Both the position numbers and the translations under genes were made by a program. A DNA stretch of 64,000 bases from a virus: positions 11,208-75,207 of the IMG/VR virus record IMGVR_UViG_3300029875_000005; one strand, given 5' to 3'. This document shows, piece by piece, positions 1 through 64,000 of this stretch. The notes under the pieces are model-generated. The model worked only from the letters and a program-made list of their open reading frames with translations, did no database searches and was not told where the DNA came from. Numbering within the stretch: the first letter of the stretch is position 1; every line of letters begins with the position of its first letter.

Positions 1-2349
1 AAGAGTTACATCGGAAGCACGATCATGAGAGCGAGAGGACACAAGTACCTGAGCGAAACAAACGTACTGGCGCAGATTGGCGCGATGGGTAACAGAGCTA
101 TCAAGAATGGCGGTATGAACGCTATCCGTCAGGCATTTGCAAGATTCGTAAGAAACAACTCGAACAATAATCTTGTGACGGAGACTAGGGTTTGGTACGC
201 CGATGACCCTATCACTCACACCACCGTGGAGCGTTACCCAGACATTCCCGAGGACGCTACGGCTGATGAAATCAATCAGATAGTAGCAGACTTCAATATG
301 GAAATGAAGGATTTGGAATCAAAGGGTTTGGCGACAAAGGTGTATCGAAGAGGAAGAATCGGCTATAAGTTCCAAAGAGCAGAGAATAAATCGCAGCATA
401 TCGTAGATGTGAAGATTGCCGGCAGAACCCATACCTTTATTATCAACGGAAATCCTAGAGCGGCGCAGGCTCTGAATGGATTGCTGGAGAACTCGGGCGC
501 CAAGGGAATCATGAAACCATTGAGTTCTATCTCAAGAATGATGGCGCAGTTGTGTACATCATATAACCCTGAGTTCGTGATGCGAAACATCATGCGTGAT
601 GCGGAGTTTGCATCTAGTAACGTGACTTCTAAGGAAGGTGCAAGATATGGTTCGCTCTGGGCGAAGTACTATGCTCAGTTGGGGTTGTATAAGGGTGCAT
701 CGAATATCAGCTTCAAGGATTTGAGCGGAACTACTGGCTTGGGCTTGTTTGCCAAGTATCGTAACGGAACACTTGATACTTCTGACAAGGTACAGAGATA
801 TTTCAAGGAGTTCATGGAGAACGGCGGCGAAACTGGTTGGGTTCAGATTAAAAACATGCAGGACTGGACCAAGGAGTACAAGAAGGATGTGAAGAGTGAA
901 AGAAGCAAGATTGACAAGGGCGGTGCTGCCCTTCGTGACTTCTTCTTCGGAAATCTGGCGAACATCAACGAGGTGGCTGAGAATATCGCCAGATTCGCTA
1001 CCTACTGTGCGAGCCGAGACAGTAACCGCTCTATCATCCGTTCGGTCTATGATGCGAAGGAGGTATCTACCAACTTCAACCGCCATGGTAGCGGTGATGC
1101 CATCAAGAGTTTCAAGAACGGAGAAATGACTGGCGGCAAGGCGGCTGCAAGATGGGCTTACGGATTTACGGCTAGCTATCTCAGACATTGTTCTATGTTC
1201 TTCAATGCCGGTATTCAGAGTACAAATCTTCTTGTGAAGAACTTGAAAAATCATCCTGTGGGTACTTCTATCAATATGCTTGCTATTCCTTTTGCCCTCG
1301 GTGCGCTAGCTGCACTTGGTAACAACGTGCTGATTGCTAGCGAGGACGAGAAGGACAGAAAGGGAGTGAAGGACCCATACGGCGAGTTGCCTGACTACGT
1401 GAGAAGAAACAATCTCTGCATCTACAAGGGTAGCGGTCAGTTTGTTACTATTCCGCTTGCCATCGAGTTGAGAGCCTTCTATGGTTTGGGTGACTTGGCG
1501 GCTGGATTGACCTTCTCGCCAAACGTAAGCGGGCAGAAGAATCCTGCCTTGGATGCCGTGGGCTGTATGTCGCAGCTTGTGCCGGTGATGGACTATCTCG
1601 GCAACTCTTCGGCTGGCAAGGAGCCATTGAACGAGACGATCAAGGCTATCTCTCCTTCAGCCCTATCTCCTTTCGTGGAATGGGAGCTAAATACCGACTG
1701 GAAGGGTGCGCCGATTGAAAGACGTGGTGACTGGAATGAAAATTCCCCTGCTTGGCAGAGAGCCTACAAGGGTGTGCCTGACGGATATATGGCTGTGAAT
1801 AAATGGGTGAATGCACAGACCAACGATGTAGCCAAGGGTAATGAGGATATGCTGGGTAACAGTTTCCTGGATATGGTGACGAACCCTAGTATGCTAAATC
1901 ATTACATCGGTGGTATAGGTGGTGGCGCTGCTACCTTTACCGAGCGAGCTATCGGTGTTATCAAGCACGGAAGCGACACGGAAACCAAGGATATTCCTTT
2001 CCTTCGCTCTCTTCTTTATACTCCTAGTGAGCAGAACAGCTTGCAGAGAACCAAGAGTAAGTGGTATAACTACAAAGACGAAATGGAGAAGACCATGGCC
2101 AACGTGGACCGCCTGAAATCGAAGAACGTTCCGATTGACAAGAGAATCACAAATATCGGTGAGTATTTCCACTTCCAAAACTCCAAGGAGGCTGCCAAGG
2201 TTAGAATCATCGAGCTGGCAGAGAAGCAGATGAAGCGATGGAAGAAACTCAGAGATAAATCTTCAGATACCGAGAGCATCAACTTCGCTAATCAGAATAT
2301 TGACAGAATCATGATGGATGCGGTTGATGAACTGGATAGATTGGAATAA
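1..2349 (+). CDS. C-terminal ~780 aa of a very large virion-associated (internal/ejection or polyvalent-type) protein; 5' end outside window
   Basis: Frame 1 is open from nt 1 into listed ORF 25..2349, with a stop at 2347-2349. It is long, has no competing ORF and sits among late genes. I recognise no catalytic motif. Confidence 0.55.
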   Translation, partial: KSYIGSTIMRARGHKYLSETNVLAQIGAMGNRAIKNGGMNAIRQAFARFVRNNSNNNLVTETRVWYADDPITHTTVERYPDIPEDATADEINQIVADFNMEMKDLESKGLATKVYRRGRIGYKFQRAENKSQHIVDVKIAGRTHTFIINGNPRAAQALNGLLENSGAKGIMKPLSSISRMMAQLCTSYNPEFVMRNIMRDAEFASSNVTSKEGARYGSLWAKYYAQLGLYKGASNISFKDLSGTTGLGLFAKYRNGTLDTSDKVQRYFKEFMENGGETGWVQIKNMQDWTKEYKKDVKSERSKIDKGGAALRDFFFGNLANINEVAENIARFATYCASRDSNRSIIRSVYDAKEVSTNFNRHGSGDAIKSFKNGEMTGGKAAARWAYGFTASYLRHCSMFFNAGIQSTNLLVKNLKNHPVGTSINMLAIPFALGALAALGNNVLIASEDEKDRKGVKDPYGELPDYVRRNNLCIYKGSGQFVTIPLAIELRAFYGLGDLAAGLTFSPNVSGQKNPALDAVGCMSQLVPVMDYLGNSSAGKEPLNETIKAISPSALSPFVEWELNTDWKGAPIERRGDWNENSPAWQRAYKGVPDGYMAVNKWVNAQTNDVAKGNEDMLGNSFLDMVTNPSMLNHYIGGIGGGAATFTERAIGVIKHGSDTETKDIPFLRSLLYTPSEQNSLQRTKSKWYNYKDEMEKTMANVDRLKSKNVPIDKRITNIGEYFHFQNSKEAAKVRIIELAEKQMKRWKKLRDKSSDTESINFANQNIDRIMMDAVDELDRLE

Positions 2350-2357
2350 ATAAAGAA

Positions 2358-2382
2358 AGGAGTGGGCGCAAGGCTCACTCCT
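2358..2382 (-). terminator. Intrinsic terminator for the lipoprotein gene
   Basis: The minus strand reads AGGAGTG-N11-CACTCCT (7-bp stem) followed by TTCTTTATTTATT. It lies between convergent genes. Confidence 0.5.
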
Positions 2383-2812
2383 TACTTGCTACTCCTAGAT
2401 ATGTTGCCTTGATGGGCTTTTCTCCATCATTAATGTAAACCTCTATATAGGTTCTATCATCTTCATCATCATTTTTGATGGTTAAGTAGGAATTTTTATC
2501 CATCTTAGAACCATGCGAACCCCACAAATGAAGATAACCTTCATTGCCATCCTTATCAAATTCATACAGAATTGCTTCTGATCCTAAATCTTTAAGATAA
2601 TTCTTCTTCCCTATTTCAACTCTTGCTGTTGTAACAGAAAATCTGTGATACTCTCCAGAATAAAGTATCATCACATAATGATTGATGTATGCACTATCTA
2701 TCTGATATACTTTCCCATCATAGAGGAACTGGTTACTTACAGACGATTCATCGTTGCTGCTGCATGCACATAATGACAGGACTGCCATTAGGGTTATTAA
2801 TAATTTCTTCAT
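2375..2812 (-). CDS. Lipoprotein (moron; possible superinfection-exclusion or surface protein)
   Basis: N-terminus MKKLLITLMAVLSLCAC has a signal peptide plus lipobox Cys. The gene is opposite in orientation to its neighbours and has its own -7 box and terminator. Confidence 0.75.
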   Translation of the reverse strand: MKKLLITLMAVLSLCACSSNDESSVSNQFLYDGKVYQIDSAYINHYVMILYSGEYHRFSVTTARVEIGKKNYLKDLGSEAILYEFDKDGNEGYLHLWGSHGSKMDKNSYLTIKNDDEDDRTYIEVYINDGEKPIKATYLGVASKE

Positions 2813-2846
2813 GAATCATGTTTTATGCGTTTGTAATTTCTGGGTG

Positions 2847-2854
2847 CAAAGGTA
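2847..2854 (-). promoter_or_regulatory. Host-type -7 box TACCTTTG for the lipoprotein gene
   Basis: The reverse complement of caaaggta matches TAnnTTTG, about 35 nt upstream of the ATG at 2812. Confidence 0.5.
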
Positions 2855-3021
2855 GGGATTATTTTGATAGGTTGTATCGGGTTGAGGGTGGTTTTTGCGT
2901 AGTTTAGACTTTTGCTAAATAAATGAGCATAGAATGACTCAGCATAAAATGCTGAGGAACAGTGGCTTTGAGGGCGAAAATTTTATTTTGAGCATAGTTA
3001 GGCAGAGCCTCATCTTCTTCG

Positions 3022-3029
3022 TAACTTTG
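3022..3029 (+). promoter_or_regulatory. Host-type -7 box TAACTTTG for the 3072-6082 operon
   Basis: Matches TAnnTTTG 43 nt upstream of the ATG at 3072. It lacks the upstream late-promoter motif. Confidence 0.45.
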
Positions 3030-3071
3030 CACCAAGTTCAATAGTGAACGAAACGAATAATCTATTTTATT

Positions 3072-4019
3072 ATGTCAGAATCTAAGACATACATCTTTGG
3101 TGAAAACCAAAACGGAGGTTCAAACGGAATGCTTGGACTTCTTGCTCCTCTGCTCCAGAAGCAGGGTGTAGATCCAAATGTGCTTCTCGCTATGAAGGGC
3201 AACAATGGCTTCGGCGGTGAAGGTGGTTGGTTCATGTGGGTTATCTTCCTCTTCTTCCTTATGGGTTGGGGCGGTAATGGCTGGGGTGGCTTCGGCAATA
3301 ACGGTCGTGGCGGTCTTGCTAACGAGATTAACAACGACAATGGTCGTGCCCTTTTGATGGATGCCATCGGTGGTAATCGTAATGCGCTCAGCAATTTGGC
3401 TACTCAGCTCAATTGTACCGAAGGTCAGATTCAGAATGCCATTTCTGCTTTGACTTCTCAGGTTCAGAGTGTAGGTAATCAGGTAGGTATGAGTGGCATG
3501 CAGACCATCAATGCTTTGCAGCAGGGTAACATGCAGATTGCTCAGCAGATTGCAAACTGCTGCTGCGAGAACCGCTTGGCTATCTGTCAGCAGACTGGTA
3601 CCTTACAGAATGCCATCAACAATGTAGCTAATGGTCAGGAGCGTGGCTTCTCTAACGTAGCTTACGAAACCCAGCGCCAGACTTGCGATTTGCATAACGC
3701 CATCAAGGAAAGCACTCAGATCATCGTTGACGGTCAGAAGCAGGCTGAGATGCGCGAAATGCAGAACAAGATTGATTCTCTGCGTGAGGAGAACAGTACC
3801 TTTAAGTCTTCTGCCATGACTTCTCAGATTGTTGGTCAGGCGGTAGCACCAATTAATGCGGTATTGGCAGGTCTGCAGAACGAGGTAGCTGGCATCAAAT
3901 GTAAGCTGCCGGAGACAGTAACTACTCCTTACAGCCCATTTACTGCGGTTCCTAACTGCGTGGCTTATCAGGCAGGTTTGTATGGACTGAATGCTGCCAA
4001 CAATGGATTCTGGGGTTAA
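3072..4019 (+). CDS. Membrane protein with Gly/Trp-rich transmembrane segment and Q/N-rich Cys-bearing C-terminal domain
   Basis: 315 aa. One hydrophobic helix, WFMWVIFLFFLMGW, is flanked by GFGGEGG and GGNGWGGFGNNGRGG. The rest is Q/N-rich and helical with 8 Cys, including CCC. Confidence 0.7.
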   Translation: MSESKTYIFGENQNGGSNGMLGLLAPLLQKQGVDPNVLLAMKGNNGFGGEGGWFMWVIFLFFLMGWGGNGWGGFGNNGRGGLANEINNDNGRALLMDAIGGNRNALSNLATQLNCTEGQIQNAISALTSQVQSVGNQVGMSGMQTINALQQGNMQIAQQIANCCCENRLAICQQTGTLQNAINNVANGQERGFSNVAYETQRQTCDLHNAIKESTQIIVDGQKQAEMREMQNKIDSLREENSTFKSSAMTSQIVGQAVAPINAVLAGLQNEVAGIKCKLPETVTTPYSPFTAVPNCVAYQAGLYGLNAANNGFWG

Positions 4020-4034
4020 AGAAAGGAGGCTGCT

Positions 4035-4379
4035 ATGTTATGGTTAAGACCTTATACATGGGTGAATCGTAACGGTTCGGCGGCTATCGCTTCTACTGGC
4101 GTGAAGGTGAATACTGCCGATGTGGTGTTCACCTTTAAAAACCACGCCTTCGTGAATGCCAGCTACAGAGGAACGATTTTCGTAAATCTGCGTCAGGCTA
4201 TTCCGACTGGAACGACTGGTACGCTGCCTATCCTTTTCGAGACCAACGGCGCAACCCAAGCCGTAACCAAATTCAATGGTGAGGCATTAACGGTTGCAGA
4301 CGTGCCGGGAACTGGAGTTGTTCAGCTCTGGTTTGAGAGAGATACTAACACCCTTCAGCTGATGACGGGTATTGTTTAA
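4035..4379 (+). CDS. Hypothetical protein (beta-rich, 114 aa)
   Basis: Tightly spaced after the previous gene on the same strand, with no competing ORF apart from an antisense shadow. Confidence 0.55.
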   Translation: MLWLRPYTWVNRNGSAAIASTGVKVNTADVVFTFKNHAFVNASYRGTIFVNLRQAIPTGTTGTLPILFETNGATQAVTKFNGEALTVADVPGTGVVQLWFERDTNTLQLMTGIV

Positions 4380-4409
4380 CAAACAGAATAGATAATAGGA
4401 GATTACATT

Positions 4410-4910
4410 ATGTTTCAAGGTTTAAGAACAAATTCTTTATTCTATGTCCTAGATAAGGGCGAAAACCCGAACTTGCAGATTGGTCAGGTTGTTTCGGTAA
4501 GCAATCCTCAGACGAAATACCCTACCTTCAACAATGGCTTCACGCCTCAGCCTATGGAAACTGTGGTTGATGTGAAGGTGAAACTGAACGACGAGGAGGT
4601 GGATTTCAAGCAGCTACCTGCCAACGGACAGATAGCCAACGACAAGAATCTTGTGGTGAGCGACAACAAGGAAGCCATGAGTGCAGAGGTCGATACGATG
4701 CTGAGACAATCCAAGGCGATACTGGAGAGCGTAGATTACCACAAGAAAGTCGTTGATTCTTGTGAGGGAATGCTATTGCAACTCAACCCCCAGATTGCCA
4801 AGGAGAGGGAACAGACTGAGAAGATCAGCAAGCTGGAAGGCAAGGTTTCTGGCATGGAGGGCAAGCTCGACAAGATGATGGGATTGCTCCAACAGGCGAT
4901 AAACAAGTAA
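4410..4910 (+). CDS. Hypothetical protein with C-terminal coiled coil
   Basis: 166 aa. The C-terminus EKISKLEGKVSGMEGKLDKMMGLLQQ is heptad-like. Confidence 0.6.
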   Translation: MFQGLRTNSLFYVLDKGENPNLQIGQVVSVSNPQTKYPTFNNGFTPQPMETVVDVKVKLNDEEVDFKQLPANGQIANDKNLVVSDNKEAMSAEVDTMLRQSKAILESVDYHKKVVDSCEGMLLQLNPQIAKEREQTEKISKLEGKVSGMEGKLDKMMGLLQQAINK

Positions 4911-4944
4911 TCTCCTATCTATTCACTTTAAAAATCTTAGAATT

Positions 4945-5220
4945 ATGATAATGGTTGAGATTACAGAAGACAAGTTTGATGGCTTGTATGAGAACGTGGA
5001 GAAAGGCTTGCGCTGCTTGGATAAGGCTATGAACTGCCTGGGCGAAATGAAGCGTGAGGGCAGACGTGACCGGTACGGCGAGCGCAACCGCATGCCCGAT
5101 TACAGAGGTCGTGGAGGCAGAAGTGGTATGCGAGAGCATGAAGAGTACGACGACATGCGCCAACGTGAAGACAGAGACCGTGGAGAACGTGATTATCGAA
5201 GCTACGGCGACGAGTATTAA
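4945..5220 (+). CDS. Hypothetical R/D/E/G-rich protein
   Basis: 91 aa with a low-complexity charged tail (RRDRYGERNRMPDYRGRGGRSG...REDRDRGERDYRSYGDEY). Confidence 0.5.
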   Translation: MIMVEITEDKFDGLYENVEKGLRCLDKAMNCLGEMKREGRRDRYGERNRMPDYRGRGGRSGMREHEEYDDMRQREDRDRGERDYRSYGDEY

Positions 5221-5284
5221 CTAACTTGGGGTTTGGTAGTGAAACAGATTTCGTTACCAAGCCCTTTTTAATATCAGAAAGATT

Positions 5285-5698
5285 ATGGAAAGAAAATACA
5301 GACAATCTTTGAACGCCTACGATTATCAGCCGGAAGAAATGAGGGCTTACCTTCGCTACAATGGCTGGCACTTCAATAAGAAGATGTGTGAGTGGGCAGT
5401 AAAGCAGATGCGGAAGAACGGTAAGCCAATCCGCATGATGAGCAAGGATGATATTGAGGACATTCTGAAGAAGAATAATATCGTGCTGGAGAATAATGTG
5501 GGCTACGATGCGGTTTACATCGCACACATGTGCTTAGCTGATTTCTACGGTTCGTCTATCACGGAAGAGAAGCAGATGGCTCAGTTCATCAAGGACTACG
5601 TGGATGATGAGGATCAGCAGGATGGATTCATCTTTAATAGGTTCTATGCAGATACATCATTTAATGGTGTGGGGATTCCTTGGGAAGAGATTTTGTAA
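5285..5698 (+). CDS. Hypothetical protein
   Basis: 137 aa, in operon order, with no recognisable motif. Confidence 0.6.
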   Translation: MERKYRQSLNAYDYQPEEMRAYLRYNGWHFNKKMCEWAVKQMRKNGKPIRMMSKDDIEDILKKNNIVLENNVGYDAVYIAHMCLADFYGSSITEEKQMAQFIKDYVDDEDQQDGFIFNRFYADTSFNGVGIPWEEIL

Positions 5699-5701
5699 AA
5701 T

Positions 5702-6082
5702 ATGACAGAGCAGGAGATTTACTTGGAAAGGTACGACTGGACGGTACATGTGATGTATGATGTTCACTCAAAGGATGCCATGAAGGTAAGAAGGTATCTT
5801 CGGGATTTGGGATGCAGCGGCATTCCTCTCGAAGATGCCTGTAATCTCGTGCTCAAAGGTGAAGCGAACAAAGGGATAACCTATTCTAATGTTGATATAA
5901 GAAAAACGGTGGTTGTGATTGGATGGGCTACTTCAAAGGCTGAATACATGAACAGCCTCAGCCACGAAATGCTGCATGTGGTTCAGCACATTTCCGAACA
6001 GTTCTTGATAAATATGTATGGTGAGGAGGCTTGCTACTTGCTTGGTGGATTGGTACAGGCTTGCTGCATAAGAAAAGGGTGA
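5702..6082 (+). CDS. Minimal HExxH zinc-metallopeptidase-like protein
   Basis: Contains SLSHEMLHVVQH (HExxH) followed about 20 aa later by GEEACYLLGG. The same architecture occurs in ORF 31995..32423. Confidence 0.55.
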   Translation: MTEQEIYLERYDWTVHVMYDVHSKDAMKVRRYLRDLGCSGIPLEDACNLVLKGEANKGITYSNVDIRKTVVVIGWATSKAEYMNSLSHEMLHVVQHISEQFLINMYGEEACYLLGGLVQACCIRKG

Positions 6083-6111
6083 ATCTTTCGACTCACCCTT
6101 CTTCTTTTATC

Positions 6112-6303
6112 TTAATACTTTGGCTCATCATATACCAAATTATGCTCATCTACGTAAGCCTTGGCTTCTGAATATGTGTCAAACTCTACTGCGGTGGCAC
6201 CTACTGCTGGGAATACCTCAGCATTGTCACCTTCCTCTGTGAGAGGGAACACCATCTTTGTCCCCTCATGTACTATCTTATACTTCTTTGTTAACTTATT
6301 CAT
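6112..6303 (-). CDS. Hypothetical small acidic protein
   Basis: 63 aa and last gene of the minus-strand tail-fibre block. Confidence 0.45.
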   Translation of the reverse strand: MNKLTKKYKIVHEGTKMVFPLTEEGDNAEVFPAVGATAVEFDTYSEAKAYVDEHNLVYDEPKY

Positions 6304-6343
6304 ATCTTGTTTCCTTTCTTTTTGATGTTAAACTTATGATACC

Positions 6344-7312
6344 CTATGCAGGAATAACTAATACCGTGTAGCCTTTCTGCTGCAATGTTGCAACTGCGGC
6401 ATCTGATGCTGATGTTTTAGTTCCACGAGCCGTAATAGCTTTTTTAAAAGAACTATCACTACTAGTAAATCCAACAACACATTTTGCTTGATTTATCAAC
6501 ATAGCATCTAAATCTTCTCCAAAGTTTGGGATGCCTTCAAGGGCTAATATCTTGTATGAGTTATTTCTCTCTGTCTTCCAGGAAAACTTAGAATTATTAT
6601 CAACCATTGTTATGAAATTCTCATTTCTAGTTTTTGAAATATCCCCATATACAGAATTTCCTCTAAATACTCCAGCAGTAGATATGAGAGAAGGATAGTT
6701 AGAAGGTATAAATTCTCCATATACTTTTGTGTAATCTAGTGTTAACCACTTTATAGTTCTAGGAATATTTGCAACATCACCAGTTACGGCACTTCCTCTA
6801 AAGGCATTAAATTCGACAAGGGGAAGGTTCTTTATATGTTTTGTGTCAAGTACACTACTACCAGAATATCTAAGAACACCAAGATTCGTTATGCCTGCTA
6901 TGTCTACACTATTCTGTAGTGTCGCTTTACCAAGAATTAAAGTATCAAGAATAGGACAGTATTTTAACTGAGAAATGTCTATCGTAACCCCAGTGTTGTC
7001 TGGAATAATTAACTGTCTTAAACCATACTTATTCCCAAAGCAAATTAAGGAACTTACATTTTTAACATATATATCATGCAAATCTTCATTTGTGATAGAT
7101 ATGTTTTTACCTGTGTTATTACTTAATGTGCTATCTGTAAAATTTCCATTTACATTTCTAACTTCACTATTTCCAGTGAATGCAACTTGAATCTTCTGAG
7201 AAGATTCAGAAGGTGATGCAATTTCATTTAACGAAATAGAAAACTCACCAATTTTCAAAAGATTGTCATTATTGACACTCTCATTAAGTCTTGTTATTAA
7301 ACATTTCCCCAT
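6344..7312 (-). CDS. Tail fibre / receptor-binding accessory protein with irregular Leu/Ile-rich (LRR-like) repeats
   Basis: 322 aa, immediately downstream of the large tail-fibre gene. It has repeated L/I-x-L patterns of about 22-25 aa. Confidence 0.45.
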   Translation of the reverse strand: MGKCLITRLNESVNNDNLLKIGEFSISLNEIASPSESSQKIQVAFTGNSEVRNVNGNFTDSTLSNNTGKNISITNEDLHDIYVKNVSSLICFGNKYGLRQLIIPDNTGVTIDISQLKYCPILDTLILGKATLQNSVDIAGITNLGVLRYSGSSVLDTKHIKNLPLVEFNAFRGSAVTGDVANIPRTIKWLTLDYTKVYGEFIPSNYPSLISTAGVFRGNSVYGDISKTRNENFITMVDNNSKFSWKTERNNSYKILALEGIPNFGEDLDAMLINQAKCVVGFTSSDSSFKKAITARGTKTSASDAAVATLQQKGYTVLVIPA

Positions 7313-7330
7313 AATTGTATATTATTTTAA

Positions 7331-10300
7331 TTAATAAATATTTGCCCTATACAAAAGTTTCTGCTGCTTTAATTTCCATGTAATTTTAGCATTCGTGTAC
7401 AGATGGTTGTCTTCTGACACTGTTGTTGCTTCCGTTGTGAAGTCTGCAAATATGATTGTTCCCATAATAGCATAATCTATGCAGAACATACCTTCATCCA
7501 TCATCCATGCACTACTCATAACATTTGAATAATAAGATGGAACGACATACACCTTGTACTCTACAATCTTCCTTTTACTCCAATCAATGCTTAGTTGCAC
7601 GATTCTTGAGCAAGTAGCTGCATTATCTGTTGCGCCAGTAGGATTTGAAGTAGGATTGTTTCGAGGGTTCTCTTTCATTAAGAAGTTGTTATCGAACAGT
7701 GTATATGTAGGATAACTCACACCACTAATCTCTTTCATTCCCCAATACTTCACATCATGACACAAGAACCACTGAGCCAATGAGTCTGTCTTGATTCTCC
7801 TTGCAACAGCACCATAATTACTAGACGATGGCAAGCCACCAACTTGTTCCAGTACTGGACCAAATGTAACCTTGTCTTCACCGCTAACAGTTCTTTTGAT
7901 AATTACCCAAGAGCAACAGTTTCTTGGATTTACAATTATTCTGTCTTCAGTCCTATCAAAACCAATAGTATTTGTATGGGTTTCTGCTATAGGTGCAGTA
8001 GAATGCACATCTGCATCAAACAGAATATCTCTTAAAACATCTTGGTCATTGAGGGTGTATGAACCAATCTTCTTGCCATTCTTCCACTCTACCAAAGTAT
8101 CAGAATAAGTCATGTGTCCATCTATTGTTAGTACGTTGCTATGATAATACACGATGTAATGGAAATCATCTATGTAGATGAAGTCATGAGTATCATAATT
8201 TGGACTTGCTAATTGGTCGATTAGGATGAAGTTCTCATCAAACACGCAAAGGCCTTTGAATGGGTCAACCTTTAGCAATGCAACAATTCTTGACTTACCA
8301 CTGCTGTTTACCTGATGCTCGACATTGTAGAAATAAGCAGAGCTGTCAGCGATGGAAAGAAACTTTGTCAATCCAGTTTCCTTGACCTCATACAGATATT
8401 TCTCGTTATGCAGCAATACCCGATTGGCATTTCCGCAAAAAACAGCAGCACCTCCAGAAGGGTTGGATATAGTGAACTTTAAATCTGATGGTACATCGAA
8501 AGGTGCCACAAGGTCTTTGTCTATCTCCTTTACAGACAATACCCCTTCATTACTTACAGAAAGCTCAAAGAAAGTACCATTTGGAGATTTTAGATATTTG
8601 GTTTCCTTCGTGAAATTGGCAACATTCAATTTAAGTTTTGGAATAGAAACAGAATCACTAGATTCACTTACAGCATACTTACCTCGGTTTATGGTAACAT
8701 TATTTTCGTAAGTAGCCACGGCAAAACGTATGTATGCAGCCCAATCCCAATATTCTGGAACTTGAACACTTGCCTTAGGCAGACTTCCGTTTGGCATCAA
8801 TCTTTTTGCGTTATTGTCATTTCTGTCTGAAACAACAACCATACCTGTAGCTGTGCCAGTCCTAGTGAACCATTCTCCTGGCTTACAAGGTATTTTGTTA
8901 CTCATTTCTGCACCTGCATTTGGAGGAGTGAAAGATTGCTTTCCATCAGCCGTTGTGTATGTCTTTTGTGATGTAAGATACAAATTAGGCTTAGAGTTGT
9001 CGTAAACCCCATCGATGTTTTTAAGCTGAATGCCATTAACATCGTCTTGTGTTGCATAATTGGAAAAATCAATAGATTCGCCTTTCATACTAAAATGTTC
9101 TACATCTAGATGTTCTACATCTAGAGCAGTTTCATGTTTTACGCCATTCTTGTCTCTGTAGCTAAGAATATGTTCTTCTTCGTCCAATGTCATCTCTAGC
9201 CTATTCTCTATGTCTGTTTTTTCTTCTATTTGTGTCAGGATAGTTTCTGACTTTACCTTGTAGAGATAATGGCTACCATCAGGAGCAGTATATCCAATCA
9301 CCTTACCCTCGGCATCAGTCTCAACAGAAAGATATTCATCATTCTCTATTGTAGAAAGATGAGCTGTACGTTTTTTGATGTCTGCTATATCAATAATAGC
9401 ATTGGCAATAAAGGTACTAATATCAATACCACCAACAACCATGTGACCATCATCAGCACGGAAACCACCTAATACTTTGTTTTCTGCATCAATGATAGCA
9501 TAGAGCCATTCCTCGTTGGCTATTACAGAGTACATTTCATGATTAGGAAAGTATGGCTCTCCATCATATTTGATTCCTGCAAGTATTCTGTTTTCTGCAT
9601 CTTCTATTGCAATGATATACTCATCATTAGAAATATAGAAGAAGCTGTCAGCTACATCAATGTTTATCAACCCCTTACCATCTTCCTTTGGCTGGAAAGT
9701 TTTAAGAGTTTCGTCAATGTTTGAAAGAACATTCTTGATAGCCTTAATATCATCAAGCCACTGAGCCTTGGCTGCCCAGCTAGTACCATCTTGCTGAATA
9801 CCAAGAAGAGGATGATTAGCTGCATCAAGAATTACCCAAAGGAACTCTTCATTCTGAATGACGTGATACATTTCATTGAGAGGATAATATGGCTTGCCAG
9901 TTGCTCTGTAGAAACCAAAGAGTACTCTATCCTCTGAATCAACTACAGCCTTAATAAACTCTTCATTCTCAATTACCCTAAAGCGCTCTTTTACTTCATC
10001 CTCAATAAGGGACTTGCCTTCCTCTTTGTCTACCTTCTTTTTATCAATGGCCGCAACCTTCTCGTCAATGGTTGCCTTGTATGCTTCCATAGCTTCGGTT
10101 AGGGTTTGCTGGAAGGTCTCGTTGTTGGCGATGATTTCATTGAGAGTTTTCTGAATAGGCTTAGGAATACCGACTGCCCAGTCTATACTACCATCTACAC
10201 GGATGCCCCAAAGGAACTTGTTTTCTGCATCTGTGTAGACACGCAACCACTCCTCATTGGTCTCGTAGTGGCCGAGATTGTTGACGAGTTCGTCGATGGC

Positions 10301-10720
10301 ATTTTGAATGTTTTGAGCATCAAGACCGCTCTGTGTATTGTCGTAGGTTACTGCCGAACCTACAGATGCACCACCACTGACAGCTATGCCATCTACGGTG
10401 TCCTTGATTTGCTTGGTCTTGGTTTGCAGGTCGGAAATATCATCATCGTTAGAAGAGATTTGCCGCTGATGATCTACAAGCGTGCTATCTACTTTCTGTA
10501 TCGTCTCTATAAGATTTTCAGGAAGACCTGCTGCTGCCTCGAAGATTTTAAGCAGTTCCTTGTCGAACTTATCCTGTGTAACGGATTCTGGTGCTAACTT
10601 TGAATTAGTAACAGAACCTTCGGCAAGTTTCTCTGTTGTGACAGACTTGTCGTTGAAGTCGGCTGTCTTTATCAGCGGCACCTTCGTTCCAAGCTTTTCA
10701 TCTTGTCTAAATGTAGGCAT
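7331..10720 (-). CDS. Tail fibre / tail spike protein
   Basis: 1129 aa. The N-terminus has SVTxxKL repeats typical of fibre N-termini. At least 5 internal copies (two in tandem pairs) of a ~35-40-aa motif follow (N/E-E-E-[FWY]-L...DAEN..L.G...DG), then a large beta-rich C-terminal domain. Confidence 0.75.
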   Translation of the reverse strand: MPTFRQDEKLGTKVPLIKTADFNDKSVTTEKLAEGSVTNSKLAPESVTQDKFDKELLKIFEAAAGLPENLIETIQKVDSTLVDHQRQISSNDDDISDLQTKTKQIKDTVDGIAVSGGASVGSAVTYDNTQSGLDAQNIQNAIDELVNNLGHYETNEEWLRVYTDAENKFLWGIRVDGSIDWAVGIPKPIQKTLNEIIANNETFQQTLTEAMEAYKATIDEKVAAIDKKKVDKEEGKSLIEDEVKERFRVIENEEFIKAVVDSEDRVLFGFYRATGKPYYPLNEMYHVIQNEEFLWVILDAANHPLLGIQQDGTSWAAKAQWLDDIKAIKNVLSNIDETLKTFQPKEDGKGLINIDVADSFFYISNDEYIIAIEDAENRILAGIKYDGEPYFPNHEMYSVIANEEWLYAIIDAENKVLGGFRADDGHMVVGGIDISTFIANAIIDIADIKKRTAHLSTIENDEYLSVETDAEGKVIGYTAPDGSHYLYKVKSETILTQIEEKTDIENRLEMTLDEEEHILSYRDKNGVKHETALDVEHLDVEHFSMKGESIDFSNYATQDDVNGIQLKNIDGVYDNSKPNLYLTSQKTYTTADGKQSFTPPNAGAEMSNKIPCKPGEWFTRTGTATGMVVVSDRNDNNAKRLMPNGSLPKASVQVPEYWDWAAYIRFAVATYENNVTINRGKYAVSESSDSVSIPKLKLNVANFTKETKYLKSPNGTFFELSVSNEGVLSVKEIDKDLVAPFDVPSDLKFTISNPSGGAAVFCGNANRVLLHNEKYLYEVKETGLTKFLSIADSSAYFYNVEHQVNSSGKSRIVALLKVDPFKGLCVFDENFILIDQLASPNYDTHDFIYIDDFHYIVYYHSNVLTIDGHMTYSDTLVEWKNGKKIGSYTLNDQDVLRDILFDADVHSTAPIAETHTNTIGFDRTEDRIIVNPRNCCSWVIIKRTVSGEDKVTFGPVLEQVGGLPSSSNYGAVARRIKTDSLAQWFLCHDVKYWGMKEISGVSYPTYTLFDNNFLMKENPRNNPTSNPTGATDNAATCSRIVQLSIDWSKRKIVEYKVYVVPSYYSNVMSSAWMMDEGMFCIDYAIMGTIIFADFTTEATTVSEDNHLYTNAKITWKLKQQKLLYRANIY

Positions 10721-10985
10721 ATTTTATTTCTTTTGGTTCTGTAGAAGTGAATATTTGAATTTGGACGGTATCGGGAATGACCGAGATACGGAACTCGAAG
10801 GACTGGGTGTCCTTGTGGCGACGTATCGGGACGCGAGGGAAATTTCCCTTATCATCTGACTGACGGATAACCACCTTTCCTTTTTCCCTTAGCATGATTC
10901 TTAGGAAAATATCACGGCGAAGAGTAAGGATTGGAGTTACCCACGCAAGTTCATTGGCATCGTATGAGGCTGTTACATTCTCCAT
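10707..10985 (-). CDS. Hypothetical virion protein
   Basis: 92 aa, overlapping the fibre start by 14 nt, which suggests translational coupling. Confidence 0.5.
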   Translation of the reverse strand: MENVTASYDANELAWVTPILTLRRDIFLRIMLREKGKVVIRQSDDKGNFPRVPIRRHKDTQSFEFRISVIPDTVQIQIFTSTEPKEIKYAYI

Positions 10986-10992
10986 ATCGTCT

Positions 10993-11652
10993 TTATTTAG
11001 AGGTTTGATTTACGCCTAGCTGTTGCAGGGCGATGGTGTACATCTGGCTAGCTTTGGTATCATCGTAGGCTGAGAGGAGCAGAAAGGCGATATAATAGAT
11101 GAAGGCATTCTTCAGCTTGTCCGGAATGGCTACATCGGTTGTGGAAACGTCTGTGCTCACAGACTTAGGTACGCCCACATAGGTAATGACCGCCGTTGAA
11201 GTCTTGGGCTGCATGAGTATCTTGATTGGATTCTCTCGCATGATGGCAGCCTGTGGGCGATCAATGGTACCCTTGGCGGTATCGTCGTACATCATAAGAG
11301 CTTCATCATCGGTGTCCTCTACTGGGGCGACTGCCTTATACCAAGAAGCGCCACGAATGCGGTTGATGGTAATAATCTCCATATTGGAAGGCATGGTGAT
11401 AACACCGATGTTACGATTAGAATCAAAATCGGACACCTGAATTGTGTCGGAAGTCGAGCCTATGCTCTTGGAATCGGACAGAACAGGCGAAGATGCAGCA
11501 GTAATAGCTATCCAATGCAGCGCATCGTTTATCTTCGACTTGATGATGTTGTCCATATACAAATCATCCTTCTCATCGGTGATTTCCGATGTGTTGTTGG
11601 ATTCCTCGTCTATGCACCAACGTACTGCCTTTATGATTTCCTCTATACTCAT
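10993..11652 (-). CDS. Hypothetical head/neck structural protein
   Basis: 219 aa, between the candidate MCP block and the fibre genes. Confidence 0.5.
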   Translation of the reverse strand: MSIEEIIKAVRWCIDEESNNTSEITDEKDDLYMDNIIKSKINDALHWIAITAASSPVLSDSKSIGSTSDTIQVSDFDSNRNIGVITMPSNMEIITINRIRGASWYKAVAPVEDTDDEALMMYDDTAKGTIDRPQAAIMRENPIKILMQPKTSTAVITYVGVPKSVSTDVSTTDVAIPDKLKNAFIYYIAFLLLSAYDDTKASQMYTIALQQLGVNQTSK

Positions 11653-11669
11653 TTACACCTTATTGTATA

Positions 11670-12131
11670 TTACTGCTTGCCGTAATCAGGGAAAACAAGA
11701 CCAGCCTTGTCTGCATGCTTCATGGCAGTTTCAAGAGTCCTGCAATCCTTATCAAAACGGTTGTTTATGTAATTAATAACTTCTTCCGCTGTACGGATGC
11801 CTGCTACCTCCTCTTTCTGTGACTTTTTTGTAGTCTTCTTTGCCGGCTCATCTACGGTTGACTTTAATGCGGCATTCTTTTCCTCTTCAAGTTTAGCCTT
11901 TTCGCCAGGGTACTCTTCTTCCTCATGGTCGAGAATAATAGTATTGTTGGCAAAAAGCAAGCTAGACTCAAGAAGTTCCTGACAGTATCGGTTTCGCAAC
12001 GTAAGTGAAGGATATTTGTTTATAATTACATTACCATTTGCGAAAGGATAGCGAACCTGATTACCCTGCTTACCTGAAAGCAGATAGCTAATGCTATTTT
12101 GATTTACTCGTGCTTTATATGTCTTAATCAT
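11670..12131 (-). CDS. Hypothetical structural protein with acidic/Lys-rich linker
   Basis: 153 aa, directly downstream of the candidate capsid gene. Confidence 0.5.
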   Translation of the reverse strand: MIKTYKARVNQNSISYLLSGKQGNQVRYPFANGNVIINKYPSLTLRNRYCQELLESSLLFANNTIILDHEEEEYPGEKAKLEEEKNAALKSTVDEPAKKTTKKSQKEEVAGIRTAEEVINYINNRFDKDCRTLETAMKHADKAGLVFPDYGKQ

Positions 12132-12197
12132 ATTTATTCTTTATAAATGGTGGGCAGAGCAAGATGCACCTGCCCACCGATGGTTTATAGTGATAAT

Positions 12198-13907
12198 TTA
12201 CTGCGCTGTATCTTGACCAGCATAGATAGCCCAAGCGGTGCCAGTGTAGTATAAAACTGTACCTGCCTCATACTTGACATCATCAGTAGGAGAATTAGTA
12301 CCCTTTAAGGTGTAGTTTTGCGTGAGCGCAACCTTCATACCCTTTGATGGATTCTTAGGAAGTTCCTTAGCAGAAATGATGGCATTAAGTGACTCTGTGG
12401 CAATCTTAGCAATCTTATCAGCAGGACCAACCAAGATTGAGTTGTAACCACGAAGTGCCACACTATCTGCCTCCTGATGAATCCAACGCTTAGCGTCACG
12501 AACCTCGCCACCTCCCTTAGACATATCATTGGTCTGCTCCTTCTTGCCAATCTTGACGTATCGGCGAGAAGCCTTAGGGTCGAAGATAACCATAAAGTCT
12601 GACATACCCAAGAGATCGAGAGTCTGAGTCCAAACAAAATCAATAGAGCCGAAGGTGTCTTTGAATCGCTTGAAGGTAAGGTCGAACTCGTTGTGATTAA
12701 TGAAGTCGTTCTGATGGCTTCCCTCCAACTTGATATTCTCCAAACGTTCGATAGCATTCTTACCACAGAAGGCAAAACAACGATCATTCTCGGAGAATTC
12801 CGTGAACTGGAGTTTGGAAATAGCAATCAAATCGCCAAGCGTATAAGTATCACCGATGGAGTATGTGTTGGTGAGCTGATTGATGATACCCTCAGAGGTA
12901 TAGACATCTTCAATCTGTCCGTCGCCGGTCTCTGCCTTGAAGCGAGACTTGCATCCAAGCAAATAAGTACGCTCTGCACGTAGGTTATACTTGATGATAG
13001 CATCGGTCTTTAAGTCGGCAACTGTAATAGGCTGCTCCTTCTTTACCTTCTCGTAGTCATCTGTAAATACGATGTTCAAGAGTTTCTTCTGAACATACAC
13101 TTCTTTCTCGCGTGGCTGGAAGTTTTCTGGTGTAATGGTGAGCTGAGACTCAGAAGCTGCAGATGCACCAGCAAGGAACGTTGTTCCAACAGGGATTTCC
13201 GGGCAAGTCATGTTGTCAAGATTGTCTCTTGAGTCTCCACTAACCTTCGGCTTTCCGTTGACAGCCTGCATAACCGCTTTTTTACCGTTAGCCTCAATTA
13301 CATAAAGCATCAGTGTACCCTCTGTCTTGGTCTGTGAGCCAGCAGCATAACCGGGAACACCAGAAGCAAAAACAGTAGTGCCTTTATAGAATGGGCGAAT
13401 AGAACCAGAGAAGTTCGTTGAATTAATCTCGATGGTGTCAGCAGTTTCAATTCTCTGAATAGTCTGTCCATCAAGAGTTTCGCCACCAACACGCTGATGC
13501 GAGATTGACCAGTTCTTAATATTTACTGTTTTTGCCATACGGCGAACAATAGAAAGAAGCGGTGTCTTGAAAGGATAGAACTTAACTATCTCACTATCCC
13601 ACTCCTTATCAAGCAGACCACCCTCACGAAGCTGTGTACTAGAAGCCTGGGAGCCTGTAAGGTCTTGACCATCTTTTTTTCCACCAGGGCTAAGTCTGTC
13701 GTTAACATTAGGGTCTACTGGCTCTTTTTGGGCAACAGTCTCTTTGTCTGCAGGATTTACTCCCTCGTTGCCAATCTGCGGCTCTACAAGGTCTGCCGTT
13801 GCCATTACTCCACCACCGGTAACTACGGCAAGAAGCATCAGAATCATCTTAAAGACGAACTGACCACTCATAAAATTCTTAAAACAATTTTTCTTCATTT
13901 TATACAT
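12198..13907 (-). CDS. Major capsid protein (candidate)
   Basis: 569 aa. The gene order portal / divergent late promoter / scaffold-like gene / this gene supports the call. The start is uncertain because the N-terminal 40 aa contain a hydrophobic stretch. Confidence 0.55.
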   Translation of the reverse strand: MYKMKKNCFKNFMSGQFVFKMILMLLAVVTGGGVMATADLVEPQIGNEGVNPADKETVAQKEPVDPNVNDRLSPGGKKDGQDLTGSQASSTQLREGGLLDKEWDSEIVKFYPFKTPLLSIVRRMAKTVNIKNWSISHQRVGGETLDGQTIQRIETADTIEINSTNFSGSIRPFYKGTTVFASGVPGYAAGSQTKTEGTLMLYVIEANGKKAVMQAVNGKPKVSGDSRDNLDNMTCPEIPVGTTFLAGASAASESQLTITPENFQPREKEVYVQKKLLNIVFTDDYEKVKKEQPITVADLKTDAIIKYNLRAERTYLLGCKSRFKAETGDGQIEDVYTSEGIINQLTNTYSIGDTYTLGDLIAISKLQFTEFSENDRCFAFCGKNAIERLENIKLEGSHQNDFINHNEFDLTFKRFKDTFGSIDFVWTQTLDLLGMSDFMVIFDPKASRRYVKIGKKEQTNDMSKGGGEVRDAKRWIHQEADSVALRGYNSILVGPADKIAKIATESLNAIISAKELPKNPSKGMKVALTQNYTLKGTNSPTDDVKYEAGTVLYYTGTAWAIYAGQDTAQ

Positions 13908-13918
13908 ATATTAATGGA

Positions 13919-14707
13919 TTAATTACTTCTAATATCATCAAAGAAACTTTCACGTTTCTGTTTCTTTGCCGGTTTATTTCCTGCGCCAGAACTAGAAAGA
14001 GAAGGAGGAATGCCTTCCGTGCTAGAAGAGCGAACCTTATTCTGAATCTTTTCGTTTCGGGCTTGCATAGCCGCCTCGTCGCGCGCCGAAGTGATGTCGG
14101 AATCATAGTTGTTGGCGTTGTGGAGCATCTTCCAAATATCATCTGAAATATCGCCACTCTCTACCTTGTCGTGAATCTCATAAAGCTGCTGCCACATATC
14201 GTCCACCTCATCAGGGAAGAGATTCATTAAGCGTTCATAAGACTTTTGCATATTTGCAAAAACTCTATCGGCAGCGGCGTTCTGTTCAGCCACGTCCTCG
14301 TTGTGCTTGGCGAGAATCTCAGCGAGTTTCTTGCCGCCTTCAGGATCATCAAACAAGGTCTTCACGTCAATACCCAAGCGAGCCATCGCATCAAACGGAT
14401 TGTCATCCGGATTCTTTTCCAAGTCCATCGCCAGAGCAGCGAGCCACTTGTGCTTATCGAATACCTTAGACAACGCCTTACCGCTTTCCTCGTATCGTCC
14501 GAGCAAATCAGCATCATCATTCATTGCCGCATAACGAGCTTCCTTGTCTTCGAAGTCGATGTCAGCATGGCGTTTCTTGAACCGGTCAGAGAAAGCCTTG
14601 CGATTAGGGCGGTCCTCTACAGGAGCTTCATCTGTAGCAGCCTCAGCAGGTGGAGCCTGCTGTGTGCCACCTTCCTCATTCATCTGTGCTAATTCTTCTT
14701 TTGTCAT
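13919..14707 (-). CDS. Scaffolding protein (candidate)
   Basis: I chose the internal Met MTKEELAQMNEE at 14707 because the listed upstream extension runs through the promoter. The protein is acidic and helical and lies just upstream of the candidate MCP. Confidence 0.45.
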   Translation of the reverse strand: MTKEELAQMNEEGGTQQAPPAEAATDEAPVEDRPNRKAFSDRFKKRHADIDFEDKEARYAAMNDDADLLGRYEESGKALSKVFDKHKWLAALAMDLEKNPDDNPFDAMARLGIDVKTLFDDPEGGKKLAEILAKHNEDVAEQNAAADRVFANMQKSYERLMNLFPDEVDDMWQQLYEIHDKVESGDISDDIWKMLHNANNYDSDITSARDEAAMQARNEKIQNKVRSSSTEGIPPSLSSSGAGNKPAKKQKRESFFDDIRSN

Positions 14708-14737
14708 ATCTCTATAATTCTGTTTGAAACTTTTCGG

Positions 14738-14779
14738 CAAAAATGCAAATAATTTGAAGAAGTTTTGCCGTGCTCCAAC
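14738..14779 (-). promoter_or_regulatory. Late-type promoter (minus copy): GTTGGAGCACGGCAAA-N18-CATTTTTG
   Basis: The reverse complement of 14764-14779 is GTTGGAGCACGGCAAA. Exactly 18 nt further along the minus strand is a near-consensus -7 box. It drives the scaffold/MCP operon. Confidence 0.6.
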
Positions 14780-14796
14780 CTTGCGCTTGGTGGTTG

Positions 14797-14838
14797 GTTG
14801 GAACACGGCAAAGAAAGCCATGTTTTTGCCTATTTTTG
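14797..14838 (+). promoter_or_regulatory. Late-type promoter: GTTGGAACACGGCAAA-N18-TATTTTTG
   Basis: Same 16-mer and same 18-nt spacer as the copies at 26233 and 56218. The portal ATG is 16 nt after the -7 box. Confidence 0.65.
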
Positions 14839-14853
14839 CGCCTATAATTAATA

Positions 14854-16887
14854 ATGTATAAGAAAATGGTAAAGGCAAGAATACTGACACTTAGCAAAGT
14901 GATGCCTCAACATAACAAGTATGACTCGGTTAAGGCTCGCAAGCGAAGACAAGAACACGGCAAGGACGAGGAGTTACTCAGCCGATGCAGAAATGCTTGG
15001 AATAACCTGAGCGGTGTGCGAGAAACGAGGGCGAGAACGATGCGCTACTGTATGGGCGACCAATGGAGCGACACCATCAGAGTATACCATCATGGTTACT
15101 GGGAGGAAATGACGGAACGCACCTATATGGAAAAGCGCAACCAGACACCTATGAGCAACAACATCATGGTGAGCATTCTGGAATCTATTGCCGGTCTTTA
15201 TGCCAAGCAGGGAACGGAACCGGTATGCTTTGCAAGAGATAGCGACTCCCGACAATTGAGCGACATGATGAGTGCCACGATGCAATGCAACTGGCAGACA
15301 ACGTACATGCAAGATGTGCTGAACCACGCCATTAAGGACTATCTTATGGGCGGTCAGATGTTTGTCAGAGAGAGTTGGGAGGCGAAGGAACTAGAAATGC
15401 CAGACTCATGGACAGACGCGATGGAACCCGACCACATGTTTTTTGAATGCGGCAGCGACCCACGACACAACGACGTGAGCCTTATCGGTGTGCTGCATGA
15501 CGTGAGCCGAGAAGACTTGTATCAGAAGTTTGCCAAACAGGAATATGGGCTTACAGAAGAAGATCTGAACGCCATCTTTGATATTTATCCTTCGGACGAT
15601 AACAGCTACGGCTATGAGTTTAACGAAGAAAAGGCGTTGGATAATCTCTCTTTCGACCATACCAACAAGGGAAGACATTACTCTAGAGTGATTGAGGTGT
15701 GGACCACGGAAACCAAACCAATGCTGCAATGCTTTGACCCTATTGCTCAAAATGTAAATGATGCTTATTTTAGGGTAGATCGTAATGATACGGCTATGAT
15801 ACAAAAGCTGATAGATTTAAACAATAGGCGTAAAGAGCAGTATGACGAGGCTGGTGTGCCGGAGGAAGATAGGGCGTATATCACCAGCAAAGATACTTCC
15901 AGTAAGTACTGGTATTATACCTATATGGCGCCAGACGGAACTATCCTCTGTCAGGGCGAAACACCATACGACTACAAAAGCCATCCTTTCACAATGAAAC
16001 TCTATCCGTATATCAACGGAGAGATTCATCCATTCCTTGCCAACATCATAGACCAGCAGAGATACATCAACCGACTGATTGTGATGAACGACATGGCCAT
16101 CAGAAGCAGTTTCAAGGGATTCAAGATGATTCCTACAAATGTGCTTAACGGCAGAACGCCAGAGCAGTTTATGGAAGAGGCGGTAGAGTATGACGGATGG
16201 ATATTCTACAAGCCATCGGTAAAGACGCCGAATGCGAAGCCAGAAATTATTACATCGAATGCCGTGAACATCGGTACGAATGAACTCTTGCAGATAGAAC
16301 TGAACCTGATTAGAGAGGTTACCAACGTGAGCGGTGCTTTGCAGGGTAAGACCCCATCGGCAGGAACTTCGGCAGCCAGATATGCACAGGAAAGCCAGAA
16401 TGCAACCACGTCTCTGTATACCATCCTTGCCGACATGGACGTGTTCACGGAGAAGCTGGCAACCAAGAAGTGCATGACTATACAGCAGTACTACGAAGAC
16501 GGAAGAAGGGTTTACGACCGGAACTTCAATACGGTTTACAAGTACGACCGTCTTTCGGCAAGAGATATTCACTTCAAGATCAGCATCAAGAATGCAGCAG
16601 CTACGGCAGCCTTCAACACGATGCAAAACGATACGCTCGACAAGCTTCTTGAAATGGGCGGTATCAATATCATTCAGTATCTGCAGAATCTCAACGCACC
16701 ATTTGCAGACAAGTTGCTTGCCAGCGTACAGGAGCAGCAGGCTCAGCTTGAACAGATGTATCAGCAGCAACAGGCAATGGCTATGCAGCAAGGCGGTGGT
16801 CAGGTAGAGAACGGAATTGTGCAGGGTGCAGACCAGAATGCAGTAGCACAAGCACAGAGTGCATTAGGATATAACAGAGCAGCATAA
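14854..16887 (+). CDS. Portal protein
   Basis: 677 aa, first gene of the plus-strand late operon that ends with TerL. It has a Q-rich C-terminal tail. Size and position are typical for a portal. Confidence 0.6.
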   Translation: MYKKMVKARILTLSKVMPQHNKYDSVKARKRRQEHGKDEELLSRCRNAWNNLSGVRETRARTMRYCMGDQWSDTIRVYHHGYWEEMTERTYMEKRNQTPMSNNIMVSILESIAGLYAKQGTEPVCFARDSDSRQLSDMMSATMQCNWQTTYMQDVLNHAIKDYLMGGQMFVRESWEAKELEMPDSWTDAMEPDHMFFECGSDPRHNDVSLIGVLHDVSREDLYQKFAKQEYGLTEEDLNAIFDIYPSDDNSYGYEFNEEKALDNLSFDHTNKGRHYSRVIEVWTTETKPMLQCFDPIAQNVNDAYFRVDRNDTAMIQKLIDLNNRRKEQYDEAGVPEEDRAYITSKDTSSKYWYYTYMAPDGTILCQGETPYDYKSHPFTMKLYPYINGEIHPFLANIIDQQRYINRLIVMNDMAIRSSFKGFKMIPTNVLNGRTPEQFMEEAVEYDGWIFYKPSVKTPNAKPEIITSNAVNIGTNELLQIELNLIREVTNVSGALQGKTPSAGTSAARYAQESQNATTSLYTILADMDVFTEKLATKKCMTIQQYYEDGRRVYDRNFNTVYKYDRLSARDIHFKISIKNAAATAAFNTMQNDTLDKLLEMGGINIIQYLQNLNAPFADKLLASVQEQQAQLEQMYQQQQAMAMQQGGGQVENGIVQGADQNAVAQAQSALGYNRAA

Positions 16888-16890
16888 GGT

Positions 16891-17382
16891 ATGGAAGTAC
16901 AGATAACGATAGAAATGGAGAAGGTGATGAGTGAGGTGAGCAAACACTTCGCTCTCATCGGAAAACGCCTGAAAGATAAGAACGGCGATACGATGTTTGT
17001 CAAGACCACCCTATCTTCGGAAGAGAAAGGTATCATGAAGCAGTATATCAACGCTGCGGCAGAAACATTTGTAGCAGAGCTGGCACCACAAGTAACCTAT
17101 TACAAGAACGGAGACGCAATGGTGATTAAGTTCAAAAACAGCAGATGGGCAGACGGAGAAGACGGTATTACCGTTCCATTTGAAGGCAACTTCATGGGGT
17201 ATGTGATAGCCTATGTATCGAATGCGGTATTGGGAATGACCGAGGAAGAGCTGGCACAGAAGTATGCTGCGGACATGGCGAACCATATAGCAGCGGCCAT
17301 CAAGCTGATTTATCACAAGACTCCACCGGCAAGCAGCAACAAGAGTCTGGCAGACATGACAGGCGAAATAATCATTGACTAA
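16891..17382 (+). CDS. Hypothetical head protein
   Basis: 163 aa, 3 nt after the portal stop. Confidence 0.55.
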   Translation: MEVQITIEMEKVMSEVSKHFALIGKRLKDKNGDTMFVKTTLSSEEKGIMKQYINAAAETFVAELAPQVTYYKNGDAMVIKFKNSRWADGEDGITVPFEGNFMGYVIAYVSNAVLGMTEEELAQKYAADMANHIAAAIKLIYHKTPPASSNKSLADMTGEIIID

Positions 17383-17395
17383 AAAAGGAGAAGCT

Positions 17396-18193
17396 ATGAT
17401 CATAAAATTTCAAATTATCAAATCGGTAGTAATGGAGGCAGTAAAGTCGACAACCTACCTGAAAGCAAAGATAGATACTGCAGCAGACGAAAAAGCAGCG
17501 AAAGTAAGCTTTAACGAGGCTGCCGGCGATGATGAGGTTCACGAAAGAACGCTGACCCACGACTTTGATACAGCCCTGGAAGTATTGAAGACCATCTTCG
17601 TAGACTACCTTGTGCCAACGCCTCAGACTATTGGCGACAACGCCATCTACTATGGAAGTGAAACGGATGATATAGTGGAGTTCACTCTATCAGTATCAAG
17701 ACGTTATAACGGAACGCTGACCGACGCACTGGCTAGGTTATCGGCAAGATACGTGGAGGACTACATGATATACCAGTGGTGGCTGAAAACAACAAACCTG
17801 AAACAAGCGGAGCCATACCAAGCTACACTTGCATCAGATGAGATAGCCATCAGAAAGTGTTTCGTGATGAGTGGTCCGGTGGTCCCTACCGTTCCTTATC
17901 CAACCGAGCTGACCGCAAAGGTGAATGGTGAGGGCGTGGAAGGTGAGATAACTCTAGAGAAGGGAGAGGAAGCTACCCTATCCTACTCGCTCAATGCTGG
18001 AGCAATTGATGATATTGAGGCAAGAAGCGAAGACCCAAGTATCATAGAGATACACCGATGCATGGATAGGCGAGCCTTTACTCTAGTTCCGGTAAATACC
18101 GGTTTCTGCAAGGTGAAGCTATGGTCAAGACATAGCGACAAACTGGAGTTCACTTGCGATGCCATCGTAACTGAGGAGGAAGGAGTTTTGTAA
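17396..18193 (+). CDS. Structural protein with C-terminal Ig-like (Big_2-like) domain
   Basis: ATG at 17396 (the listed start at 17375 is non-ATG). The C-terminal ~90 aa, LTAKVNGE...FTLVPVNTGFCKVKLWS, resemble a bacterial Ig-like fold. Confidence 0.5.
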   Translation: MIIKFQIIKSVVMEAVKSTTYLKAKIDTAADEKAAKVSFNEAAGDDEVHERTLTHDFDTALEVLKTIFVDYLVPTPQTIGDNAIYYGSETDDIVEFTLSVSRRYNGTLTDALARLSARYVEDYMIYQWWLKTTNLKQAEPYQATLASDEIAIRKCFVMSGPVVPTVPYPTELTAKVNGEGVEGEITLEKGEEATLSYSLNAGAIDDIEARSEDPSIIEIHRCMDRRAFTLVPVNTGFCKVKLWSRHSDKLEFTCDAIVTEEEGVL

Positions 18194-18195
18194 TA

Positions 18196-18834
18196 TTGAA
18201 TATAAAATATCAAGATATGAGCTATCCGGAGTTTAATAAATTACACCCGACACATTTTATCAGAGAGAGAGGATGGAAGCCCGAGCCAAATCCTTTCTTG
18301 CCGAAGCCACGAAGAGCAGGGCACGGCTATTGGGATAAACACATCTTTATCTATGCCACACAACTCTGGTATGATATAGATTCAAATACCAACATGGTAG
18401 GACGAGCAAGACGGAACATGAAGGACGCGCAAGGCGAAGATATTCCGACAAGCGAGAACGATCAGGAACGCCCGCTCTTCTACCGATGGTTTGACAAGTA
18501 TATTAATAAGGTGGAAGCGAATCTGTCTGCCTATGTAATGAAACCAGAAGGAAGGGTTAGAGATAATGCCCTGAGAGAATGGGATGAGAAGGAGATATGG
18601 CTGAAATTTCCCGACTACTGGGATGATACCAAATATGATGCACTCGTCAAGCTGATACACGACTATATCGTGACAGGTGCGCTATACGAATACTTTATGC
18701 GCACATTGACGAGCAAGGACCCTCTAACGATAGACCAGTTGAACCAACTGGACGAACTGGAGATAGACATCATAGACTGCGCCAACTCAACCAAACCGGG
18801 CAGCATGATTCACACGTTGAAACCCTTCGGATAA
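18196..18834 (+). CDS. Hypothetical structural protein
   Basis: 212 aa. The listed start is TTG and an alternative ATG lies at 18217. Confidence 0.5.
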   Translation: MNIKYQDMSYPEFNKLHPTHFIRERGWKPEPNPFLPKPRRAGHGYWDKHIFIYATQLWYDIDSNTNMVGRARRNMKDAQGEDIPTSENDQERPLFYRWFDKYINKVEANLSAYVMKPEGRVRDNALREWDEKEIWLKFPDYWDDTKYDALVKLIHDYIVTGALYEYFMRTLTSKDPLTIDQLNQLDELEIDIIDCANSTKPGSMIHTLKPFG

Positions 18835-18849
18835 TAAAAAAGCGAGCGT

Positions 18850-19263
18850 ATGGAAGATTTTGAAATGTATGGATTTAAGTCTGTAAGGGAGATACAGAAA
18901 GAGAAGAAGGAGAAGGTAAAGAAAATTCTCCCTGCAAGAAAGAGTGCCCAAAAGGAATATATACGTGACTGGCTGGCAAGGAGCCAAGAGCAGTTTGAGG
19001 ATTGTATGAACCAACTGGCAGAGTATGATCCTAAGACATACGTCACCATCTACAAAGACCTTACCAAGCACATGATACCAAAGCAAACAGAAGTAAGCGT
19101 TACTCACGGTATAGATGCAGACTTCAAGCAGCTTATGGCACTCGGTATGACAACCGTAGAGGACGAAGACGAGGCAGACGTACTGGATATAAGCAAAGCA
19201 CCCGAGATACAGGATGCAGATTTTGAGGAACTAAACGATTTGACGGATGGCTCTAGTAACTGA
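18850..19263 (+). CDS. Possible small terminase subunit
   Basis: 137 aa, immediately upstream of TerL and overlapping it. The call rests on position only. Confidence 0.35.
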   Translation: MEDFEMYGFKSVREIQKEKKEKVKKILPARKSAQKEYIRDWLARSQEQFEDCMNQLAEYDPKTYVTIYKDLTKHMIPKQTEVSVTHGIDADFKQLMALGMTTVEDEDEADVLDISKAPEIQDADFEELNDLTDGSSN

Positions 19264-21364
19264 ACAGGAAATAGATAATCTCGTAGCGGAAAATCAGGAG
19301 CGATACGATGAGATTTATGGCACCTACGACCCTATGACAGGCGAAGGGTGCTATAACTTTGAGCATCGTGTGAAGATAGAACTATCCGATTTCTTCATTC
19401 CTAAGATGTGGGTTCCGAAGAAGACCGCCAAATCTGTTCTGTTTAGAGGTCTGAGAAAGATGGGCAGCCTGAAAGACTACATCAACTACGTGCTGCACCA
19501 GAAGGATGATGCCCAGCATTTCCAAATGCTTACCTTTGCCATCTGTAGAGTGAGGTTCATGGAAGACCCCGAGTTTGCCCTATACGTGACCGATAAAATT
19601 GAGGATAAGAAGACCGGTAAGATGATTCCTTTCAAGCTGAATTATCCTCAAAGAAAACTACTGAAGATTATGGAGGACCTGCGGAATGCCCACAAACCAG
19701 TGTTCGTGGTTATTCTGAAGGCACGTCAGTGGGGCGGCTCTACCCTATCACAGCTTTACATCAAATGGATTCAAGACTACAGGCGCGATGGTTGGAATGC
19801 TATTGTGCTTGCCCAGCAGAAGAATACCGCCAAGAAGATTAAGGCGATGTACCGAAAAGCTTTGGAGCGGCAGCCGGGGTGGACCGTGGGGCATCCGGGC
19901 GCAAAACTCCAGTTCTCTCCATACGAAAATTCTCCCGACGATTTTCAGGTAACGGATGGTGTGAAGGCTATCAGACGAAGTACGCTGACGGTAGCATCCT
20001 TCGAGAACTTCGATTCGGTGCGTGGTAGCAACTTCCACTGTGCTCACTATTCGGAGGTGGCCTATTGGAAGAAGACGCCAGAGCATGATCCTGAGGGTGT
20101 GATTTCTTCTATATCCGGTGGTATTGACCCATTGGAAGACAACGTGGAGATATTCGAGAGTACCGGTAGAGGTAATTCCGGTTTCTTCTATGACAAGTGC
20201 CAGTTGGCAATGGACCCAAAGAATAATGATGCTTATTCGTTCCTCTTTATTCCTTGTTTCTTCATCGAAAAGGATATGACTCCTGTAGAGAACAGAAGAG
20301 CATTTGCCAAGTGGCTTTTGCAGAACAGAGACCGAAGTACCTGTCCGAAGGGCTATCGTGAGACTGGCAAGTTCTTCTGGCGAATGTGGCAGAAGGGTGC
20401 TTGCTTTGAGGCAATAGAATGGTACAGAAACTACAGAAACAAGTTTACCACCCATGCGGCATGTGCTACCGAGGCTCCTATTGATGAGGAAGATGCGTTC
20501 AGAAACTCTGGTAGACTGGTATTCAATCCTTATTCTATAGACGACATGCAGGCTTTGTATAAGCAAGATCCTAAGTTTACTGCCGACATCGTGGTGAACA
20601 TCAGCGTGAAGGATGATAACACCATTCCGAACTCGAAGGTGAAGCTGAGAGACGATGGCGAGGGAGACTTGAAGATTTGGGCTGTGCCAAACTGTCTGCA
20701 AGTGGAGAACAGATATTTGGTGAGCGTGGATATTGGCGGTAAGAGTACGACATCGGACTATACCGTTATGACCGTGATAGACCGATTCGGTATGATTCCT
20801 ACGGTGAAGGGCAAGCCAAAGGTGGTAGCGAGATACAGAGGACATGTTAGACATGATAAGCTGGCATGGATGGCTGCTGCCCTAGCTCATTATTATGATG
20901 ATGCGCTTCTGGTGATAGAGAGTAATACTGCCGACCGAGAGAAGAACAACAACACGGAGGGTGATCACTTCCTGACTATTCTGCAGGAGATTGCCGACTA
21001 CTACGATAATCTGTATCAGAGAACGAGCAGTTCGGAGAATGTGGAAGACAATGTACTGGCGAAATATGGTTTCCAAACCAACAAGCTGACGAAGCAGCAG
21101 GTGATTGATAACTTGGAAGAGTTTATTGATGATAATCTGTATGAGGAGCCAGACAAGGAAATGTATCATGAGTTGCGCATCTATGAGCGACATGATGATG
21201 GCAGCTTGGGTAACATCGTGGGTAACGGAAACCATGATGATGTGGTAATGAGTACCGGCATCGGTCTCTTTGTGAGTCTTACGGACATGGAGAAGCCTAG
21301 CTGGAAGAAAGCGGAAAGAAGAAGCCGCGGTGGCGATGGTGTTCATACGGCGGCGAAAATTTAA
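19247..21364 (+). CDS. terL: Terminase large subunit
   Basis: Walker-A-like VILKARQWGGSTLSQ. The C-terminal RNase-H-like nuclease pattern includes VSVDIGGKSTTSDYTVMTVIDR and LLVIESNTADRE. Confidence 0.85.
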   Translation: MALVTEQEIDNLVAENQERYDEIYGTYDPMTGEGCYNFEHRVKIELSDFFIPKMWVPKKTAKSVLFRGLRKMGSLKDYINYVLHQKDDAQHFQMLTFAICRVRFMEDPEFALYVTDKIEDKKTGKMIPFKLNYPQRKLLKIMEDLRNAHKPVFVVILKARQWGGSTLSQLYIKWIQDYRRDGWNAIVLAQQKNTAKKIKAMYRKALERQPGWTVGHPGAKLQFSPYENSPDDFQVTDGVKAIRRSTLTVASFENFDSVRGSNFHCAHYSEVAYWKKTPEHDPEGVISSISGGIDPLEDNVEIFESTGRGNSGFFYDKCQLAMDPKNNDAYSFLFIPCFFIEKDMTPVENRRAFAKWLLQNRDRSTCPKGYRETGKFFWRMWQKGACFEAIEWYRNYRNKFTTHAACATEAPIDEEDAFRNSGRLVFNPYSIDDMQALYKQDPKFTADIVVNISVKDDNTIPNSKVKLRDDGEGDLKIWAVPNCLQVENRYLVSVDIGGKSTTSDYTVMTVIDRFGMIPTVKGKPKVVARYRGHVRHDKLAWMAAALAHYYDDALLVIESNTADREKNNNTEGDHFLTILQEIADYYDNLYQRTSSSENVEDNVLAKYGFQTNKLTKQQVIDNLEEFIDDNLYEEPDKEMYHELRIYERHDDGSLGNIVGNGNHDDVVMSTGIGLFVSLTDMEKPSWKKAERRSRGGDGVHTAAKI

Positions 21365-21388
21365 GTCAATGTTAAATGTTGAATTATT

Positions 21389-24154
21389 ATGGAAAGAAAC
21401 TTAGAAAGACAAACTTTGAGCTTTAGCAAGGGCATGACGAATGTGCCTAGCGACTTGCTTTCAGATGATTCTGAACTGCTGGAGAGTGACGGATTTATCT
21501 TTAAGGATGGAGAAATGAAGGCGGTACAGAAGGGGGTGGAAATTACAGGTGGCGTTCCTCTTGAAGGAAAGCTGGTTTATGTTCACAAACTGGCTGACTA
21601 CAGGAACCTTATAACATATATCGAAAATGGAACAAAGCTAAAATGCTATATTAACTTCAAAGATAATCAAAGCACGGATAGGAAGACGCAAACGATAGGA
21701 CTAGGTTCAAAGCTGCTCGATATTAAGCACGTAGGAAATACTTTAGTCTGTGCTACAGAAGAAGGTATGCATTATATTCTGTATAAAGGAAATGTATATA
21801 AGGACTTAGGTAAGGAACTACCCATACCAGATATTAGTTTTACCTTTACAAACGAAGAAGAAAAAACAGAACTGGAGAAGGACAGAACAGTATGCAGAAT
21901 GCGAACATTTGTAAGCGAAGTGAAAACAGAGGGTTATGGATATTTGTGTTATGACGAAAGCGGAAATTTCACAGGTGTAAAGGATTCGCATGACGGAGCA
22001 GCAAAATACACTCTTGATTATCATCATATTATGAATGAGTCTGACACCGAGAAATATACTAATTTTCAAAATGCAGTTAAAGGGCACGCTGCAGAAGCCA
22101 TCGAATATACAAAGAATAAAAATCTCTTTGCATTTCCCTTCTTTATTCGTACTGCATTGAGAATGTTTGACGGAACAACGTTTGCCAGAATTTCGAACCC
22201 AATCGTATGCTATCCTTCAACACATAAGAACTGCAAGTTTGGACCCTGTATTTATGATTCTGACAAAAAGACCTGGGTAGTGACAGCGAACAAAATTGCC
22301 ACGGGTAGTGATACTTCCTGGCAATATATGCTCATATTGAATTATTCTCACCTCAATTTTAAGATAGACTTTCCCAATAAAGATGATTGGAAGGATATAA
22401 TCAAAGAGGTCGTGGTGTTTGCATCTGACGATGTTATTCCATTTGAGATAGATTCTGACTGGTCTTTCAAAACCGTAAGTGAACTAAACGGAAAGACTTA
22501 TTATGATTACGTAACAGCAGATCATTATTCTGCGAAAAAAATAACATTCAATTGGCATACCTACCAAGCAAGAGAGCTGATAGAACCTGTTTATAAGACA
22601 GAGCGCAAGATAATAGACGAACTCCTAGGAAAGACACAGTTTTTCAAGTTGTTCTCGTTAGAACTTAATTCGGAATATCTTGATAACATCTGGCATGACG
22701 CTTCTGCTTATGACGAAACGGTTTCTGATGTAAGAATCATGCCGGAAGGAAGACTATCAAACTTGAAAGAACAGGAGCAGTTAAAGGTGGACGATTATTA
22801 CGGATGGACCAATCTGACATCTTCAAAACTGTTCAGTTATAACAACAGAATAAATCTGATAGGAGTAAAAAGATACCCATTTAAAGGCTTCACCATATTC
22901 AGAGCTGGTTACACAAGCCCAACAAATGCTTATGGGTTTGTGAAATACTATGTGCATATAGTTTCACAAACTATGGACACTTGGGTATTGTCTAACGCTC
23001 TGCTGATAGATAAGGACTACCAGCCTTATAACGACTGGTACTTTTATCCTGATCCAAATGCAAAGGAGATGCTTATCATGGTAAATAAGTACCAAGAGGG
23101 TAAAACATACTACTACAACATCAATCTGCAAATGCATCCTATGTTAAACGGAAGTTATAGTTTTGCCGCTTTGCCTCCAACTTTACTGGCTACAGGTAAG
23201 GACGTAGCAAACAAACAGATAGGAGGATTTGAAGATTTGAACTCTAACATATATACCTCAGTAGTCAATAACCCATTTGTATTTGAGGCATCGGGAGATA
23301 ATACGGTTGGAACCGGAAAGATACTCGGAATTATTGCCAACACAGAGGCTGTAAGCCAAGGTCAGTTTGGTCAATATCCATTGATGGTATTTACGGACGA
23401 AGGTATCTACGGCTTGTCGGTTAACTCAGAAGGACTCTATAGTAGAGCCTATCCAATATCAAGAGAGGTATGTAATGAGGATTCGCCACTGGTGCCGACG
23501 GACAGGCTTGTGTTCTTTGCTTCAAAGAAAGGACTGATGGCGGCAAGCGGTGGAAGCGTAGCCTGTATGAGCGAGCAGATGAGGGGAAGAGTACCAAGGA
23601 ACTTTGCAACCTTCGGTGAAGGCAAGTTCCTGGATTTTCTGAAAGGATGCCTTATCGCCTACGATTACAGAGACTCCATATTGAGAATATTCAGCAAGGG
23701 AAAATCATACCAATACATATATAATATGGTGGATAAGACCTTCTCAATGGTGAATAGCGGAATAGAGGCACAGGCGGTAGTGAATGATTATCCGGATAAT
23801 CTGATACAGGATACTAACGGAAACGTTTATTCGCTTACAGGAAAACCAGACATTAACAAAGATACGGAAAGCTATAGCGGATCATTTACGACCAGACCTT
23901 TGAAGCTGGGCGGCAGCATGACGTTAAAATCGCTGAGAGCGGTGAAGCATCTGTTTGATTCGGACGAAGGTACGATTGGGCTGGAGATATACGGAAGCAA
24001 CGACTGCAAGCACTGGTGCAAGCTGCCAAGCTTGGCAGGTAAGCCTTGGAAGTACTTTACTTTTAAATATACGCTGCAGAACTTTAAGGCTGCTGATTCC
24101 TTTGCTGGAAGTATAGTAGAGGTACAAAGCAGACGAGAAGACAAAATGAGATAA
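21389..24154 (+). CDS. Large virion structural protein (tail hub/nozzle-type candidate)
   Basis: 921 aa, last gene of the late plus-strand operon, with no recognisable motif. Confidence 0.5.
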   Translation: MERNLERQTLSFSKGMTNVPSDLLSDDSELLESDGFIFKDGEMKAVQKGVEITGGVPLEGKLVYVHKLADYRNLITYIENGTKLKCYINFKDNQSTDRKTQTIGLGSKLLDIKHVGNTLVCATEEGMHYILYKGNVYKDLGKELPIPDISFTFTNEEEKTELEKDRTVCRMRTFVSEVKTEGYGYLCYDESGNFTGVKDSHDGAAKYTLDYHHIMNESDTEKYTNFQNAVKGHAAEAIEYTKNKNLFAFPFFIRTALRMFDGTTFARISNPIVCYPSTHKNCKFGPCIYDSDKKTWVVTANKIATGSDTSWQYMLILNYSHLNFKIDFPNKDDWKDIIKEVVVFASDDVIPFEIDSDWSFKTVSELNGKTYYDYVTADHYSAKKITFNWHTYQARELIEPVYKTERKIIDELLGKTQFFKLFSLELNSEYLDNIWHDASAYDETVSDVRIMPEGRLSNLKEQEQLKVDDYYGWTNLTSSKLFSYNNRINLIGVKRYPFKGFTIFRAGYTSPTNAYGFVKYYVHIVSQTMDTWVLSNALLIDKDYQPYNDWYFYPDPNAKEMLIMVNKYQEGKTYYYNINLQMHPMLNGSYSFAALPPTLLATGKDVANKQIGGFEDLNSNIYTSVVNNPFVFEASGDNTVGTGKILGIIANTEAVSQGQFGQYPLMVFTDEGIYGLSVNSEGLYSRAYPISREVCNEDSPLVPTDRLVFFASKKGLMAASGGSVACMSEQMRGRVPRNFATFGEGKFLDFLKGCLIAYDYRDSILRIFSKGKSYQYIYNMVDKTFSMVNSGIEAQAVVNDYPDNLIQDTNGNVYSLTGKPDINKDTESYSGSFTTRPLKLGGSMTLKSLRAVKHLFDSDEGTIGLEIYGSNDCKHWCKLPSLAGKPWKYFTFKYTLQNFKAADSFAGSIVEVQSRREDKMR

Positions 24155-24186
24155 TTCTTTCATACGCGCTAATTTATGATCACATG

Positions 24187-24224
24187 AAAAAGGCGGCTGC
24201 TCATCACGAGTGGTCGCCTTTAAA
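24187..24224. terminator. Bidirectional terminator hairpin
   Basis: AAAGGCGGC...GTCGCCTTT forms a 9-bp stem with an A-run upstream and a T-run downstream. It lies between convergent genes. Confidence 0.6.
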
Positions 24225-24272
24225 ATGAGTTATGAAAAACATTTCGAAAAAATGATTCTCTTTATATGTGTG

Positions 24273-24755
24273 TTATCTGTTTTTGATATTATTTATGCAA
24301 TATGCTACGATGTAGCCTAATACGAAGCAGTAAAGATGGAGAAGTCCGTTGACATTCGGCACGGCCATGGTGCAAATAATGAACGGCATCGCTTTCTTTA
24401 ATGCCTCTTTCCATCGTCCTGTCCTACCCCACATCAAACCGAATGAAGCAAATAGGAAACCGGAAAGCCCCATTGTAGGCTGACTAACATACATGGGCAG
24501 CAGACTAGCGACAGAGGCAACAGCCAGAGAAGTGACTGGTTTCATATCGTTCTTTATCTGCCAAAGCACCAGAAGGTTTACGGCAAGATGAAAGCCGTTG
24601 ACATGGAAGAAGCTATACAGGATATGATTCTGCCAAGGGCAACCGGGATAGAAACCTATGTGCCAAGTACACAGAACGAGGCAGATGATGCTAAGCACCA
24701 GCTTTGTTCGAAAGTTTCTTCTTACGAAGGTCCATTTCTCTGTAATTTTTTCCAT
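24273..24755 (-). CDS. Rhomboid-family intramembrane serine protease (minimal 6-TM form)
   Basis: Start taken at MEKITEKW. The protein carries HVNGFHLAVN (HxxxxHxxxN as in GlpG TM2), MGLSGFLFASFG (GxSG catalytic Ser) and LLHLYCFVLGY (TM6 His). Six hydrophobic segments fit in 160 aa. Confidence 0.7.
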   Translation of the reverse strand: MEKITEKWTFVRRNFRTKLVLSIICLVLCTWHIGFYPGCPWQNHILYSFFHVNGFHLAVNLLVLWQIKNDMKPVTSLAVASVASLLPMYVSQPTMGLSGFLFASFGLMWGRTGRWKEALKKAMPFIICTMAVPNVNGLLHLYCFVLGYIVAYCINNIKNR

Positions 24756-25146
24756 ACTTCTTATAGTAAGCGAAAATAAACTTGAGATTACTTGGCTGGA
24801 TAAAGAACTCTGGTGCAGGCTCAGAAACAAGGAACTGGCAGATAAACCATAAAGATTTGCCCACGAACTCCTTTCGCTGCGTCATTTCGTTCATCCTATT
24901 GAACAGCGTATAGTACAACTTCTGCCGAATCGGCTTCATGCTATCCACCTTTGAGAAATCGCCGACTGCCATTCTGCGGAGTATATCCCAAGCTCTTTTG
25001 GGAGAAACATAGTATCTCGGAGCAGGAGAATGAACCACCTTTTCCCAAGCCTCCTGTTGGGAATGGCAATTAGGAGCTATCTCCCGATACGCCTTCATCA
25101 GATCATCCCTCTGTCTGTCAATCAATTCGTAATTTGCTCTTGCCAT
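24691..25146 (-). CDS. Hypothetical protein (first gene of the rhomboid operon)
   Basis: 151 aa. Its end overlaps the rhomboid start by 65 nt, and a -7 box lies upstream. Confidence 0.6.
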   Translation of the reverse strand: MARANYELIDRQRDDLMKAYREIAPNCHSQQEAWEKVVHSPAPRYYVSPKRAWDILRRMAVGDFSKVDSMKPIRQKLYYTLFNRMNEMTQRKEFVGKSLWFICQFLVSEPAPEFFIQPSNLKFIFAYYKKYGKNYREMDLRKKKLSNKAGA

Positions 25147-25169
25147 ATAAATGCTGCATTAAGATGCTG

Positions 25170-25177
25170 CAAATATA
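25170..25177 (-). promoter_or_regulatory. Host-type -7 box TATATTTG
   Basis: The reverse complement of caaatata lies 24 nt upstream of the ATG at 25146. Confidence 0.5.
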
Positions 25178-25269
25178 CATATTATTTAGAATATGACCAA
25201 ATAAGAGCATAAAGATTTAAATAAGTTTAATATTAGACTGGTTTTCATGGTGTTACGAAAGAAAAAGTT

Positions 25270-25277
25270 TAATTTTG
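25270..25277 (+). promoter_or_regulatory. Host-type -7 box TAATTTTG
   Basis: Matches TAnnTTTG and is divergent from the 25170 box. Confidence 0.45.
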
Positions 25278-25348
25278 CAACGAAATAACATATATATACT
25301 AAGAACTGTTAGTAAAAAGTGAAATTAAACCATAAATTCGTAACAAAA

Positions 25349-25519
25349 ATGAGAACAAAACAGGAATCGCCTCTCTCGGAAGAGGAGGAAGCCTTAGTTA
25401 TGGAAGGCTTATTGAGTAGGAAGATTTGGAGGTTCTATGAACTTCTATCAAAGTGGGCACCCATCCCATTGATGCTAGGTCACTGGTACGCCGTATGGGA
25501 CTATGGACATTATCCCTAG
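25349..25519 (+). CDS. Hypothetical small protein
   Basis: ATG start MRTKQESPL (the listed start at 25319 is GTG). Confidence 0.4.
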   Translation: MRTKQESPLSEEEEALVMEGLLSRKIWRFYELLSKWAPIPLMLGHWYAVWDYGHYP

Positions 25520-25835
25520 ACCAACAATATTAGATACCGATTTCAACGGGAACTGCATCATCTGGATTTATGTACTGGCATACATTTATATGCCACTGAC
25601 CATGATACCGGTAAGTTTCTTCTTCAGATACTGCTGGATTTTCCGTATTCCGTTCTTCTATTTTTTCGGTATCAACGCAATCAGATTGTATCATCAGCAC
25701 TGGCTCATCACTCCCGAGCAGTTGGAGATGCACCATGTGTTTATCATATTCACTTTAATGCTTTACGCTTATGGATTTATCAAAATCGCTCTATCGAATA
25801 GCAGAATCTGCCTTCGGGATGCTAAGAAACGATGA
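25503..25835 (+). CDS. Multi-pass membrane protein
   Basis: 110 aa with 3 strongly hydrophobic aromatic-rich segments. Confidence 0.5.
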   Translation: MDIIPRPTILDTDFNGNCIIWIYVLAYIYMPLTMIPVSFFFRYCWIFRIPFFYFFGINAIRLYHQHWLITPEQLEMHHVFIIFTLMLYAYGFIKIALSNSRICLRDAKKR

Positions 25836-26232
25836 GTGCGGGTTTACAGAGGAAGAAGAGAGGATTGTGCAGAGGAATCTGCTGTACTGGATGGAAAGGA
25901 AGCATCACTTTGACGAACAACTGGGCAGAGCCTGTATCGCCAACATCTATTATTTTGATGATGATGTTCACAAAAAGTATGCGCCTTACTTCGGGTTTGA
26001 TGAGTTGAAGGATGATTATGACCGGCTATCTTGGAACATACCGGACTACAACTTCTGGGATTTTGCGGTAACGATGAATAAGATGTATGCTGACCATATA
26101 GACGTGGTGGGCAAATGGTCGAAGAACAAAGACACCACAAGAAAAAGGATCTCGGAACTGGCTATCAGTTTCCTCTGTGACGAATCGACAAACCACCCGA
26201 CGGATAAAATCTGGTGGTATATGAATAGCTAA
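25771..26232 (+). CDS. Hypothetical protein
   Basis: 153 aa. An alternative start at 25819 (MLRNDE) is possible. Confidence 0.55.
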   Translation: MDLSKSLYRIAESAFGMLRNDECGFTEEEERIVQRNLLYWMERKHHFDEQLGRACIANIYYFDDDVHKKYAPYFGFDELKDDYDRLSWNIPDYNFWDFAVTMNKMYADHIDVVGKWSKNKDTTRKRISELAISFLCDESTNHPTDKIWWYMNS

Positions 26233-26274
26233 GTTGGAACACGGCAAAAGCTATTGAAAAGCCTTTTATCTTTG
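26233..26274 (+). promoter_or_regulatory. Late-type promoter: GTTGGAACACGGCAAA-N18-TATCTTTG
   Basis: Identical 16-mer and identical spacing to 14797 and 56218. The holin ATG is 27 nt downstream. Confidence 0.65.
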
Positions 26275-26300
26275 TAGCCATTAATCATAAATAATGATAT

Positions 26301-26744
26301 ATGGCAGAGATAGTACATACATTTTTACAAGAGCACCTGTACAGATCGGCATTGGTTATTGTCATCTGCATGGGTGCTCTTATCATTTCTATGGGCGTGG
26401 ACCTGTTCTTCGGCATCAATAAAGCGAAAGAGAACGGACTGGCTACGACAAGTACAGGATTCAAGAAGACTTGCGACAAGGCGAGGAAATACTTCTCTCC
26501 CTTCATGGTGACGGTCTGTATAGACCTGATAGCATGCACGGTTCTCCCCTTCCCTGTCTTCTCTATGATTTGGGCAGGATATTGCGTGTTCTGTGAATTT
26601 GTAAGCGTAAGAGAGAAGAGCTGGCAGAAGGCTGAGATACGGAAGCAGGAGAAGACAGTAAGCATTCTTCTGGAGAACAAAGAAGACTTGGCTAGGGCTT
26701 TTGCTGAGATTATGAAGGAGCAGGGAAAGGAGGAGAAGAAATGA
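26301..26744 (+). CDS. Holin (Phage_holin_4_1-like)
   Basis: TM segments plus the pattern VDLFFGINKAKENG..TSTGFKKT and EFVSVREK, with a charged C-terminal tail. It is directly upstream of the amidase with an ATGA overlap. Confidence 0.75.
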   Translation: MAEIVHTFLQEHLYRSALVIVICMGALIISMGVDLFFGINKAKENGLATTSTGFKKTCDKARKYFSPFMVTVCIDLIACTVLPFPVFSMIWAGYCVFCEFVSVREKSWQKAEIRKQEKTVSILLENKEDLARAFAEIMKEQGKEEKK

Positions 26745-27184
26745 GACTGATCAAGAGAATTTTTGTTCATTGTACTGCCTCTTCTCAGAAATGGGGCGTA
26801 AAGGAACTTTGGGACGAGTTTAAGCGCAAAGGTTGGAATAACCCAGGGTATCATTACGTGATTACTGCTGATGGTGGGATTCACCAGATGCTGCCGGTAG
26901 AAATGGTTAGCAACGGTGTGAAGGGATATAATGCTACGGCTATCAATGTGGCTTACGTTGGCGGCATCAACAAGAAGGGAAAGGCGGTAGACAACAGAAC
27001 TGAGGAGCAGAAGAAATCGCTTATCACTCTGCTCACTCAGCTGAAGAAGAAATATCCGTATGCTGAAATCTTAGGGCACAGGGATATTTCGCCCGACAAG
27101 AACCATAATGGCGTAGTGGATCCTTGGGAGAGAATCAAGGAGTGCCCTTGCTTTGAAGCTAAAGTTGAATACAAAGAGATATAG
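26741..27184 (+). CDS. N-acetylmuramoyl-L-alanine amidase (Amidase_2 / T7-lysozyme-like endolysin)
   Basis: IFVHCTAS, GYHYVI..DG, YNATAINVAYVGG, ILGHRD and ECPCF are the canonical zinc-amidase pattern. Confidence 0.9.
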   Translation: MRLIKRIFVHCTASSQKWGVKELWDEFKRKGWNNPGYHYVITADGGIHQMLPVEMVSNGVKGYNATAINVAYVGGINKKGKAVDNRTEEQKKSLITLLTQLKKKYPYAEILGHRDISPDKNHNGVVDPWERIKECPCFEAKVEYKEI

Positions 27185-27187
27185 CTT

Positions 27188-27628
27188 ATGAAATGGTATG
27201 ACATAAGGTTTTGGAAATGGGCTTGCATCGGCTTGATGATTGGAATTATCCTATTGTCATTTACAGGATGCAAGACGAAGGAGTATATCAAGGTTCCTTC
27301 TGTTAGAACTGAATACGTATGCAGAACTGATACTTTTGCTAAGTTGGATAGTATCTACATGAAGGATTCGGTATATGTTTTTCAGAAAGGTGATACGGTT
27401 TTCCATAACAAGGTGGTTTATCGGGACCGGTATCATAATATATATAAGGTGAAGACGGACACGATCATCAAGAGGGATTCTGTTGGCGTGCCTTATCCTA
27501 TAGAGCGACAACTGACGAAGAACGAACAAAGGCTGATGTCGCTAGGCAGATGTTATATCGCCTTTCTGTTCATACTGGCGGTTTGCGCGATTGGGTTTAC
27601 TCTCTGGTACAGAAACAAAAAATGCTAG
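27188..27628 (+). CDS. Unimolecular spanin candidate (N-terminal lipoprotein signal plus C-terminal TMD)
   Basis: Lipobox LLSFTGC follows a basic and hydrophobic leader. The C-terminal TM is CYIAFLFILAVCAIGFTLWY-RNKKC. It is the third gene of the lysis cassette. Confidence 0.55.
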   Translation: MKWYDIRFWKWACIGLMIGIILLSFTGCKTKEYIKVPSVRTEYVCRTDTFAKLDSIYMKDSVYVFQKGDTVFHNKVVYRDRYHNIYKVKTDTIIKRDSVGVPYPIERQLTKNEQRLMSLGRCYIAFLFILAVCAIGFTLWYRNKKC

Positions 27629-27631
27629 CTT

Positions 27632-27943
27632 ATGGCTAAGATTAGCGAAGAACTGCAGATGATTGATTCGCTCCTGATGGAATTTCATGAGCGGATTCAG
27701 AGCGGAAGATGTCTGACGAGCAAGCAGCAAAATGCTTTCATGCTTGATTTTCTGCACCGCATTGCCAATAAGGACGAGCCTATCAGCAAGGCAGAGGCAT
27801 GCAGCTATGTTCGTGTTTCCAGGGCTACCTTTGACCGCCTTGTGAAAGAAGGCAGGCTGCCAAAGGGTAAAAAGCGGAAAGGATGGACCGAGCTGGTTTG
27901 GTACGAAAAAGATTTAGATAAATATGTAGATAGATTGGTATAG
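27632..27943 (+). CDS. HTH DNA-binding protein (excisionase/MerR-like HTH_17 type)
   Basis: C-terminal ISKAEACSYVRVSRATFDRLVKEGRLPKG...WYEKDL. Confidence 0.55.
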   Translation: MAKISEELQMIDSLLMEFHERIQSGRCLTSKQQNAFMLDFLHRIANKDEPISKAEACSYVRVSRATFDRLVKEGRLPKGKKRKGWTELVWYEKDLDKYVDRLV

Positions 27944-28003
27944 ATTTTACTTTTTTATTTTTAGTTAGTTGTATTAATTAGGTTTTAAGTAGATTTTTTC
28001 ATT

Positions 28004-28044
28004 GCAAAAAGAAACCCCCACTCGGCTGTGATAGCTGGGTGGGG
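28004..28044 (-). terminator. Intrinsic terminator ending the minus-strand early block
   Basis: 12-bp hairpin at 28016-28044, followed on the minus strand by TTTCTTTTT. Confidence 0.65.
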
Positions 28045-28056
28045 ATTGTGGGTTAT

Positions 28057-28527
28057 TTATTTCATGAATGCCATCCAAATAGTTTGGTTCTTGATGGTGG
28101 TACGATGTCCGAATATAGGTTTGTAATCGGTGATAGCCTTTAGTACATCACTAACCTTTATCTGCTGTTCGTTCCACTTGAAAATGAGCGTTCCGTTTGT
28201 TTTCAGTACCCTCATGCCCTCATGGATAGAATCATTGATGAACGCTTGCCAATTTTCGGGCAGTTTGCCATATTTCTTGCATAACCATGAGTTCTGTCCT
28301 ACCTTTAACAAATGAGGAGGGTCGAATACAACCATATTGAATGTTTCATCTTCGAATGGCAAATTAGTGCAATCGGCTATCATATCGGGTTGTACGTCTA
28401 ATTTGCGTCCATCACATAATGTGTCGTGATATTCTCTTATGTCGGTAAAAAGTACCTGTGGGTCCTGCTTATCGAAATAAAACATACGAGATCCGCAACA
28501 CATATCTAATATTCTTTGTTTCTTCAT
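28057..28527 (-). CDS. SAM-dependent DNA methyltransferase (N6A/N4C type, DPPH motif)
   Basis: ILDMCCGSRMF resembles motif I and VVFDPPHL matches motif IV (D/N-PP-Y/H). 156 aa, with no partner endonuclease adjacent. Confidence 0.55.
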   Translation of the reverse strand: MKKQRILDMCCGSRMFYFDKQDPQVLFTDIREYHDTLCDGRKLDVQPDMIADCTNLPFEDETFNMVVFDPPHLLKVGQNSWLCKKYGKLPENWQAFINDSIHEGMRVLKTNGTLIFKWNEQQIKVSDVLKAITDYKPIFGHRTTIKNQTIWMAFMK

Positions 28528-28530
28528 ACG

Positions 28531-28800
28531 CTACTTATTTTTATGACAAGGACAGCTCTTAGCGTGGATAACACAAACTCCATGTTTCGTGTCCACAACT
28601 AGATAATCGTGTCCTTCCTCAGTGAATACTGTCGTACCAATCTTCTTTGCAGGTTTATTGATATTAGCAAACGAGCGAATGCCCTCAAATATCAATGTTC
28701 CTACAAACAAACACAAGACAAACCAAACGGCTGACTTGATTAAGTTTAAAATCTTATTCTTCATCTTCACACATTTTATTCCATATATTAACACACCCAA
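28531..28800 (-). CDS. Small membrane protein
   Basis: TM segment AVWFVLCLFVGTLIF. The start is probably the internal MKNKIL at 28764. Confidence 0.45.
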   Translation of the reverse strand: MGVLIYGIKCVKMKNKILNLIKSAVWFVLCLFVGTLIFEGIRSFANINKPAKKIGTTVFTEEGHDYLVVDTKHGVCVIHAKSCPCHKNK

Positions 28801-28887
28801 CGAACTCTTCGACTTCTTCTATACTATTCAATATAATAGTAATGCTTCCATCTTCGTTCCAGTGCTGATTACTTACATCTACCATAA

Positions 28888-29289
28888 CTATTCCTCCACT
28901 TTTACGCCAAATGGAGTGCAATCGGCAAAGGTAAATTTTTTAATAGTGTCATCAAACCACCATCCATCATATCCATTTAACCTGAATCTATTGTTTAGCA
29001 TTGTGATAAATGAATAATATCCGTTTTCTTTGCTCTTCAACCACCCAAACGGCTGGTGCTTTTGCATTTCTGCCCAGCACTCTTCTGCATCCTTGAATGG
29101 GCGGTACTTTGATTCGGGCTTAACACGGTACTCTGTATTATTCCAAAACTCAATCTCTTTCATTTCCGCCCAATCATTCGGAACACTTGTACCTTTTACG
29201 GCACTCGGCTTTGTCCTACACTCAATTGCCTTTCCTTTAGCAAAAGCTTGCAGAATAGGATAAAATTCTTTAGCTTCTTCTCTTGTCAT
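28888..29289 (-). CDS. Hypothetical protein
   Basis: 133 aa, in operon order. Confidence 0.55.
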   Translation of the reverse strand: MTREEAKEFYPILQAFAKGKAIECRTKPSAVKGTSVPNDWAEMKEIEFWNNTEYRVKPESKYRPFKDAEECWAEMQKHQPFGWLKSKENGYYSFITMLNNRFRLNGYDGWWFDDTIKKFTFADCTPFGVKVEE

Positions 29290-29395
29290 ATTCTATTTAT
29301 TTCTTTTACAGTAATATTAACACGGATTGAGAATCCATTAACTATTTTATATACTCTATGACCAACATAGATAGTTTTAATCTCGTAAGAGTGTT

Positions 29396-29734
29396 TCATT
29401 CTTTAGTTTTTGATTGATTCTTATAAAACTCTGGAACTCTATTTACTTCCCACCAAGAACCTCCTTCATCACCACGAGATTCTATCCATACAGGTTCTTT
29501 AGTATCTTTATCTTGACAGTATACAGTACCTAAAACTTCATCATGTCGAAAGATAGAATCTACTTCAAAGTCTAAATCTTCTAGAGTAGTATAAGACTTA
29601 CAATAACCATCCCTATCACGATTATAATCTCTAGCAAAAGATTCTTCATCATTACATAGGTCTATTTTGAGTATTTCTAGGTTATTCTCTTTAACAACTT
29701 CTAGAAGAGACTCTTTGATATTCTCTTTGCTCAT
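29396..29734 (-). CDS. Hypothetical acidic protein
   Basis: 112 aa. Confidence 0.55.
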   Translation of the reverse strand: MSKENIKESLLEVVKENNLEILKIDLCNDEESFARDYNRDRDGYCKSYTTLEDLDFEVDSIFRHDEVLGTVYCQDKDTKEPVWIESRGDEGGSWWEVNRVPEFYKNQSKTKE

Positions 29735-29892
29735 TGCTTATCCTCCTTTGTATTACATGTTGCTTGGTCTCCTTCATAGTAAGGAGCACCGACTTTAGGT
29801 AATATCTGAGTGTTCCTGTTACAAGAACATTGCATCACCCAAGGTGCGTTTACCTTACCACACCTAGGGCATATCCATCCTTCTTGTGCCAT
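29731..29892 (-). CDS. Small zinc-ribbon protein (53 aa, not in ORF track)
   Basis: My translation is MAQEGWICPRCGKVNAPWVMQCSCNRNTQ.... CPRC and CSC pairs are present, and the stop overlaps the next start (ATGA). Confidence 0.45.
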   Translation of the reverse strand: MAQEGWICPRCGKVNAPWVMQCSCNRNTQILPKVGAPYYEGDQATCNTKEDKQ

Positions 29893-29912
29893 ATTGTATT
29901 TAACTTTACTTA

Positions 29913-30248
29913 TTATTTATCCTCATTTAATTTAAACTGATTTGATAAAAATGAATCATTCTTTATCAAGTTGACAATTTCTTCTTCCGAATGAATGCCT
30001 TTCCAAAATAGTTCGGTATGTGAGCCCCTTCTTTCATCATCTATAGAAAACGGAACACCATAATTAGTATAAACCTCTCCGTGATGCTTGATGAGATGGC
30101 GACCAGGATTCTTTCGGATATTATTTATCCAAGTTTCATTATCGCATTCGCGCCATATCTCATACTCTGCCCCTGTCAGCGTTTTGTCAATGCCAATAGG
30201 ATAATGACCGGAACACCCATTTGTTCCAAAATAAATAATCTCTGCCAT
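29913..30248 (-). CDS. Hypothetical protein
   Basis: 111 aa. Confidence 0.55.
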   Translation of the reverse strand: MAEIIYFGTNGCSGHYPIGIDKTLTGAEYEIWRECDNETWINNIRKNPGRHLIKHHGEVYTNYGVPFSIDDERRGSHTELFWKGIHSEEEIVNLIKNDSFLSNQFKLNEDK

Positions 30249-30313
30249 ATTCTTTTCTTTTTACCCTCTCCCTTTTACAGGAGAGGGTGGTTAGTTACTA
30301 CATACTAACTTCA

Positions 30314-30721
30314 TTAACTTGCGCAGTCAGGAGCTTCTATGATGCCCGCATCAACCATACGATTTCTAAGAGCATTATAGTACTCCTGCATTCCAGAAGC
30401 TTGCTTTACCATCATCTTGTACTGATAATCGCCAACTTTCTCTCGGAAGCCATCCTTCTGTAAAGCTGTATTCAACTTAGTCAAGCGGTCATAAAGCTCA
30501 TCATGCTCAATACGAAGTCTATCCTTAAAGTCATTGTAAGACGCATAAGCTTCATCAAACACACTCTTAGGAGACCAAGACTTATATCCGTCTTTGTACT
30601 CTACCAAGTAGCCATCTTCCTCAACGGTTGCTGGCTTAATTTCTCTACCAAGCACTTTCTGTGCTTCTGTCATAGTCATAGGCTCTGCCATAATGACCTT
30701 TGTTCCAATGTACTGTTTCAT
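30314..30721 (-). CDS. Phage protein with N4 Gp49 / Sf6 gp66-like N-terminus
   Basis: N-terminal MKQYIGTKVIMAEPMTMTEAQ matches my memory of that family's start. Confidence 0.4.
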   Translation of the reverse strand: MKQYIGTKVIMAEPMTMTEAQKVLGREIKPATVEEDGYLVEYKDGYKSWSPKSVFDEAYASYNDFKDRLRIEHDELYDRLTKLNTALQKDGFREKVGDYQYKMMVKQASGMQEYYNALRNRMVDAGIIEAPDCAS

Positions 30722-30759
30722 TATATTACTTATATTTATATCCCATAAGGGATGGTTAG

Positions 30760-30945
30760 TTACTCTGGTGTCTTCGTTGTATATTTATCAGATGAAATGT
30801 GCAGAAACACATAATCGCCATCACTGGTAGTCTCGTTAATATCACAAGAAACACCTTCTGCTTTGTCAAATACAAGCATTTCACAATCTTTGCCTACGAA
30901 GCTAATGTAAGATTGCAAATGCCCTATCAACTCACTTGCTTTCAT
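30760..30945 (-). CDS. Hypothetical small protein
   Basis: 61 aa, flanked by conserved intergenic linkers. Confidence 0.5.
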   Translation of the reverse strand: MKASELIGHLQSYISFVGKDCEMLVFDKAEGVSCDINETTSDGDYVFLHISSDKYTTKTPE

Positions 30946-30977
30946 ATTACTATCTATTTATATCCTTTGCAGGATGG

Positions 30978-31130
30978 TTAATAAATCACAACACAATCAT
31001 CAAATACTGATACACTATCAACATTCAGAGGTTGCCCATTTTCTTGTGTACCATGAGAATATGGGAAGTTGACTTCCATAGTCTTATCCTCAATCTTTGA
31101 TAATTCATCAATTAATTCTTGTACTGTCAT
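30978..31130 (-). CDS. Hypothetical small protein (50 aa, not in ORF track)
   Basis: My translation is MTVQELIDELSKIEDKTMEVNFPYSHGTQENGQPLNVDSVSVFDDCVVIY. It is flanked by the same linker cassette as its neighbours. Confidence 0.4.
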   Translation of the reverse strand: MTVQELIDELSKIEDKTMEVNFPYSHGTQENGQPLNVDSVSVFDDCVVIY

Positions 31131-31157
31131 ATTACTACTATTTATGCCCAAAAGCGA

Positions 31158-31463
31158 TTAACTAATCTTTTTGATACTATCAATTTCCATACTCCATAGT
31201 ACAAACTCTCTATTGGAGCGAGTGCCATCTTTCTTAGTAGGGTTGATTCTTACTTCAATCTCACCATTATAGCCACTGTAACCTCGTTTAGGGACGATGC
31301 TTGTAATCCAACATACATCACATCTAGAGCAGCTAACTTTGTCTCCAACTTTGTATGGAAGACTTTCGATGTAATCATTTACGTAAGAACAAATCTCATT
31401 GTTAGCATCATTGATAATGCTTAGTTGCTTGGCAACCTTTGCTTGTAATTCATCTTTTTTCAT
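31158..31463 (-). CDS. Hypothetical protein
   Basis: 101 aa. Confidence 0.55.
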   Translation of the reverse strand: MKKDELQAKVAKQLSIINDANNEICSYVNDYIESLPYKVGDKVSCSRCDVCWITSIVPKRGYSGYNGEIEVRINPTKKDGTRSNREFVLWSMEIDSIKKIS

Positions 31464-31599
31464 ATCTTTTAAAATTATGCCCGAAGGCGTTAAACTTTCA
31501 TTTCATTTATGATGCAAGGGTTCTCTTCATCAAAACTGCATACGACCCCCTGCAATGTGCAATACCCTTGGTTGCAATATTCACAATAATCTTCCATAT

Positions 31600-31968
31600 C
31601 TACACCTCCATTTCTGAGTTAAGTCCTAGACCGAAGAGAAGATGCTGGAGTTGATGAACAAAACTAATACTAGCAATATTATGTCTGTCTAGACCTACAC
31701 ACACCAAGAACTCACCCAAAGTTGTCATATCTTTTGTTATATACAGATAAGCTCTTTTTGTTGGCAATCTATACCAACCATAACCATCATCCTTCCATCC
31801 ATTTTTCTCTAGAATCTCAGGAGTAAGAGGAACTCCAGATAATCTTACTGGGCTTACTGGATGCCTTACATAAGATAATTCATAACCATTTGAAGCAAGT
31901 ATATCTATAATAGTATGTATTCTGTTTTTATACATAACAATATCACCAATAATAAACTCCTGTTTCAT
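31600..31968 (-). CDS. Hypothetical protein
   Basis: 122 aa. Confidence 0.55.
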   Translation of the reverse strand: MKQEFIIGDIVMYKNRIHTIIDILASNGYELSYVRHPVSPVRLSGVPLTPEILEKNGWKDDGYGWYRLPTKRAYLYITKDMTTLGEFLVCVGLDRHNIASISFVHQLQHLLFGLGLNSEMEV

Positions 31969-31994
31969 ACGCTTAATTCTTTCTTAATCATAAT

Positions 31995-32423
31995 CTATTC
32001 ATCCTTATCTTTTAGTTCAACGAAATCTCCAATACCCAAACGAGCTTTATTGATGCAATCACATATCCACCCCATAAGGTATGCCTGATGCTCATTTCTA
32101 CCATTATACATTCTTTCCAAATCGCATGCATCGTTGATAGACGACAGAACATGAAATGCCTCATGACAGATATTCTTCATAGTCATGTCTTTCTTCTTCG
32201 GGAAGACGACAAGATTGCCGATGTATCCAGCTTTACTCATACATTCGTCATAAACCATACCTCCGTATTTTCCTTCATTCATAGGACTGTCGTTGTGAAC
32301 AAGAGGTTTGCCTTTCATGTCGGTAAAGCATTTGTCTATTTCTTCTTCGGATGTATTGTACATCACCCAAAGTCTCCTTGGGTAAATCTGTGGTATATAT
32401 TCGTAATATCCTTTCTTCTTCAT
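31995..32423 (-). CDS. Minimal HExxH zinc-metallopeptidase-like protein (paralogue-type of 5702..6082)
   Basis: NICHEAFHVLS (HExxH) followed by NEHQAYLMGW. The spacing matches HEMLH...EEACYLLGG in ORF 5702..6082. Confidence 0.55.
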   Translation of the reverse strand: MKKKGYYEYIPQIYPRRLWVMYNTSEEEIDKCFTDMKGKPLVHNDSPMNEGKYGGMVYDECMSKAGYIGNLVVFPKKKDMTMKNICHEAFHVLSSINDACDLERMYNGRNEHQAYLMGWICDCINKARLGIGDFVELKDKDE

Positions 32424-32425
32424 AT

Positions 32426-32647
32426 TTATTTTCCTTTCTTTTTAGGAACATACTCATCTAACTCATCGTCAAACTCATAGCAGTCTGGGCAGTAGTGCTT
32501 ATCACCTATTTCTGCCCATTCGCTTTCCATTGCTTGCTCTTTTGCAGTTCCTTCGTCCAACCAAGCCGCAATACCGTTAAACTCATCAATGAAGGTCTTT
32601 CCACATCTGTCACAAACGACAGAGTACATAGTTACTGGCTTAATCAT
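32426..32647 (-). CDS. Zinc-ribbon protein
   Basis: CDRCGK ... HYCPDC. Confidence 0.55.
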   Translation of the reverse strand: MIKPVTMYSVVCDRCGKTFIDEFNGIAAWLDEGTAKEQAMESEWAEIGDKHYCPDCYEFDDELDEYVPKKKGK

Positions 32648-32999
32648 GGTTGCCTCCCTCCTTTGGCAGTAAATCAGATAAATAAGTCCACTTATCTATT
32701 TGGTAAATAGAAACTTTCTCATCCCAATTTTCTATAGGAGAACGCTCAAAATATAACGCTTCTAACAAACCGTACTTATCCAAGTAAGCAATATTAACAT
32801 CTTTAATTTCAGGCTCTTCACTAGCAGGATGCCACAAGTCCTTCAAGAACTCATTGATAGCCCACTTAGCGCCAGTCTTGAAGCTATCTTTGCCCCTAAG
32901 ACAAATCATTTCTTCCTCAACCTCGCCACTATTGTATCTAGCATACTCTGTCTCAATATGCTTATTAGCAGCTTCTTTTATTTTCTTATCGTCTATCAT
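32640..32999 (-). CDS. Hypothetical protein
   Basis: 119 aa, with overlapping start and stop relative to its neighbours. Confidence 0.55.
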   Translation of the reverse strand: MIDDKKIKEAANKHIETEYARYNSGEVEEEMICLRGKDSFKTGAKWAINEFLKDLWHPASEEPEIKDVNIAYLDKYGLLEALYFERSPIENWDEKVSIYQIDKWTYLSDLLPKEGGNHD

Positions 33000-33217
33000 A
33001 ATCTACCCTTTCTTTTTCTAAGTTCTAACATTCTCCTAGTTCTACGGCTTTCCTTGCCACTAGGAGGGTTACCACCAAGCTTTACTTCTGGGATTTCATA
33101 ATTCATATAGATGGAAGCTTCTTCATTGAGTGCCTTAACTACTTCTTCTTCAATCAAGACTTCTTTAAGTGATACACCAGTTGGTGTTACAATTATCTTT
33201 GCATCGTCTCTAATCAT
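32996..33217 (-). CDS. Hypothetical small protein
   Basis: 73 aa with a basic C-terminus. Confidence 0.5.
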   Translation of the reverse strand: MIRDDAKIIVTPTGVSLKEVLIEEEVVKALNEEASIYMNYEIPEVKLGGNPPSGKESRRTRRMLELRKRKGRL

Positions 33218-33219
33218 AC

Positions 33220-33618
33220 TTACTCCTCATCTTTAGTTCCATACTCCTGTTGTAACTTCTTGACCTCGCTCACGAACTTACTGACATCAATATCACAATC
33301 AATTACCTCTTGATGGTTTTTGATAGCGTCTTCTATCAGATGGGTGCATTCTTCGGTAAAACCACAGATACGATCACCTTCGATGGTGTAGAGATACTTG
33401 TGGGTGTTATAGTAAGCACACTGACAGAGAGATAAGCCCTCTGAGTTGAGGCGGTCCCGTACATCGGGATTGTTGATGCGAAGGACCACCATCTTACCCT
33501 TACTAGAATAGTACTTGCGGTATTTGATTCGGTCTGCAACGATGATTGCTATAGCTACCAACCACAGGATAGATAGCACGATGATAACATCTATTTGAAT
33601 TGTATTCATAACTTTCAT
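33220..33618 (-). CDS. N-terminally membrane-anchored protein
   Basis: TM segment IDVIIVLSILWLVAIAIIVA. Confidence 0.55.
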   Translation of the reverse strand: MKVMNTIQIDVIIVLSILWLVAIAIIVADRIKYRKYYSSKGKMVVLRINNPDVRDRLNSEGLSLCQCAYYNTHKYLYTIEGDRICGFTEECTHLIEDAIKNHQEVIDCDIDVSKFVSEVKKLQQEYGTKDEE

Positions 33619-33632
33619 TTTTTATTGTTTGT

Positions 33633-34340
33633 TTATCTTAATTCGGTCATTCTTCCACGATTTTGAATGTTCAGTTCCTTATTGACATCATGTAGGCTGA
33701 CCGATGGCAATGTATGCGTATCGGGGTCTAAACCCTTCGACTTGCAGTAGTTTCTCCATGCCTCTATGCCATGAGGTTTCTTTGCATCCTCTATCGCTTT
33801 CAGTCGCTCTTCTTCTTTTCTGCGCTCGTCCTCTACCCTTCCACGCTCAAGCAGAAGTTCTTTTTCGTATGAATCAAGTGCTACCATTAAATCTTGTGGA
33901 TTGATGGTAGTAGCAGTAGACTTGTCTTCATATTCATGCTTATACTGATACAGTTTTCCATACTTACCTTCCATTATTCGAATAAAGGCGTAGTCGAGTT
34001 CAGTTGTAGTCCAATAATAGTACTTTGTGCATAATCTCGTTGCAAGCATTTGTATCTGAAACTCCGTGACTATATCGAAGACTCCAAGAAAAGTGAAGAG
34101 TTCTATCAGCCTGCCCTTTACCCATCCGACGAGTGAGCGCAAGCCACCTTGCTTCTGAACACTGAGCAAGGTAGTTGTACTTTTACATATAGCACTCGTA
34201 AAGGAAGCTGGTCGGACATAGTTCGGTTTATCCTTGATAATCGGAACCAAGGATTCTTGCAGCCTTTGCTGCGAGATTGACAGATCGTTGTTGTTCATAA
34301 TCTTGCTTTTGGATGATTTCGTCATTCCAGCACTCGCCAT
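33633..34340 (-). CDS. Hypothetical protein (replication-module position)
   Basis: 235 aa. The listed start overlaps the upstream gene by 113 nt, so the true start may be an internal Met. Confidence 0.5.
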   Translation of the reverse strand: MASAGMTKSSKSKIMNNNDLSISQQRLQESLVPIIKDKPNYVRPASFTSAICKSTTTLLSVQKQGGLRSLVGWVKGRLIELFTFLGVFDIVTEFQIQMLATRLCTKYYYWTTTELDYAFIRIMEGKYGKLYQYKHEYEDKSTATTINPQDLMVALDSYEKELLLERGRVEDERRKEEERLKAIEDAKKPHGIEAWRNYCKSKGLDPDTHTLPSVSLHDVNKELNIQNRGRMTELR

Positions 34341-34716
34341 TAAGATAAGTGAGTGGGTCTTTTCTGTACACAGGGTCGGGCGTGGATGCTACGTAAAGGG
34401 GTGTAGCTTTCATACAAGCTACCTTATCGTTAAGGCTTAACTTCTTCCACTTAGCCTCTGCTTTCTTGCGGCCTCGTTTTTTATTGTAGGCATTCCACCA
34501 TTCCTCAAAAGGCGGTTCGAAGACCAACATCTGTTTTTGCTCTTCTTCAACCTCCAAGTCTACCGTCTCCACTTCGGCATTATTGTCGAACAACTCAGAA
34601 GGCTTGTAATACTTACCCGTAAGCGCCCATCTTGCACCGGCAACAAAAGCATCTTGCAGGGGTTCACTTTCCGAATATTTATTAGCCTCCGAATGGATTT
34701 CCTTTAACGTTTTCAT
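34228..34716 (-). CDS. Conserved phage protein (possible replication/recombination helper)
   Basis: Contains FEEWWNAYNKKRGRKKAEAKWKKLS, a pattern I recall from phage replication-module proteins. This is unverified. Confidence 0.5.
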   Translation of the reverse strand: MKTLKEIHSEANKYSESEPLQDAFVAGARWALTGKYYKPSELFDNNAEVETVDLEVEEEQKQMLVFEPPFEEWWNAYNKKRGRKKAEAKWKKLSLNDKVACMKATPLYVASTPDPVYRKDPLTYLNGECWNDEIIQKQDYEQQRSVNLAAKAARILGSDYQG

Positions 34717-34737
34717 AAGCTATATGATTTTGATGAT

Positions 34738-35169
34738 TTATACCCAACCGGCACCCGAGTTCTCGAGTTCTCGCTTGCAATATTGCAAACCAACTTGATC
34801 GTCGGGTTCCGGAATCATGATACTGCGGACATTTGCGTAATCTATCACGTTTCGGATAACGCTGCTAGCCTCTGCTGTATTGAGGGAAGTGAGAGGCTTG
34901 TATTTGCGGTTGCCTGTCTTGTCTACCTCATCGGTATAGAAGATGTAGCTGCAAACGTTGCGCTGAATATCACGAAGCGTTTCGTAGAAGGTCTGCCCTA
35001 ACTTTAGGGCGAGATAGCTAATCATGAAGTGAAGATAACAAGACTGCTTATCGGTCTGAATGGGGTGGAACTTCTTTAATTCGATATTATACCCACACTC
35101 TTTGGCTTTTTGAACTTCCTTCACGATTCTCAGATAGTCGCGAGGATCATTAGGATTGTATACACTCAT
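34738..35169 (-). CDS. NinB/Orf-like recombination mediator (tentative)
   Basis: 143 aa. TDKQSCYLHFMISYLALKLG and TSLNTAEASSVIRNVIDYA...IPEPDD resemble the lambda Orf layout. A nin-like context (NinG, RecT) supports the call. Confidence 0.4.
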   Translation of the reverse strand: MSVYNPNDPRDYLRIVKEVQKAKECGYNIELKKFHPIQTDKQSCYLHFMISYLALKLGQTFYETLRDIQRNVCSYIFYTDEVDKTGNRKYKPLTSLNTAEASSVIRNVIDYANVRSIMIPEPDDQVGLQYCKRELENSGAGWV

Positions 35170-35179
35170 ATTATTATAA

Positions 35180-35767
35180 TTACATTAGATTGATTACTAA
35201 ACCCTTGCAAGCATAGTCGGTTGGTACACCGAGGACCTGCTGGAATTTGTTTACGGCAACATCGGGGTTAAGATGGCGTGCTGAACCATGAATGAGGACG
35301 ATGCGCTTGGCGGTATTGGCTGCCTTGCATTCGTTGAGATACTCGATAGAGTGAGCCAGACTCATGTGGGAAAGACGGATGCGGTCGGCTTGGCTGACTA
35401 TCGTCTTGCCTTCGTTTACGGCTTTCTCTAGGAGAGAATCATCATAGTTGCATTCTGCCAAGAAGTACCGGCACCCTTGAACTACATTTTCCATATTGTA
35501 GCAATCGGTGAAGAACATCATGGTTCCCATTTCCGGATGATGAATGAGGAAAGAGAAGCAAGGAACATCGTGTTCTACCTTCATCGGGGTGATACTGAAA
35601 GCACCTAGATGATAGGTCTGTTCTTTAATCATGCCTTTTACTCCCTTGCATTTCTCGGATAGCTCTTCGGTAGAGTAAGCATCGATTCCTGCTTTCAGAA
35701 AGTCTTTGGCATTTTTTGCATGATCGCCTTTCAGCCGTGGGAGTGACTTATAATCACTCCCACGCAT
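35180..35767 (-). CDS. MBL-fold hydrolase (YycJ/WalJ-like), C-terminal 181 aa of a split gene
   Basis: From ...GDHAKNAKDFLKAGIDAY onward it carries MBL motifs VEHD, FFTDCY, AECNYDDSLL, RIRLSHMSLAH and LIHGS. The listed Met and first 14 aa are probably not native. Confidence 0.7.
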   Translation of the reverse strand: MRGSDYKSLPRLKGDHAKNAKDFLKAGIDAYSTEELSEKCKGVKGMIKEQTYHLGAFSITPMKVEHDVPCFSFLIHHPEMGTMMFFTDCYNMENVVQGCRYFLAECNYDDSLLEKAVNEGKTIVSQADRIRLSHMSLAHSIEYLNECKAANTAKRIVLIHGSARHLNPDVAVNKFQQVLGVPTDYACKGLVINLM

Positions 35768-35904
35768 TTTGATGTTTTGAGGTTTGCAACTTTCTTTACT
35801 TCCTGCAACGGACGACCTGCCTCTATACAGAGCTGCTGACCATTACTAGCCTCCAGTACGTAGGCATTGCCAAGACTATTGCTATTTACGACTATTAACT
35901 TCAT
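35731..35904 (-). CDS. MBL-fold hydrolase, N-terminal 57-codon fragment ending ...ISHSHG-stop
   Basis: My translation is MKLIVVNSNSLGNAYVLEASNGQQLCIEAGRPLQEVKKVANLKTSKCVGVIISHSHG*. It starts 2 nt after the recT stop and is not in the ORF track (under 60 aa). Confidence 0.65.
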   Translation of the reverse strand: MKLIVVNSNSLGNAYVLEASNGQQLCIEAGRPLQEVKKVANLKTSKCVGVIISHSHG

Positions 35905-35906
35905 AC

Positions 35907-36809
35907 TTAACTCAAACTAAACTTTTGAGCCTGTGGCTGCTCATCATGTACTTCCTCGGCATTCACGACTTCACCGGTGTCATTACTGATTGTGATAACG
36001 TTCTTTGCCTCGGCAAACTCCTCATCACGCTGAACGATGGCAGAAGGAGCCTCATCAAGGTTCGTAATGTCATTTGATTCGATAGAGAGTTCTCCCCACT
36101 TCGACAGGAGTCTTCTGAGAACAGTCTTGATGGCCATACTTTCGAAGTTGGAATACCATCCTACGCCTTCGCCACTTCCGTTGGCAGCCTGCTTGAGAGC
36201 AATTTCCTTCAGTTTCTCTGCATCAACCTTTTCGCTGAACTTAACGGTAGGACTATACTGCTTTGCATAGCGACATACCTCATCAAGGGTCATATAGAGA
36301 AGTTTGGTAAGACCATCCTTCTTCTTGAAGTAGGCGAAGTAACCGATTGGAGTATTTGAAATCTGAGCACCCGAAAGATCAAGCTTTCCTGTAACCTTGT
36401 CGTAATGGTTGAACTCGCCTTCGTATACGACATCAGCGTTGATTGTCTCGTACTTGCCGGTACGCATAGCCAACTGGAGATAGCCCTTCGTACCGATAAC
36501 GAGCGTAGGAGTCATTACTCCTTTGTTCTTGAACGGAAGGAGATATGCCTGTCCTAGCTGCTTATTGAGAGGCAAGCGAAGGGAGGCTGCTTTCAGAGCC
36601 TCAGCCATCAAATCATTCGGTTTGCACTGGAGCAACTTTTCATCGGATGAAAAGATTTCCATAAGTGAGGTGCAGAAAGCACCTTTATTCTCCTTTAGTG
36701 AACTCTGCAACAGGCTTTGGTAATAACTATTGTTCATTACCGCCTGAAAATTCTTAACTGCTACTGCCTTCTGAGAAGGCTGTGCTTTTGCTACTGCTGT
36801 TTCTGCCAT
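35907..36809 (-). CDS. recT: RecT-family single-strand annealing recombinase
   Basis: LPLNKQLGQAYLLPF...LVIGTKGYLQLAMRTGKYETINADVVYEGE is the RecT core pattern. Confidence 0.85.
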   Translation of the reverse strand: MAETAVAKAQPSQKAVAVKNFQAVMNNSYYQSLLQSSLKENKGAFCTSLMEIFSSDEKLLQCKPNDLMAEALKAASLRLPLNKQLGQAYLLPFKNKGVMTPTLVIGTKGYLQLAMRTGKYETINADVVYEGEFNHYDKVTGKLDLSGAQISNTPIGYFAYFKKKDGLTKLLYMTLDEVCRYAKQYSPTVKFSEKVDAEKLKEIALKQAANGSGEGVGWYSNFESMAIKTVLRRLLSKWGELSIESNDITNLDEAPSAIVQRDEEFAEAKNVITISNDTGEVVNAEEVHDEQPQAQKFSLS

Positions 36810-36811
36810 GA

Positions 36812-37063
36812 TTACTTCTCCTCTTCTTTATGATTGATTAATTCCTTAGCGATACCAGCCAAGGCTATTGTTCCCAAAGCAAGGTTGATTTCACCACTTT
36901 CCGGAAAAAGTTCTTTTGGATCAACCTCTACGCTATCGTGGTTATCTAACCACTCCTTTATCCGGCTCGAATCCGTTCCGTCCTTCATGCCTCCTCCTAA
37001 CGCTAGAGTACCTTTGATAAGGTCTTTGTCAACCAACATTTCTAATTTTAAAGTTTCTGCCAT
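36812..37063 (-). CDS. Hypothetical protein
   Basis: Start taken at MAETLKLEM. The listed upstream extension is unlikely. Confidence 0.5.
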   Translation of the reverse strand: MAETLKLEMLVDKDLIKGTLALGGGMKDGTDSSRIKEWLDNHDSVEVDPKELFPESGEINLALGTIALAGIAKELINHKEEEK

Positions 37064-37082
37064 GATTTTTATATTATTAAAT

Positions 37083-37511
37083 TTAATCTTCTTTCTTTTC
37101 AAAAGAAATATCAATTCTACTAGTCCAACTTTTCTCAAAACTTCCAATTAGACCATCAACAACAGCCTTAGCGACTGCATTAGAACCTGCCTTTGACGTA
37201 ATCTGCTTTCTTACAGCCTCTCTTATAGCTTCAGCAGATTCATCTATCTGCTTCTTCACTTCGTCTTCAACGAGTTCTTTAATACGTTTGTTGAGGTTTA
37301 TTTCTATCCAGCTATATCTGTTATCTCCACTATAGCTAGAGATTTTTCCATCACTATTGACTTTTGTCGTGAGAACAGCATTAACCATATTGGTAACAAC
37401 ACCTTCCCAACCATTGAGCGCCGAAAGAACATGAGCCTGTATCGTCTTCTCTATAATCGGCTTAATCATATCCGCAGATAGATTAAGAGACATTAAATTA
37501 TTTTCTGCCAT
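37083..37511 (-). CDS. Hypothetical protein
   Basis: 142 aa. Confidence 0.55.
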   Translation of the reverse strand: MAENNLMSLNLSADMIKPIIEKTIQAHVLSALNGWEGVVTNMVNAVLTTKVNSDGKISSYSGDNRYSWIEINLNKRIKELVEDEVKKQIDESAEAIREAVRKQITSKAGSNAVAKAVVDGLIGSFEKSWTSRIDISFEKKED

Positions 37512-37516
37512 AATTT

Positions 37517-37726
37517 TTATTTACTTATTGATTTGATTAATTCTTCTTTTGTTTTAAACACTTCGCTTTCTTTCCTTGTTGGGAAAACTGCGAACTTATA
37601 CTGAATAGAGCAAGGTGCCTCGCCTATCTGCTGAAAGAATACGCCCACGATATTTGCATGTCGGATTTTGTACCCATCGAGCAGATAGACTGCGTCACCT
37701 ATATCGAACTTCGTCTTGATTTGCAT
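37517..37726 (-). CDS. Hypothetical small protein
   Basis: Start taken at MQIKTKFDIG to avoid a long overlap with the upstream gene. Confidence 0.45.
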   Translation of the reverse strand: MQIKTKFDIGDAVYLLDGYKIRHANIVGVFFQQIGEAPCSIQYKFAVFPTRKESEVFKTKEELIKSISK

Positions 37727-37742
37727 GATATGTTTCAATCCT

Positions 37743-39737
37743 TTATGACAAAAGCGAAATATGCTCAACCTTCAGTTTATCATCATTTGATACTACCAGA
37801 CGGATTTGCTGACCACCTGTGCTGAGCGGATGGTTAACGCTTTCGCATTCATCGAGCACAACAGGAACCGATACATCATAGAACTGACCGATAGTGCGCG
37901 CGATGTCGATTCCGGCATTCACCTTGGCGGCACCATTGAGGCGGCTGTAAGGCACACCATTGTGATAACATTCGCAATAAGGCTTTTTCTCACCATCGAG
38001 TTTTGGAAGGAACAGACTCCATTTTACGAAACGGAAGTGCTGATTAACCTTATCTTCGAGAGCCTTGCAAGACAACTGATAGAACTCGTTTGTGATGTTG
38101 AGTTTATCATCAATATCATCAAGCTGCTCCTGAAAGATGGCTTTATCCTTCTGCGCTGCTTCGATATGAGTCATTGTGTTGTCGTAAGATGCTTTTGAGG
38201 CGAGGAGTTCGAGGACTTCATCATATCTGTCAGAAAGCGGCTTTCGCTCTTCAGCGAGTGTTTGAAGTAACTTGTCATTATCCTCGTTGCTATCTGATGG
38301 TTTGTCGAGTTCTGCCTGCAACTCGCCAATCTCTTTCACTACCTGCTGATACTCTTCCTTGGAGGCAAGAATCTCCTCGTAGGTACTAGGAACATCTGCA
38401 TCAACATCTGCCTTATGCTTTTCAGCCTCTGAGAGGGCTTGGTGAGCCTTGACGAGCTGGTTTGTGGTGGTCTGACGATCATCATTCAGTTTATCCAACT
38501 CTTTGTTGAGTTCGGTGTATGCGCTTTGGAGTTTGGCAAACTCATTGTTGAGTTCTTTCATATCCTCAGCCTTGCGAGAATTGAACCGGTTCTGAGATTC
38601 CTGTTTAAGGAGCTGAACATCACCGAGAGGGAGAGCCTGACCGCAATGAGGACAGAAACCTTCCTTATCATCCCATTCCCAAGTGCGCTTGGCAATCTCA
38701 TCGCTGCGCTTGTTTAAGTCGCTAACCTTCTTCTTGCACTCTTCAATCTGAGCGTTTATCTGAACCTCAGTGGTAGGATAGCCACTCATAACTGCTTTGA
38801 GGTCTTCAACCGTAGATTCTGCCTTATTGAAGGCTGCGTTGGCGTTGAGAACATCGCTTTGATGCTTGGTCATGTTATCGGTAGACTCCTTGTCTGCGCC
38901 CTGCTCCATCATTCGCTTGCTTTTTTCGGCAAACTCAATCTTCTTGCGGATTCCGTCAAGGCGAACTCTATCTGCTCCACCTGTGCGAATCTGCTGAATC
39001 TTGTTGTCTATCTCTACCAGCTTTTCTTTCAGCTCAGTCTTTTCTTTCTCCATGACCTCCCAATCCTGCTTTGGTGGAAGGGTCTTGTCAAGTTCGGCAA
39101 GTCTGATAGGGACCGCATCGAGTTCCTTCTGAACTTCTGTGCGCTTGTGCTTGAGGTGGTGAAGGATGGCATCAATGTCTTTCTTTTCGAGGAGTTCAAC
39201 AAGATAATCATACTTCTCTTCGCCCTTCGTGATGTCTTCGACTGAAATGTCACCTGCCAACGACTGAAGGAATGCACGCTGATTCTGCCAAGTCATACCA
39301 AGGAACAGACTAGGACAGATGCACCACGAAAATGGGTCTTCTTGGAAGATGTCGTTAACTACTTTGCCGAAATCTCCGGCGGTAGTCAATTCTCCACCAA
39401 CATAGTACTTGAAGGTATTGGTGCATTTATCACCTTTCCACTTATCGGTCAGAACTCGCTTGAACGAGATTTCATCACCATCTACCAACATAACCAACTC
39501 GGATGAATGCTCTATCTCCTTGATAATATTGTGATTCTCATCGAAGGTTTTGATGTCGAGCTGCATGCCGTTGGTATCAGTACCGAATAATGTGTACATG
39601 ATGGCGTTACCGATAGTGCTCTTGCCTCTTCCGTTGTCTCCCGAGATAACGGTTAGGTCTTCTCCGAAATCGAAGACTCCGGCACGGATGCCACAGAAAT
39701 TTTGCAGTTTAAGTGTCTTGAATAGGATTTTCTTCAT
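37743..39737 (-). CDS. SbcC/Rad50-like AAA ATPase with coiled coil and zinc hook
   Basis: Walker A VISGDNGRGKST, a long coiled coil with central CPHCGQ, and C-terminal VVLDECES (Walker B/D-loop region). Confidence 0.75.
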   Translation of the reverse strand: MKKILFKTLKLQNFCGIRAGVFDFGEDLTVISGDNGRGKSTIGNAIMYTLFGTDTNGMQLDIKTFDENHNIIKEIEHSSELVMLVDGDEISFKRVLTDKWKGDKCTNTFKYYVGGELTTAGDFGKVVNDIFQEDPFSWCICPSLFLGMTWQNQRAFLQSLAGDISVEDITKGEEKYDYLVELLEKKDIDAILHHLKHKRTEVQKELDAVPIRLAELDKTLPPKQDWEVMEKEKTELKEKLVEIDNKIQQIRTGGADRVRLDGIRKKIEFAEKSKRMMEQGADKESTDNMTKHQSDVLNANAAFNKAESTVEDLKAVMSGYPTTEVQINAQIEECKKKVSDLNKRSDEIAKRTWEWDDKEGFCPHCGQALPLGDVQLLKQESQNRFNSRKAEDMKELNNEFAKLQSAYTELNKELDKLNDDRQTTTNQLVKAHQALSEAEKHKADVDADVPSTYEEILASKEEYQQVVKEIGELQAELDKPSDSNEDNDKLLQTLAEERKPLSDRYDEVLELLASKASYDNTMTHIEAAQKDKAIFQEQLDDIDDKLNITNEFYQLSCKALEDKVNQHFRFVKWSLFLPKLDGEKKPYCECYHNGVPYSRLNGAAKVNAGIDIARTIGQFYDVSVPVVLDECESVNHPLSTGGQQIRLVVSNDDKLKVEHISLLS

Positions 39738-40023
39738 TTTTATCTTTGTTTAAAGTTTCTTCTTTTTCTCTCAGTTCCTTATCGTATTCCTCGAATGCCT
39801 TTGCTGTAGCGTAGGTGAACTGGTCACTATTGCGCATGGCATTCAAGATAAGGTTTTTGAGGTCTTCGGGCGATGCGTGCATGAATGCGTATGCCTTCGG
39901 AATGGTTTTGTCACCCATGAGGACTATGCAACGAAAATGCTTTGCCTCATCCCCCATCTTGTCAACTATATCAAGTACCTTCTTGATATGATTGAAGAAA
40001 TTCTGTCTGATATTCTTTTTCAT
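39709..40023 (-). CDS. Hypothetical protein
   Basis: Start taken at MKKNIRQNF. The listed N-terminal extension is a translated hairpin. Confidence 0.5.
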   Translation of the reverse strand: MKKNIRQNFFNHIKKVLDIVDKMGDEAKHFRCIVLMGDKTIPKAYAFMHASPEDLKNLILNAMRNSDQFTYATAKAFEEYDKELREKEETLNKDKNEENPIQDT

Positions 40024-40033
40024 GATTTCGTTT

Positions 40034-40069
40034 TTTAAAAACCTGCCTATATCCTCACGGACGAGCAGG
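40034..40069 (-). terminator. Conserved hairpin + U-run (copy 1)
   Basis: The minus strand reads CCTGCTCGTCC-GTGA-GGATATAGGCAGG followed by TTTTT, 10 nt before the next ATG. Confidence 0.5.
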
Positions 40070-40107
40070 AAAAATAAATTTAAATTCAAAAAAAATAACG
40101 CTAAAAA

Positions 40108-40632
40108 CTAATTCTTATCTGTTGATCCTAAACCGCTACGAGTGCCGGTTACCTTGCCAAGTTCCAAGTTAGTATCTGGAACGTAAGTGAAGGCACCCTG
40201 GCAGATGCGTTGGGAATAAGGAATAACGAACTTGAAACCGAGCAGACGCATGATGCGATGCTTTAACCTCCATCTGCCCGACTTGACGATGGCATGGACT
40301 TCTTCGCCATAGCCGCAATCAATCAAACCAAGAATTACATCAAGGTTTGCTCTAACCTTGCCTAGATAGTCGCCATGAAAGAGCCATGAAGGGAAATAAA
40401 CATCTAACAACATTCCTTTGCCCGACATGCCACTACGTGGCTGAATCAGCATTTTCATATTTGAAGGAAGTTGTATCTTGAACCCAAGCGGAACGTAAAA
40501 GCGTTTATTTGGAATTACTTCCGTGTCCTTGCTGCAATGAAGGTCGTAAGCGGCATCCGTCTCATACGACTTCGTAGGGAAACACCCATGTGTTACCAAT
40601 TCTACATTGATTTTTGTACCTGATTTACTCAT
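40108..40632 (-). CDS. dut: dUTP diphosphatase
   Basis: All five dUTPase motifs are present: DAAYDL, QPRSGMSGKG, GLIDCGYGEEV, SQRICQ and GTRSGLGSTD. Confidence 0.85.
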   Translation of the reverse strand: MSKSGTKINVELVTHGCFPTKSYETDAAYDLHCSKDTEVIPNKRFYVPLGFKIQLPSNMKMLIQPRSGMSGKGMLLDVYFPSWLFHGDYLGKVRANLDVILGLIDCGYGEEVHAIVKSGRWRLKHRIMRLLGFKFVIPYSQRICQGAFTYVPDTNLELGKVTGTRSGLGSTDKN

Positions 40633-40643
40633 ATAATCTATTC

Positions 40644-41147
40644 TTATAAATGTTTCTGTTCTAAAAGTTTGTCTACTTCCTTCTGATAAAAGGATATCAA
40701 CTGATTATACTCGAAGAGTGACCAGTTCTTGTTTTCAGTTCTTGCCCTAACCTCTATCAAATCAACCCTCTGCTCGCCAATCTGCTTGATAAGCGCACGG
40801 CGATACATCTGAATATTGCCTTGATTGAAAATATTGCAAGCTACACATTGTGGCCGGCAGTTATCTTCGCTGAATCGGGTTGACATGTAACGTCTCGACA
40901 TGTAATGACCGTTCTGAATCTCTTTCCAAGGGAAAACCTTGCCGCAACTGATACATCGGCAATAACCTTTATCATCAGAATATTTCAGTCGAATATATTT
41001 GGAAAAGACTGCATCGAGTTTGTCTCTCAGCTTACTTTTGCTAAGTCCGGCTTTCGCCTTCTTCTTTTCCTGTTCCTTCTTGGCTTTATCCCAAGGAGTC
41101 TTCTTTATAGGTGTCCTCTTGAGAGGAGTTTTCCTTTTTAAACCCAT
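40644..41147 (-). CDS. ninG: NinG-family recombination protein
   Basis: FSKYIRLKY..CRCISCGK...QNGHYMSRRYMSTRFSEDNCRPQCVACN..QGN...Y is the NinG pattern. Start taken at MGLKRKTPL. Confidence 0.8.
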   Translation of the reverse strand: MGLKRKTPLKRTPIKKTPWDKAKKEQEKKKAKAGLSKSKLRDKLDAVFSKYIRLKYSDDKGYCRCISCGKVFPWKEIQNGHYMSRRYMSTRFSEDNCRPQCVACNIFNQGNIQMYRRALIKQIGEQRVDLIEVRARTENKNWSLFEYNQLISFYQKEVDKLLEQKHL

Positions 41148-41364
41148 ATTGCACGTAATTATCATTTGTAAAGTTTGAATACTCGCCCTCGGGCTTTCCG
41201 ATGTCTGAGGACACATTTTTAATCTTAGAGTTGAGGATATTTATTTTCCTCAGCTTTGACTCGAAAATTCCCAAGGGTGCCCAAGGGTTTCTTTCGAGTT
41301 CTCTGTATATTTCGAGAACCTTTCTCCGGTACTTGTGGAGAGTAGGTTCGGATAAATCTATCAT
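41086..41364 (-). CDS. Hypothetical protein
   Basis: Start taken at MIDLSEPTLHKY. The listed extension is a translated hairpin. Confidence 0.45.
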   Translation of the reverse strand: MIDLSEPTLHKYRRKVLEIYRELERNPWAPLGIFESKLRKINILNSKIKNVSSDIGKPEGEYSNFTNDNYVQYGFKKENSSQEDTYKEDSLG

Positions 41365-41385
41365 AAGCCATTGATTTTGAAGTTT

Positions 41386-41419
41386 AAGAAAAACCTGCCC
41401 ATCCTCACGGACGAGCAGG
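41386..41419 (-). terminator. Conserved hairpin + U-run (copy 2)
   Basis: The minus strand reads CCTGCTCGTCC-GTGA-GGATGGGCAGG. The 11-bp stem includes 2 G-U pairs, which would be C-A mismatches on the plus strand. TTTTT follows. Confidence 0.6.
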
Positions 41420-41499
41420 AAAGAATCAAAATTTTTTTTAAACAATGTTTGCTGCCGCTGCAGCGAATAATCATACACAACAAACAAATACATAATAGT

Positions 41500-41601
41500 C
41501 CACCTGTAGGATTCGGACCCAACTTCCCGATTTGATAAGAATGTATTAAGGATTTACACAAAACAGTTTCGGGCGTGCTAACCAATTACACCATCGGTGG
41601 A
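41500..41601 (-). ncRNA. tRNA-like element with a 38-nt insertion in the anticodon-arm position
   Basis: The minus strand reads TCCACCG-AT-GGTGTAATTGGTTAGCAC-G-CCCGA-(38 nt)-TCGGG-AAG-TTGGGTCCGAATCCTAC-AGGTGGA. The D-arm and acceptor are good, but the T-arm is imperfect and there is no 7-nt anticodon loop. Confidence 0.35.
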
Positions 41602-41984
41602 TAACGGCATCATGCGCCACCATGAATTTAAGAGCCATGCTCACCGTTTCAGCTATCAGTCATAAAGACTGATGCTCGGGGATGCGTACTTATTGAAATA
41701 ATAATTGCGCGTTCCCTTATAATGACTTAACACTATTCGACTTTACACTTTTCCAATATGTCAAAGAACTTATGCCCCAAAAGGGCAATGGGATTGTTCC
41801 GGAAACTGCTATATATAATAAGGTATAAAACGAAAGGTGCTGGTAGAATGCTCGACCACAACATTTCCTTCTGGTTCGTGGCGCATGAATTCAACGCAAA
41901 CAACTTATATTGCCACTGGGTCTATACCGCTCCACACCTAACGATTTCAAGAAACATTATAATAACAATATCCAAAACTATTTT

Positions 41985-42056
41985 GGGGATTCGAGGCGAG
42001 TTGAACGCCTTTGCTCGGGTTTCCCCGCTCACTCCGAGTGAGCTAGCTCGATTCCC
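41985..42056 (-). ncRNA. Cloverleaf-like element with canonical T-arm but no anticodon loop
   Basis: On the minus strand, an 8-bp closing stem (GGGAATCG/CGAATCCC, one A-A mismatch) encloses three hairpins. These are GCTCACT-CGG-AGTGAGC, CGGG-GAAA-CCCG and AGGCG-TTCAACT-CGCCT (a T-loop consensus). Confidence 0.4.
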
Positions 42057-42223
42057 ATGTATCACTCCTATGCTCACGCACAAGAGTGAATTGATAGTTT
42101 ACAAATAAGAAAAAGAGCCTTTCTTAAGCAATCGTTTAACTCTATGCTCACGCATATCCAATTTAAAACGCATTTTGTCTGAATAACTAATCTAAAAGTT
42201 CAACAGCCAAATATTTCACACAT

Positions 42224-42430
42224 TTACACACTCACTAGTTGTGGCACCTTAACAGGCTCTGCTCCGTAGCGATTCAGAGCACAGGAACGAATGTCCTGAG
42301 CCTGTTGGCTATTACTCCGGTAAGCAAGAGCATTGTAGACAGTAGTCTTGCCACAACCAAAAATTTTCATGATTTTAGGAATTTTATCTTTATCAATCAA
42401 TATTTTTTCTATTTTTACGACTTTATTCAT
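42224..42430 (-). CDS. Cro-like small HTH protein
   Basis: Start taken at MNKVVKIEK. The HTH is IMKIFGCGKTTVYNALAY. It is divergent from the cI-like gene. Confidence 0.55.
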   Translation of the reverse strand: MNKVVKIEKILIDKDKIPKIMKIFGCGKTTVYNALAYRSNSQQAQDIRSCALNRYGAEPVKVPQLVSV

Positions 42431-42441
42431 ATTATTTTTTG

Positions 42442-42502
42442 TAAATTTGCACCATAAATAAGTTTTGAACGAGTTTTGTTCTCGTTTACGGATGCAAAGA
42501 TA
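42442..42502. promoter_or_regulatory. Face-to-face promoters and palindromic operator of the lysogeny switch
   Basis: Plus-strand -7 box TAAATTTG (42442-42449), minus-strand -7 box TATCTTTG (42495-42502), and inverted repeat AACGAG-N7-CTCGTT (42468-42486) between them. Confidence 0.5.
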
Positions 42503-42543
42503 CATGTTTGTAGACAAATATCCAAGGATATAGGCATTAATTT

Positions 42544-42948
42544 ATGGTTAATTTACGTATTTACACAAATATAAACACTAGCAGTATGGAAGGATTAAGA
42601 GATAGAATCAACGAGGTAAGAGACCATTACAGGCTGACTAACAGAGGGTTTGCTGACGCTATCGGGGCAAAACCTGCTGCTACGAACAATTATTTGAACG
42701 GCACAAAGGAGCCTTCAATGGAGTTTATAAACAGAATACTGACTACATACGTAGACATATCAGCAGATTGGCTACTTTGTGGCAGAGGCAGTATGTTTTA
42801 CGATGCAGACAAGCAGACGGACGAAAAACTGCTGAAAGAACTAGCAGAAACAAAAGTAAAGTTGCTAGTACAGGAAGGAGTGGTTAAGGAGTTAAAGCAA
42901 ATCATCAGCGAGAAGATTGCTGAAAGAGACAAAAGCCTAGTTGGCTAA
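42544..42948 (+). CDS. cI-like XRE-family HTH repressor
   Basis: RINEVRDHYRLTNRGFADAIGAKPAATNNYLNGTKEPSMEFINRIL is a classic XRE HTH. It is adjacent to the integrase. Confidence 0.7.
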   Translation: MVNLRIYTNINTSSMEGLRDRINEVRDHYRLTNRGFADAIGAKPAATNNYLNGTKEPSMEFINRILTTYVDISADWLLCGRGSMFYDADKQTDEKLLKELAETKVKLLVQEGVVKELKQIISEKIAERDKSLVG

Positions 42949-42993
42949 TACGATAAAGGGGAGCCTTCTTTGCGAAGACTCCCCTTGGTTATA

Positions 42994-44127
42994 TTACATC
43001 TTTCCTTCGAGGGCATCGAAAGCAGATTGTACGTCCTTATTTAATGTACGTGCGTATCTAGTAGTTTGACGCAAGGTAGTGTGTCCAAGCACCCTTGCCA
43101 CAATGTTGATAGGCATTCCCTTAGACAGGAATAAGGTTGCCGCAGTCGCTCTACCCATGTGGGTATGCAGCCTGTCAACGCCAACCATCTGCCCGATCGC
43201 CTTCAGATAATCATTATACTTCTGATTCGTCATTCTAGGCAGCTTGAAGTCATACTTCTGTAGTATCTCCAGGGCAGGTTTGAGAAGTTGGAATACGAAA
43301 TCCGTATCTGTTTTCGTTCTCTTAGCGTGATAGAACATCTTGCCGCCAATCTCCTCGCAGTTAGTATAATCGAACGATGCAAGGTCAGAGTATGCAAGTC
43401 CGGTATAGCATTGGAAGAGGAACAAATCTCTTGCATGGAGAATATGAGGTGTTGAGAGTTTCAGTTTCTTGATGGCAGCAAACTGCTCTTCGGTGACACA
43501 ATCAACATACTGCTTTTCTCCCTTACCAATATGGAATGGCAGAAACTTATAAGGATTCTGCTCAATAAGTCCGTCTATCATCGCATCATTGATGAACAAC
43601 TTGAGATACTTGTGATAGTCATAGATTGTGCATTGAGCCTTATCCTGTCTGTGGAGATACTCATCCATTGAACGCACCTTCGATACGTTGCAGTCTTGGA
43701 ATGACTTTATCTTCCCCCACGTCTTCAGAAATTTGATAAAGACATCATAGCGTTTCTTGGTATGCTCGCACACCTTACGCTCATTTCGTCTTCTCTCGCA
43801 GTACTCGATGAAAGAAGTTCCTTCGTCTTCTCCGTTCATCTGTGAGATAACCACATTTAAGTCACAACAGCCTTCCTTAACCATCTTACTGATGATTTCG
43901 TTTGCTCTCGCGCGGTATGCCTGTATGATTTCATTCAGTTCATCCGCATCTTTTCTCTTGATAACCATCTTTGACGCATCAGACCATTGTGTAGTTGTCA
44001 CTTTCACGCCTGTGGAAAAGTACTTCCTTTGACGCTTGGCACAAAAGCATAATTCTACCGAAACTTCATGTTTTGAGGTCGCTCGCTTCAAACGATTGTG
44101 AATAATACTTAAATTAATTTTTGCCAT
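42994..44127 (-). CDS. int: Tyrosine recombinase / phage integrase
   Basis: R...CYTGLAYSDL...HTHMGRATAATLFLSKGMPINIVARVLGHTTLRQTTRYA carries the R-H-R-Y catalytic pattern. Start taken at MAKINLSII. Confidence 0.9.
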   Translation of the reverse strand: MAKINLSIIHNRLKRATSKHEVSVELCFCAKRQRKYFSTGVKVTTTQWSDASKMVIKRKDADELNEIIQAYRARANEIISKMVKEGCCDLNVVISQMNGEDEGTSFIEYCERRRNERKVCEHTKKRYDVFIKFLKTWGKIKSFQDCNVSKVRSMDEYLHRQDKAQCTIYDYHKYLKLFINDAMIDGLIEQNPYKFLPFHIGKGEKQYVDCVTEEQFAAIKKLKLSTPHILHARDLFLFQCYTGLAYSDLASFDYTNCEEIGGKMFYHAKRTKTDTDFVFQLLKPALEILQKYDFKLPRMTNQKYNDYLKAIGQMVGVDRLHTHMGRATAATLFLSKGMPINIVARVLGHTTLRQTTRYARTLNKDVQSAFDALEGKM

Positions 44128-44175
44128 TTTGATAACACATTTTTTACAAGGTGATAACACATTGATAACACACCT
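44128..44175. repeat. Three direct GATAACACA repeats abutting the int start
   Basis: ttttGATAACACAttttttacaaggtGATAACACAttGATAACACAcc. A fourth GATAACA lies at 44479. Confidence 0.7.
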
Positions 44176-44467
44176 TCCGATTCAACAATTTGCGTGAATA
44201 ATACAAACCGTTGTGATTCAGATAGTTATACCCAAAATGCGTTTAAACCAGTTTTAAACCAGTTTAGAAAATCAATCTTTATGACATATCTCTTTAAAAA
44301 ACAAAAAGCAATCTATATAAGTATCTGTTATTCAATACGTTATATAGACTGCTTATTTGATTTTTTCTTGACTAAACGTTGCGTTTTTACGCCTAAAAAG
44401 TGATTCCGTTGGGGTCACAACCAATTTCTCACAAAACTGTCTATATCAGCCACTTATCTTTCGGGTG

Positions 44468-44475
44468 CAAAGATA
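44468..44475 (-). promoter_or_regulatory. Host-type -7 box TATCTTTG pointing toward int
   Basis: The reverse complement of caaagata lies inside the inverted repeat TATCTTT-N7-AAAGATA. Confidence 0.4.
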
Positions 44476-44539
44476 GTGATAACATTTTTATAGCACAAAT
44501 TTTTCATTACTTTTTAACTATATTTTGCAAAAGTTGAAA

Positions 44540-44571
44540 TTTGGCGGTTTCAAATACTTTTCTTACTTTTG
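44540..44571 (+). promoter_or_regulatory. Strong host-type promoter (-33 TTTG, 20-nt spacer, -7 TACTTTTG)
   Basis: Both consensus elements are present at canonical spacing. Confidence 0.6.
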
Positions 44572-44578
44572 CACTCGT

Positions 44579-44687
44579 CAATGTGACGATTGATATAAGA
44601 CTTCGATATTCAACCTGTATTCAATAGGTTCAATATAAATCACGAAATCCCTAGGTCGGCGTCACACGACTTGGGGATTTTTATTTT
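44579..44687 (+). ncRNA. ~105-nt terminated transcript (sRNA or cis-regulatory leader)
   Basis: A promoter lies at 44540-44571. A 12-bp hairpin (44647-44678: ATCCCTAGGTCG-N8-CGACTTGGGGAT) plus TTTTTATTTT closes the unit. It contains no ORF. Confidence 0.5.
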
Positions 44688-44995
44688 CCCCGAGTTTTTG
44701 GCGGTCATGGTAGTTTGTCGGTTAACTCCACTCGGCTACGCTGACTTTAAACCCAAGTCGCAAGAGGACGCATGGCGACATCGCAGGATTTGATAGCAGA
44801 AGGCGAGCAAGGCGGTAACTACACCGAAAGCTGCTTAGGTCAACTGATGTAGATTATCAAGTGACCAGATGATGGGGGTGATTGCCTCAGCGGAAATAAT
44901 TTTTTGTGTGCTATCGCATACGTGTGCGATAAGGGGGATTCTAGAATCCGAAGGCTCTTAGCCTAGCGGTTTTAACATTAAAAATAAAAATAGTT

Positions 44996-45451
44996 ATGAA
45001 TAAAAACTTAAATGAGTGGATTAAGAATAATCGTAGCAAGCTTATCGCTACTCGAACAAGGGCAGAGAGGTATTTGTTTAGCAAATTACCTCGAAATATA
45101 AGACAGAGTGCAAAAATTCAGCACCCTATCATAGTAAACGACCATGTATACTTCGTTGATATATATCTGCCAAAGATACAAGTCGCTATCGAAGTTGATG
45201 GTTGGTCTCATGCTGCAAAGCAAGAGAAAGACGATTTGCGAGATAAGGAACTTTTGAGTTTGAACATCAAAACTCTTAGGATAAGCAACACAGAAGTGTT
45301 CTGTGATGATATAAGAAATATGCTCATTGATGCAATCAAAGATTATCCTGTCATTAAGAAGTTGACAAAGAAGGAGAAAAAGGAGCGCATCGCAAGACAA
45401 AGAGAGAAACTTAAAGATATTTATCAGAAACTTAAAAATAATTGCGTATAA
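44996..45451 (+). CDS. DUF559 (Vsr-like PD-(D/E)xK) endonuclease-domain protein
   Basis: VAIEVDGWSHAAKQEKDDLRDKELLSLNIKTLRISNTEV is the DUF559 core. Confidence 0.7.
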   Translation: MNKNLNEWIKNNRSKLIATRTRAERYLFSKLPRNIRQSAKIQHPIIVNDHVYFVDIYLPKIQVAIEVDGWSHAAKQEKDDLRDKELLSLNIKTLRISNTEVFCDDIRNMLIDAIKDYPVIKKLTKKEKKERIARQREKLKDIYQKLKNNCV

Positions 45452-45453
45452 TT

Positions 45454-45915
45454 ATGAAGAAGATTTTGTTAGCGACCTTAGTTGTCGCAAGTTTGTTCAC
45501 CTCTTGTAAGGAGCACTTCTCTGACGGAGAGCGTGTAGGTACAGTTACCAAGTTTAGCAAGGCTGGTGTTTTTTGGGATTCTTGGGATGGTCTCTTGAAC
45601 ATTACTCAGACAGGAATGAACTCCAGTGGAGAGCCATTCACTTTCTCTATTGATAATGACCGCAACGACCAACAGAAACTCATCGACACCTTGGTTAAGG
45701 CACAGGTGGAGGGATGGAAGGTCAAGATTAAATATCACCAAGTATGGGGTGCGAAGAATGTTTTCAACAATCGCGGTGAGAGTGATTTTTTCGTAGATGA
45801 TGTAATCGTTCTTGATAAGAATTTCTCTAAGATTGGCGATATAGTGAAGGGAACTTCCAAGCCGAGTGCAAGCGTTCCTAAGCGTGACACCATCCTAGTG
45901 AAGATAGTTAAGTAA
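45454..45915 (+). CDS. Lipoprotein
   Basis: MKKILLATLVVASLFTSC has a signal peptide plus lipobox. The ATG is at 45454 (the listed start is TTG). Confidence 0.7.
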   Translation: MKKILLATLVVASLFTSCKEHFSDGERVGTVTKFSKAGVFWDSWDGLLNITQTGMNSSGEPFTFSIDNDRNDQQKLIDTLVKAQVEGWKVKIKYHQVWGAKNVFNNRGESDFFVDDVIVLDKNFSKIGDIVKGTSKPSASVPKRDTILVKIVK

Positions 45916-45957
45916 CTAATCGCCCTCTCTTAGGAGGGGGCTTTTTAATTATAGCGT

Positions 45958-46209
45958 ATGAAAGAAGAAGATTTAAAGAAAGCTATTGAGTTGAAGGATA
46001 AACTTGATAGCGAAAGACAACTTTTAAGGTTTGTACATTTTCCGTCTGTGTATTTAAGAGTTAATCTTGAAGAAAACAGCGACCACGGACGTATTCGTAA
46101 CATAGATTACCTTCTCGATAATGATGTTATCAAAGGACTGAGAGCGATGGTTATCGCCAATATCGAGAAGAGAATTAATGACTTACTGGAAGAATTAAAA
46201 AAGTTGTAG
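45958..46209 (+). CDS. Hypothetical small protein
   Basis: 83 aa. Confidence 0.5.
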   Translation: MKEEDLKKAIELKDKLDSERQLLRFVHFPSVYLRVNLEENSDHGRIRNIDYLLDNDVIKGLRAMVIANIEKRINDLLEELKKL

Positions 46210-46213
46210 GCTT

Positions 46214-46495
46214 ATGGGAAGTTTTATAAAAGAGCGTCTTATTTTTGCATACTGCTGGACGCATTCGACCGGTAGATGTAAGGATTGCACTTGTTGTTAC
46301 ACCTTCAAGAAATGTAAGCACTTCGTAAATTCTTTTTGGAAGATACACCGCTACAGGCATTATCACAAGACAAAAGCGAAATATCCATGTACGCTTGTCG
46401 AGTTTAGGAAGAGAGTTAGACCATTTGATGCTTTTAATGAACGCATCGCTAAGATGAAAGAGAAGAATGGAAAGGCTTGCAAAGGTAATGGATAA
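46214..46495 (+). CDS. Cys/His/Lys-rich small protein
   Basis: 93 aa containing CWTHSTGRCKDCTCCYTFKKCKH. Confidence 0.45.
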   Translation: MGSFIKERLIFAYCWTHSTGRCKDCTCCYTFKKCKHFVNSFWKIHRYRHYHKTKAKYPCTLVEFRKRVRPFDAFNERIAKMKEKNGKACKGNG

Positions 46496-46922
46496 GTACT
46501 TGAAGGAAGCTGTCGCTGATTGGAATAAGAAGGAAGTTCTGACCCTCACCATCAGCAAGCAATGGTTCGACATGATTCTATCAGGCGAGAAGACAGAGGA
46601 GTATCGGGTGATTAAAGGTTTTTGGATGAGTCGTCTTCTCCTTATCAAGGATGAAGAGTGCAAAGATTTCGATAAGTACAAAAAACTCCACATAGGAAAG
46701 AACGAGGAAATGCTTATAGATACCGACACTATCAAGAAATTGTTGGATGATGGTACTATGAAGTTCATACCCTTTACCTACGTACTCTTCAAAAATGGCT
46801 ACTATGACGATAGCCCAAAGGTTGTGAAGGAGATTGAGAGTATTACCATCGGCAAGCCTAAGAAAGGCTTATGCCCCGATAAATGGCTTGATACTGAGTT
46901 TTTTATCATTAAATTTAAGTAG
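46467..46922 (+). CDS. ASCH-domain protein (PUA-like fold)
   Basis: LTISKQWFDMILSGEKTEEYR is the ASCH N-terminal signature, and the C-terminal FKNGYYDD...ITIGKP fits. An alternative start lies at 46488. Confidence 0.7.
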   Translation: MERLAKVMDKYLKEAVADWNKKEVLTLTISKQWFDMILSGEKTEEYRVIKGFWMSRLLLIKDEECKDFDKYKKLHIGKNEEMLIDTDTIKKLLDDGTMKFIPFTYVLFKNGYYDDSPKVVKEIESITIGKPKKGLCPDKWLDTEFFIIKFK

Positions 46923-46925
46923 CGT

Positions 46926-47159
46926 ATGACAAACAAGGATTTTTATAATGCTCATCTAGGTAAGCGAGTTCTTTATAAGGGCAAGGATATTGGCGCATAT
47001 GTAGCAGGGTATATTGAAGATAAGTATATCATATTAGGTTTTAATGATTATACTGGCTGCATTCTATACTTTACATCTAAAGTGTATAAAACGCTTGGCG
47101 AAACATATAACTCTTACCGATTCGCAAAGTTGAAGTATTTGGAAGTAATAGAATCTTAG
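46926..47159 (+). CDS. Hypothetical small protein
   Basis: 77 aa. Confidence 0.5.
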   Translation: MTNKDFYNAHLGKRVLYKGKDIGAYVAGYIEDKYIILGFNDYTGCILYFTSKVYKTLGETYNSYRFAKLKYLEVIES

Positions 47160-47161
47160 TT

Positions 47162-47854
47162 ATGAAAAAGGAAGATAGAATCAAAGTTTGGGAGAAGTAC
47201 GGCCATCATTGCGCATACTGCGGAAAAGAAATAAAGTTCGAAGATATGCAAGTAGACCATTTCGTTCCCAAGAATCGTGGCGGTTACCCTCGTTGGAGTG
47301 ATAAGGAAGGTAAGTATGTCGTTTCTCATGGTGAGGATAGTATGGAGAATTACATGCCTTCTTGCCGCGCCTGTAACTTTAGAAAGCGTGATATGGGTAT
47401 CGAACTATTCCGTGAATCTATAAAGGAACAGGCGAAAGGTCTGCTAACAGGTGCTGCAAAGTTCAAAGTAAGTATGAGTATCGCTTATGGTCTGCTTACT
47501 CCTTCTTTCAACAAGCCTATCGTATTCTATTTTGAGAAATGTATGAATTACAAAGATAGACTTACGAAATATACTCAAGGAAGGCTGTCAGAATTATCAA
47601 ATGTTGACGATTATGAACCAAACAAATTAGCGTTAACTAACCTGTTGTGGTTTCTTGACAAGGTAATCAGTAATGAAGTGATTGTCGCAAAGCTTAAAAT
47701 CATGTCTGATGCAGACAGGAAACGAATGAAATACCTTTCTAGGTATGATGGTAACGAATCGTTATACGATGATGAATATTCCAAGGCAGAAAGTACTATA
47801 GCCAAGGAGTGCTTGAAGTATTTACAGAACAAAAAAGAAGTAGCGTATGACTAG
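47162..47854 (+). CDS. HNH endonuclease
   Basis: HHCAYCGKEI...VDHFVPKNRGG...SCRACNFRK is an HNH zinc-finger nuclease core. The C-terminal ~130 aa are of unknown function. Confidence 0.8.
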   Translation: MKKEDRIKVWEKYGHHCAYCGKEIKFEDMQVDHFVPKNRGGYPRWSDKEGKYVVSHGEDSMENYMPSCRACNFRKRDMGIELFRESIKEQAKGLLTGAAKFKVSMSIAYGLLTPSFNKPIVFYFEKCMNYKDRLTKYTQGRLSELSNVDDYEPNKLALTNLLWFLDKVISNEVIVAKLKIMSDADRKRMKYLSRYDGNESLYDDEYSKAESTIAKECLKYLQNKKEVAYD

Positions 47855-48080
47855 TATTAGAAAAGCTAAAAAGCAAATGAAGAAGGCTCGTCCCTATTGG
47901 GAAAGTCAAGGTTACAGGTTTAGGCGCAAGGCTAAGATAATCAGGTATTCGTTGAAGTCTTTGCTTGGTGATTATAGCACTAAATGGATATACTACTGCT
48001 TTGTTAATATGGATGGGCGAATACAAAATCACTTTCCTATCCGGATAGAATCAAAGAGATACAGAAAAAGCAGAGCCTAG
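47847..48080 (+). CDS. Small basic protein
   Basis: 77 aa, K/R-rich. Confidence 0.45.
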   Translation: MTSIRKAKKQMKKARPYWESQGYRFRRKAKIIRYSLKSLLGDYSTKWIYYCFVNMDGRIQNHFPIRIESKRYRKSRA

Positions 48081-48493
48081 TGCCCTGCTTTTTCCTTGTC
48101 TTCACGTTCTCGTTTCTCAGCTATAGCCTGTCTGATCCATTCGGCTTTGTTGCGTCCTAGGGATTCGAAAAACTCAAACGTTTTTTCGTTTACATGCGTC
48201 ACAACCCTGTAGATGAGGGCAGCTGCGCCCTTGCTCGGTGCTCCGGCTCGCTCTCTGCGACCACCCCACCCTGGATGCTGACTGACCTTGCATTGCTGAA
48301 CCTTGCCCTTGCTATTGATGCGGAACTTCATTTTCAGCCGGTCATTTACCCATACTTCAGCAATTACCGCATCGGGCGTCTGCTGAAGGGTAGATTTGGC
48401 AATACCGATAAGATAGGCTTTATCCTTGAAAAAGGTCTCTGTCTCATCGAGTATCGCCCAATCATCGTAGATTATGATTCTTGCCCTTTCCAT
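48077..48493 (-). CDS. Protein with C-terminal ribbon-helix-helix-like segment
   Basis: NKAEWIRQAIAEKRERE resembles a CopG/RHH helix. The call is tentative. Confidence 0.4.
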   Translation of the reverse strand: MERARIIIYDDWAILDETETFFKDKAYLIGIAKSTLQQTPDAVIAEVWVNDRLKMKFRINSKGKVQQCKVSQHPGWGGRRERAGAPSKGAAALIYRVVTHVNEKTFEFFESLGRNKAEWIRQAIAEKREREDKEKAGH

Positions 48494-48725
48494 ATTCTCA
48501 ACCTAATATTGCCATCAGTATCGTGAATAAGAAGATAAAGAGCACGAACCATTCCTGTTTACTCATAGCTTACCCCCTTTCTTCTTCTCTTGCGATGATA
48601 AATTTGAAGTGCTTTAACAACTCTGTGGTCTTCTTTCCAACCAAAAGAAGCTTTAATCACTCGTTTCGTCCAATATCGTTTCTTCTTTTCTGAACCGAGA
48701 AGTATCTTCTTTACTAGTCTTGCTT

Positions 48726-49088
48726 TCATTGCTTACCTCCTTTCTTGTCGAATTTATTGCCAACTACTTTTAGTTGCCTGTTACGCAACATTCTCCCTAA
48801 AGTATTTGGGTAGAGAACAGGGTGTTCTGTATAGACCAAACTAAAACTAGTGTTGCCTTGATTCCAAACCACCTCGAAGATGCTGTCTGTCTTTTCACAT
48901 CTGAGCAAATCATGCTCATAGATAGGAAAACCGTTACAATCCCGTGCGCCTGTAAATTGGCAGAGGGTGTTGGTGTCTATAGTAGGATTAATATTTCCTC
49001 TCGAAAAGAACTGACTATTAGCATAAGGTTTGCAATCTAACCACATTTCTGTATCAATTAGCTTTGCCTTGAAATTGATTTCGCTCAT
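48726..49088 (-). CDS. YopX-family protein
   Basis: INFKAKLID...LCQFTGARDCNGFPIYEHDLL matches the YopX pattern. Confidence 0.7.
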   Translation of the reverse strand: MSEINFKAKLIDTEMWLDCKPYANSQFFSRGNINPTIDTNTLCQFTGARDCNGFPIYEHDLLRCEKTDSIFEVVWNQGNTSFSLVYTEHPVLYPNTLGRMLRNRQLKVVGNKFDKKGGKQ

Positions 49089-49372
49089 TTCTCCCCTCCT
49101 TCCTCGATTACTCCTATCGGTTTGATGTCGTTCACACTTTCATCCTCGGTGAAGAAGGAAACCTTCATCATGTCGCTCACGTAGGCCATAGCCACAACAT
49201 CTTCATGTGCGTTCTTGATGATACAGATGTCTCCTCTTACCTCGTTCTGCATTTTCAGATACTTCACGGCTGCATCCTTCACCGCCAAAGGATTCATTTT
49301 CTTTGTTATCGTCTCACCCGACTGAGGGAAGACGAAGATAAATTCTTGCTTATTCATATTCTTAAAAATCAA
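49085..49372 (-). CDS. Hypothetical protein
   Basis: 95 aa. Confidence 0.5.
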   Translation of the reverse strand: MIFKNMNKQEFIFVFPQSGETITKKMNPLAVKDAAVKYLKMQNEVRGDICIIKNAHEDVVAMAYVSDMMKVSFFTEDESVNDIKPIGVIEEGGEK

Positions 49373-49736
49373 ATAATTCTAGTTGTACATATCTCTTCTT
49401 CGGGAGTAGATTTTCTATTTCCTTCAGTATCTTAGCTGCGCTCTTACAAACAGAACTATTTCGGTTGCGCTCTTGTTCTATCTGTACGTTAAGCCAATGT
49501 TTTACCCAATTCAAAGCATGCTCTATGGCATCTTCCTGTGTCTTGAACCAATTCGTGTTGCTGAGGTTAGTTCCAAACGCCCCTCCTCTATCTGCTAGCA
49601 TGTACGTCACACCATACGTCCACTTTCCTCTAACATAAGCTGTGGATATTTCGATATGGGGGATTCCGCTGCCGATTTCTGTCTTGTCAGGATTCTTGCA
49701 TACACCGAACTCGTTGAATAGAAATTTCTTTATCAT
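49362..49736 (-). CDS. Hypothetical protein
   Basis: 124 aa. Confidence 0.55.
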   Translation of the reverse strand: MIKKFLFNEFGVCKNPDKTEIGSGIPHIEISTAYVRGKWTYGVTYMLADRGGAFGTNLSNTNWFKTQEDAIEHALNWVKHWLNVQIEQERNRNSSVCKSAAKILKEIENLLPKKRYVQLELFDF

Positions 49737-50005
49737 TATTCCATTTCACTTTCTGTTATCAACAACTCATCAAACATAATACTATCCTTGCATGAGCAGC
49801 TCCATGATGATTCGTCCTTGTCTTCAGACACTTCATAGTTATCGGGATATTTCTCCTTGTAGAAGTCTAGGATATTATTCTCCTCTTCTGCCATCTGCTC
49901 CTTTGCTGCGGTCTTGGTGGAGTAAACTCCGATAACATTAACGGACGAATAGTCTTGGTTGTCTGCTCCGTGCTTAATCAACACAAATAATTTCTGTTTC
50001 TTCAT
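49736..50005 (-). CDS. Hypothetical protein
   Basis: 89 aa. Confidence 0.5.
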   Translation of the reverse strand: MKKQKLFVLIKHGADNQDYSSVNVIGVYSTKTAAKEQMAEEENNILDFYKEKYPDNYEVSEDKDESSWSCSCKDSIMFDELLITESEME

Positions 50006-50006
50006 C

Positions 50007-50180
50007 TTACTCGCCCTCCTTCTCTTCTACATCAAACGAAACACTTTCCAACTCGCCATTCTCCAAACAACCCAAATCGTACAAACGTCTTGCGGCATTC
50101 TCTGCGTCTTCGGATGATGCTGCGTCTAGCGGTACCTTGTAGGTGATTTTCTCTACGATTTCAACTTCATACCTTTTCAT
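50007..50180 (-). CDS. Hypothetical small protein
   Basis: Start taken at MKRYEVEIV. Confidence 0.45.
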   Translation of the reverse strand: MKRYEVEIVEKITYKVPLDAASSEDAENAARRLYDLGCLENGELESVSFDVEEKEGE

Positions 50181-50335
50181 AATCAAATCCTTTCTTTTAA
50201 AAATTAATACTAGTGGGCGGATGGTACGTTGCAACCATCTGTATCGGCTTGAATACCGAATTCGCCCTATATATAACAACAACAACTATTTTCTCTTCTC
50301 GTTTATCTTTTCAAGACAAGTGCTCTTGTCTACGC

Positions 50336-50578
50336 TTACATATCCTCTACAATATCTTCAAAACTCTTCTTCTTAATCTCCATGGAAATCAGACTGCTTA
50401 TGTCTAGAACTTTCGTTTCCTCGTACTCTCTGGACGTATCGTCATGGATATATATACAGAAACTATCTATCTCGTATCTGTCGCTATTGAACAGAGTATA
50501 GCTTGATGTAGGAAAGCGGAAAATGATTCTGCTCCAATCCTTTTTATCCAACAGATTTTTAACAACTGAATTAGTCAT
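50336..50578 (-). CDS. Hypothetical protein
   Basis: 80 aa. Confidence 0.5.
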   Translation of the reverse strand: MTNSVVKNLLDKKDWSRIIFRFPTSSYTLFNSDRYEIDSFCIYIHDDTSREYEETKVLDISSLISMEIKKKSFEDIVEDM

Positions 50579-50623
50579 ACTTGAAATGGTTTGTGAGGGA
50601 GATTTCTCTCCCTCGGGTTAAAC

Positions 50624-51118
50624 TTACTCCTTCAACAGACTTTCTACAAGTTCTTCCTTTGTGGCGAAGACGTCTACACCCTTGGTGTATGTACTATCAT
50701 GTTTTAATAAAACCTTACAGCATTCCCTGTCTTCATTCTTTTCAAGGATGACGCGAGTAATCGTCTTCTCAGCTATCTTGTTATCACGCAATAGGAAAAC
50801 CTGTTGGCCAACATAGAAGTTGGTTTTAAGATTTGTCTTTGCTCGTTCCTGTACTTCCCAATCAGACGATAATTCCATACATGCGTACACTTCCTTGCCT
50901 TCTGAGAGGTCTTTGGTGATGTGCTCGAAGATTTCCTGTTCTGTAGGCTCTCGCTCTTCTCCGGTCTCTTCATCATCGATGGTGTAAATACTATATTCCC
51001 AACCTTCCTTGTCTACAAGTTTGAGTCCGGCTGCCTGTGCCTTTACTACGTCTTGTATGGTGTTAATCTCAACTCCTACAAAATTGTCACTCAATCTAAC
51101 TGCCTTAGTTGTCTTCAT
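50624..51118 (-). CDS. Hypothetical protein
   Basis: 164 aa. Confidence 0.55.
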   Translation of the reverse strand: MKTTKAVRLSDNFVGVEINTIQDVVKAQAAGLKLVDKEGWEYSIYTIDDEETGEEREPTEQEIFEHITKDLSEGKEVYACMELSSDWEVQERAKTNLKTNFYVGQQVFLLRDNKIAEKTITRVILEKNEDRECCKVLLKHDSTYTKGVDVFATKEELVESLLKE

Positions 51119-51288
51119 AATTTTATCTCCTATAATTTAAATTGCTCCAAACTTCTTTGATAAATAATATCGGAAAACGATTGCTTGTGCCCTTGATATG
51201 GCGATACGTTCTCCTTTTGTGGCCTCCTCGTTGCTGAAAGCTAGAAGGAGGTCACTTAACTTCTGTAAATCATCTGCGCTCATAGTCT

Positions 51289-51606
51289 TTACTTGTTAAT
51301 GACTTTAGCATCATAAGTTCTGCCGATAATCTTGTCTATCTTTGCTTGCTGCTGATAATCTGTGCAGTCGGCAAAGTTCTCCTGTCCCTCATAGAAACGT
51401 GCTGCATTCTTCAGCTCATGGAGTGTTGCTTGTGTGTAGTCCTTGTTAGGATCAACTTGCCTAAGGTTCTCACATGTCTTGCAATACTCGATGAAGTCTA
51501 CAAGCAAAGATTTCTCCTCGCTCTTGCTCTGCTGCATTCCGGCTCCCATAAGAGGTAGGGCAACTATCGTTGCCACTACCAACACTATCTTAATTCTCTT
51601 TTTCAT
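51289..51606 (-). CDS. Secreted or membrane-anchored small protein
   Basis: N-terminal signal-like MKKRIKIVLVVATIVALPLMGAG. Confidence 0.55.
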   Translation of the reverse strand: MKKRIKIVLVVATIVALPLMGAGMQQSKSEEKSLLVDFIEYCKTCENLRQVDPNKDYTQATLHELKNAARFYEGQENFADCTDYQQQAKIDKIIGRTYDAKVINK

Positions 51607-51672
51607 ATTACTCGTCCTCCATGTCTTTTGCTGCTCTCAGTCTGTAGCCTGTAAGACTGCCAACTAAGAAGA

Positions 51673-51972
51673 TTAATACATAAATTGTGATGTCCATACC
51701 CTAACATGTTTTTGCTTGTTATTTATTTCGTTTACTGCTGACTGAAGCAAAAGGCTTGAAACCTCGGTTGGCTCGTCTATAATATCAACAAAAGTGACTT
51801 CCTTCGTTTCGTTGTTCAGAAACTCCACATAGTCGGGATTTAGACGTTTATACACTACGTATTCCACTCCGTTGATTTTTGTGGTAATGGTATCATGGTC
51901 TTCTCTGAGATAGTCGCTTATCTCGTTGAATAGACGCCAATACTCTTTCAAAGCTAAAATTTTCTTCATCAT
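51673..51972 (-). CDS. Hypothetical protein
   Basis: 99 aa. Confidence 0.5.
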   Translation of the reverse strand: MMKKILALKEYWRLFNEISDYLREDHDTITTKINGVEYVVYKRLNPDYVEFLNNETKEVTFVDIIDEPTEVSSLLLQSAVNEINNKQKHVRVWTSQFMY

Positions 51973-51976
51973 ATTG

Positions 51977-52207
51977 CTAATATTTTAAAATCTTTTTGAT
52001 TACTGCGGCTGCGAGAACATCGTTAGCGGTTATAGGTCTCGGCTCTGTTATGCTTTCTGCCCATGCTGCACCGCCAAAATACCAATGGTCTCTCCTCCAT
52101 TCCTCACAAAACTTCTCGGCCTCCCAACGTGTAGGAAACTCCTTTTCTCTCATTTCCGAGTGCGGTCTGCTGCCATACTCGTAATGTGCTACATGATGTA
52201 CTTTCAT
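51977..52207 (-). CDS. Hypothetical protein
   Basis: 76 aa. Confidence 0.5.
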   Translation of the reverse strand: MKVHHVAHYEYGSRPHSEMREKEFPTRWEAEKFCEEWRRDHWYFGGAAWAESITEPRPITANDVLAAAVIKKILKY

Positions 52208-52230
52208 ATCAATTTCCTTTCTTTTAATTG

Positions 52231-52425
52231 TTATGAATTATAAAAATTAATAGGCTCATAATCTCTGTTTCTGCAATCGTTTCCTTCCTCATGATAAGGG
52301 CATTTATTGTCTTTCTTATAGTAACTGCCAAGGCGGTCATTCATACCCATACTAGATACTACAAGTCGATTGCATTTGCCATTTCTGAATGCAAATCTGC
52401 AAGATAAACAAATATTCTCTTCCAT
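52231..52425 (-). CDS. Cys-rich small protein
   Basis: CLSC...C...C..H...C. Confidence 0.45.
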   Translation of the reverse strand: MEENICLSCRFAFRNGKCNRLVVSSMGMNDRLGSYYKKDNKCPYHEEGNDCRNRDYEPINFYNS

Positions 52426-52508
52426 TTCTGTTTCTTTATTAATTGTTATACTTGTGCGGTCTCACGGCTTGAACGTGATGTGCTCCTCTATTCGCTGACC
52501 GCTCTGTG

Positions 52509-52754
52509 TTACTTCTTGCCAAAGTTGAAGATTCTAACGAACTGATAGAAGGTTTTGTGTCCTACAAGGTGAAACAAGTCTTCAAAGATATACTCCTTGC
52601 ATTCCTTTGTTCCTTCTCTGTACACATCTTGCATCTGCTTTGCGGTCATATAACCGCTAGTAAGCCATTCGAAGAATAATGCACCTAAACTCTCGTAGTC
52701 GTTGTTCTTGTCATAGAACTTCTTCTGCTGCTCGTAAGTTTTGTTCTTTCTCAT
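52509..52754 (-). CDS. Hypothetical protein
   Basis: 81 aa. Confidence 0.5.
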   Translation of the reverse strand: MRKNKTYEQQKKFYDKNNDYESLGALFFEWLTSGYMTAKQMQDVYREGTKECKEYIFEDLFHLVGHKTFYQFVRIFNFGKK

Positions 52755-52771
52755 ATTCTTATCTCCTATCT

Positions 52772-52954
52772 TTAAGATTCTATACCATTTAATTTAAGGG
52801 CAATTGCCTTTAAGTTCTCAATTCTCTGTTGTGCATTCGGTGTGAGTTCTGCACCACAAATAAGAACTGCTTGTGAAAGGTTCATTACCTTATCGTATAT
52901 AGCGAGAGTGATGCTTGAAATCTCATCACTTGTAAGCGTTATTGTCTTGTCCAT
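52772..52954 (-). CDS. Small protein, tandem paralogue A
   Basis: MDKTITLTSDEISSITLAIYD. Confidence 0.5.
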   Translation of the reverse strand: MDKTITLTSDEISSITLAIYDKVMNLSQAVLICGAELTPNAQQRIENLKAIALKLNGIES

Positions 52955-52966
52955 TTTCTTATCGTT

Positions 52967-53134
52967 TTAATTGTTCAACTTTGCTTTAATCTCTTTAAAC
53001 TCCTTCAATCGCTTGTGCGCTATGGGAGTGCCTTCGTTTTTTGAAAGATAATCCTCTAGAAGGATTATTCTATCTTCAATAGCTGATGTGATATTGTATA
53101 TCTCATCGCCCGAAAGTGTTATTGTCTTCTCCAT
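52967..53134 (-). CDS. Small protein, tandem paralogue B (55 aa, not in ORF track)
   Basis: My translation is MEKTITLSGDEIYNITSAIEDRIILLEDYLSKNEGTPIAHKRLKEFKEIKAKLNN. It shares its N-terminus with 52772..52954. Confidence 0.45.
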   Translation of the reverse strand: MEKTITLSGDEIYNITSAIEDRIILLEDYLSKNEGTPIAHKRLKEFKEIKAKLNN

Positions 53135-53139
53135 AAGCC

Positions 53140-53400
53140 TTATTTTAATCTTGTTATTATTGCTTTGATGATAATCTCACAACTTTCTGTTGAATACTCA
53201 CTCTTACGCTCGTAAGACGTGTAATAGTTGTCGTATCTGTCCTTGCTGCGTCCAACATACTTGTAACCTTGCTTTTTAAGGCTTTGTTTCAGCATTTCAA
53301 GTTCCTTGTCGTTAAGGTACTCCGTGCATATTGGCTCCATTTTTACTCTGTCCGCATATCTTTCGATTCTGCGGTATTCTACGAAATTACTTGCTGCCAT
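53140..53400 (-). CDS. Small protein, tandem paralogue pair member
   Basis: ...GYKYVGRSKDRYDNYYTSY...ITRLK. Confidence 0.55.
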   Translation of the reverse strand: MAASNFVEYRRIERYADRVKMEPICTEYLNDKELEMLKQSLKKQGYKYVGRSKDRYDNYYTSYERKSEYSTESCEIIIKAIITRLK

Positions 53401-53404
53401 AGTC

Positions 53405-53668
53405 TTATTTTAATTTTGTTATTGTTACTAAGTAGATAACTTCACGTTCCAGTAGTGAAAATTCATCATTCACTAACGCATACTTGGTGTAATAGCGTCC
53501 GTGTGTATCTTTAAAGCGTCCTACGTACTTGTAGCCAACTAACTTGATAGTTTTTTTTATGAGTTTTAATGCATTCTCGCTAAGTACTTTGGATAAATCT
53601 CCATTCCGAAATATATCTCCGTTTGTTTGTCTGATAACGCTGTATATGTTTACCAAATATTTTTCCAT
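53405..53668 (-). CDS. Small protein, tandem paralogue pair member
   Basis: ...GYKYVGRFKDTHGRYYTKY...ITKLK. Confidence 0.55.
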   Translation of the reverse strand: MEKYLVNIYSVIRQTNGDIFRNGDLSKVLSENALKLIKKTIKLVGYKYVGRFKDTHGRYYTKYALVNDEFSLLEREVIYLVTITKLK

Positions 53669-53684
53669 AATCTTTTGTCTGTTA

Positions 53685-53746
53685 GGCGTGGGGAGGGGCG
53701 TTAGCCCCGCGGGGGCGCTGCCCCCTTATCTCCCCACATTCTTACT
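53685..53746. repeat. GC-rich multi-hairpin element, copy 1
   Basis: GGGGAG[GGGC-GTTA-GCCC]..[GGGGGC-GCT-GCCCCC]TTATCTCCCC, then ATTCTTACT. About 80% GC in a roughly 42% GC genome. Confidence 0.75.
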
Positions 53747-54131
53747 TACTCATTTCATACACCCAAAGTCTCCCTTCATGATGCCAAGCGTAATGTTCTG
53801 CTTGCCACCTTTCATTGAATTGAGCGATAATCTTTGGTTCTTCCTCGGGTTCTGAGAATTCCTGTACTACGATATACGTCTTCATGCACTTGCCTTCATC
53901 TTTGAACACTCCAAAGTATTGTTCGAAATCTTTGAACACAAGTATATCAACAAGTTTACCTCTGTACATTACAGGGAATTTCCCGATAAACGGATATTCT
54001 CCCCAATACTCTTTGATGTACTCATCATTGTCTTCATATGTGTTAGGGTAAACCTCGTCTTCGTCTTGTATTACGTAACCTTCATCGGTGTAGCGAAGGT
54101 CACAAATGTAATAGTCTGCTAACTTTGCCAT
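53742..54131 (-). CDS. Hypothetical protein (early leftward unit)
   Basis: 129 aa. Confidence 0.55.
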   Translation of the reverse strand: MAKLADYYICDLRYTDEGYVIQDEDEVYPNTYEDNDEYIKEYWGEYPFIGKFPVMYRGKLVDILVFKDFEQYFGVFKDEGKCMKTYIVVQEFSEPEEEPKIIAQFNERWQAEHYAWHHEGRLWVYEMSK

Positions 54132-54136
54132 AGTCT

Positions 54137-54376
54137 TTAATATTTATAGTCGTACAACTGAGCGATTACGTTATCGTAAAGGTCTCTTGTCTTCTCAACG
54201 CTGCTTTCCTTCCAATGAAATGGATTTTCGTTTGCAGTTCTTCTAAGCGTGTTTGCTATTACCATAGCCTCAGCCTTAGTCAATTCTAATAAACACATCT
54301 TTGTTGTTTCCATTGTCGTTGTTGTTAAAATGTTATACATACAAAGTGCAGGTGTACGTTTGCGCCCAACGTTCAC
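54137..54376 (-). CDS. Hypothetical small protein (first gene of the leftward unit)
   Basis: The start is uncertain, with internal Mets at 54340 and 54313. Confidence 0.45.
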   Translation of the reverse strand: MNVGRKRTPALCMYNILTTTTMETTKMCLLELTKAEAMVIANTLRRTANENPFHWKESSVEKTRDLYDNVIAQLYDYKY

Positions 54377-54668
54377 AAGTTACATGTGACCTAACTCCCT
54401 TCGTTTAACGTCCGTGGGTTGACGTGTTTCGATGTTTCTCTAGTCTAACACGACTAGCGTTTTTACATCTTGCGTGATGAGTGTTTGAGACTTCTTTGTC
54501 TTGTTGCTTTGAGAGTTGCAACTAACTCGGTCGCATTTTCCGTTGATGTTTGAAGAGTTCTATCTCTCTGACTTTCCCGACTAATCTGTACTTTTATAGA
54601 GGTAGTTAAACGTGAAGTTCTAAACGTGCCATCGTTCCTCTAAAATCAAACTAACTTGATTTCGAGTG

Positions 54669-54676
54669 CAAAGATA
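54669..54676 (-). promoter_or_regulatory. Host-type -7 box TATCTTTG (leftward early promoter)
   Basis: The reverse complement of caaagata. A leader of about 290 nt follows before the first ORF. Confidence 0.45.
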
Positions 54677-54773
54677 AAGCATATTCTTTACTTTACCAAA
54701 TATTTGGGCAAGAAAATGCTTTTCTTTAACGTTATTTAAGTAAAGAAACCACTTTACTTTAAATAATAATGTG

Positions 54774-54781
54774 TACCTTTG
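54774..54781 (+). promoter_or_regulatory. Host-type -7 box TACCTTTG (rightward promoter)
   Basis: 30 nt upstream of the ATG at 54811. Confidence 0.5.
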
Positions 54782-54810
54782 TACGCAATAACAGAAAGCA
54801 AATAGTTTAT

Positions 54811-55134
54811 ATGGCATTAAGAATAAAAGAAATCATGGAAAGTAAAGGGTTGACCAACACAACCCTTTCAACGAGAATGGGAGTTACCAAACAAGCGGTA
54901 GGACAAATGGTGAAGGCTGAGTCGTTGACAACTGCAACGCTAGACAAGATAGCTGATGCCTTGGGCGTTCCTACATGGCAGTTGATTGCGTCACCTAAAG
55001 AGGTGGCTACAGATATTGAGGAGAGCAAGGGCGGCTTTTCTTCCTTCATCCGCTACAAGGGCATCCACTACACGGCAGACACGCTCGATGAGTTCTTCAA
55101 GCAAGTTGATGAGTTAAGGATTATAGCGAAATGA
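54811..55134 (+). CDS. XRE-family HTH regulator (second repressor-like gene)
   Basis: MALRIKEIMESKGLTNTTLSTRMGVTKQAVGQMVKAES. Start taken after the promoter. Confidence 0.7.
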   Translation: MALRIKEIMESKGLTNTTLSTRMGVTKQAVGQMVKAESLTTATLDKIADALGVPTWQLIASPKEVATDIEESKGGFSSFIRYKGIHYTADTLDEFFKQVDELRIIAK

Positions 55135-55337
55135 TTATAGTCCAAATTATCATGTGGCTCGCCTTCGGTGCAGTCTCACTTGTTTGTATAGCCTATCTCT
55201 TTAATGTGTTCGGGAAGGTGGAGGAACATAAGAAACCATCCATGAAGTATGCTGAGTGGCTCTTGCAACTGCTCATCGTGGTGTGCTACCTGTATTCGGT
55301 GTACACCTTCGGCAAGTGGCTGCAAGGCTTGTGGTGA
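55131..55337 (+). CDS. Small two-TM membrane protein
   Basis: 68 aa with two hydrophobic helices and an ATGA overlap with the HTH gene. Confidence 0.55.
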   Translation: MIIVQIIMWLAFGAVSLVCIAYLFNVFGKVEEHKKPSMKYAEWLLQLLIVVCYLYSVYTFGKWLQGLW

Positions 55338-55416
55338 GGGCGTCAGCCCCACAGGGCATGGGGAGGGCGCTTGCGCCCGTGGGGGCGCTGCCCCCTTATC
55401 TCCCCCGAGGATTCTT
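55338..55416. repeat. GC-rich multi-hairpin element, copy 2
   Basis: [GGGC-GTCA-GCCC]..GGGGAG[GGCG-CTTG-CGCC]..[GGGGGC-GCT-GCCCCC]TTATCTCCCC, then ATTCTTCACT. It shares about 45 identical positions with copy 1. Confidence 0.75.
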
Positions 55417-55485
55417 CACTCTCACCCATAAGGAGAACACACAAGAGAAGAGAGAGTACAGGGAACCACACAACCAAAGAAAACA

Positions 55486-55527
55486 ATTTCCCCAACTAGG
55501 AAAAAATATTTCTCCAACTAGAAAAAT
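55486..55527. repeat. Two tandem ~21-22-bp iteron-like repeats
   Basis: ATTTCCCCAACTAGGAAAAAAT / ATTTCTCCAACTAGAAAAAT. Confidence 0.65.
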
Positions 55528-55559
55528 AAAATCTCCATTTTTTTATTTGCAAAGAATCT

Positions 55560-55651
55560 GATCATAGCGCTAAAATGATACCACCTGTATCACTCAAATG
55601 ATACCGCTTTGTTAGCGTGGTTACAGGTGGTATCATTTGAGTGATATTATC
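55560..55651. mobile_element. 92-bp MITE with 30-bp imperfect terminal inverted repeats and 8-bp target-site duplication
   Basis: The TIRs GATCATAGCGCTAAAATGATACCACCTGTA and GATAATATCACTCAAATGATACCACCTGTA (reverse complement of the right end) match at 26/30. AAGAATCT occurs at 55552-55559 and 55652-55659. An uninterrupted copy of the target site lies at 55984-56020. Confidence 0.7.
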
Positions 55652-55976
55652 AAGAATCTTCATTTATGAAATAAAAACCGCCTAAATCATCTTCTAAAAG
55701 CCTTAATTCTAGATGAGCGCATTATCTTGCACAAAACCATGAAATCTACGAAAAACCCACAAAATAGGCTCTAATCTGCTTGCAAATGGCTCTTAAACGG
55801 CTCAAAACTCACGAATTTGGGAAAAATCCCGACCAACTGCCCGAAAATCGCAAAAATCTTCAGAAATGGGCGAGTTTAGCGTTGATTGTGGGTGAAAACC
55901 ATTCAAGAAGGTTGAATGCGCCTAGTTAAAGTTTGCTAACGAACTCCTTGCGTGCGTGCGTACCTATTAATGCAAA

Positions 55977-56020
55977 CCCCATTTTTGTTTGCAAAGAATC
56001 TTCTTTTATGAAATAAGAAC
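55977..56020. repeat. 44-bp repeat, intact copy (the other copy is split by the MITE)
   Basis: CCCCATTTTTGTTTGCAAAGAATCTTCTTTTATGAAATAAGAAC compared with CCATTTTTTTATTTGCAAAGAATCT|TCATTTATGAAATAAAAAC at 55535-55559 plus 55660-55678. Confidence 0.7.
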
Positions 56021-56217
56021 TTTCTTTACACCATGGCTTTATCGATCCTATGAGACAATTAAGACTAACTTGCTTATAATTAGCCGCTTGTCTTTTCTTT
56101 ACAATAATCACGTATGTTTACAAAATGGGTCTTCTAGAGGGCGAAATGGGAGAAGGAGAAGGGGTAGATTGCGCCCCGAGAAAGAAATTGGTGAGATTTG
56201 GGGCGATTTTGAACGAG

Positions 56218-56259
56218 GTTGGAACACGGCAAAACGGAACTTCAAATATTATATATTTG
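56218..56259 (+). promoter_or_regulatory. Late-type promoter: GTTGGAACACGGCAAA-N18-TATATTTG
   Basis: Third plus-strand copy with identical spacing. The first ATG downstream is at 56287. Confidence 0.65.
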
Positions 56260-56286
56260 CCCTCGAAACATCAAATAATTGCAATT

Positions 56287-57051
56287 ATGACGGAAATATT
56301 ATCAAAAATCCCAAAGCATTTGACCTCTTGTCCTGTACTCACGGACAAAAAGGAGTGGATATTAGGTGCTGCTGCCTTGGCTGGCGGTGTTGCGTCTTCT
56401 CTCTTTGGCGCTAACAAGGCTAAGAAGGCGGCTAGAAGGGCACAAGCGGAGAACACGTACAGAACGAACGCTGAGAAGGCTTGGTACGACAAGAACTACA
56501 ACACGGACTACCTTGACACGAAAGCGGGTCAGAACCTCATGAGAAGGGCGAAGGAAGTACAGGACGAGTATGTTCGCAAGGCTGATGGTGCTGCTGCCGT
56601 TGGCGGTGGAACTGCTGCAAGCGTGGCGATGGCGAAGGAGGCAGCTAACAAGGCTATGGGCGACACGATAGCCAACGTAGCGGCACAGGACACGGCTCGC
56701 AAGCAACATGTGGAGGATGCTCACCTTCAAAACACTCAGCAGTTGTCTAGAGAGCGTCAGCAAATCGAGCAGCAGAAAGCGCAGAACACTAGCGATGCGG
56801 CTCAAAATGCGTCAAATGCCATGTTCAATTTCGGTGTGAACCAATTGGGGTCAGAACCCGAAGGTGCTAAAGGGGTGAAAACCAACGCTTTAGGCTCAAA
56901 CGGAAAGCCAATTGATAACACAATTGTAACACAACAAGACCGAACCGCTCATTCTGCTGCCGCAGACCACTTGGCTGAGAGCATGATGACTCCCGAGGAG
57001 AAGAACCAATACCGCTTGAAGAAGGCAGTTGGCTTGTCGGGGCTTGGGTAG
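56287..57051 (+). CDS. Internal virion / membrane-interacting protein (candidate)
   Basis: Start MTEILSK is placed after the promoter, and the listed upstream extension spans the promoter. It has one Gly/Ala-rich hydrophobic segment and is Q/A-rich. Confidence 0.55.
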   Translation: MTEILSKIPKHLTSCPVLTDKKEWILGAAALAGGVASSLFGANKAKKAARRAQAENTYRTNAEKAWYDKNYNTDYLDTKAGQNLMRRAKEVQDEYVRKADGAAAVGGGTAASVAMAKEAANKAMGDTIANVAAQDTARKQHVEDAHLQNTQQLSRERQQIEQQKAQNTSDAAQNASNAMFNFGVNQLGSEPEGAKGVKTNALGSNGKPIDNTIVTQQDRTAHSAAADHLAESMMTPEEKNQYRLKKAVGLSGLG

Positions 57052-57272
57052 CAGCTAGGAGGTGGAGCGGATGAGCGACAGGCAAGGTGGACGAGGCACA
57101 ACAGGCGACCCCAAGACCCCCACCCCCTTCGACCACCGTTGCTAATTATAGTAGAATAATACAAATAAAGAAATTCTGCCTCCCCCCACCCCCTTTTTCT
57201 GGATTTCGGTTTTCCGATTTTCCCCACCCCTGAATTTTCTGGAAGTGTTAATAATATTAAATATTATAGATT

Positions 57273-57497
57273 ATGAATAGAACAAAGATTATTCTGTGTG
57301 GTAGAAAAGAATACGAAAGGCATCATAGACCAAAAGGTTTAGCTGTTGCTTACATAAACAGAAAGCCTTTTATAAAGAACCTCCCGAAACTAAAGAAGGG
57401 AACATGGAATATGGCTCATGAAGATGAAGCCGATAACATTCCCTTCACATTTGAGGAATTAGTGCATTTCTCAATAGAAATGTTCAAGAAAAGTTAA
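57273..57497 (+). CDS. Hypothetical small protein
   Basis: 74 aa. Confidence 0.45.
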   Translation: MNRTKIILCGRKEYERHHRPKGLAVAYINRKPFIKNLPKLKKGTWNMAHEDEADNIPFTFEELVHFSIEMFKKS

Positions 57498-57517
57498 ACA
57501 TTAAAACAAAATAGATT

Positions 57518-58681
57518 ATGACATTAGAAGAAGCAAAGAAGATATTGGAGAAAGAGTTTGCAGTGATTAGTCTTCACAAGTCAACAGAGCCATTTGAGTT
57601 TGACGAGAGTGGCTGGATTGAGCATGAGAAGCCTTCTGTGCTTGAAGCTTTCCGTGTTTTATCCAAGGGAGGTTATTATATATCCATTAGCGGCCATGAT
57701 TACGATATGCGCAAGAAACGTTTGCAGAAGGAGTATGAAAAGAACGCCAAGGCTCCCGGTTCTTCTGAGAACCGCATCAAGGAGGATTCAGGTGTAAACC
57801 CTGCCCTTAAAGAATCAGCCTCCCAGTTCAACGATGCTTTGTTGGATGAGCAGGCAAAGAAGATTAAGCGTCTCGGCAAGGAGATTACACGACTCAACAA
57901 GATTATCCACAAGAAGAACGAGGAACTTCGCCTTACAAAGATTCGTGAGAAGAATCTTGCCGAGTTAGGTCTTAAGTATGTTGGGGAGAATGAGAAGTTG
58001 AAGAAGAAGCTTGCAGACAAGGTTGTTGACGAGATTGATGCTCGGGCTTTGAAGAGTGCCGAGAGTGCTCTCGCTTATAAAGAGAATGTGATTGCAGAGA
58101 AGGACGAGGTAATTGCCGACTTGGGCAATGAACTGGCGGCTACCAAGAAGGAGTTGGAGGAGAAGACCAAGCTGGTTGAAGAGGTTCGTAAATACTCTAA
58201 GGAGTATCGTGAATACGGTATTGAAGCTGTAAAGATGATTCGGAAGATGGCAAAGGCTATAGTTAGTGATAAACCAGTATCATTAAAAGACTTCAAAGAA
58301 TATCGCCGCTTAGCGAATGGCTACAGTTTCAACTCTCAGCTGTTTGATTTTAGCGAGGAAGAGAAGAAGAAACTGGATGCGGCAAAATTGAGTAACATAA
58401 CTGCTAAGTGTATGAGAGCTGCAAGAGAATCCATTAATGATGTTTTTGAGTCTTATGCGGCAAAATATGCGAAAAGCACTCTCGATGAATTGAAAGACAA
58501 AGCTTATGAATCCTTTAACGCAAAGGCTCATAAACTCGGACTCGTAGGAAGCAAGGACGGAAAAGGCATCCCAGACCAGATGATTAGGGTTGATATTGCA
58601 GAGGAACTTTCTAAAGTACTTGATGACGCTATAGACCAATTTCTTCTGTTTGGCGAAATTATTATTAAAGAAGAAAAATAA
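57518..58681 (+). CDS. Coiled-coil K/E-rich protein (internal/assembly candidate)
   Basis: 387 aa with long heptad-like K/E-rich stretches. Confidence 0.55.
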   Translation: MTLEEAKKILEKEFAVISLHKSTEPFEFDESGWIEHEKPSVLEAFRVLSKGGYYISISGHDYDMRKKRLQKEYEKNAKAPGSSENRIKEDSGVNPALKESASQFNDALLDEQAKKIKRLGKEITRLNKIIHKKNEELRLTKIREKNLAELGLKYVGENEKLKKKLADKVVDEIDARALKSAESALAYKENVIAEKDEVIADLGNELAATKKELEEKTKLVEEVRKYSKEYREYGIEAVKMIRKMAKAIVSDKPVSLKDFKEYRRLANGYSFNSQLFDFSEEEKKKLDAAKLSNITAKCMRAARESINDVFESYAAKYAKSTLDELKDKAYESFNAKAHKLGLVGSKDGKGIPDQMIRVDIAEELSKVLDDAIDQFLLFGEIIIKEEK

Positions 58682-58684
58682 GCT

Positions 58685-60106
58685 ATGGCAGTAAATAATA
58701 ATCAGAATACGCAGCAGCCTAGGAAGAAGCCGGTAACTATCGGCGGCTATCCTGAGGCTGTACATGACCTGATGAGGGCGAAATATCCCGATTATGATCA
58801 GGTGATGAATGGAGGCAACGGAGGAGCCGCGGGGGTAAATGGCGGTGCCGCGGGGGTTAACTTTTTCGGGAATGGGGGCGGTGCTACCGGTAAGTTTGAG
58901 GCTCAGCCTGTTCAGACTGGCGCAGCACCTGTTACAGACTTCACCCATATGCCTAAGCAGGAAGAGTTCGTTCCGCAGGGAAGCGGTAATGCAAATCCTG
59001 CCTTGGGACCAGTACAGACTCCTTACATGGGCGATGCAGCAGAGGACACTCCCCAGCCTCAGAGCAACTTTGAGGGAATGCCGCAGCCTTCTACAGGTTG
59101 GAATGCTGACGGAACACCTCGCTATGATACGCTTTCTACTGCTCTGAGCGGCTTTCGGATGCCGCAGGAACAGCAGGTTCCAGAGTTTGAGGCTGACCCT
59201 AAAAAGAGGGATGGCGGCTTTTTCAGTTGGCTCGGCAAGGTTATACCGAAGAGCAGACCGGGAATGCGTGAGGGCGAGACTCCTGATGAGTATGACCGCC
59301 GAATCACTACCAACAGAGAGCGTATTGCAGCCTTTGCCGATGCTATTCGCCACATTGGAAACATCGTCAACACTTCTAAGGGTGCACCTATGCAGGTGTT
59401 CAACGACCCTACTGCCATGATGGAACAGGGTTATCAGAACCGCAAGGCTCAGAGACAGAGACAGGCTGCCCTTGATGCGGATGCTGCCTATAAGCAGGCA
59501 AACCTCGACCTAGATAACCGAAAAGCACAGGCTGATCAGATTTATAAGGAGTATCTTATGGGTCTTCGTGGTGAGGGTAATCAGCTTGCCAAGGATAAGT
59601 TTGAGTACCGAAAGGGAAAGGATGAGGCTGCTGCCCAGTATAAGAAGGATAAGGATAAGCGTGACTTCGAGTATAAGAAGGAGCGTGACAAGGTGAAGGA
59701 TGAGCAGGCTAGGCAGCGTCTGGCTATTCAGCAGTACAACGCAACCCATAAGGGGCGTGGCGGCGGTGGACGGTCAGGCAGGAGCGGTAGCGGCTCGGGA
59801 GCCAAGTACTGGTTTGAGGATAAGAACGGCAAGATGCGCTATCAGCCTAACAAGACCATGTGGGAACAGGAGTACTACCGTGAATACGGCAAGCTTCCGC
59901 AGGGCGAGACTTCTACTTCTACCAGTACAAAGACCATCAATCCGAATACTGGCGCAGAGGTAACGACCACCACAAGAAGAAAGGGTGCATCTGTTACCAG
60001 TCAGGCAGCAGCTTCGCAGAATGCGGCTAGGAATGCGAGAAACAGACCAAAGCCTGCCGGCAAGTCGAAGAACGGCTATAAAAATACAAAGAAACTTGGA
60101 TTATAA
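58685..60106 (+). CDS. Gly-rich / charged low-complexity protein (internal core or DNA-associated candidate)
   Basis: 473 aa. It contains GGNGGAAGVNGGAAGVNFFGNGGG, K/R/D/E-rich blocks and RGGGGRSGRSGSGSG. Confidence 0.55.
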   Translation: MAVNNNQNTQQPRKKPVTIGGYPEAVHDLMRAKYPDYDQVMNGGNGGAAGVNGGAAGVNFFGNGGGATGKFEAQPVQTGAAPVTDFTHMPKQEEFVPQGSGNANPALGPVQTPYMGDAAEDTPQPQSNFEGMPQPSTGWNADGTPRYDTLSTALSGFRMPQEQQVPEFEADPKKRDGGFFSWLGKVIPKSRPGMREGETPDEYDRRITTNRERIAAFADAIRHIGNIVNTSKGAPMQVFNDPTAMMEQGYQNRKAQRQRQAALDADAAYKQANLDLDNRKAQADQIYKEYLMGLRGEGNQLAKDKFEYRKGKDEAAAQYKKDKDKRDFEYKKERDKVKDEQARQRLAIQQYNATHKGRGGGGRSGRSGSGSGAKYWFEDKNGKMRYQPNKTMWEQEYYREYGKLPQGETSTSTSTKTINPNTGAEVTTTTRRKGASVTSQAAASQNAARNARNRPKPAGKSKNGYKNTKKLGL

Positions 60107-60123
60107 ACATTAATATATAATAT

Positions 60124-63100
60124 ATGGCTGGAGATAAATTTGACCAACTTTATAACGCCTTGAAAGCCGATGGCGCAGTATCGGGAACTAGAGAACATTT
60201 CAGACAGTTCGTGTATGCGCCTGGCAAGCAGGGCTATCATAACAGAAAGCAGCTCTATGATGCGCTTCATGCAGACGGTGCTGTTTCCAGTAGTTCGTAT
60301 GAGGAGTTTGCGCAGCGACTCGGACTTCACGCAGTAAATCCGAAGCCTCAGCAGCAGAAGCCAGTTCAGCCTGTCAAGAAGCTGACGATGAAGCAGAGAG
60401 CGCAGGAAGTGGCGGCTCAGTATCGGAAGCCAAGGCCGCAGAAGGCTCAGCAGCCTAGAACGGCTACTACTTCTGGTACAGACTACATGCAGAACTGGCG
60501 GTTGATGCACATGCGCAACGACCAAATGACACCATTGCAGCAGGCTCAGGCTAGTAATGCGCGCGCACGCATGCAAAGAGCACAAGAGCAGTCAGCACGT
60601 CAGGAGCAGCAGAGAGCAACCCCTATAAGCAGAAGCAGAATAACTCCTACTGCCAAGAATTTCAACGAAACGATGCAGCAGCTTTCTACTCCTGAGGCTA
60701 AACAGGCTAGAGCCAAGCAGCAGAGAGAGGACGATGCTAGAGCATTCGCCCAGTATGAGGTGGAGGCTAACAAGTTCGTAAGAAATGACGGCCAGTCCAA
60801 AGGTATTTTGGGTAATGATCTGCTCGAACTGGTAGATTCTTCCATGAATGAGGCACAGGAATTGACACGTCAGCAGTATCAGCAGAACCTTGACAAGATG
60901 GGCGGCATCTATGCGCCTCAGTCAGTAAAGGAACAGGCTTTCCGTGATGCACAGACACAGGAGCAAGTGAACCGACAGAACGTTCTGATGAATAATCTCA
61001 GCAGCAAAATCAACGAGATTTATTCGCAGAAGGGAATGCAGCGCCATATTGCCGAGAGCGCAGATAAACTGAACATGAGTGTGGAGGAATACGTGGACAA
61101 ATACGTTACTCCTGAGATTATGAACTATGCTCAGAAGGCTCTGACGATGCGAAATCAGGAGGAAATCATGCCTCATGGTGCGCTTGACTATATTGTCAAG
61201 AACCTCAGTAACTCTATTATCGGTATGGTGGTGGCTCCATCTGTGATGTCTAGAGATACACGACAGAGATTGCAGGAAGGTATTGCTATTGCTGATGGTG
61301 ATGCGGAGATTCAGAAGGTTGCCGGTCACAAGGATGAAACCTATCGCTCGGGAATCGGTACGAGATTCGCATCTACTGCCGTAAACATGGCTGCTGATTC
61401 TGGTCCGCTCGCCGTAATCGGTGCCGGCGCAAGTGCTGCCGTGAATACAGGAACCCGAGTTCTGACTAACGGACTGGTGAAAGCTGGCGTGATGAAGGCG
61501 GCACAGAAGCTTACCGCCCAACAGATGGCTTTCAAGGTGGCCAACATGACTACGGCACAGAAGATCATGTCGGGATTGGGAACCAGAACAGCAACAGGTG
61601 CTCTGAACCTTGCAGGATATTCGGGTGTAACTGCTGCTTTGAATCAGGCTTCTACTGGCGATGATACTTCGCTGCAGGCTATCGGCGAGGCTGGTCTGAA
61701 AGGTGCTGAGCATGGTGCGGTAACAGGTGCGATGTTTGGAATTTCGGGCGCAATCATGTCTCCTTGGGTTTCCAAGTTCGGTATTACAGGTATGGAGAAG
61801 AGTACTGGCGAGCGGTTGCTTCATGGCGCGCAGAAGTTTGGTGCTACGGCTGCCGGTCTGGGCGTTGAGGCTGGAACCATGATGGTTGCCGACAACGTGA
61901 CCGGCGACAAGGATATTTCCTTCGGTACTTGGTTGGAAGATGTTGTGATGGTGGGCGCTTTCAAGGCTGGCGAGCCTAGCAACTTCGTGAAGATGGGCAA
62001 CATTCTGCATCATCTTACTCATAATAGCGGTGGTAATTTCGTGATCGGAAAGAATGCCAACGGTTCCCCTATTGCCGTGGATATTCGTCTGACTCCTGAC
62101 GAGAAGAATGAATTGATTTCTTCTGCATCGGGTAAGAATCTGATGGATGCTTTCGTAAAGGTGGACCGCGCATCGAAGACAGCACCAAGAGATCCGAAGT
62201 ATAAGACTGCTTACACGGATTTCATGAGCGACCCTGACGTTTCTCAGAGCACCAAAGAGAAGGTGAATGCGGCCATGGGACTGTTTAACACGACAAGAGG
62301 CAAAAGCTACCGAAGCGTGAACGACGTGAAGAATAAGCAGATTCTGGAATACACCAAGAACGGAACGCTGCTTACACGTACCTCTTATAAGAATGCCGAT
62401 GAGCGCAGAGCTATCCTTTACAAGCAGAAGCTTTATCGTGATAATGACGATATGATGTCGCTGATGGGCTACGCAAGGATGAAGGATATGCAGTTCATAG
62501 ATGATGATGGAACTGTCACTAATCTAGCGTTTAGATTCCTTAAGGAAAACGGATATGACGAGAATAAGGATATTACAGACCCGAATAATGCCCGATTGAT
62601 TAATGACTTGCGCAACCAGAAGAGTGCGCTCTATCTTGATTGGACGAAGTATGCAGATAAGAACGGTTTGCTTGGCTACCTCAGATCAGAAAGCAAAGGT
62701 TATACTAATAACTTCATGGCTTCTATCAAAGAACTTCTTGGTAAAGAAGGAAGCATTGTTATTGATATTGACAAAATCATGCGCAAGGACCCGATGAAGC
62801 GTACTGATGAGGAGAACAGAATCTTCTATCATGTGAAGAGAGCACTCGAAGATGAGCTTTTCCCTAGCTGGAGGCCACACGCAGACCAGTCTGCCAGCCA
62901 AGGTAAGACGGTTGCCGAGGAGCATAGTCTGGGAACGGACAACCCGGATAGCGGCGTGGTAGTTGATGAGTTGCGCAATCTTCGCAACGCAGAGCAAGCC
63001 CTTGATGCAGCGATGGATAGCAACGATGTGTTCAAGCAAACCTTTGAGCAATTGCACCAGCAGGGCTTAACGCCGGCACAGATTTACGATGCACTCATTC

Positions 63101-64000
63101 AAAATGGATTGATACAAGAAGAGTTGACCCCACTTGCCCAATATATTAATGCGAACGCTAGAGTGCAGGGTATGCAGCAGGCTACTGCTGATGCCATCGA
63201 GGAAAACGTGAAGAGCTTTATTTCTGATTGGAGCTATCACGGAACATTGAACGGTCAGCCGATGAATGGCGAGCAGGCTTTGTATGTGCAAGACAGCAAC
63301 GGAAGAACCCTTCTTGTTGGTTCGGGTGATGTTGCCTTCGACCAGACTACAGGTAGAGCCAAGGAAGGCAGCGGTGATATGCTTGTCTGTCTGGACCCTA
63401 ATACCAAGGAATTGGTTTATGTAAAGGCAGATGAGGTTACTCTGGTTCAAAACCAGCCTATCGACCAGTTTGCTGCAGAATATCGTCAGAGATTGCAGAT
63501 GAAGAACTCTGAGCCTTACAATCAGGCGGCACAGGAGCAGGCGATGCAGGATGCAGCCAAGGCGCAGCAGGAAGTTCAACCTAAAGAAAATAAAAATGAA
63601 GAGATTAGTAACAATGAAACAGATGGAAAAATTCGAAAAGGCGACAATGCCAATAGTGGAAGTGATGGAGAAGCAGAGGAAAATGCTAGCGAAGGCGATG
63701 CCTCAGTTCAACAAGTAGAGCAGCCTCAGCAAACCCGTAAGTTTGCCGATGGTTCAGACGTTCCTATGGCTACGGACAGCAAGGGAAGACCTACGCCTGA
63801 CTATGAGAAAATGACTCCAGAGCAGAGTGCGGAGATTCTTACTGAGGATTTCGGGGAGAATGCCGAGAAGGTGGTGGACGGACAGATTAAGAAAGCTGAG
63901 AATGCTTTGAAGGATGCCGAGAAGATGAAGGTGGACTATACCGCCGAGCCTAACGACATCATGGAGCAGGAGGCTTTGAAGACTAAGACCGTTGAGGCTG
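60124..64000 (+). CDS. N-terminal >1290 aa of a giant virion protein; 3' end outside window
   Basis: ATG at 60124. I read frame 1 by eye over 60124-62160 and 62041-64000 and found no stop. It is absent from the ORF track presumably because it never closes. It contains a Gly/Ala-rich hydrophobic block at about 61380-61960. Confidence 0.7.
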   Translation, partial: MAGDKFDQLYNALKADGAVSGTREHFRQFVYAPGKQGYHNRKQLYDALHADGAVSSSSYEEFAQRLGLHAVNPKPQQQKPVQPVKKLTMKQRAQEVAAQYRKPRPQKAQQPRTATTSGTDYMQNWRLMHMRNDQMTPLQQAQASNARARMQRAQEQSARQEQQRATPISRSRITPTAKNFNETMQQLSTPEAKQARAKQQREDDARAFAQYEVEANKFVRNDGQSKGILGNDLLELVDSSMNEAQELTRQQYQQNLDKMGGIYAPQSVKEQAFRDAQTQEQVNRQNVLMNNLSSKINEIYSQKGMQRHIAESADKLNMSVEEYVDKYVTPEIMNYAQKALTMRNQEEIMPHGALDYIVKNLSNSIIGMVVAPSVMSRDTRQRLQEGIAIADGDAEIQKVAGHKDETYRSGIGTRFASTAVNMAADSGPLAVIGAGASAAVNTGTRVLTNGLVKAGVMKAAQKLTAQQMAFKVANMTTAQKIMSGLGTRTATGALNLAGYSGVTAALNQASTGDDTSLQAIGEAGLKGAEHGAVTGAMFGISGAIMSPWVSKFGITGMEKSTGERLLHGAQKFGATAAGLGVEAGTMMVADNVTGDKDISFGTWLEDVVMVGAFKAGEPSNFVKMGNILHHLTHNSGGNFVIGKNANGSPIAVDIRLTPDEKNELISSASGKNLMDAFVKVDRASKTAPRDPKYKTAYTDFMSDPDVSQSTKEKVNAAMGLFNTTRGKSYRSVNDVKNKQILEYTKNGTLLTRTSYKNADERRAILYKQKLYRDNDDMMSLMGYARMKDMQFIDDDGTVTNLAFRFLKENGYDENKDITDPNNARLINDLRNQKSALYLDWTKYADKNGLLGYLRSESKGYTNNFMASIKELLGKEGSIVIDIDKIMRKDPMKRTDEENRIFYHVKRALEDELFPSWRPHADQSASQGKTVAEEHSLGTDNPDSGVVVDELRNLRNAEQALDAAMDSNDVFKQTFEQLHQQGLTPAQIYDALIQNGLIQEELTPLAQYINANARVQGMQQATADAIEENVKSFISDWSYHGTLNGQPMNGEQALYVQDSNGRTLLVGSGDVAFDQTTGRAKEGSGDMLVCLDPNTKELVYVKADEVTLVQNQPIDQFAAEYRQRLQMKNSEPYNQAAQEQAMQDAAKAQQEVQPKENKNEEISNNETDGKIRKGDNANSGSDGEAEENASEGDASVQQVEQPQQTRKFADGSDVPMATDSKGRPTPDYEKMTPEQSAEILTEDFGENAEKVVDGQIKKAENALKDAEKMKVDYTAEPNDIMEQEALKTKTVEA

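Follow-up and report, generated by a model that had tools for sequence, protein, structure and literature searches.

A probable activator-dependent class of late promoters in gut Segatella phages and a small basic protein that tracks its specificity

The virion, packaging and lysis genes of a gut Segatella phage stand behind four promoters in which a 16-nt box, GTTGGARCACGGCAAA, is found at a fixed distance from a -7 element of the type that is recognised by the host sigma-A. Comparisons of sequences between relatives make it likely, in our view, that these are activator-dependent late promoters, which would be read by the host sigma-A RNA polymerase together with a phage protein, most likely the product of the gene at 24691-25146. 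The analysis bears on a stretch of 64,000 nt of phage DNA, hereafter referred to as the window. To our knowledge, almost nothing is known about the timing of gene expression in phages of the Bacteroidota, the dominant phylum of the gut.

Architecture of the four promoters

The sigma-A promoters of Bacteroidota consist of a -33 TTTG and a -7 TAnnTTTG, and short A/T-rich leaders are typical. The four late promoters (Table 1) have such a -7 box and such leaders, but they are devoid of the -33 TTTG and have the 16-mer in its position. Four copies of GTTGGARCACGGCAAA are present in the 64-kb window, and the same four are retrieved when up to three mismatches are allowed, a threshold at which 0.61 matches are expected by chance; none of 100 dinucleotide shuffles reaches four. 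The -7 element, (T/C)AnnTTTG, comes exactly 18 nt after the 16-mer at all four sites. The pattern scan and the reading of the sequence thus agree with a preliminary description of this DNA, made from its letters, as regards the four copies, their coordinates and their spacers. They also agree on the single base by which one copy of the 16-mer differs, that copy being the one on the minus strand, and on the -7 box, which is TAnnTTTG at three promoters and a variant, CATTTTTG, at late promoter 2. The 18-nt spacers of the four promoters have no sequence in common, and the first ATG is found 26–30 nt past the -7 box (14866, 14707, 26301 and 56287). Late promoters 1 and 2 are back to back, with a gap of 17 nt between their boxes, while the box of late promoter 3 adjoins the stop codon of a DUF7841 gene.

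There are 64 TAnnTTTG boxes in the window. The 16-mer is found at three of them and at the CATTTTTG box, so only four of the -7 boxes of the window carry the element, and the other promoters lack it, as had been claimed. A TTTG at -33 (with a spacer of 17–23 to the -7 box) is seen in none of the four late promoters, where GGCAAA is in that place. The earlier statement that the 16-mer replaces the -33 TTTG is true of the position only, because just one of the 14 operon-proximal -7 boxes of the window has a TTTG; the idea that the -33 element is a general feature of the other promoters of this phage does not stand.

Table 1. Positions in the window of the late promoters, of the operons that follow them, and of the candidate gene with its promoter
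Feature	Position	Strand	Description
Late promoter 1	14797..14838	+	box GTTGGAACACGGCAAA 14797-14812, 18-nt spacer, -7 box TATTTTTG 14831-14838
Late promoter 2	14738..14779	-	box GTTGGAGCACGGCAAA 14779-14764, 18-nt spacer, -7 box CATTTTTG 14745-14738
Late promoter 3	26233..26274	+	box 26233-26248, 18-nt spacer, -7 box TATCTTTG 26267-26274
Late promoter 4	56218..56259	+	box 56218-56233, 18-nt spacer, -7 box TATATTTG 56252-56259
Operon of late promoter 1	14866 (portal ATG) to 24154	+	portal ... TerL ... 921-aa protein
Operon of late promoter 2	14707 to 6344	-	SU10-type adaptor and large fibre-like proteins
Operon of late promoter 3	26301-27943	+	holin-like gene, Amidase_2, spanin-like gene, small HTH_17 protein
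Operon of late promoter 4	56287 to past the window end	+	giant polyvalent-protein gene, start 60121
Candidate specificity factor (putative late activator)	24691..25146	-	151 aa, pI 9.8
Promoter of candidate gene	25170..25201	-	TTTG 25201-25198, N20, TATATTTG 25177-25170

The phage and its late operons

The window comes from the genome, about 75 kb long, of a podovirus-like phage of gut Segatella (Prevotella). A contig of a Segatella copri MAG carries an identical copy of one of the phage proteins and three of the boxes, and more distant relatives are found in MAGs of Ca. Segatella violae, Leyella stercorea and Prevotella. A long region on the minus strand codes for an integrase, RecT, NinG and a dUTPase. 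We take the phage to be temperate. A megablast search of INPHARED with 12 kb of the structural region gave no match, the tRNA scan returned none, and the Rfam search over the whole window returned nothing at the gathering score. Neither the promoter class nor the phage was found in the literature that was searched on phage late promoters of Bacteroidetes and on Prevotella copri prophages.

The four promoters together head every recognisable virion, packaging and lysis gene, and the idea of a phage-specific promoter class placed before operons of these three kinds is borne out at four of the four operon starts, if that of the polyvalent-protein operon is counted with them. The label "late" is used because of this gene content alone. 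The portal is of the P22 type (PF16510/phrog_156), the gene at 19247-21364 gives a weak terminase match, the enzyme of the lysis block is an Amidase_2 and the minus-strand operon includes the SU10 adaptor. Regarding the names given to these genes in the preliminary description, the portal, the Amidase_2 and the giant protein can be kept and TerL corresponds to the weak match, while "scaffold", "MCP", "holin" and "spanin" are guesses made from position only. The longest portal ORF begins at ATG 14854, but relatives conserve only the second ATG, 14866, which is probably the true start because the matches of the relatives begin at residue 5.

In the relatives, the giant polyvalent protein has 5018–5605 aa (5535 aa in one of them) and comprises ddrB-ParB, AAA_34/ResIII, Helicase_C_4 and LPD38 domains. 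Adding 16.6 kb to its start at 60121 and subtracting 2349 gives about 74.4 kb, which is the size of the complete relatives; this suggests that the window wraps around a genome of about 75 kb, with both of its ends in the giant gene. Positions 1-2349 are almost certainly the tail of this gene, whose start is at 60121, and the 10 kb or so that the window lacks almost certainly belong inside it.

Three regions of the genome deserve a separate mention. Just upstream of late promoter 4, a non-coding stretch of about 650 nt (55561-56217) has no match in Rfam; it contains a long inverted repeat at about 55576-55645, AAATGATACCACCTGTA ... TACAGGTGGTATCATTT, and TTTGCAAAGAATCT occurs twice (55546 and 55987), each time after a T-run. 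This stretch may hold an origin or a packaging site, or else small RNA genes. Many of the IMG/VR relatives (L204, L211, L221, L223, L226, L243, L244, L249 and others) end 1.1–1.9 kb past the amidase gene. These contig ends, which correspond to about 28.3–28.7 kb in the window, at the convergent junction after 27943, may mark a terminus of the genome or a point at which assemblies break repeatedly. Last, the product of the gene at 35180-35767 (minus strand), 195 aa long, has the MBL fold and weakly matches Lactamase_B_2, RNase Z and a "cyclic nucleotide-degrading phosphodiesterase", and the homologous position in the relative L329 gives a faint match to Anti-Pycsar_Apyc1; it may be an anti-CBASS/Pycsar enzyme.

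Concerted change of the box in relatives

The exact 16-mer is found in more than 117 IMG/VR stretches, with the same 33-nt back-to-back offset, and the complete relatives of about 75 kb contain exactly four copies each (3300029120_000009 and 2871871566_000003, for example). Relatives were also fetched through their proteins, because finds made by exact match are biased to the motif. In the loci fetched with the portal (n = 80, 82–100% identity), the sequence upstream of the portal gene aligns well, but from one lineage to the next both boxes are altered, and in concert. The pairs of portal and scaffold boxes are, for example, ATTGGAACACCGCAAA/TTTGGAACACCGCAAA, ACGGAAACACGGCAAA/ACGGAAACACGGAAAT, GTTGGAATACGACAAA/ATTGGAATACGGCAAT, TCGTGGTATCGACAAA/TCGTGGTATCGGTAAA and GTTAAATAACCGAAAG/GTTAAATAACAGAATT; ACGGAAACACGG.AA., TTTGGAACACCGCAAA and TCGTGGTATCG..AAA are examples of boxes that vary by lineage and are altered at all the promoters of one phage. 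In class B, the boxes at the four sites are ACGGAAACACGGCAAA, ..GGAAAT, ..GGAAAA and CCGGAAACACGGCAAA, and in class C, G11 is replaced by C at all four sites. Further classes have the boxes GTTCAGACACGGCATA (four copies in one locus), GGTCGGATTCGGGAAT, TCCGAGACGRGGAAGA, CAGAAAACACGG.., GGTTARACACGGA.. and (A/G)TGGAAACACGG... Change together across promoters is also seen in classes D, E and F and in about 8 more.

The same is observed away from the divergent pair. Variants of the lysis promoter (late promoter 3) are present in classes B, C, D, E and F. In the ACGGAAAC lineage, in loci fetched with the amidase, the spacer and the -7 box of this promoter are homologous to those of the window and the box is ACGGAAACACGGAAAA, while later sets of loci revealed the CCG change at the lysis promoter as well. 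Regarding late promoter 4, the loci fetched with a 387-aa protein of its operon have the box CCGGAAACACGGCAAA in the ACGGAAAC lineage and ATTGGAATACCGCAAA in the "CCG" lineage. In the lineage of the window itself, for which the promoter-4 loci were collected by means of a protein instead of the motif, this box is unchanged in 28 of the 32 loci in which it was found; two more differ by one base and four are those of classes B or C, and the first 8 nt of the spacer vary. Between lineages, the spacers and -7 boxes stay homologous while the box changes, and phages whose portals are 82–87% identical can carry quite different boxes.

The spacing was examined by scanning each representative locus with its own 12-mer, at most one mismatch being allowed and no -7 box being required. 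The -7 box (T/C)AnnTTTG is exactly 18 nt downstream of 38 of the 40 class-specific boxes, from at least 15 lineages. A back-to-back pair with a gap of 16–17 nt is kept in 10 of the 11 representative lineages that have such a pair, the gap being 48 nt in L345. All classes have in common a core A(C/T)ACGG, at positions 7–12 of the box, and an A-rich 3' end; the lineage-specific differences are at positions 1–6 and 11–12. A reading of the box as a direct repeat (ACGGAAA-N-ACGGAAA) fits class B only. The scan of relatives that the preliminary description suggested thus finds the architecture kept in place, with four copies in the complete relatives of about 75 kb, while the 16-mer itself differs from one lineage to another.

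The box is invariant within a lineage, it changes together at unlinked sites and its geometry is rigid, which indicates that its reader is probably encoded by the phage. These comparisons support the view that the specificity is set by the phage and not by the host.

A box of this kind could in principle be the -35-like element of a sigma factor of the ECF type, or of another alternative sigma factor encoded by the phage, since it sits where a -35 element would be. The pentamer GGAAC resembles ECF -35 elements, and it is present in the box of the window, as the preliminary description had pointed out. On the contrary, GGAAC is found only in classes A, C and D, and is replaced elsewhere by CGGAAAC, GTTAAAT, TCGTGGT, GTTCAGA or GGTCGGA; there are no conserved bases 16–17 nt past it, and the -7 box of the host sigma-A is kept at 26 nt. 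For the called genes between about 4.8 and 64 kb, the precomputed Pfam records (the only source used for this point) contain no Sigma70_r2/r4 match, and the product of 24691-25146 has no match to a sigma factor by sequence or by fold, though the PDB is rich in sigma factors. Because the sigma-A -7 box is conserved, GGAAC is variable and no sigma domain is on record, we regard the involvement of an alternative sigma factor as quite improbable.

The gene that tracks the motif

Every ORF of the window was first compared between loci sorted by motif class. For the ORFs of 14.8-29.3 kb, pairwise protein distances were then set against pairwise motif distances in a Mantel test. By this measure, no other gene tested in 14.8-29.3 kb follows the motif as closely as the one at 24691-25146. 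The correlation of the latter is r = 0.85 with n = 8 lineages (p = 0.002), 0.61 with n = 10 (p = 0.001) and 0.38 with n = 15 (p = 0.0004; partial correlation on TerL 0.30, p = 0.017), values that are to be read in the light of a sample of 8–15 lineages, of the many ORFs tested and of a control for relatedness that is only partial. Most of the diverse loci were fetched through the 24691-25146 protein itself, and the sample is therefore made of phages that have this protein.

On matched subsets, every other ORF of this region gives a lower value, and the correlation falls off with the distance from 24691-25146: r is 0.71 for the membrane protein, 0.68 for DUF7841, 0.54 for HTH_17 and 0.42 for the holin-like gene, and it ranges from 0.1 to 0.38 for TerL, the portal, the 921-aa protein and the putative TerS. 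When only the portal and scaffold boxes are considered, which are about 10 kb away, 24691-25146 still has r = 0.63 (p = 0.0004), compared to 0.35 for the portal gene, which abuts these boxes. The 24691-25146 protein is 96–100% identical in all 82 class-A loci and 58–59% identical in class B, while the genes beside it fall to 45% identity in class-A loci. Past the region of the Mantel tests, classes A and B also have different versions of the genes at 48077-48493 and 34738-35169; for 48077-48493, the order of identity (66% in class B, 51% in class C) is contrary to the motif distances, and this gene was rejected.

Three regulators had been proposed in the preliminary description. One of them, 24691-25146, is the best tracker of the motif, while the two others are mosaic with respect to motif class and were discarded. 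The HTH_17 protein (27632-27943) is 79–100% identical in class A and 86–88% in class B, with a Mantel r of about 0.5 or lower, and the HTH_3, cro/cI-like protein (54769-55134) is 35–98% identical in class A and up to 93% in class B. The DUF7841 gene (25771-26232) and the gene at 25349-25835 both correlate with the motif (r about 0.7) by linkage. They were set aside mainly because of their biochemistry, the former coding for an acidic protein (pI about 5.1) and the latter for a multi-pass membrane protein, frameshifted in the window. The enzyme encoded at 35180-35767 was not retained as a regulator either, since it has the MBL fold.

Some of these genes call for remarks of their own. In relatives, 25349-25835 is one gene for a multi-pass membrane protein of 155–165 aa. 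In the window, a frameshift near 25510 splits it into the ORFs 25319-25519 and 25503-25835; conceivable explanations are a pseudogene, a programmed shift and an error of sequencing. The DUF7841 gene has a paralogue at 5285-5698; the two divergent proteins are 19% identical, and each of their genes comes last or second to last in a block of plus-strand genes.

The tracking bears on the possibility that a regulator of the host binds the box and that the classes mirror host species. The relatives do reside in several Prevotellaceae (S. copri, Ca. S. violae, Leyella stercorea and Prevotella sp.). However, several classes coexist in the same human-gut datasets, near relatives (with portals 82–87% identical) have quite different boxes, and the motif tracks one small phage gene and not the 921-aa protein, the portal or TerL. 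The 921-aa protein is fibre-like, and its correlation with the motif (r 0.16–0.24) amounts to no tracking; therefore a specificity set by the host is disfavoured. We give very little credence to a host regulator.

Repeats that are specific to a phage, one pair of which is inverted, might also be thought of as sites for packaging, recombination or replication, with no role in transcription. In that case, neither the fixed distance of all copies from a -7 box nor their position near the first ATG of an operon would be expected; the putative TerS (18850-19263) does not track the motif (r about 0.1), and the members of the inverted pair are only 16–17 nt apart. A non-transcriptional role is so improbable that we hardly take it into account.

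The candidate protein

The basic character of the candidate is conserved, with a pI of 9.2–10.1 in all 65 aligned members of its family. This family consists of 119 clusters, all annotated as "hypothetical", and the sole match of the protein is to PHROG 27246, of "unknown function". Searches against Pfam, NCBIfam, PDB sequences, PDB folds and BFVD gave no match: the profile search against PDB sequences returned a designed coiled coil only, and the fold searches of the PDB and BFVD returned nothing with an E value below 1. No recognisable DNA-binding domain was found in the protein, and a reading of its beta-bridge/helix units as RHH-like is unsupported.

The sequence contains an internal duplication, PAPRYYVSPKxA / PAPEFFIxP (PAPRYYVSP / PAPEFFIQP in the window), which hhalign detects with E = 6e-6, and AlphaFold2 predicts with confidence an all-helical fold (pLDDT 91.8). 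The first repeat is nearly invariant in the family. The most variable part is the helix that follows the second repeat, and this helix sorts by the 5' hexamer of the box: it reads ..N(L/M)(K/M)FIF.. in TTGGAA phages, ..SVQYIF.. in TGGAAA phages and ..R(S/T)xEDIF.. in CGGAAA phages. Whether the family represents an unrecognised class of activators, which would have a new, duplicated and all-helical fold, would redirect the sigma-A polymerase at -33 and would comprise at least 15 specificities, is a suggestion that we make tentatively, as somewhat short of an even chance.

The candidate gene is followed on its own strand by a gene for a small membrane protein (24273-24700, minus strand), which overlaps its end. 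The relatives of this membrane protein give faint or weak matches to Rhomboid (PF01694) and are syntenic in many lineages; it corresponds to the "rhomboid operon" of the preliminary description.

The promoter of the candidate gene is devoid of the 16-mer, and it is the only one in the window with the full -33/-7 consensus of Bacteroidota (TTTG-N20-TAnnTTTG). A canonical promoter that looks constitutive, on the activator gene of a temperate phage, would require additional control. The search for operators common to the region of this promoter and to the immunity region gave nothing convincing.

Such a strong canonical promoter would suit a repressor that is maintained in lysogeny, and this leads to a different interpretation, in which the 16-mer is an operator and the 24691-25146 product, or another phage protein, represses late promoters that are intrinsically active by covering the -33 position. 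The site does overlap this position, and most promoters of the phage function without a -33 TTTG, so that the late promoters might be active by themselves. In L345, an extra box of its own type, TGTCGGATTCGGCATA (9966-9981), is found 20 nt upstream of the candidate gene, outside any arrangement with an 18-nt spacer and a -7 box; autoregulation is possible and would fit a repressor. However, steric repression does not need the exact 18-nt spacing that 38 of 40 sites show. Typical operators are dyads, whereas each promoter here has one box, without symmetry, and the candidate gene is in the late/lysis region, outside the immunity region (54.4–55.1 kb). We consider repression rather unlikely.

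Proposed mechanism

We argue that the mechanism that is probably operational is activation. The host sigma-A RNA polymerase would recognise the -7 box TAnnTTTG. This box is assumed to lie at about -12 to -5, an assumption that comes from the Bacteroides consensus; the 16-mer would then be at about -46 to -31, in place of the -33 element. A sequence-specific protein encoded by the phage would bind the 16-mer and contact the polymerase in a fixed geometry, either as an activator of the class II type or, like MotA, as a substitute for sigma region 4 in the recognition of the -33 element. The invariance of the 18-nt spacing favours such a direct contact with the polymerase over simple occlusion. 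In the divergent pair, the boxes are 32–33 bp apart from centre to centre, that is about three helical turns, so the two bound proteins would be on the same face of the DNA.

The most likely activator is the product of 24691-25146, a basic protein of 151 aa made from its own canonical host-type promoter. We propose a division of labour within it: the core A(C/T)ACGG would be recognised by the invariant first repeat, PAPRYYVSPKxA, and the lineage-specific 5' hexamer by the variable helix, at residues ~116–131. The protein would bring about the joint expression of both divergent operons for morphogenesis, of the lysis cassette and of the genes up to the giant polyvalent protein, which is probably delivered with the virion. 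The comparisons establish the motif, the constancy of its spacing, its location ahead of the operons, its co-variation and a statistical association with 24691-25146; binding, activation as opposed to repression, late timing and the assignment of protein segments to bases are what we infer from them.

Comparison with known systems

In phage Mu, the late promoters Plys, PI, PP and Pmom are activated by C, and Pm is activated by Mor. Protein C of Mu thus activates four late promoters (PMC4461284). The likeness to the Segatella phage lies in the number of late promoters, in the retention of a -10-type element of the host sigma next to a non-consensus -35, in a site for the activator (putative here) at or over the -35 region, and in the joint switching of morphogenesis and lysis, which is proposed for the Segatella phage (PMC4461284). 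The differences are that in Mu a dimeric HTH protein binds a dyad, whereas the box of the Segatella phage is asymmetric, that the putative factor is here an internally duplicated single chain with no homology to Mor or C, and that the host uses promoters of the -7/-33 type.

The middle promoters of T4 combine a MotA box with the -10 element of sigma-70, the sigma factor being appropriated by MotA and AsiA. There too a box specific to the phage stands in for the -35 element, and its distance to the -10-type element of the host, which is kept as it is, is rigid. The MotA box, however, has 9 bp and is centred at -30, while the box described here has 16 bp and is further upstream; no homologue of MotA or AsiA was detected in the Pfam records of the called genes or in the searches made with the candidate.

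The late promoters of P2, 186 and P4 use the zinc-finger activators Ogr, B and Delta, and the site of lambda cII straddles the -35 element. These systems also rely on a small phage activator and on a short upstream element common to several promoters, but their elements take the form of a dyad or of a direct repeat (TGT-N12-ACA at about -55; TTGC-N6-TTGC), and their activators belong to known zinc-finger or HTH families that have no homology to 24691-25146.

RinA, ArpU and LtrC are small phage activators of the operon for packaging, morphogenesis and lysis, which come from unrelated families and do the same job (PMC3152322, PMC3753634). The putative factor of the Segatella phage resembles them as a small phage-encoded activator of late operons. 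It differs from them in that they usually act on one promoter, upstream of terS, in hosts with classical -35/-10 promoters, and in that their sequences are unrelated to it. Overall, no homology was found, by sequence or by fold, between 24691-25146 and the Mor/C, Ogr/Delta, MotA and RinA/ArpU families.

In activator-dependent late promoters, several late operons have in common a phage-specific element whose distance to the core element of the host sigma is constant, and this arrangement is found at four of the four operon starts. By analogy, we read the system as being of the same functional kind as Mu C, P2 Ogr, T4 MotA and RinA/ArpU/LtrC, but as a variant in Bacteroidota that is set apart by the promoter grammar of the host, by an asymmetric site of 16 bp and by a putative activator whose fold matches none on record.

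Implications

The analysis yields a promoter grammar that can be tested (16-mer, N18, TAnnTTTG) and a complete map of the late transcription units for a widespread lineage of Segatella copri phages, with a named candidate protein. The natural co-variation acts as a series of mutants, in which specificity positions (1–6 and 11–12), a common core A(C/T)ACGG and a variable helix can be told apart. Genetic tools are scarce in Bacteroides and Prevotella. If the proposed mechanism is true, the many specificity classes would be usable as orthogonal expression switches in these genera, and the at least 15 protein/box specificities would be ready-made orthogonal pairs of activators and promoters for the Bacteroidota. 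The motif could also help in annotating late operons and in classifying related prophages from metagenomic data.

Follow-up and report, generated by a model that had tools for sequence, protein, structure and literature searches.

To our knowledge, programmed translational bypassing is represented in bacterial viruses by essentially one example, gene 60 of phage T4 with its homologs, to which the byps of yeast mitochondria can be added. The 50-nucleotide gap of gene 60 and the HNH gene of MobA form one mobile cassette (Manning & Atkins, bioRxiv 10.1101/2022.08.31.505936, a text that reviews the work of Bonocora et al.). According to the same authors, MobA splits a metal site between two open reading frames and the enzyme is still active, the 5' stem-loop is not conserved among gene 60 homologs, and similar bypassing is unreported in other phages (10.1101/2022.08.31.505936).

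Shorter events are covered by Atkins et al. 2016 (PMC5009743). That review describes synthetic "stop-hops" in E. coli, in which matched codons surround a stop (Weiss et al. 1987); no natural in-frame stop-hop is known according to the review, which also describes the RF2 site, where CUU shifts +1 at UGA(C), and calls "savior" indels those that are compensated by recoding. A full-text search of the literature returned no paper that ties recoding to a phage MBL-fold gene.

The window analyzed here is a stretch of viral DNA of 64,000 nucleotides. Working from its letters alone, an earlier analysis (the sequence-only reading) proposed that an MBL-fold gene is broken by 8 nucleotides inside its HxHxDH motif, and is either a candidate for translational bypassing or a very recent pseudogene. 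Its coordinates, rechecked on the minus strand, are all exact (Table 1), including the distance between the stop of recT and the start of the MBL gene. The minus-strand mRNA across the break reads AGU CAC UCC CAC GGC UGA AAG GCG AUC AUG: as had been claimed, removing the 8 nucleotides restores HSHGDH and yields a joined protein of 238 amino acids, the two GGC codons match, with the UGA directly 3' of the first, and there is no slippery heptamer.

Table 1. Features around the break; take-off, landing and coding gap are named after the proposed bypass.
Feature	Positions	Strand	Remarks
recT	35907..36809	-	stop 2 nt before the MBL start
ORF1 of the MBL-fold gene	35731..35904	-	57 codons (MKLIVV...VGVIISHSHG), then UGA
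AUG in the ORF2 frame	35765..35767	-	12 codons 5' of GDH, at the foot of the hairpin
5' hairpin	35736..35764	-	perfect 13-bp stem CGUGGGAGUGAUU / AGUCACUCCCACG, loop AUA
Take-off codon GGC (Gly57)	35734..35736	-	
Possible mini stem-loop GCU-GAAA-GGC	35726..35735	-	3 bp and GNRA loop; MFE structure
8-nt coding gap UGAAAGGC	35726..35733	-	stop, AA and landing codon
UGA stop	35731..35733	-	would be in the A site at take-off
Spacer AA	35730-35729	-	between UGA and landing GGC
Landing codon GGC	35726..35728	-	earliest cognate triplet of the gap, in any frame
GAU CAU (Asp58-His59)	35725-35720	-	coding resumes here
ORF2	35180..35725	-	181 codons, -1 frame, GDHAKNAKDF..., remaining MBL motifs
TAA stop of ORF2	35182-35180	-	

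The triplets met inside the gap are, in order, UGA, GAA, AAA, AAG, AGG and GGC. In a random insert of 8 nucleotides, an immediate stop and a cognate landing triplet would occur together with a probability of about (3/64)x(2/64), or ~0.0015, and a chance origin of this design is irrelevant here because the same insert is found in 23 of 47 related viral contigs. The mini stem-loop of Table 1 would join the take-off and landing codons, a possibility that is inference only. A phage-encoded suppressor or special tRNA was considered, but the window has no tRNA gene; it has no HNH gene either.

The MBL-fold identity proposed from the letters holds for the joined protein, which scores above the Pfam cut-offs of both Lactamase_B_2 (PF12706, 29.3 bits for a cut-off of 27) and Lactamase_B (PF00753, 23.3 bits for a cut-off of 22.7); taken singly, the ORF1 and ORF2 fragments both stay below the Pfam cut-offs. 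The joined protein also matches phrog_392, "metal-dependent hydrolase", with E = 4e-48. Its predicted structure is an MBL fold, an alpha-beta/beta-alpha sandwich (pLDDT 95.8, pTM 0.91), and the folds closest to this model belong to the ELAC/YhfI/RNase Z group, with Foldseek TM scores of ~0.77 to 1zkp and 6kns of the ELAC/YhfI group. The Apyc1 structures 7u2r, 7u2s and 7t28 rank below these (TM ~0.62-0.64), and the label Apyc1-like is attached to two homologs from Porphyromonas phages (37% identity). In the model, the break maps to the metal-binding loop that connects strand 47-51 to helix 57-60. Residues H54, H56, D58, H59, H109, D131, H177, H203 and H208 are invariant in 34 aligned homologs, and the window protein has a contiguous HxHxDH with the downstream metal ligands only once the 8 nucleotides are removed. 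The homologs of the gene in cultured phages are all intact and less than 40% identical; a megablast of the locus against GenBank phages gave no match, hence no cultured relative in that set.

We consider it probable, in the absence of any experimental evidence, that the 8-nucleotide insert is a programmed coding gap crossed by re-pairing in the P site, within a family of gaps that are probable "savior" indels. A ribosome on ORF1 reaches GGC (Gly57) with UGA in the A site; slow release would let the peptidyl-tRNA-Gly unpair, and the 13-bp hairpin, its 3' arm still in the ribosome, would re-form behind and bias the mRNA forward, both steps being inferred; the peptidyl-tRNA would then re-pair at the cognate codon just downstream. 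The product would be the complete enzyme, its HxHxDH metal site exactly restored, and ribosomes that terminate would release a peptide of 57 amino acids instead. An exact hop predicts the junction peptide VIISHSHGDHAK (CVGVIISHSHGDHAK) and a full-length product of 27 kDa. The bypass suggested by the sequence-only reading is strongly backed by comparative data, namely gap lengths, stops, cognate landings and open frames; its mechanism is inferred, with no evidence at the protein level.

The gaps of the phrog_392 genes share several traits with T4 gene 60. In both, a Gly take-off codon is directly followed by a stop, the landing codon is identical or wobble-related, and variants use the Asp pair GAU/GAC at take-off; the gap falls in a conserved catalytic region, and a free-standing HNH gene lies ~170 nucleotides upstream of it; the cassette and its flanks have moved horizontally, and some lineages have lost the endonuclease but have kept the gap. 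The differences are also many. The interrupted gene is unrelated, an MBL hydrolase and not a topoisomerase, in phages whose host phylum is Bacteroidota, and the gaps measure 1 to 10 nucleotides, 8 in the window, against 50 in gene 60. Nothing like a nascent-peptide signal, an A-site take-off stem-loop or an SD-like arrestor can be recognized in the sequence: the ORF1 peptide is unlike the gene 60 signal, and only the 3-bp GCU-GAAA-GGC element is predicted where gene 60 has its take-off stem-loop. The dominant RNA feature here is instead a strong covarying 5' hairpin; the endonuclease lies between genes, with its target not split; and there is no sequence homology with the gene 60 cassette. Since the host gene is an MBL hydrolase, the origin would be independent from that of gene 60.

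A profile of N-terminal fragments was searched against 5.8 billion proteins. Among the clusters of short N-fragments, whose identity to the window fragment goes down to 37%, 66 of 76 end at the x residue of HxHx: 41 in SHEHG, 11 in SHSHG, 4 in SHAHG, 9 in HEHL-type endings, and 1 a codon later, in SHSHLD. Because these fragments end at the same residue, the gap site is specific, and not one of many scattered lesions. The sequence-only reading had suggested aligning orthologous loci, and this comparison finds the interruption recurring at the same codon in diverged lineages.

Thirteen junction types could be read, with gaps of 1, 4, 5, 6, 7, 8 and 10 nucleotides that cover all three frames and use all three stop codons. 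In all of them (13/13) the codon that comes next after take-off is a stop, and 10 of the 13 have a landing triplet that is cognate to the tRNA of take-off; the codon pair tracks the residue, as in Gly/Gly, Leu/Leu, Asp GAU/GAC, and CUU to UUU. Given as take-off codon, gap and next codons, the junctions read: CUU, U, GAC CAC/U (L168, L169, L177), that is, the prfB-like CUU UGA C; GAU, UGAC, CAU (L174), with an Asp codon as take-off; UAU, UGAC, GAC CAU (L180, L182, L184), an exception; GGU, UAGGC, GAC (L173, L181); GGU, UGAGC, GAC (L171); CUU, UAACUU, GAC (L167); GGA, UAAGGA, GAC (L170, L176); GGC, UGAGGC, GAC (L175); GGC, UGAGGGC, GAC (L172); GGC, UGAAAGGC, GAU (the window and 26 loci); GGC, UGAAAGGA, GAU (L127); and GGC, UAACAAAGGU, GAC (11 loci). 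The exceptions to the cognate rule are L127, which lands on GGA, L171, whose non-cognate AGC is needed to create UGA at all, and L180/182/184 (UAU UGA C GAC), which are explained neither by a hop nor by a clean +1 shift. In every lineage the downstream frame runs without interruption over its full length, or as far as the contig goes. A transposon footprint or target-site duplication was considered and rejected: the lengths and sequences of the gaps have no consistent duplication pattern.

The gap of the window would be one variant in a family of gaps at the same codon of phrog_392 hydrolase genes, a family that would span a +1 shift at CUU UGA C, the stop-hops CUU UAA CUU, GGA UAA GGA and GGC UGA GGC, and, as its longest member, a 10-nucleotide hop, GGC UAA CAAA GGU. 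The geometry of a stop-hop is exact in L167 (CUU UAA CUU), L170/L176 (GGA UAA GGA) and L175 (GGC UGA GGC), and the window has the same geometry with a 2-nucleotide spacer (GGC UGA AA GGC). Simple stop-hops in E. coli are inefficient. The synthetic ones are engineered and of low efficiency, whereas the phrog_392 cases are natural and conserved, with a hairpin added. The +1 site of prfB, the RF2 gene, has a heptanucleotide, CUU UGA C, identical to that of L168, L169 and L177, where the shift restores L-D-H; the window does not have it, and would require an 8-nucleotide hop instead of a +1 shift. An upstream Shine-Dalgarno stimulator, as in prfB, is not expected in Bacteroidota, and RF2 autoregulation is not directly applicable because the MBL gene is not a release factor. 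The mitochondrial byps of Magnusiomyces capitatus are alike in that short inserts interrupt essential coding regions and are bypassed by means of matched codons, wobble being tolerated, and in that they spread like mobile elements; they differ in being GC-cluster elements of 27-55 nucleotides at many sites, compared to a single motif position and 1-10 nucleotides here.

The 5' hairpin of Table 1, which the sequence-only reading missed, folds with -24.4 kcal/mol (z = -5.8). Its 3' arm consists of the S-H-S-H codons and ends at G1 of the take-off codon. A different stem, of 13-14 bp, occupies the same place in the alleles with 10-nucleotide gaps that we call type B (z = -7.2), the type of the window being type A. 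When synonymous codons are resampled according to local usage, with the protein fixed, 0 of 2000 sequences fold as well for type A, and 0-1 of 2000 for type B. Anchored on the take-off codon, the stems are in register in nine gapped lineages, with compensatory changes on both sides at ten positions; polymorphisms within the stem are in loops or wobble-compatible. Intact outgroups with a nearly identical peptide lack the hairpin: their codons, CAT GAA CAT and GCA in L080-L093, and GTT GGC ACT CTC ATA TCT CAT TCC CAT in L166, break the stem, with dG from -2.8 to -19. The possibility that the hairpin is a by-product of the peptide is excluded by the synonymous-codon null together with these outgroups. 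Strong stems go with the Gly-type gaps of 6-10 nucleotides, and L167 has a 9-bp stem; no strong stem accompanies gaps of 1-5 nucleotides. The intact alleles of the window population also retain the hairpin. This is not fully explained, and, since these alleles keep it, another role is conceivable, which may lie at the DNA level.

These intact alleles come from a scan of viral contigs that found 47 loci with 97-100% protein identity: 24 are uninterrupted (714 nucleotides), and 23 carry the identical 8-nucleotide insert. A scan of a genome collection found only three loci, and a viral scan with P0002 found none. The exact 195-amino-acid product of ORF2 is found in 168 contigs, of up to 251 kb, and includes two NCBI proteins of Segatella copri isolates; the exact 57-amino-acid product of ORF1 is found in 100 contigs. 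Because the exact ORF2 product is present both in isolates and in many contigs, the element can be identified as a phage or prophage of Segatella copri, and the insert as a common natural allele. In an alignment of 6.7 kb, distances within and between the gapped and intact classes are equal, ~0.103, and the insert is carried on many mosaic haplotypes. The indel is unlinked to SNPs at least 39 nucleotides away; as a control, r2 between SNPs of the same population drops to ~0.05 within 50-100 nucleotides, so that an old polymorphism would be unlinked beyond 39 nucleotides.

The "very recent pseudogene" of the sequence-only reading does not survive these data. The insert is old and common, being present in 24 of 48 near-identical alleles; piN/piS is 0.11 over the whole gene in both the gapped and the intact class, with piS ~0.11, and 0.06 downstream of the break, in ORF2, in both alike; and among the 48 alleles there is a single additional lesion, a 1-nucleotide deletion in L027. 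A pseudogene is rejected on the same grounds, with no relaxed constraint and no build-up of lesions, and also by its presence in more than 100 contigs and by a site that is common to diverged lineages. The sequence-only reading had also stated that finding relatives with an uninterrupted gene, and the insert as a minority or unique lesion, would refute it: half of the relatives are indeed intact, but the insert is neither unique nor a minority lesion.

A cluster of 186-amino-acid proteins (P0044, P0150) led to loci L048-L053, in which recT and the MBL gene are separated by a free-standing HNH_3 gene of 200 amino acids, and the MBL gene is broken at the same codon by a different insert, of 10 nucleotides: CAU GGC UAA CAA A GGU GAC CAU. 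One of these, L050, belongs to the phage species of the window: the two are 95-100% identical as far as the stop of recT, and 98-99% identical from nucleotide ~450 of the MBL gene onward. Between these limits lies a foreign block of ~1 kb, with 52-62% identity, made of the HNH gene and the first ~430 nucleotides of the MBL gene, gap included. Judging from sequence, the block resembles the co-conversion tract of a homing endonuclease, as if a cassette of HNH gene and gap had moved into this phage species. In a different, diverged phage (L078/L079 and L124-L126), an HNH gene that is 87% identical accompanies the same 10-nucleotide gap. A 74%-identical HNH gene is found in L127 beside an MBL gene with a window-type gap (GGC UGA AA GGA GAU CAU) and the window hairpin, and in L048 the HNH gene is decayed and the gap is kept.

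Two unrelated HNH_3/NUMOD families, HNH-1 and HNH-2, occupy the recT-MBL junction. HNH-2 is found with either gap state. Counting only the loci that were retrieved regardless of gap state, 10 of 11 loci with HNH-1 are gapped, versus 27 of 94 without it (Fisher p ~1e-4, the loci not being independent); the exception is L183, which has an HNH-1-like gene beside an intact MBL gene. The analogy with T4 gene 60 made by the sequence-only reading reaches further than was proposed: HNH homing-endonuclease genes adjoin the gapped alleles of many relatives, cleavage and protection being inferred. A group I intron, or an intron-encoded endonuclease at the break, was rejected without recourse to Rfam: the HNH genes stand alone, in the space that separates recT from the start of the MBL gene.

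In the proposed scheme, the HNH homing endonucleases found inserted between recT and the MBL gene would lose their target to the gaps, and recoding would keep the MBL gene usable; that the gaps are probably "savior" indels is argued by analogy with T4 MobA and gene 60. HNH-1 would cut targets of the CACGGCGAT type and not the gapped ones. The allele of the window, which has the gap and no endonuclease, would have either lost the endonuclease gene or received the gap alone by gene conversion. Two steps are inferred: the hop of the ribosome itself, and the protection of gapped DNA from the HNH enzyme. Nothing from proteins, reporters or ribosome profiling supports the scheme so far. Counting against it are the mobility of the patch of hairpin and gap, which could leave downstream frames clean even with no function in the gapped state, the three junction types that depart from the cognate rule, the hairpin of the intact alleles, the 5' stem-loop that gene 60 homologs do not conserve, the inefficiency of simple stop-hops, and L183. 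A broader reading is, in our judgment, evenly poised between true and false: that the 1-10-nucleotide gaps of phrog_392 are decoded by re-pairing, that the hairpin drives the longer hops, that the gaps are immunity indels, and that they constitute a second, independent origin of a system like MobA and gene 60, common in the Segatella phages of the human gut. The class so defined would include the first natural in-frame stop-hops.

We favor re-pairing in the P site because the immediate stop, the cognate landing that tracks the residue, an HxHxDH that is exact for any length or frame of the gap, and a covarying hairpin placed where its re-folding would pull the mRNA forward all fit translation. 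These features of design do not fit a dead gene, nor two polypeptides made separately. It is nonetheless conceivable, though unlikely, that the gap is a null allele that confers resistance to the endonuclease by destroying its target, and kills a dispensable MBL gene. Drive or immunity would maintain it at about 50%, and the reading frames would appear conserved because the gapped patch is young and recombines frequently with intact alleles. The HNH association and the transfer of the cassette are in accordance with this explanation, as is the intact half of the population, and since linkage decays within 50-100 nucleotides, there is in effect no linkage between the gap and what lies downstream. 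Three loci from further metagenomes (L111-L113) carry the exact gap and hairpin of the window inside a strongly diverged MBL gene; the patch that they have in common with the window type is ~130 nucleotides long, with one edge at the gap, ~8 nucleotides past it. The patch of hairpin and gap thus moves by recombination, and for this reason each gapped allele could be young, its downstream frame cleaned by exchange with intact alleles.

A null allele, however, leaves unexplained the immediate stop of all thirteen junction types, the ten cognate landings, and a covarying hairpin built by codon choice. The HNH-1-linked type-B alleles that were sampled are all gapped, and their genes still have dN/dS of 0.05-0.19, without stop or indel at pS of 0.24-0.70; L078 and L124 differ with pS 0.29 and pN 0.055, and two gapped type-B alleles yield a dN/dS of 0.18 upstream of the gap, and ~0.05 downstream. 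Finally, CUU UGA C recurs in genes that are only ~45% identical.

A split gene appears distinctly improbable to us: ORF1 (57 amino acids) and a separately initiated ORF2 (195 amino acids) would assemble non-covalently into an active enzyme. The AUG of Table 1 is the would-be start of this second fragment. There are precedents in T4 gp39/gp60 and in the NrdA halves of Aeh1, split by endonuclease insertions, and MobA itself is active with a metal site divided over two frames. In-frame AUGs lie 5' of GDH in type A (35767) and in type B, whose AUGGCUAA shares nucleotides with the stop and might permit translational coupling, and a split would account for purifying selection on both pieces and for a stop at a fixed residue. 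But the in-frame 6-nucleotide types (L167, L170, L175, L176) have no in-frame start codon between the stop and D-H, the first in-frame Met of L170 being ~80 codons downstream; only hopping or readthrough can therefore reach D-H. The CUU UGA C types are a classical frameshift site, the AUG of type A stands at the foot of a hairpin of -24 kcal/mol, and the matched landing codons and the hairpin would be left without function.

Conventional recoding without a hop, that is, a -1 or +2 shift here and readthrough in the in-frame types, seems to us very improbable. The product would have 1-3 extra residues in the motif (HSHGLKGDH or HSHGKGDH) and would still work. The simplest account of L180/182/184 (UAU UGA C GAC GAY CAU) is indeed a +1 shift, to HEHYDDH. 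However, the spacing of HxHxDH has no exception, either among the 34 homologs that were aligned or within the Pfam families, the number of extra residues would vary with the gap type, no slippery site is present, and the cognate landing triplets are not explained. As for an assembly or sequencing artefact, which the sequence-only reading wanted excluded, it is refuted by the identical insert in many independent assemblies and cultured isolates, and a hypermutable, phase-variable switch, suspected from the missing linkage between the indel and its neighboring SNPs, is hardly credible either, since SNP-SNP linkage decays just as fast, there is no repeat tract or invertible element, and the different gap sequences of other lineages obey the same rules.

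If re-pairing in the P site is true, these genes offer a graded natural series at one site, from a +1 shift to hops of 4, 5, 6, 7, 8 and 10 nucleotides, with built-in controls: the population itself contains intact alleles, and among the outgroups some have the hairpin and some lack it. The slide distance of the peptidyl-tRNA, the contribution of the 5' hairpin and the identity of the stop codon would become directly testable, and the co-evolution of homing endonucleases with recoding would not have been a single event. In practice, such genes are broken up or thrown out by gene callers and pseudogene filters. The product of the window is publicly deposited as two separate "hypothetical proteins", of 57 and 195 amino acids.

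In L048, a retrieved locus whose metallo-beta-lactamase (MBL)-fold gene carries the 10-nt type B gap, the gene of the HNH-1 endonuclease is recovered by tblastn in three pieces (L048:2255-2851), and the gap is still there. Judged from the sequence, the endonuclease of this locus is decayed and the gap is kept, a loss with retention that resembles what has been reported for MobA in T4.

A gene similar to HNH-1 also adjoins the gapped junction of three other loci, L180, L182 and L184, whose junction, around nucleotides 2241-2290, reads CAU UAU UGA C GAC/GAU CAU. The stop is immediate, and the downstream frame is open for 185 codons, but neither simple reading fits cleanly: the landing codon of a +4 hop would be non-cognate, whereas shifting by +1 would insert one extra Asp.

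In the window, the gap itself (35726-35735, minus strand) is able to form the mini stem-loop GCU-GAAA-GGC, a stem of 3 bp closed by a GNRA tetraloop, directly after the 13-bp hairpin; if formed, this structure would bring the take-off codon next to the landing codon. The type B element of L050 (2950-3025) has an outer helix, AUGGU.AACCU with AGGU.GACCAU, in which sequence upstream of the hairpin pairs with the landing GGU-GAC-CAU region; the folding energy of the element as a whole is -35.3 kcal/mol (z = -7.2).

The junction between recT and the MBL gene also houses a second HNH_3/NUMOD4 homing-endonuclease family, HNH-2 (234 aa), unrelated to the first. In the phage population to which the window belongs, 6 of 47 loci have it (L038, L014, L021, L022, L031 and L039), and it is found beside gapped and ungapped MBL alleles alike. 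The first 20 or so MBL codons of the alleles that bear it are diverged (ITVNTGS), which suggests that HNH-2 has a different target, near the start of the MBL gene.

Coordinates of the HNH-2 genes and of two overlapping window ORFs
Feature	Location	Strand
HNH-2 gene	L038:2316-3020	
HNH-2 gene	L176:822-1523	
Listed ORF, replication-initiation-like	34228..34716	(-)
Listed ORF	33633..34340	(-)

This population of RecT-encoding Segatella phages is an extreme fine-scale mosaic: linkage disequilibrium (r2) between common SNPs, computed on window 32180-38904 and L001-L047, decays to about 0.05 over a distance of 50-100 nt. The sole additional lesion among the 48 alleles compared is a 1-nt deletion in ORF1 of the gapped allele L027 (IMG/VR 2878936817_000004), near nucleotide 40 of the MBL gene; either the assembly may be wrong here, or this copy may really be dead.

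Two oddities concern annotation and binning. The two window ORFs of the table (33633-34716, minus strand) share 113 nt, and the true start of the downstream one is probably an internal ATG. The contig CAAGQJ010000014.1 (L165), binned in a 'Bacilli bacterium' MAG, contains a 100% identical copy of this Segatella phage locus; the assignment is probably a binning error.

Follow-up and report, generated by a model that had tools for sequence, protein, structure and literature searches.

The window, a stretch of 64,000 nucleotides of viral DNA, carries between its cro-like gene and the next gene downstream a non-coding, structured RNA locus that recurs in many human-gut Segatella/Prevotella phages and is a candidate RNA family absent from Rfam 15. 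At its core are two tRNA-shaped modules, one with no anticodon and one in which a near-invariant insert takes the anticodon's place. The explanation that we favour, with middling confidence, is that this early-operon locus employs tRNA-like elements as punctuation, acted on by RNase P and RNase Z, and as scaffolds for the display of other RNA segments, not for translation. The source element is a temperate phage with integrase, cI-like, cro-like, RecT and NinG genes, and its relatives show the same arrangement: integrase, cI-like, cro-like, gap, NinG.

An earlier note on this DNA had pointed out the gene-free stretch, which is real and slightly longer than stated there: by the list of open reading frames (ORFs) the gap covers about 0.8 kb between the stop of the cro-like gene (42224) and the start of the next gene (41364). 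The ORFs inside it are all short or on the wrong strand, and 41386-42223 is without a conserved ORF. The cro-like gene at the upstream boundary matches phrog_16858 at 1.5e-10. The ORF at the downstream boundary (41086..41364) has no match in Pfam, PHROGs or NCBIfam; its pi is 0.065 at the third codon position vs 0.003-0.005 at positions 1 and 2, and it is therefore a real gene. What the note had called ORF-poor proved to be non-coding, because the relatives' copies of the gap differ by indels of 1, 2, 4, 31 and 71 nt, the plus-strand ORF is broken, and a spacer inside the second tRNA-like module changes by single nucleotides. That plus-strand ORF (41758-42108), rightly doubted in the note, carries stops or frameshifts in 23 of 25 relatives and has no match in Pfam, PHROGs or NCBIfam; we rejected it as a protein gene.

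The gap is predicted to be transcribed in the sense of the minus-strand early (cro-sense) operon, as had been proposed, because both the orientation of the T-loop and the strand of the terminator agree with it. On either strand the region folds better than its shuffles, with minimum free energy (MFE) z-scores of -4.2 (minus) and -3.9 (plus); none of 20 shuffles was as stable. A sigma-70 promoter scan of the region gave hits at chance level only, and the Bacteroidetes-type -7 box TAnnTTTG has a single, non-conserved occurrence inside it; no promoter was assigned. All the features that the note had listed are present, at most a few bases from where it had placed them. On the minus strand, from 5′ to 3′, the region reads as follows:

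42224..42430, minus: cro-like small HTH gene (68 aa), the upstream boundary, from the ORF list.
42142..42157, minus: partial GUGA-capped hairpin AUAUGC-GUGA-GCAUAG, copy 2 of the direct repeat, a match to CGTGAGNATNG.
42107..42125, minus: A/U-rich hairpin AAGAAAG-GCUCU-UUUUCUU followed by a U-rich tract, from the MFE and centroid folds.
42063..42088, minus: H2, an 11-bp GUGA-capped hairpin, CACUCUUGUGC-GUGA-GCAUAGGAGUG, directly 5′ of module 1.
41985..42056, minus: tRNA-like module 1, a four-way junction without an anticodon, from the MFE fold, with acceptor-like stem GGGAAUCGA / UCGAAUCCC, D-position hairpin GCUCAC-UCGGA-GUGAGC, anticodon-position stub GGG-GAAA-CCC and T-arm GGCG-UUCAACU-CGCC.
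41957..41986, minus: hairpin CCAAAA-UAG-UUUUGG, then UUGUUAUUAUAA, from the alignments.
41828..41950, minus: middle structured domain (block C), from alignments and RNAalifold, with conserved strands GGUG..GCGGUA, arm GUGGC...GCCAC of variable length, invariant ACCAKAAGGAAAU, and hairpin AAUGUU-GUGGUCG-AGCAUU followed by CUACCAGCACCUUU.
41718..41799, minus: block D, a terminator-like match, with hairpin UGCC-CUUUUGG-GGCA (41773-41787) and, 3′ of it, conserved UCUUUGACAUAUUGGAAAAG (41749-41768), then ...UUAAGUCAUUAUAAGG.
41647..41717, minus: variable, dispensable segment with a 7-bp hairpin (41655-41673).
41605..41646, minus: leader, 42 nt, a three-way junction, from RNAalifold, with P1 CGGU/GCCG, P2 GAGC-AUG-GCUC, junction UUAAAU and P3 UCAUG-GUGGCG-CAUGA.
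41499..41601, minus: tRNA-like module 2, a cloverleaf, from alignment A4 and its pair count, with acceptor stem UCCACC/GGUGGA, D arm GUGU-AAUUGGUUA-GCAC, anticodon stem CCCGA/UCGGG and T arm UUGGG-UCCGAAU-CCUAC.
41531..41568, minus: anticodon-loop insert of module 2, 38 nt, made of M1 UGUGUAAAUCCUUAAU and M2 UCUUAUCAAA.
41451..41464, minus: hairpin GCUGC-AGCG-GCAGC with an invariant AGCG loop and covarying stems.
41386..41419, minus: terminator CCUGCUCGUCC-GUGA-GGAUGGGCAGG, then a U run; its 11-bp hairpin is 41419-41394.
41086..41364, minus: small conserved ORF, 92 aa from the ATG at 41364, the downstream boundary.

The two tRNA-like modules that the note had seen (41985-42056 and 41499-41601) are real minus-strand cloverleaves. 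For the leader and module 2 the evidence comes from a hand-segmented alignment of the two together in 18 representative sequences (A4). In this alignment 96.4% of cells are paired vs 32-48% in slid controls, and compensatory change affects 20 of the 34 pairs and spans at least seven acceptor-stem and at least five anticodon-stem variants; none of 500 shuffles did as well. The leader's three helices are 100% paired, with one covarying pair each, and 31 of its 42 columns are invariant across the 18 sequences. Thus, the check by conservation and covariation that the note had suggested came out in favour of its structured RNA: the region is conserved in related phages and covariation backs its structure. 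In relatives, module 2 is called by aragorn -i as a tRNA with an insert of 31-33 nt, and it scores 47.0 (L104), 47.6 (L163) and 49.3 bits (L207) on the Rfam tRNA model. The window's own copy is called neither by ARAGORN nor by Rfam tRNA (E<=10). It is degenerate, with a 6-bp acceptor stem containing a G.A mismatch, a 3-nt connector, C at T-loop position 55, a mismatched T stem and no encoded CCA, and it may be a weak RNase P substrate.

Where an anticodon would be expected, module 2 has a loop of 31-48 nt with neither a conserved anticodon nor a conserved U33, and the anticodons that ARAGORN calls in the relatives vary (Leu, Val, SeC). The spacer between M1 and M2 is 3-7 nt long across groups and changes in 1-nt steps, and the insert is therefore not coding; a reading of it as a tag or peptide, CKSL(T/I)(Y/H)SYQ, is broken by the same changes and was rejected. 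A local hairpin closing M1 (UGU/ACA) holds in certain groups and fails in others, and we do not claim it. UCCUUA in M1 and UAAGGA in the middle domain form a candidate kissing pair, of which both sides are invariant; the middle domain is missing in some phages.

Module 1 has a cloverleaf as its MFE fold (z = -3.0), in which the GAAA tetraloop hairpin and the T-loop described earlier are both visible. Its six other divergent versions likewise fold into cloverleaves, with 3-4 nt loops or a branched insert at the anticodon position. The window's copy is not called by ARAGORN and has no match by the Rfam tRNA model; its homologue in L170 scores 45.5 bits on that model, and the homologues in L103, L170 and L190 are called as tRNAs with abnormal anticodon arms. 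The tRNA gathering score of 29 bits is exceeded by L104, L163, L207 and L170 and not reached in the window. Four stems and a T-loop, kept by covariation, are present; a 7-nt anticodon loop with U33 and conserved anticodon is missing from both modules. Judged from these sequences, both cloverleaves are tRNA-derived and unable to decode, because the anticodon position is taken up by 3-4 nt loops, a branched insert, or the long loop of module 2. Between module 1 and the middle domain, the 12-mer UUGUUAUUAUAA is invariant in its first 11 bases in the groups examined (alignment A3).

The 13-bp direct repeats reported at 42068-42080 and 42142-42154 are exact. Each forms the top of a GUGA-capped hairpin, which has its third copy in the terminator, and CGTGAGNATNG occurs three times in the 64 kb, always in the gap region, vs 0.32 expected. 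The terminator, already recognised in the note, is an 11-bp minus-strand hairpin followed by a T run; it is kept in relatives, in most of them with a T-rich tail. The GUGA hairpins could simply be paralogous terminators. An equivalent of H2 precedes module 1 in all seven divergent groups, with covariation in its lower stem, in L096 a GUGA hairpin lies directly 5′ of a real tRNA, and some structured element stands directly 5′ of each cloverleaf in every group. The A/U-rich hairpin upstream of H2 lies in a segment that is variable among relatives (pi 0.068) and, by its modelled fold, may be a weak terminator after cro. Near the 3′ end of the locus, the hairpin with the AGCG loop was found in 189 of 212 loci, with stem variants GCUGC/GCAGC, GUUGC/GCAAC, GAUGC/GCAUC, UGUGC/GCACA and AUUGC/GCAAU.

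The perfect hairpins of the note are likewise there, at 41655-41673, 41773-41787 and 42027-42043. The first of them is part of a stretch of 71 nt that L022, L041 and L045 have lost and in whose place other groups carry unrelated sequence. Block D, which holds the second, is conserved across groups, including L092. The middle domain is structured over about 150 nt, with three covarying pairs in its RNAalifold hairpin and a variable arm that reads GUGGC/GCCAC, GGG/CCC or GUC/GAC depending on the group; its pi is 0.027, it contains invariant strands without a local partner, and it is missing in L118, L122 and L139. The 11-bp inverted repeat (41610-41620 / 41878-41888) is exact as described, but it is not a conserved helix, because in its right arm, within a local hairpin's loop, all relatives have A for G. 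The G that completes the repeat was found in this window alone, and the long-range helix was accordingly rejected as a conserved feature.

The locus is common to about 140 viral and metagenomic contigs. About 45 IMG/VR contigs carry the region at 90-98% identity, and divergent groups have 64-77% identity over it. Pattern scans reported 57 viral loci (with the insert pattern), 5 genome loci and 81 metagenome loci (with the leader pattern). No match was obtained by blastn of the region against 50,697 GenBank phage records, and no description of such an element was found in the literature that we searched. Among close relatives, pi is 0.004 in the leader, 0.003 in H2, 0.010 in module 1 and 0.010 in the module-2 insert, vs about 0.046 in the rest of the module-2 cloverleaf, 0.044-0.127 at third codon positions and 0.155 in the spacer. 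The most constrained parts are the 42-nt leader, the 38-nt insert, and module 1 with its GUGA hairpin: in these relatives, diversity at neighbouring third-codon positions is 5-30 times that of leader, insert and module 1, and insert and leader stay near-invariant across groups whose flanks are only 64-77% identical. The spacers between modules are hypervariable. This pattern of pi fits a tolerant scaffold bearing a strictly conserved cargo.

We searched for known RNA families along the lines suggested in the note, with Rfam and ARAGORN; nothing was found in the window, and only tRNA in its relatives. Against Rfam 15 the whole window had no matches at gathering score, which speaks against membership of GOLLD, ROOL, tmRNA or any other family there, and ARAGORN reported 0 genes in it. 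At E<=10, region 41300-42600 gave only chance-level partial matches, and at E<=1 five related loci matched the tRNA model alone. Block D matched DUF2693 RNA (RF02956) at 21.5 bits (E = 0.14; gathering score 81.3), in an alignment that covers just the unstructured 5′ 45 nt and skips the structured core.

In the explanation that we favour, transcription from the early promoter or an internal one would end at the terminator (41394-41419). The acceptor/T-arm halves of both cloverleaves would be recognised by host RNase P on the 5′ side, and their 3′ sides would be handled by RNase Z or exonucleases. Because it is these halves that the processing enzymes would recognise, cuts would be expected at about 42056/42057 and 41601/41602. 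They would release stable, tRNA-shaped small RNAs and leave upstream pieces ending in the GUGA hairpin H2 or in the three-way-junction leader, with protection from 3′ exonucleases. Bacterial RNase P requires only an acceptor/T-arm minihelix (PMC4919922). MALAT1 is cut by RNase P and RNase Z at a tRNA-like element (PMC4919922), and non-tRNA, tRNA-like substrates of RNase P include the precursor of the P1/P7 C4 antisense RNA (PMC4919922). Punctuation alone leaves the near-invariance of the insert and leader unaccounted for; module 2 would in addition be a chassis that shows the invariant M1 and M2, in a large open loop, to a putative RNA or protein partner.

Other readings of the same observations have to be weighed. 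The cloverleaves might be tRNA mimics that act as decoys and titrate a host factor that recognises tRNA, such as an anticodon nuclease, another tRNA-targeting defence, or a tRNA-modifying or -charging enzyme, with the altered anticodon arms making them uncleavable or inhibitory. Phage tRNAs with altered anticodon loops have been reported to evade tRNA-targeting defences, and such reports speak for decoys, as does the finding that, in both modules and in all groups, remodelling is confined to the anticodon arm and compensatory change has kept the acceptor, D and T arms. The early operon is also, we infer, a common place for anti-host functions. However, a decoy should stay tRNA-like, and it is in the commonest lineage, to which the window belongs, that the body of module 2 is least constrained and departs from the canonical tRNA, with T-loop U55C, an acceptor of 6 bp and a mismatched T stem. 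Moreover, the parts under strongest constraint, leader and insert, are not tRNA, and no tRNA-targeting system was identified in the data. We consider decoys rather unlikely. Similarly low is the probability that we give to a pair of further-reaching possibilities taken together: that the locus forms a single multi-domain particle of about 0.7 kb, with two tRNA-shaped domains, a three-way junction and the middle domain, possibly oligomeric and with a role in infection, or that module 2 is a tRNA-scaffolded regulatory RNA that targets the repressor mRNA through its invariant loop.

A related reading is one large ornate RNA that would run from H2 to the terminator (about 0.65-0.7 kb), as a Bacteroidota-phage counterpart of GOLLD or ROOL. 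Most groups hold all modules in one order, and in 192 of 223 loci the leader is preceded by the module-1 anchor TTGTTATTATA; size, prophage setting and tRNA association match what is described for GOLLD and ROOL (PMC5737381); the whole-region MFE z-score of -4.2 and the partnerless invariant strands of the middle domain also fit. Against it, there is no Rfam match to GOLLD, ROOL or other large RNAs, RNAalifold gives local helices only, the one long-range helix put forward, that of the 11-bp inverted repeat, is not kept in relatives, and hypervariable spacers split the modules. Natural variants, too, are without individual modules: three loci lack the middle domain and three others the 71-nt piece, as described above, and L096 lacks module 1 and the middle domain together and is left with a GUGA hairpin, one real tRNA-Arg, the leader and module 2; L092 has a different set of elements. 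Because of these variants we regard one giant RNA as unlikely, and a modular locus, as far as sequence comparison can tell, as the more likely arrangement. Thus, of the large structured RNA envisaged in the note, the non-coding, conserved and structured character and the two tRNA-like parts hold, but the modules are gained and lost independently.

M1 and M2 might alternatively act as a C4-like antisense RNA that pairs with the mRNA of the cI-like repressor at 42615-42652 (approximately codons 10-22) and lowers repressor synthesis once early transcription is under way. The match is bipartite and antiparallel, UCUUAUC with GGUAAGA and UAAAUCCUU with AGAGGGUUUG (G.U allowed); three such sites occur in the 64-kb window, one of them the insert's own antisense, vs 0.33 expected, and the site is at the same codons in 58 of 104 distinct loci. 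The RNase P-processed immunity regulator C4 of P1/P7 is a precedent (cited in PMC4919922). The match was, however, found post hoc, its RNAduplex energy of -19.3 kcal/mol is ordinary (rank 213 of 1274 windows), and the site lies within the coding region, away from the ribosome-binding site. It is also restricted to one cI allele family (RDHYRLxNRGFA) and accounted for by coding conservation, while L116, L108, L092 and L103, with other cI alleles, keep M1 and M2 and have complementarity that is weak or elsewhere. A search for targets of the insert gave scattered 8-11-mers only. We find this antisense role quite improbable.

The modules might also be functionless pseudogenes in a decaying cluster of phage tRNA genes. 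Relatives have real or near-real tRNAs in the corresponding slots, neither ARAGORN nor the Rfam tRNA model recognises the copies in the window, and in the close group the body of module 2 evolves about as fast as third-codon positions. But decay would not keep the cloverleaf by compensatory change through so many acceptor and anticodon stem variants, nor hold module 1, leader and insert at 5-30 times less diversity than synonymous-like sites, nor leave insert and leader near-invariant between diverged flanks, and we disfavour it as very unlikely. Hardly credible is an element acting as DNA (attP, replication origin or operator array), for which it can be said that the two strands fold about equally well and that repeats are present: compensatory changes keep a strand-specific cloverleaf with T-loop and D-loop signatures and use G.U pairs, there are no iterons, and the sole repeat family consists of hairpin tops. 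The simple attP that the note had allowed for fails because the probable attP is elsewhere, in the AT-rich gap adjoining the integrase gene, and the host tRNA-Arg(TCT) seen in L002 and L021 is at the integrase side. We reject as equally far-fetched a tRNA gene whose 31-48 nt insert is spliced out to give a working tRNA, in keeping with the acceptance of the relatives as tRNA plus insert by aragorn -i and Rfam tRNA, since the insert is far below the size of a group I intron, we know of no bacterial protein-splicing route for tRNA introns, the residual loop lacks the conserved U33 and a consistent anticodon (Leu, Val and SeC being called), the insert is more conserved than the putative exons, and in the window's copy both the acceptor stem and the T arm are defective.

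The usual explanation for tRNA genes in phages is that they help with codon usage or make up for tRNAs that host defences have destroyed. Here, abundant temperate phages of human-gut Segatella/Prevotella appear to keep tRNA-shaped RNAs that are unable to decode, in one of which a near-invariant cargo of 30-40 nt replaces the anticodon and a near-invariant, structured leader of 42 nt is attached. If punctuation and display are indeed what these RNAs do, the locus would exemplify in nature the principle of the tRNA scaffold and would be the bacterial counterpart to tRNA-like punctuation in eukaryotic and herpesvirus non-coding RNAs. It offers a testable RNA in the lysis/lysogeny control region of important, poorly studied gut phages.

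Compared with known systems, the locus shares with GOLLD (RF01998) and ROOL (RF03087) the (pro)phage setting, often next to tRNAs (here a temperate phage, with a real tRNA in L096), and several hundred nt of structured non-coding RNA; size, prophage setting and tRNA association are as described for GOLLD and ROOL (PMC5737381). It differs in having no covariance-model match even at E<=10, in modules that occur independently in relatives, in the lack of conserved long-range helices among those found, and in the host phylum, here Bacteroidota. The C4 antisense RNA of P1/P7 (RF01695) is a small RNA of the phage immunity/early region that RNase P cuts from a longer transcript and that acts via exposed loops, and the locus recalls it in the two-part match to the repressor mRNA that is present with one cI allele family; the two resemble each other neither in sequence nor by covariance model, the locus has a complete cloverleaf as its chassis, and the pairing proposed with the target has weak statistics and does not extend to all relatives. 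A tRNA-like domain split by a large insert is reminiscent of tmRNA, but neither ARAGORN nor Rfam finds a tmRNA in the window, the D arm and anticodon stem are intact, and there are no pseudoknots, tag frame or alanine-type acceptor stem. The likeness to tRNA genes (RF00005) is closest in the cloverleaves with their T-loop and D-loop signatures, in the scores of relatives (45-49 bits) and in the real tRNA-Arg(CCU) that L096 has in the corresponding slot; what sets the locus apart is the GAAA-capped stub of module 1, the conserved 38-nt insert of module 2, and the invariant structured leader and GUGA hairpins attached to the modules. The mascRNA of MALAT1 and the tRNA-miRNA units of murine gammaherpesvirus 68 (MHV68) are of eukaryotic or animal-virus origin and unrelated in sequence to the phage modules, but they too are non-decoding tRNA mimics inside longer non-coding transcripts, and they recruit RNase P and RNase Z to set the ends of neighbouring RNAs, the mechanism that is only proposed here for the phage locus.

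Most of a roughly 75-kb temperate phage lies in the window, and the gene-free gap that begins after its cro-like gene has a true extent of 859 nt, from 42223 down to 41365, with the RNA sense on the minus strand. Past the gap the gene order is the 92-aa ORF (from 41364), NinG, dUTPase, an SbcC-like ATPase, RecT and a giant polyvalent protein. The features needed here are:

42994-44160, minus strand: integrase gene
42586-42948, plus strand: cI-like HTH repressor gene
42224-42430, minus strand: cro-like gene, 68 aa
42142-42152, 42068-42078 and 41399-41409, minus strand: tops of the 11-bp GUGA hairpin family, GUNC-GUGA-GNAUAG
about 41828-41950, minus strand: middle domain (block C), with invariant strands, an arm of variable length and a hairpin in which three pairs covary
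41749-41768, minus strand: UCUUUGACAUAUUGGAAAAG, conserved across phage groups

A mechanically called ORF of 135 aa (41086-41493, minus strand) spans the terminator; judging by conservation and by diversity at each codon position, the real gene within it starts at ATG 41364 and encodes a predicted 92 aa. This shorter ORF and the NinG ORF (40644-41216) overlap at the 5′ end of NinG, and the real NinG start probably lies further inside its ORF. The gene for the giant polyvalent protein (about 5,770 aa, partial; domains ddrB-ParB, AAA_34, Helicase_C_4 and LPD38) runs across the window ends (25-2349 and beyond 60100) and was seen also in loci L242-L243. Adjoining the integrase gene is an 835-nt gene-free AT-rich stretch (44161-44995, 31-33% GC), which is probably attP. 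The place of a host tRNA-Arg(TCT) gene just beyond the integrase gene in two related loci (L002 and L021) suggests integration at that gene. In seven viral contigs (L006, L009, L010, L031, L001, L033 and L037) the first or last base falls some 520-565 nt upstream of the start of the cro-like gene, exactly between the cI-like and integrase genes; this is due either to a prophage-boundary call or to a break in the assembly.

All the features that the earlier note listed are present in the gap: its hairpins were found in the sequence, its inverted and direct repeats are exact, and the terminator (41419-41394, minus strand) is an 11-pair hairpin followed by a T run. The plus-strand ORF (41758-42108), which it judged to lie on the wrong strand, is without a family match, and 23 of 25 relatives do not have it intact; indels between relatives measure 1, 2, 4, 31 and 71 nt, so that nothing in the gap is translated. 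The region is also strongly folded, as the note had proposed (838-nt stretch; minus-strand z = -4.2, plus-strand z = -3.9). ARAGORN reported neither tRNA nor tmRNA in the whole window, Rfam 15 gave zero hits on it at gathering score and chance-level partial matches only at E ≤ 10 on 41300-42600, and nothing similar was found when GenBank phages were searched with the region.

Retrieval via the flanking proteins yielded about 45 IMG/VR contigs with the region at 90-98% identity. Two remoter cro-like proteins (61-63% identity) gave access to contigs of unchanged synteny whose gene-free gap measures 531-975 nt, and there the sole alignable part was window 41508-41645 (72-77% identity). A pattern from this piece matched 57 viral loci and five loci in genome contigs, namely one Segatella copri MAG, three MAGs labelled as other taxa, which are probably mis-binned phage contigs, and one chance match; the leader pattern was present in 81 human-gut metagenome contigs. 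Together these loci make up about 22 sequence types, and several groups align over 42015-41086 at just 64-67% identity, a divergence sufficient for a test of structure.

The shared piece is a cloverleaf (module 2, 41499-41601) with a 42-nt leader (41605-41646) before it, which RNAalifold folds as a three-way junction (P1 CGGU/GCCG, P2 GAGC-AUG-GCUC, P3 UCRUG-GUAGCG-CAYGA). Pairs were counted in 18 representative sequences, hand-segmented and each verified against its own locus, with N-padding to keep the register. Over leader and module 2, standard pairs occupied 96.4% of 612 cells, compared with 32-48% when partners were slid by 1-3 columns; both sides changed in 20 of 34 pairs, and none of 500 shuffles reached the observed pairing values. 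Covariation was seen in 7/7 pairs of the module 2 acceptor, 4/5 of the anticodon stem and 4/5 of the T stem, and each leader helix had one covarying pair and no broken cells. In relatives the body is near-canonical (AGCUCAGUUGGUUAGAGC and GUGGGUUCGAGUCCCAC) and the Rfam tRNA model scores it at 47-49 bits (gathering score 29); ARAGORN with the intron option reports a tRNA with a 31-33 nt insert and an inconsistent anticodon (Leu, Val or SeC). The insert (41531-41568, in the anticodon loop) holds two near-invariant motifs, M1 (UGUGUAAAUCCUUAAY) and M2 (UCUUAUCAAA), separated by 3-7 nt across loci; this variation rules out a coding role and makes the anticodon meaningless. The copy in the window is of the commonest type and also of the most degenerate: its acceptor has 6 bp and a G.A mismatch, its connector is 3 nt long, its T-loop has C at position 55 and its T stem is mismatched, and it is because of this degeneracy that ARAGORN and Rfam miss it. 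In a metagenome contig (L207:2293-2372) the invariant leader and the same tRNA body carry a plain extended hairpin instead of the conserved insert, a natural variant that could serve as a control.

The other tRNA-like module of the earlier note (module 1, 41985-42056) takes the fold of a four-way junction (z = -3.0), with the T-arm GGCG-UUCAACU-CGCC and the anticodon-position arm cut down to GGG-GAAA-CCC. Six further divergent versions all fold as cloverleaves; in these the arm either ends in a loop of 3-4 nt or gives way to a branched domain about 45 nt long. Three divergent versions are called by ARAGORN as tRNAs with abnormal anticodon arms (one without U33, one with a 6-nt loop, one with a mismatched 6-bp stem), and in L096 the slot is occupied by a genuine tRNA-Arg(CCU). 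An 11-bp GUGA-capped hairpin (H2 in the window, 42063-42088, minus strand) stands directly 5′ of module 1 in 7/7 groups, its top conserved and its base covarying. The 13-bp direct repeats are the tops of two such hairpins and the terminator is a third; the motif occurs in the 64 kb in these three copies and no others, and the terminal one is conserved in relatives. Related hairpins were seen also in the gap of L092 (5255-5640; four, three of them GUGA-capped), directly before the real tRNA-Arg of L096 (5345-5385), and as an extra copy 1-3 kb downstream in relatives (second BLAST hits). They could be paralogous terminators, 3′-end protectors or a protein-binding (nut-like) site.

Module 1 is followed on its 3′ side by a short hairpin and the 12-mer UUGUUAUUAUAA, whose first 11 bases are invariant in the groups examined. 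Block D (41718-41799) comprises a small hairpin and UCUUUGACAUAUUGGAAAAG, and is the only part of the locus like anything in Rfam, scoring 21.5 bits as DUF2693 RNA against a gathering score of 81.3. DUF2693 RNA is another Bacteroidales phage motif, and UCUUUGACAUAUUGGAAAAG resembles the first 25 nt or so of its model, an unstructured 5′ end. It could act as a shared element of a promoter-like or protein-binding kind; standard promoter spacings do not fit around it. In 189 of 212 loci module 2 has an AGCG-loop hairpin on its 3′ side, whose stem occurs in at least five compensating variants.

These modules mostly co-occur, in unchanged order. Naturally occurring, viable variants do without a 71-nt piece, without the middle domain, or without both module 1 and that domain, and L092 has a different assortment, including another tRNA-like element with an AGCG-capped anticodon arm. 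Because of these variants, and since the 11-bp inverted repeat, the sole long-range helix proposed, is not conserved among relatives, we read the locus as modular: of the one large structured RNA suggested by the earlier note the structured RNA stands, and the single unit gives way to modules, a large composite RNA being the less likely form.

Nucleotide diversity (π) within the close group was 0.003 in H2, 0.004 in the leader, 0.010 in module 1, 0.010 in the insert, 0.027 in the middle domain and about 0.046 in the rest of module 2, while third-codon positions of the flanking genes gave 0.044-0.127 and the spacer before the terminator 0.155. Strong purifying selection acts on the non-tRNA cargo and on module 1, and the module 2 body behaves as a tolerant scaffold, though kept paired across longer divergence.

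For bacterial RNase P the acceptor/T-arm half of a tRNA suffices, and the MALAT1 tRNA-like element is cut by RNase P together with RNase Z (PMC4919922). RNase P also cuts other tRNA-like substrates that are not tRNAs, such as the precursor of the P1/P7 C4 immunity RNA (PMC4919922). We propose that the cloverleaves act as tRNA-like punctuation, where cleavage would give the upstream fragment a protective 3′ structure and would also free stable tRNA-shaped RNAs. Such punctuation fits three features of the locus: a stable structure always sits immediately 5′ of each cloverleaf, every group has its anticodon arm either remodelled or replaced, and L096 has a real tRNA in the same cassette. The near-invariance of leader and insert requires an additional specific partner. 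One lead is the cI-like mRNA, which at 42615-42652 (plus strand; GGUAAGA ... AGAGGGUUUG) is complementary in two parts to M2 and M1; three such bipartite sites occur in the window against 0.33 expected, and this one recurs in 58 of 104 loci. However, the site was picked post hoc, is tied to one repressor allele family and pairs with ordinary energy, and in other cI alleles with the same M1 and M2 the complement is weak or absent. A separate 11-mer in the cI 5′ region (AUUUACACAAA, about 42556-42566) complements the 5′ edge of M1, and L186 carries a matching variant (AUUUACACAUU).

The locus, a phage tRNA-derived non-coding RNA with punctuation as its proposed function, is abundant in gut phages, is under strong constraint and lends itself to experiment. 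No description of this architecture was found in Rfam 15 or by full-text literature searches. Its modules are tRNA derivatives by ancestry; those of the window fail tRNA membership tests and by covariance model are not members of GOLLD or ROOL, the classes raised by the earlier note, nor of tmRNA, C4 or DUF2693 RNA. By probable mode of action, they come closest to tRNA-like processing modules and to scaffolded small RNAs.
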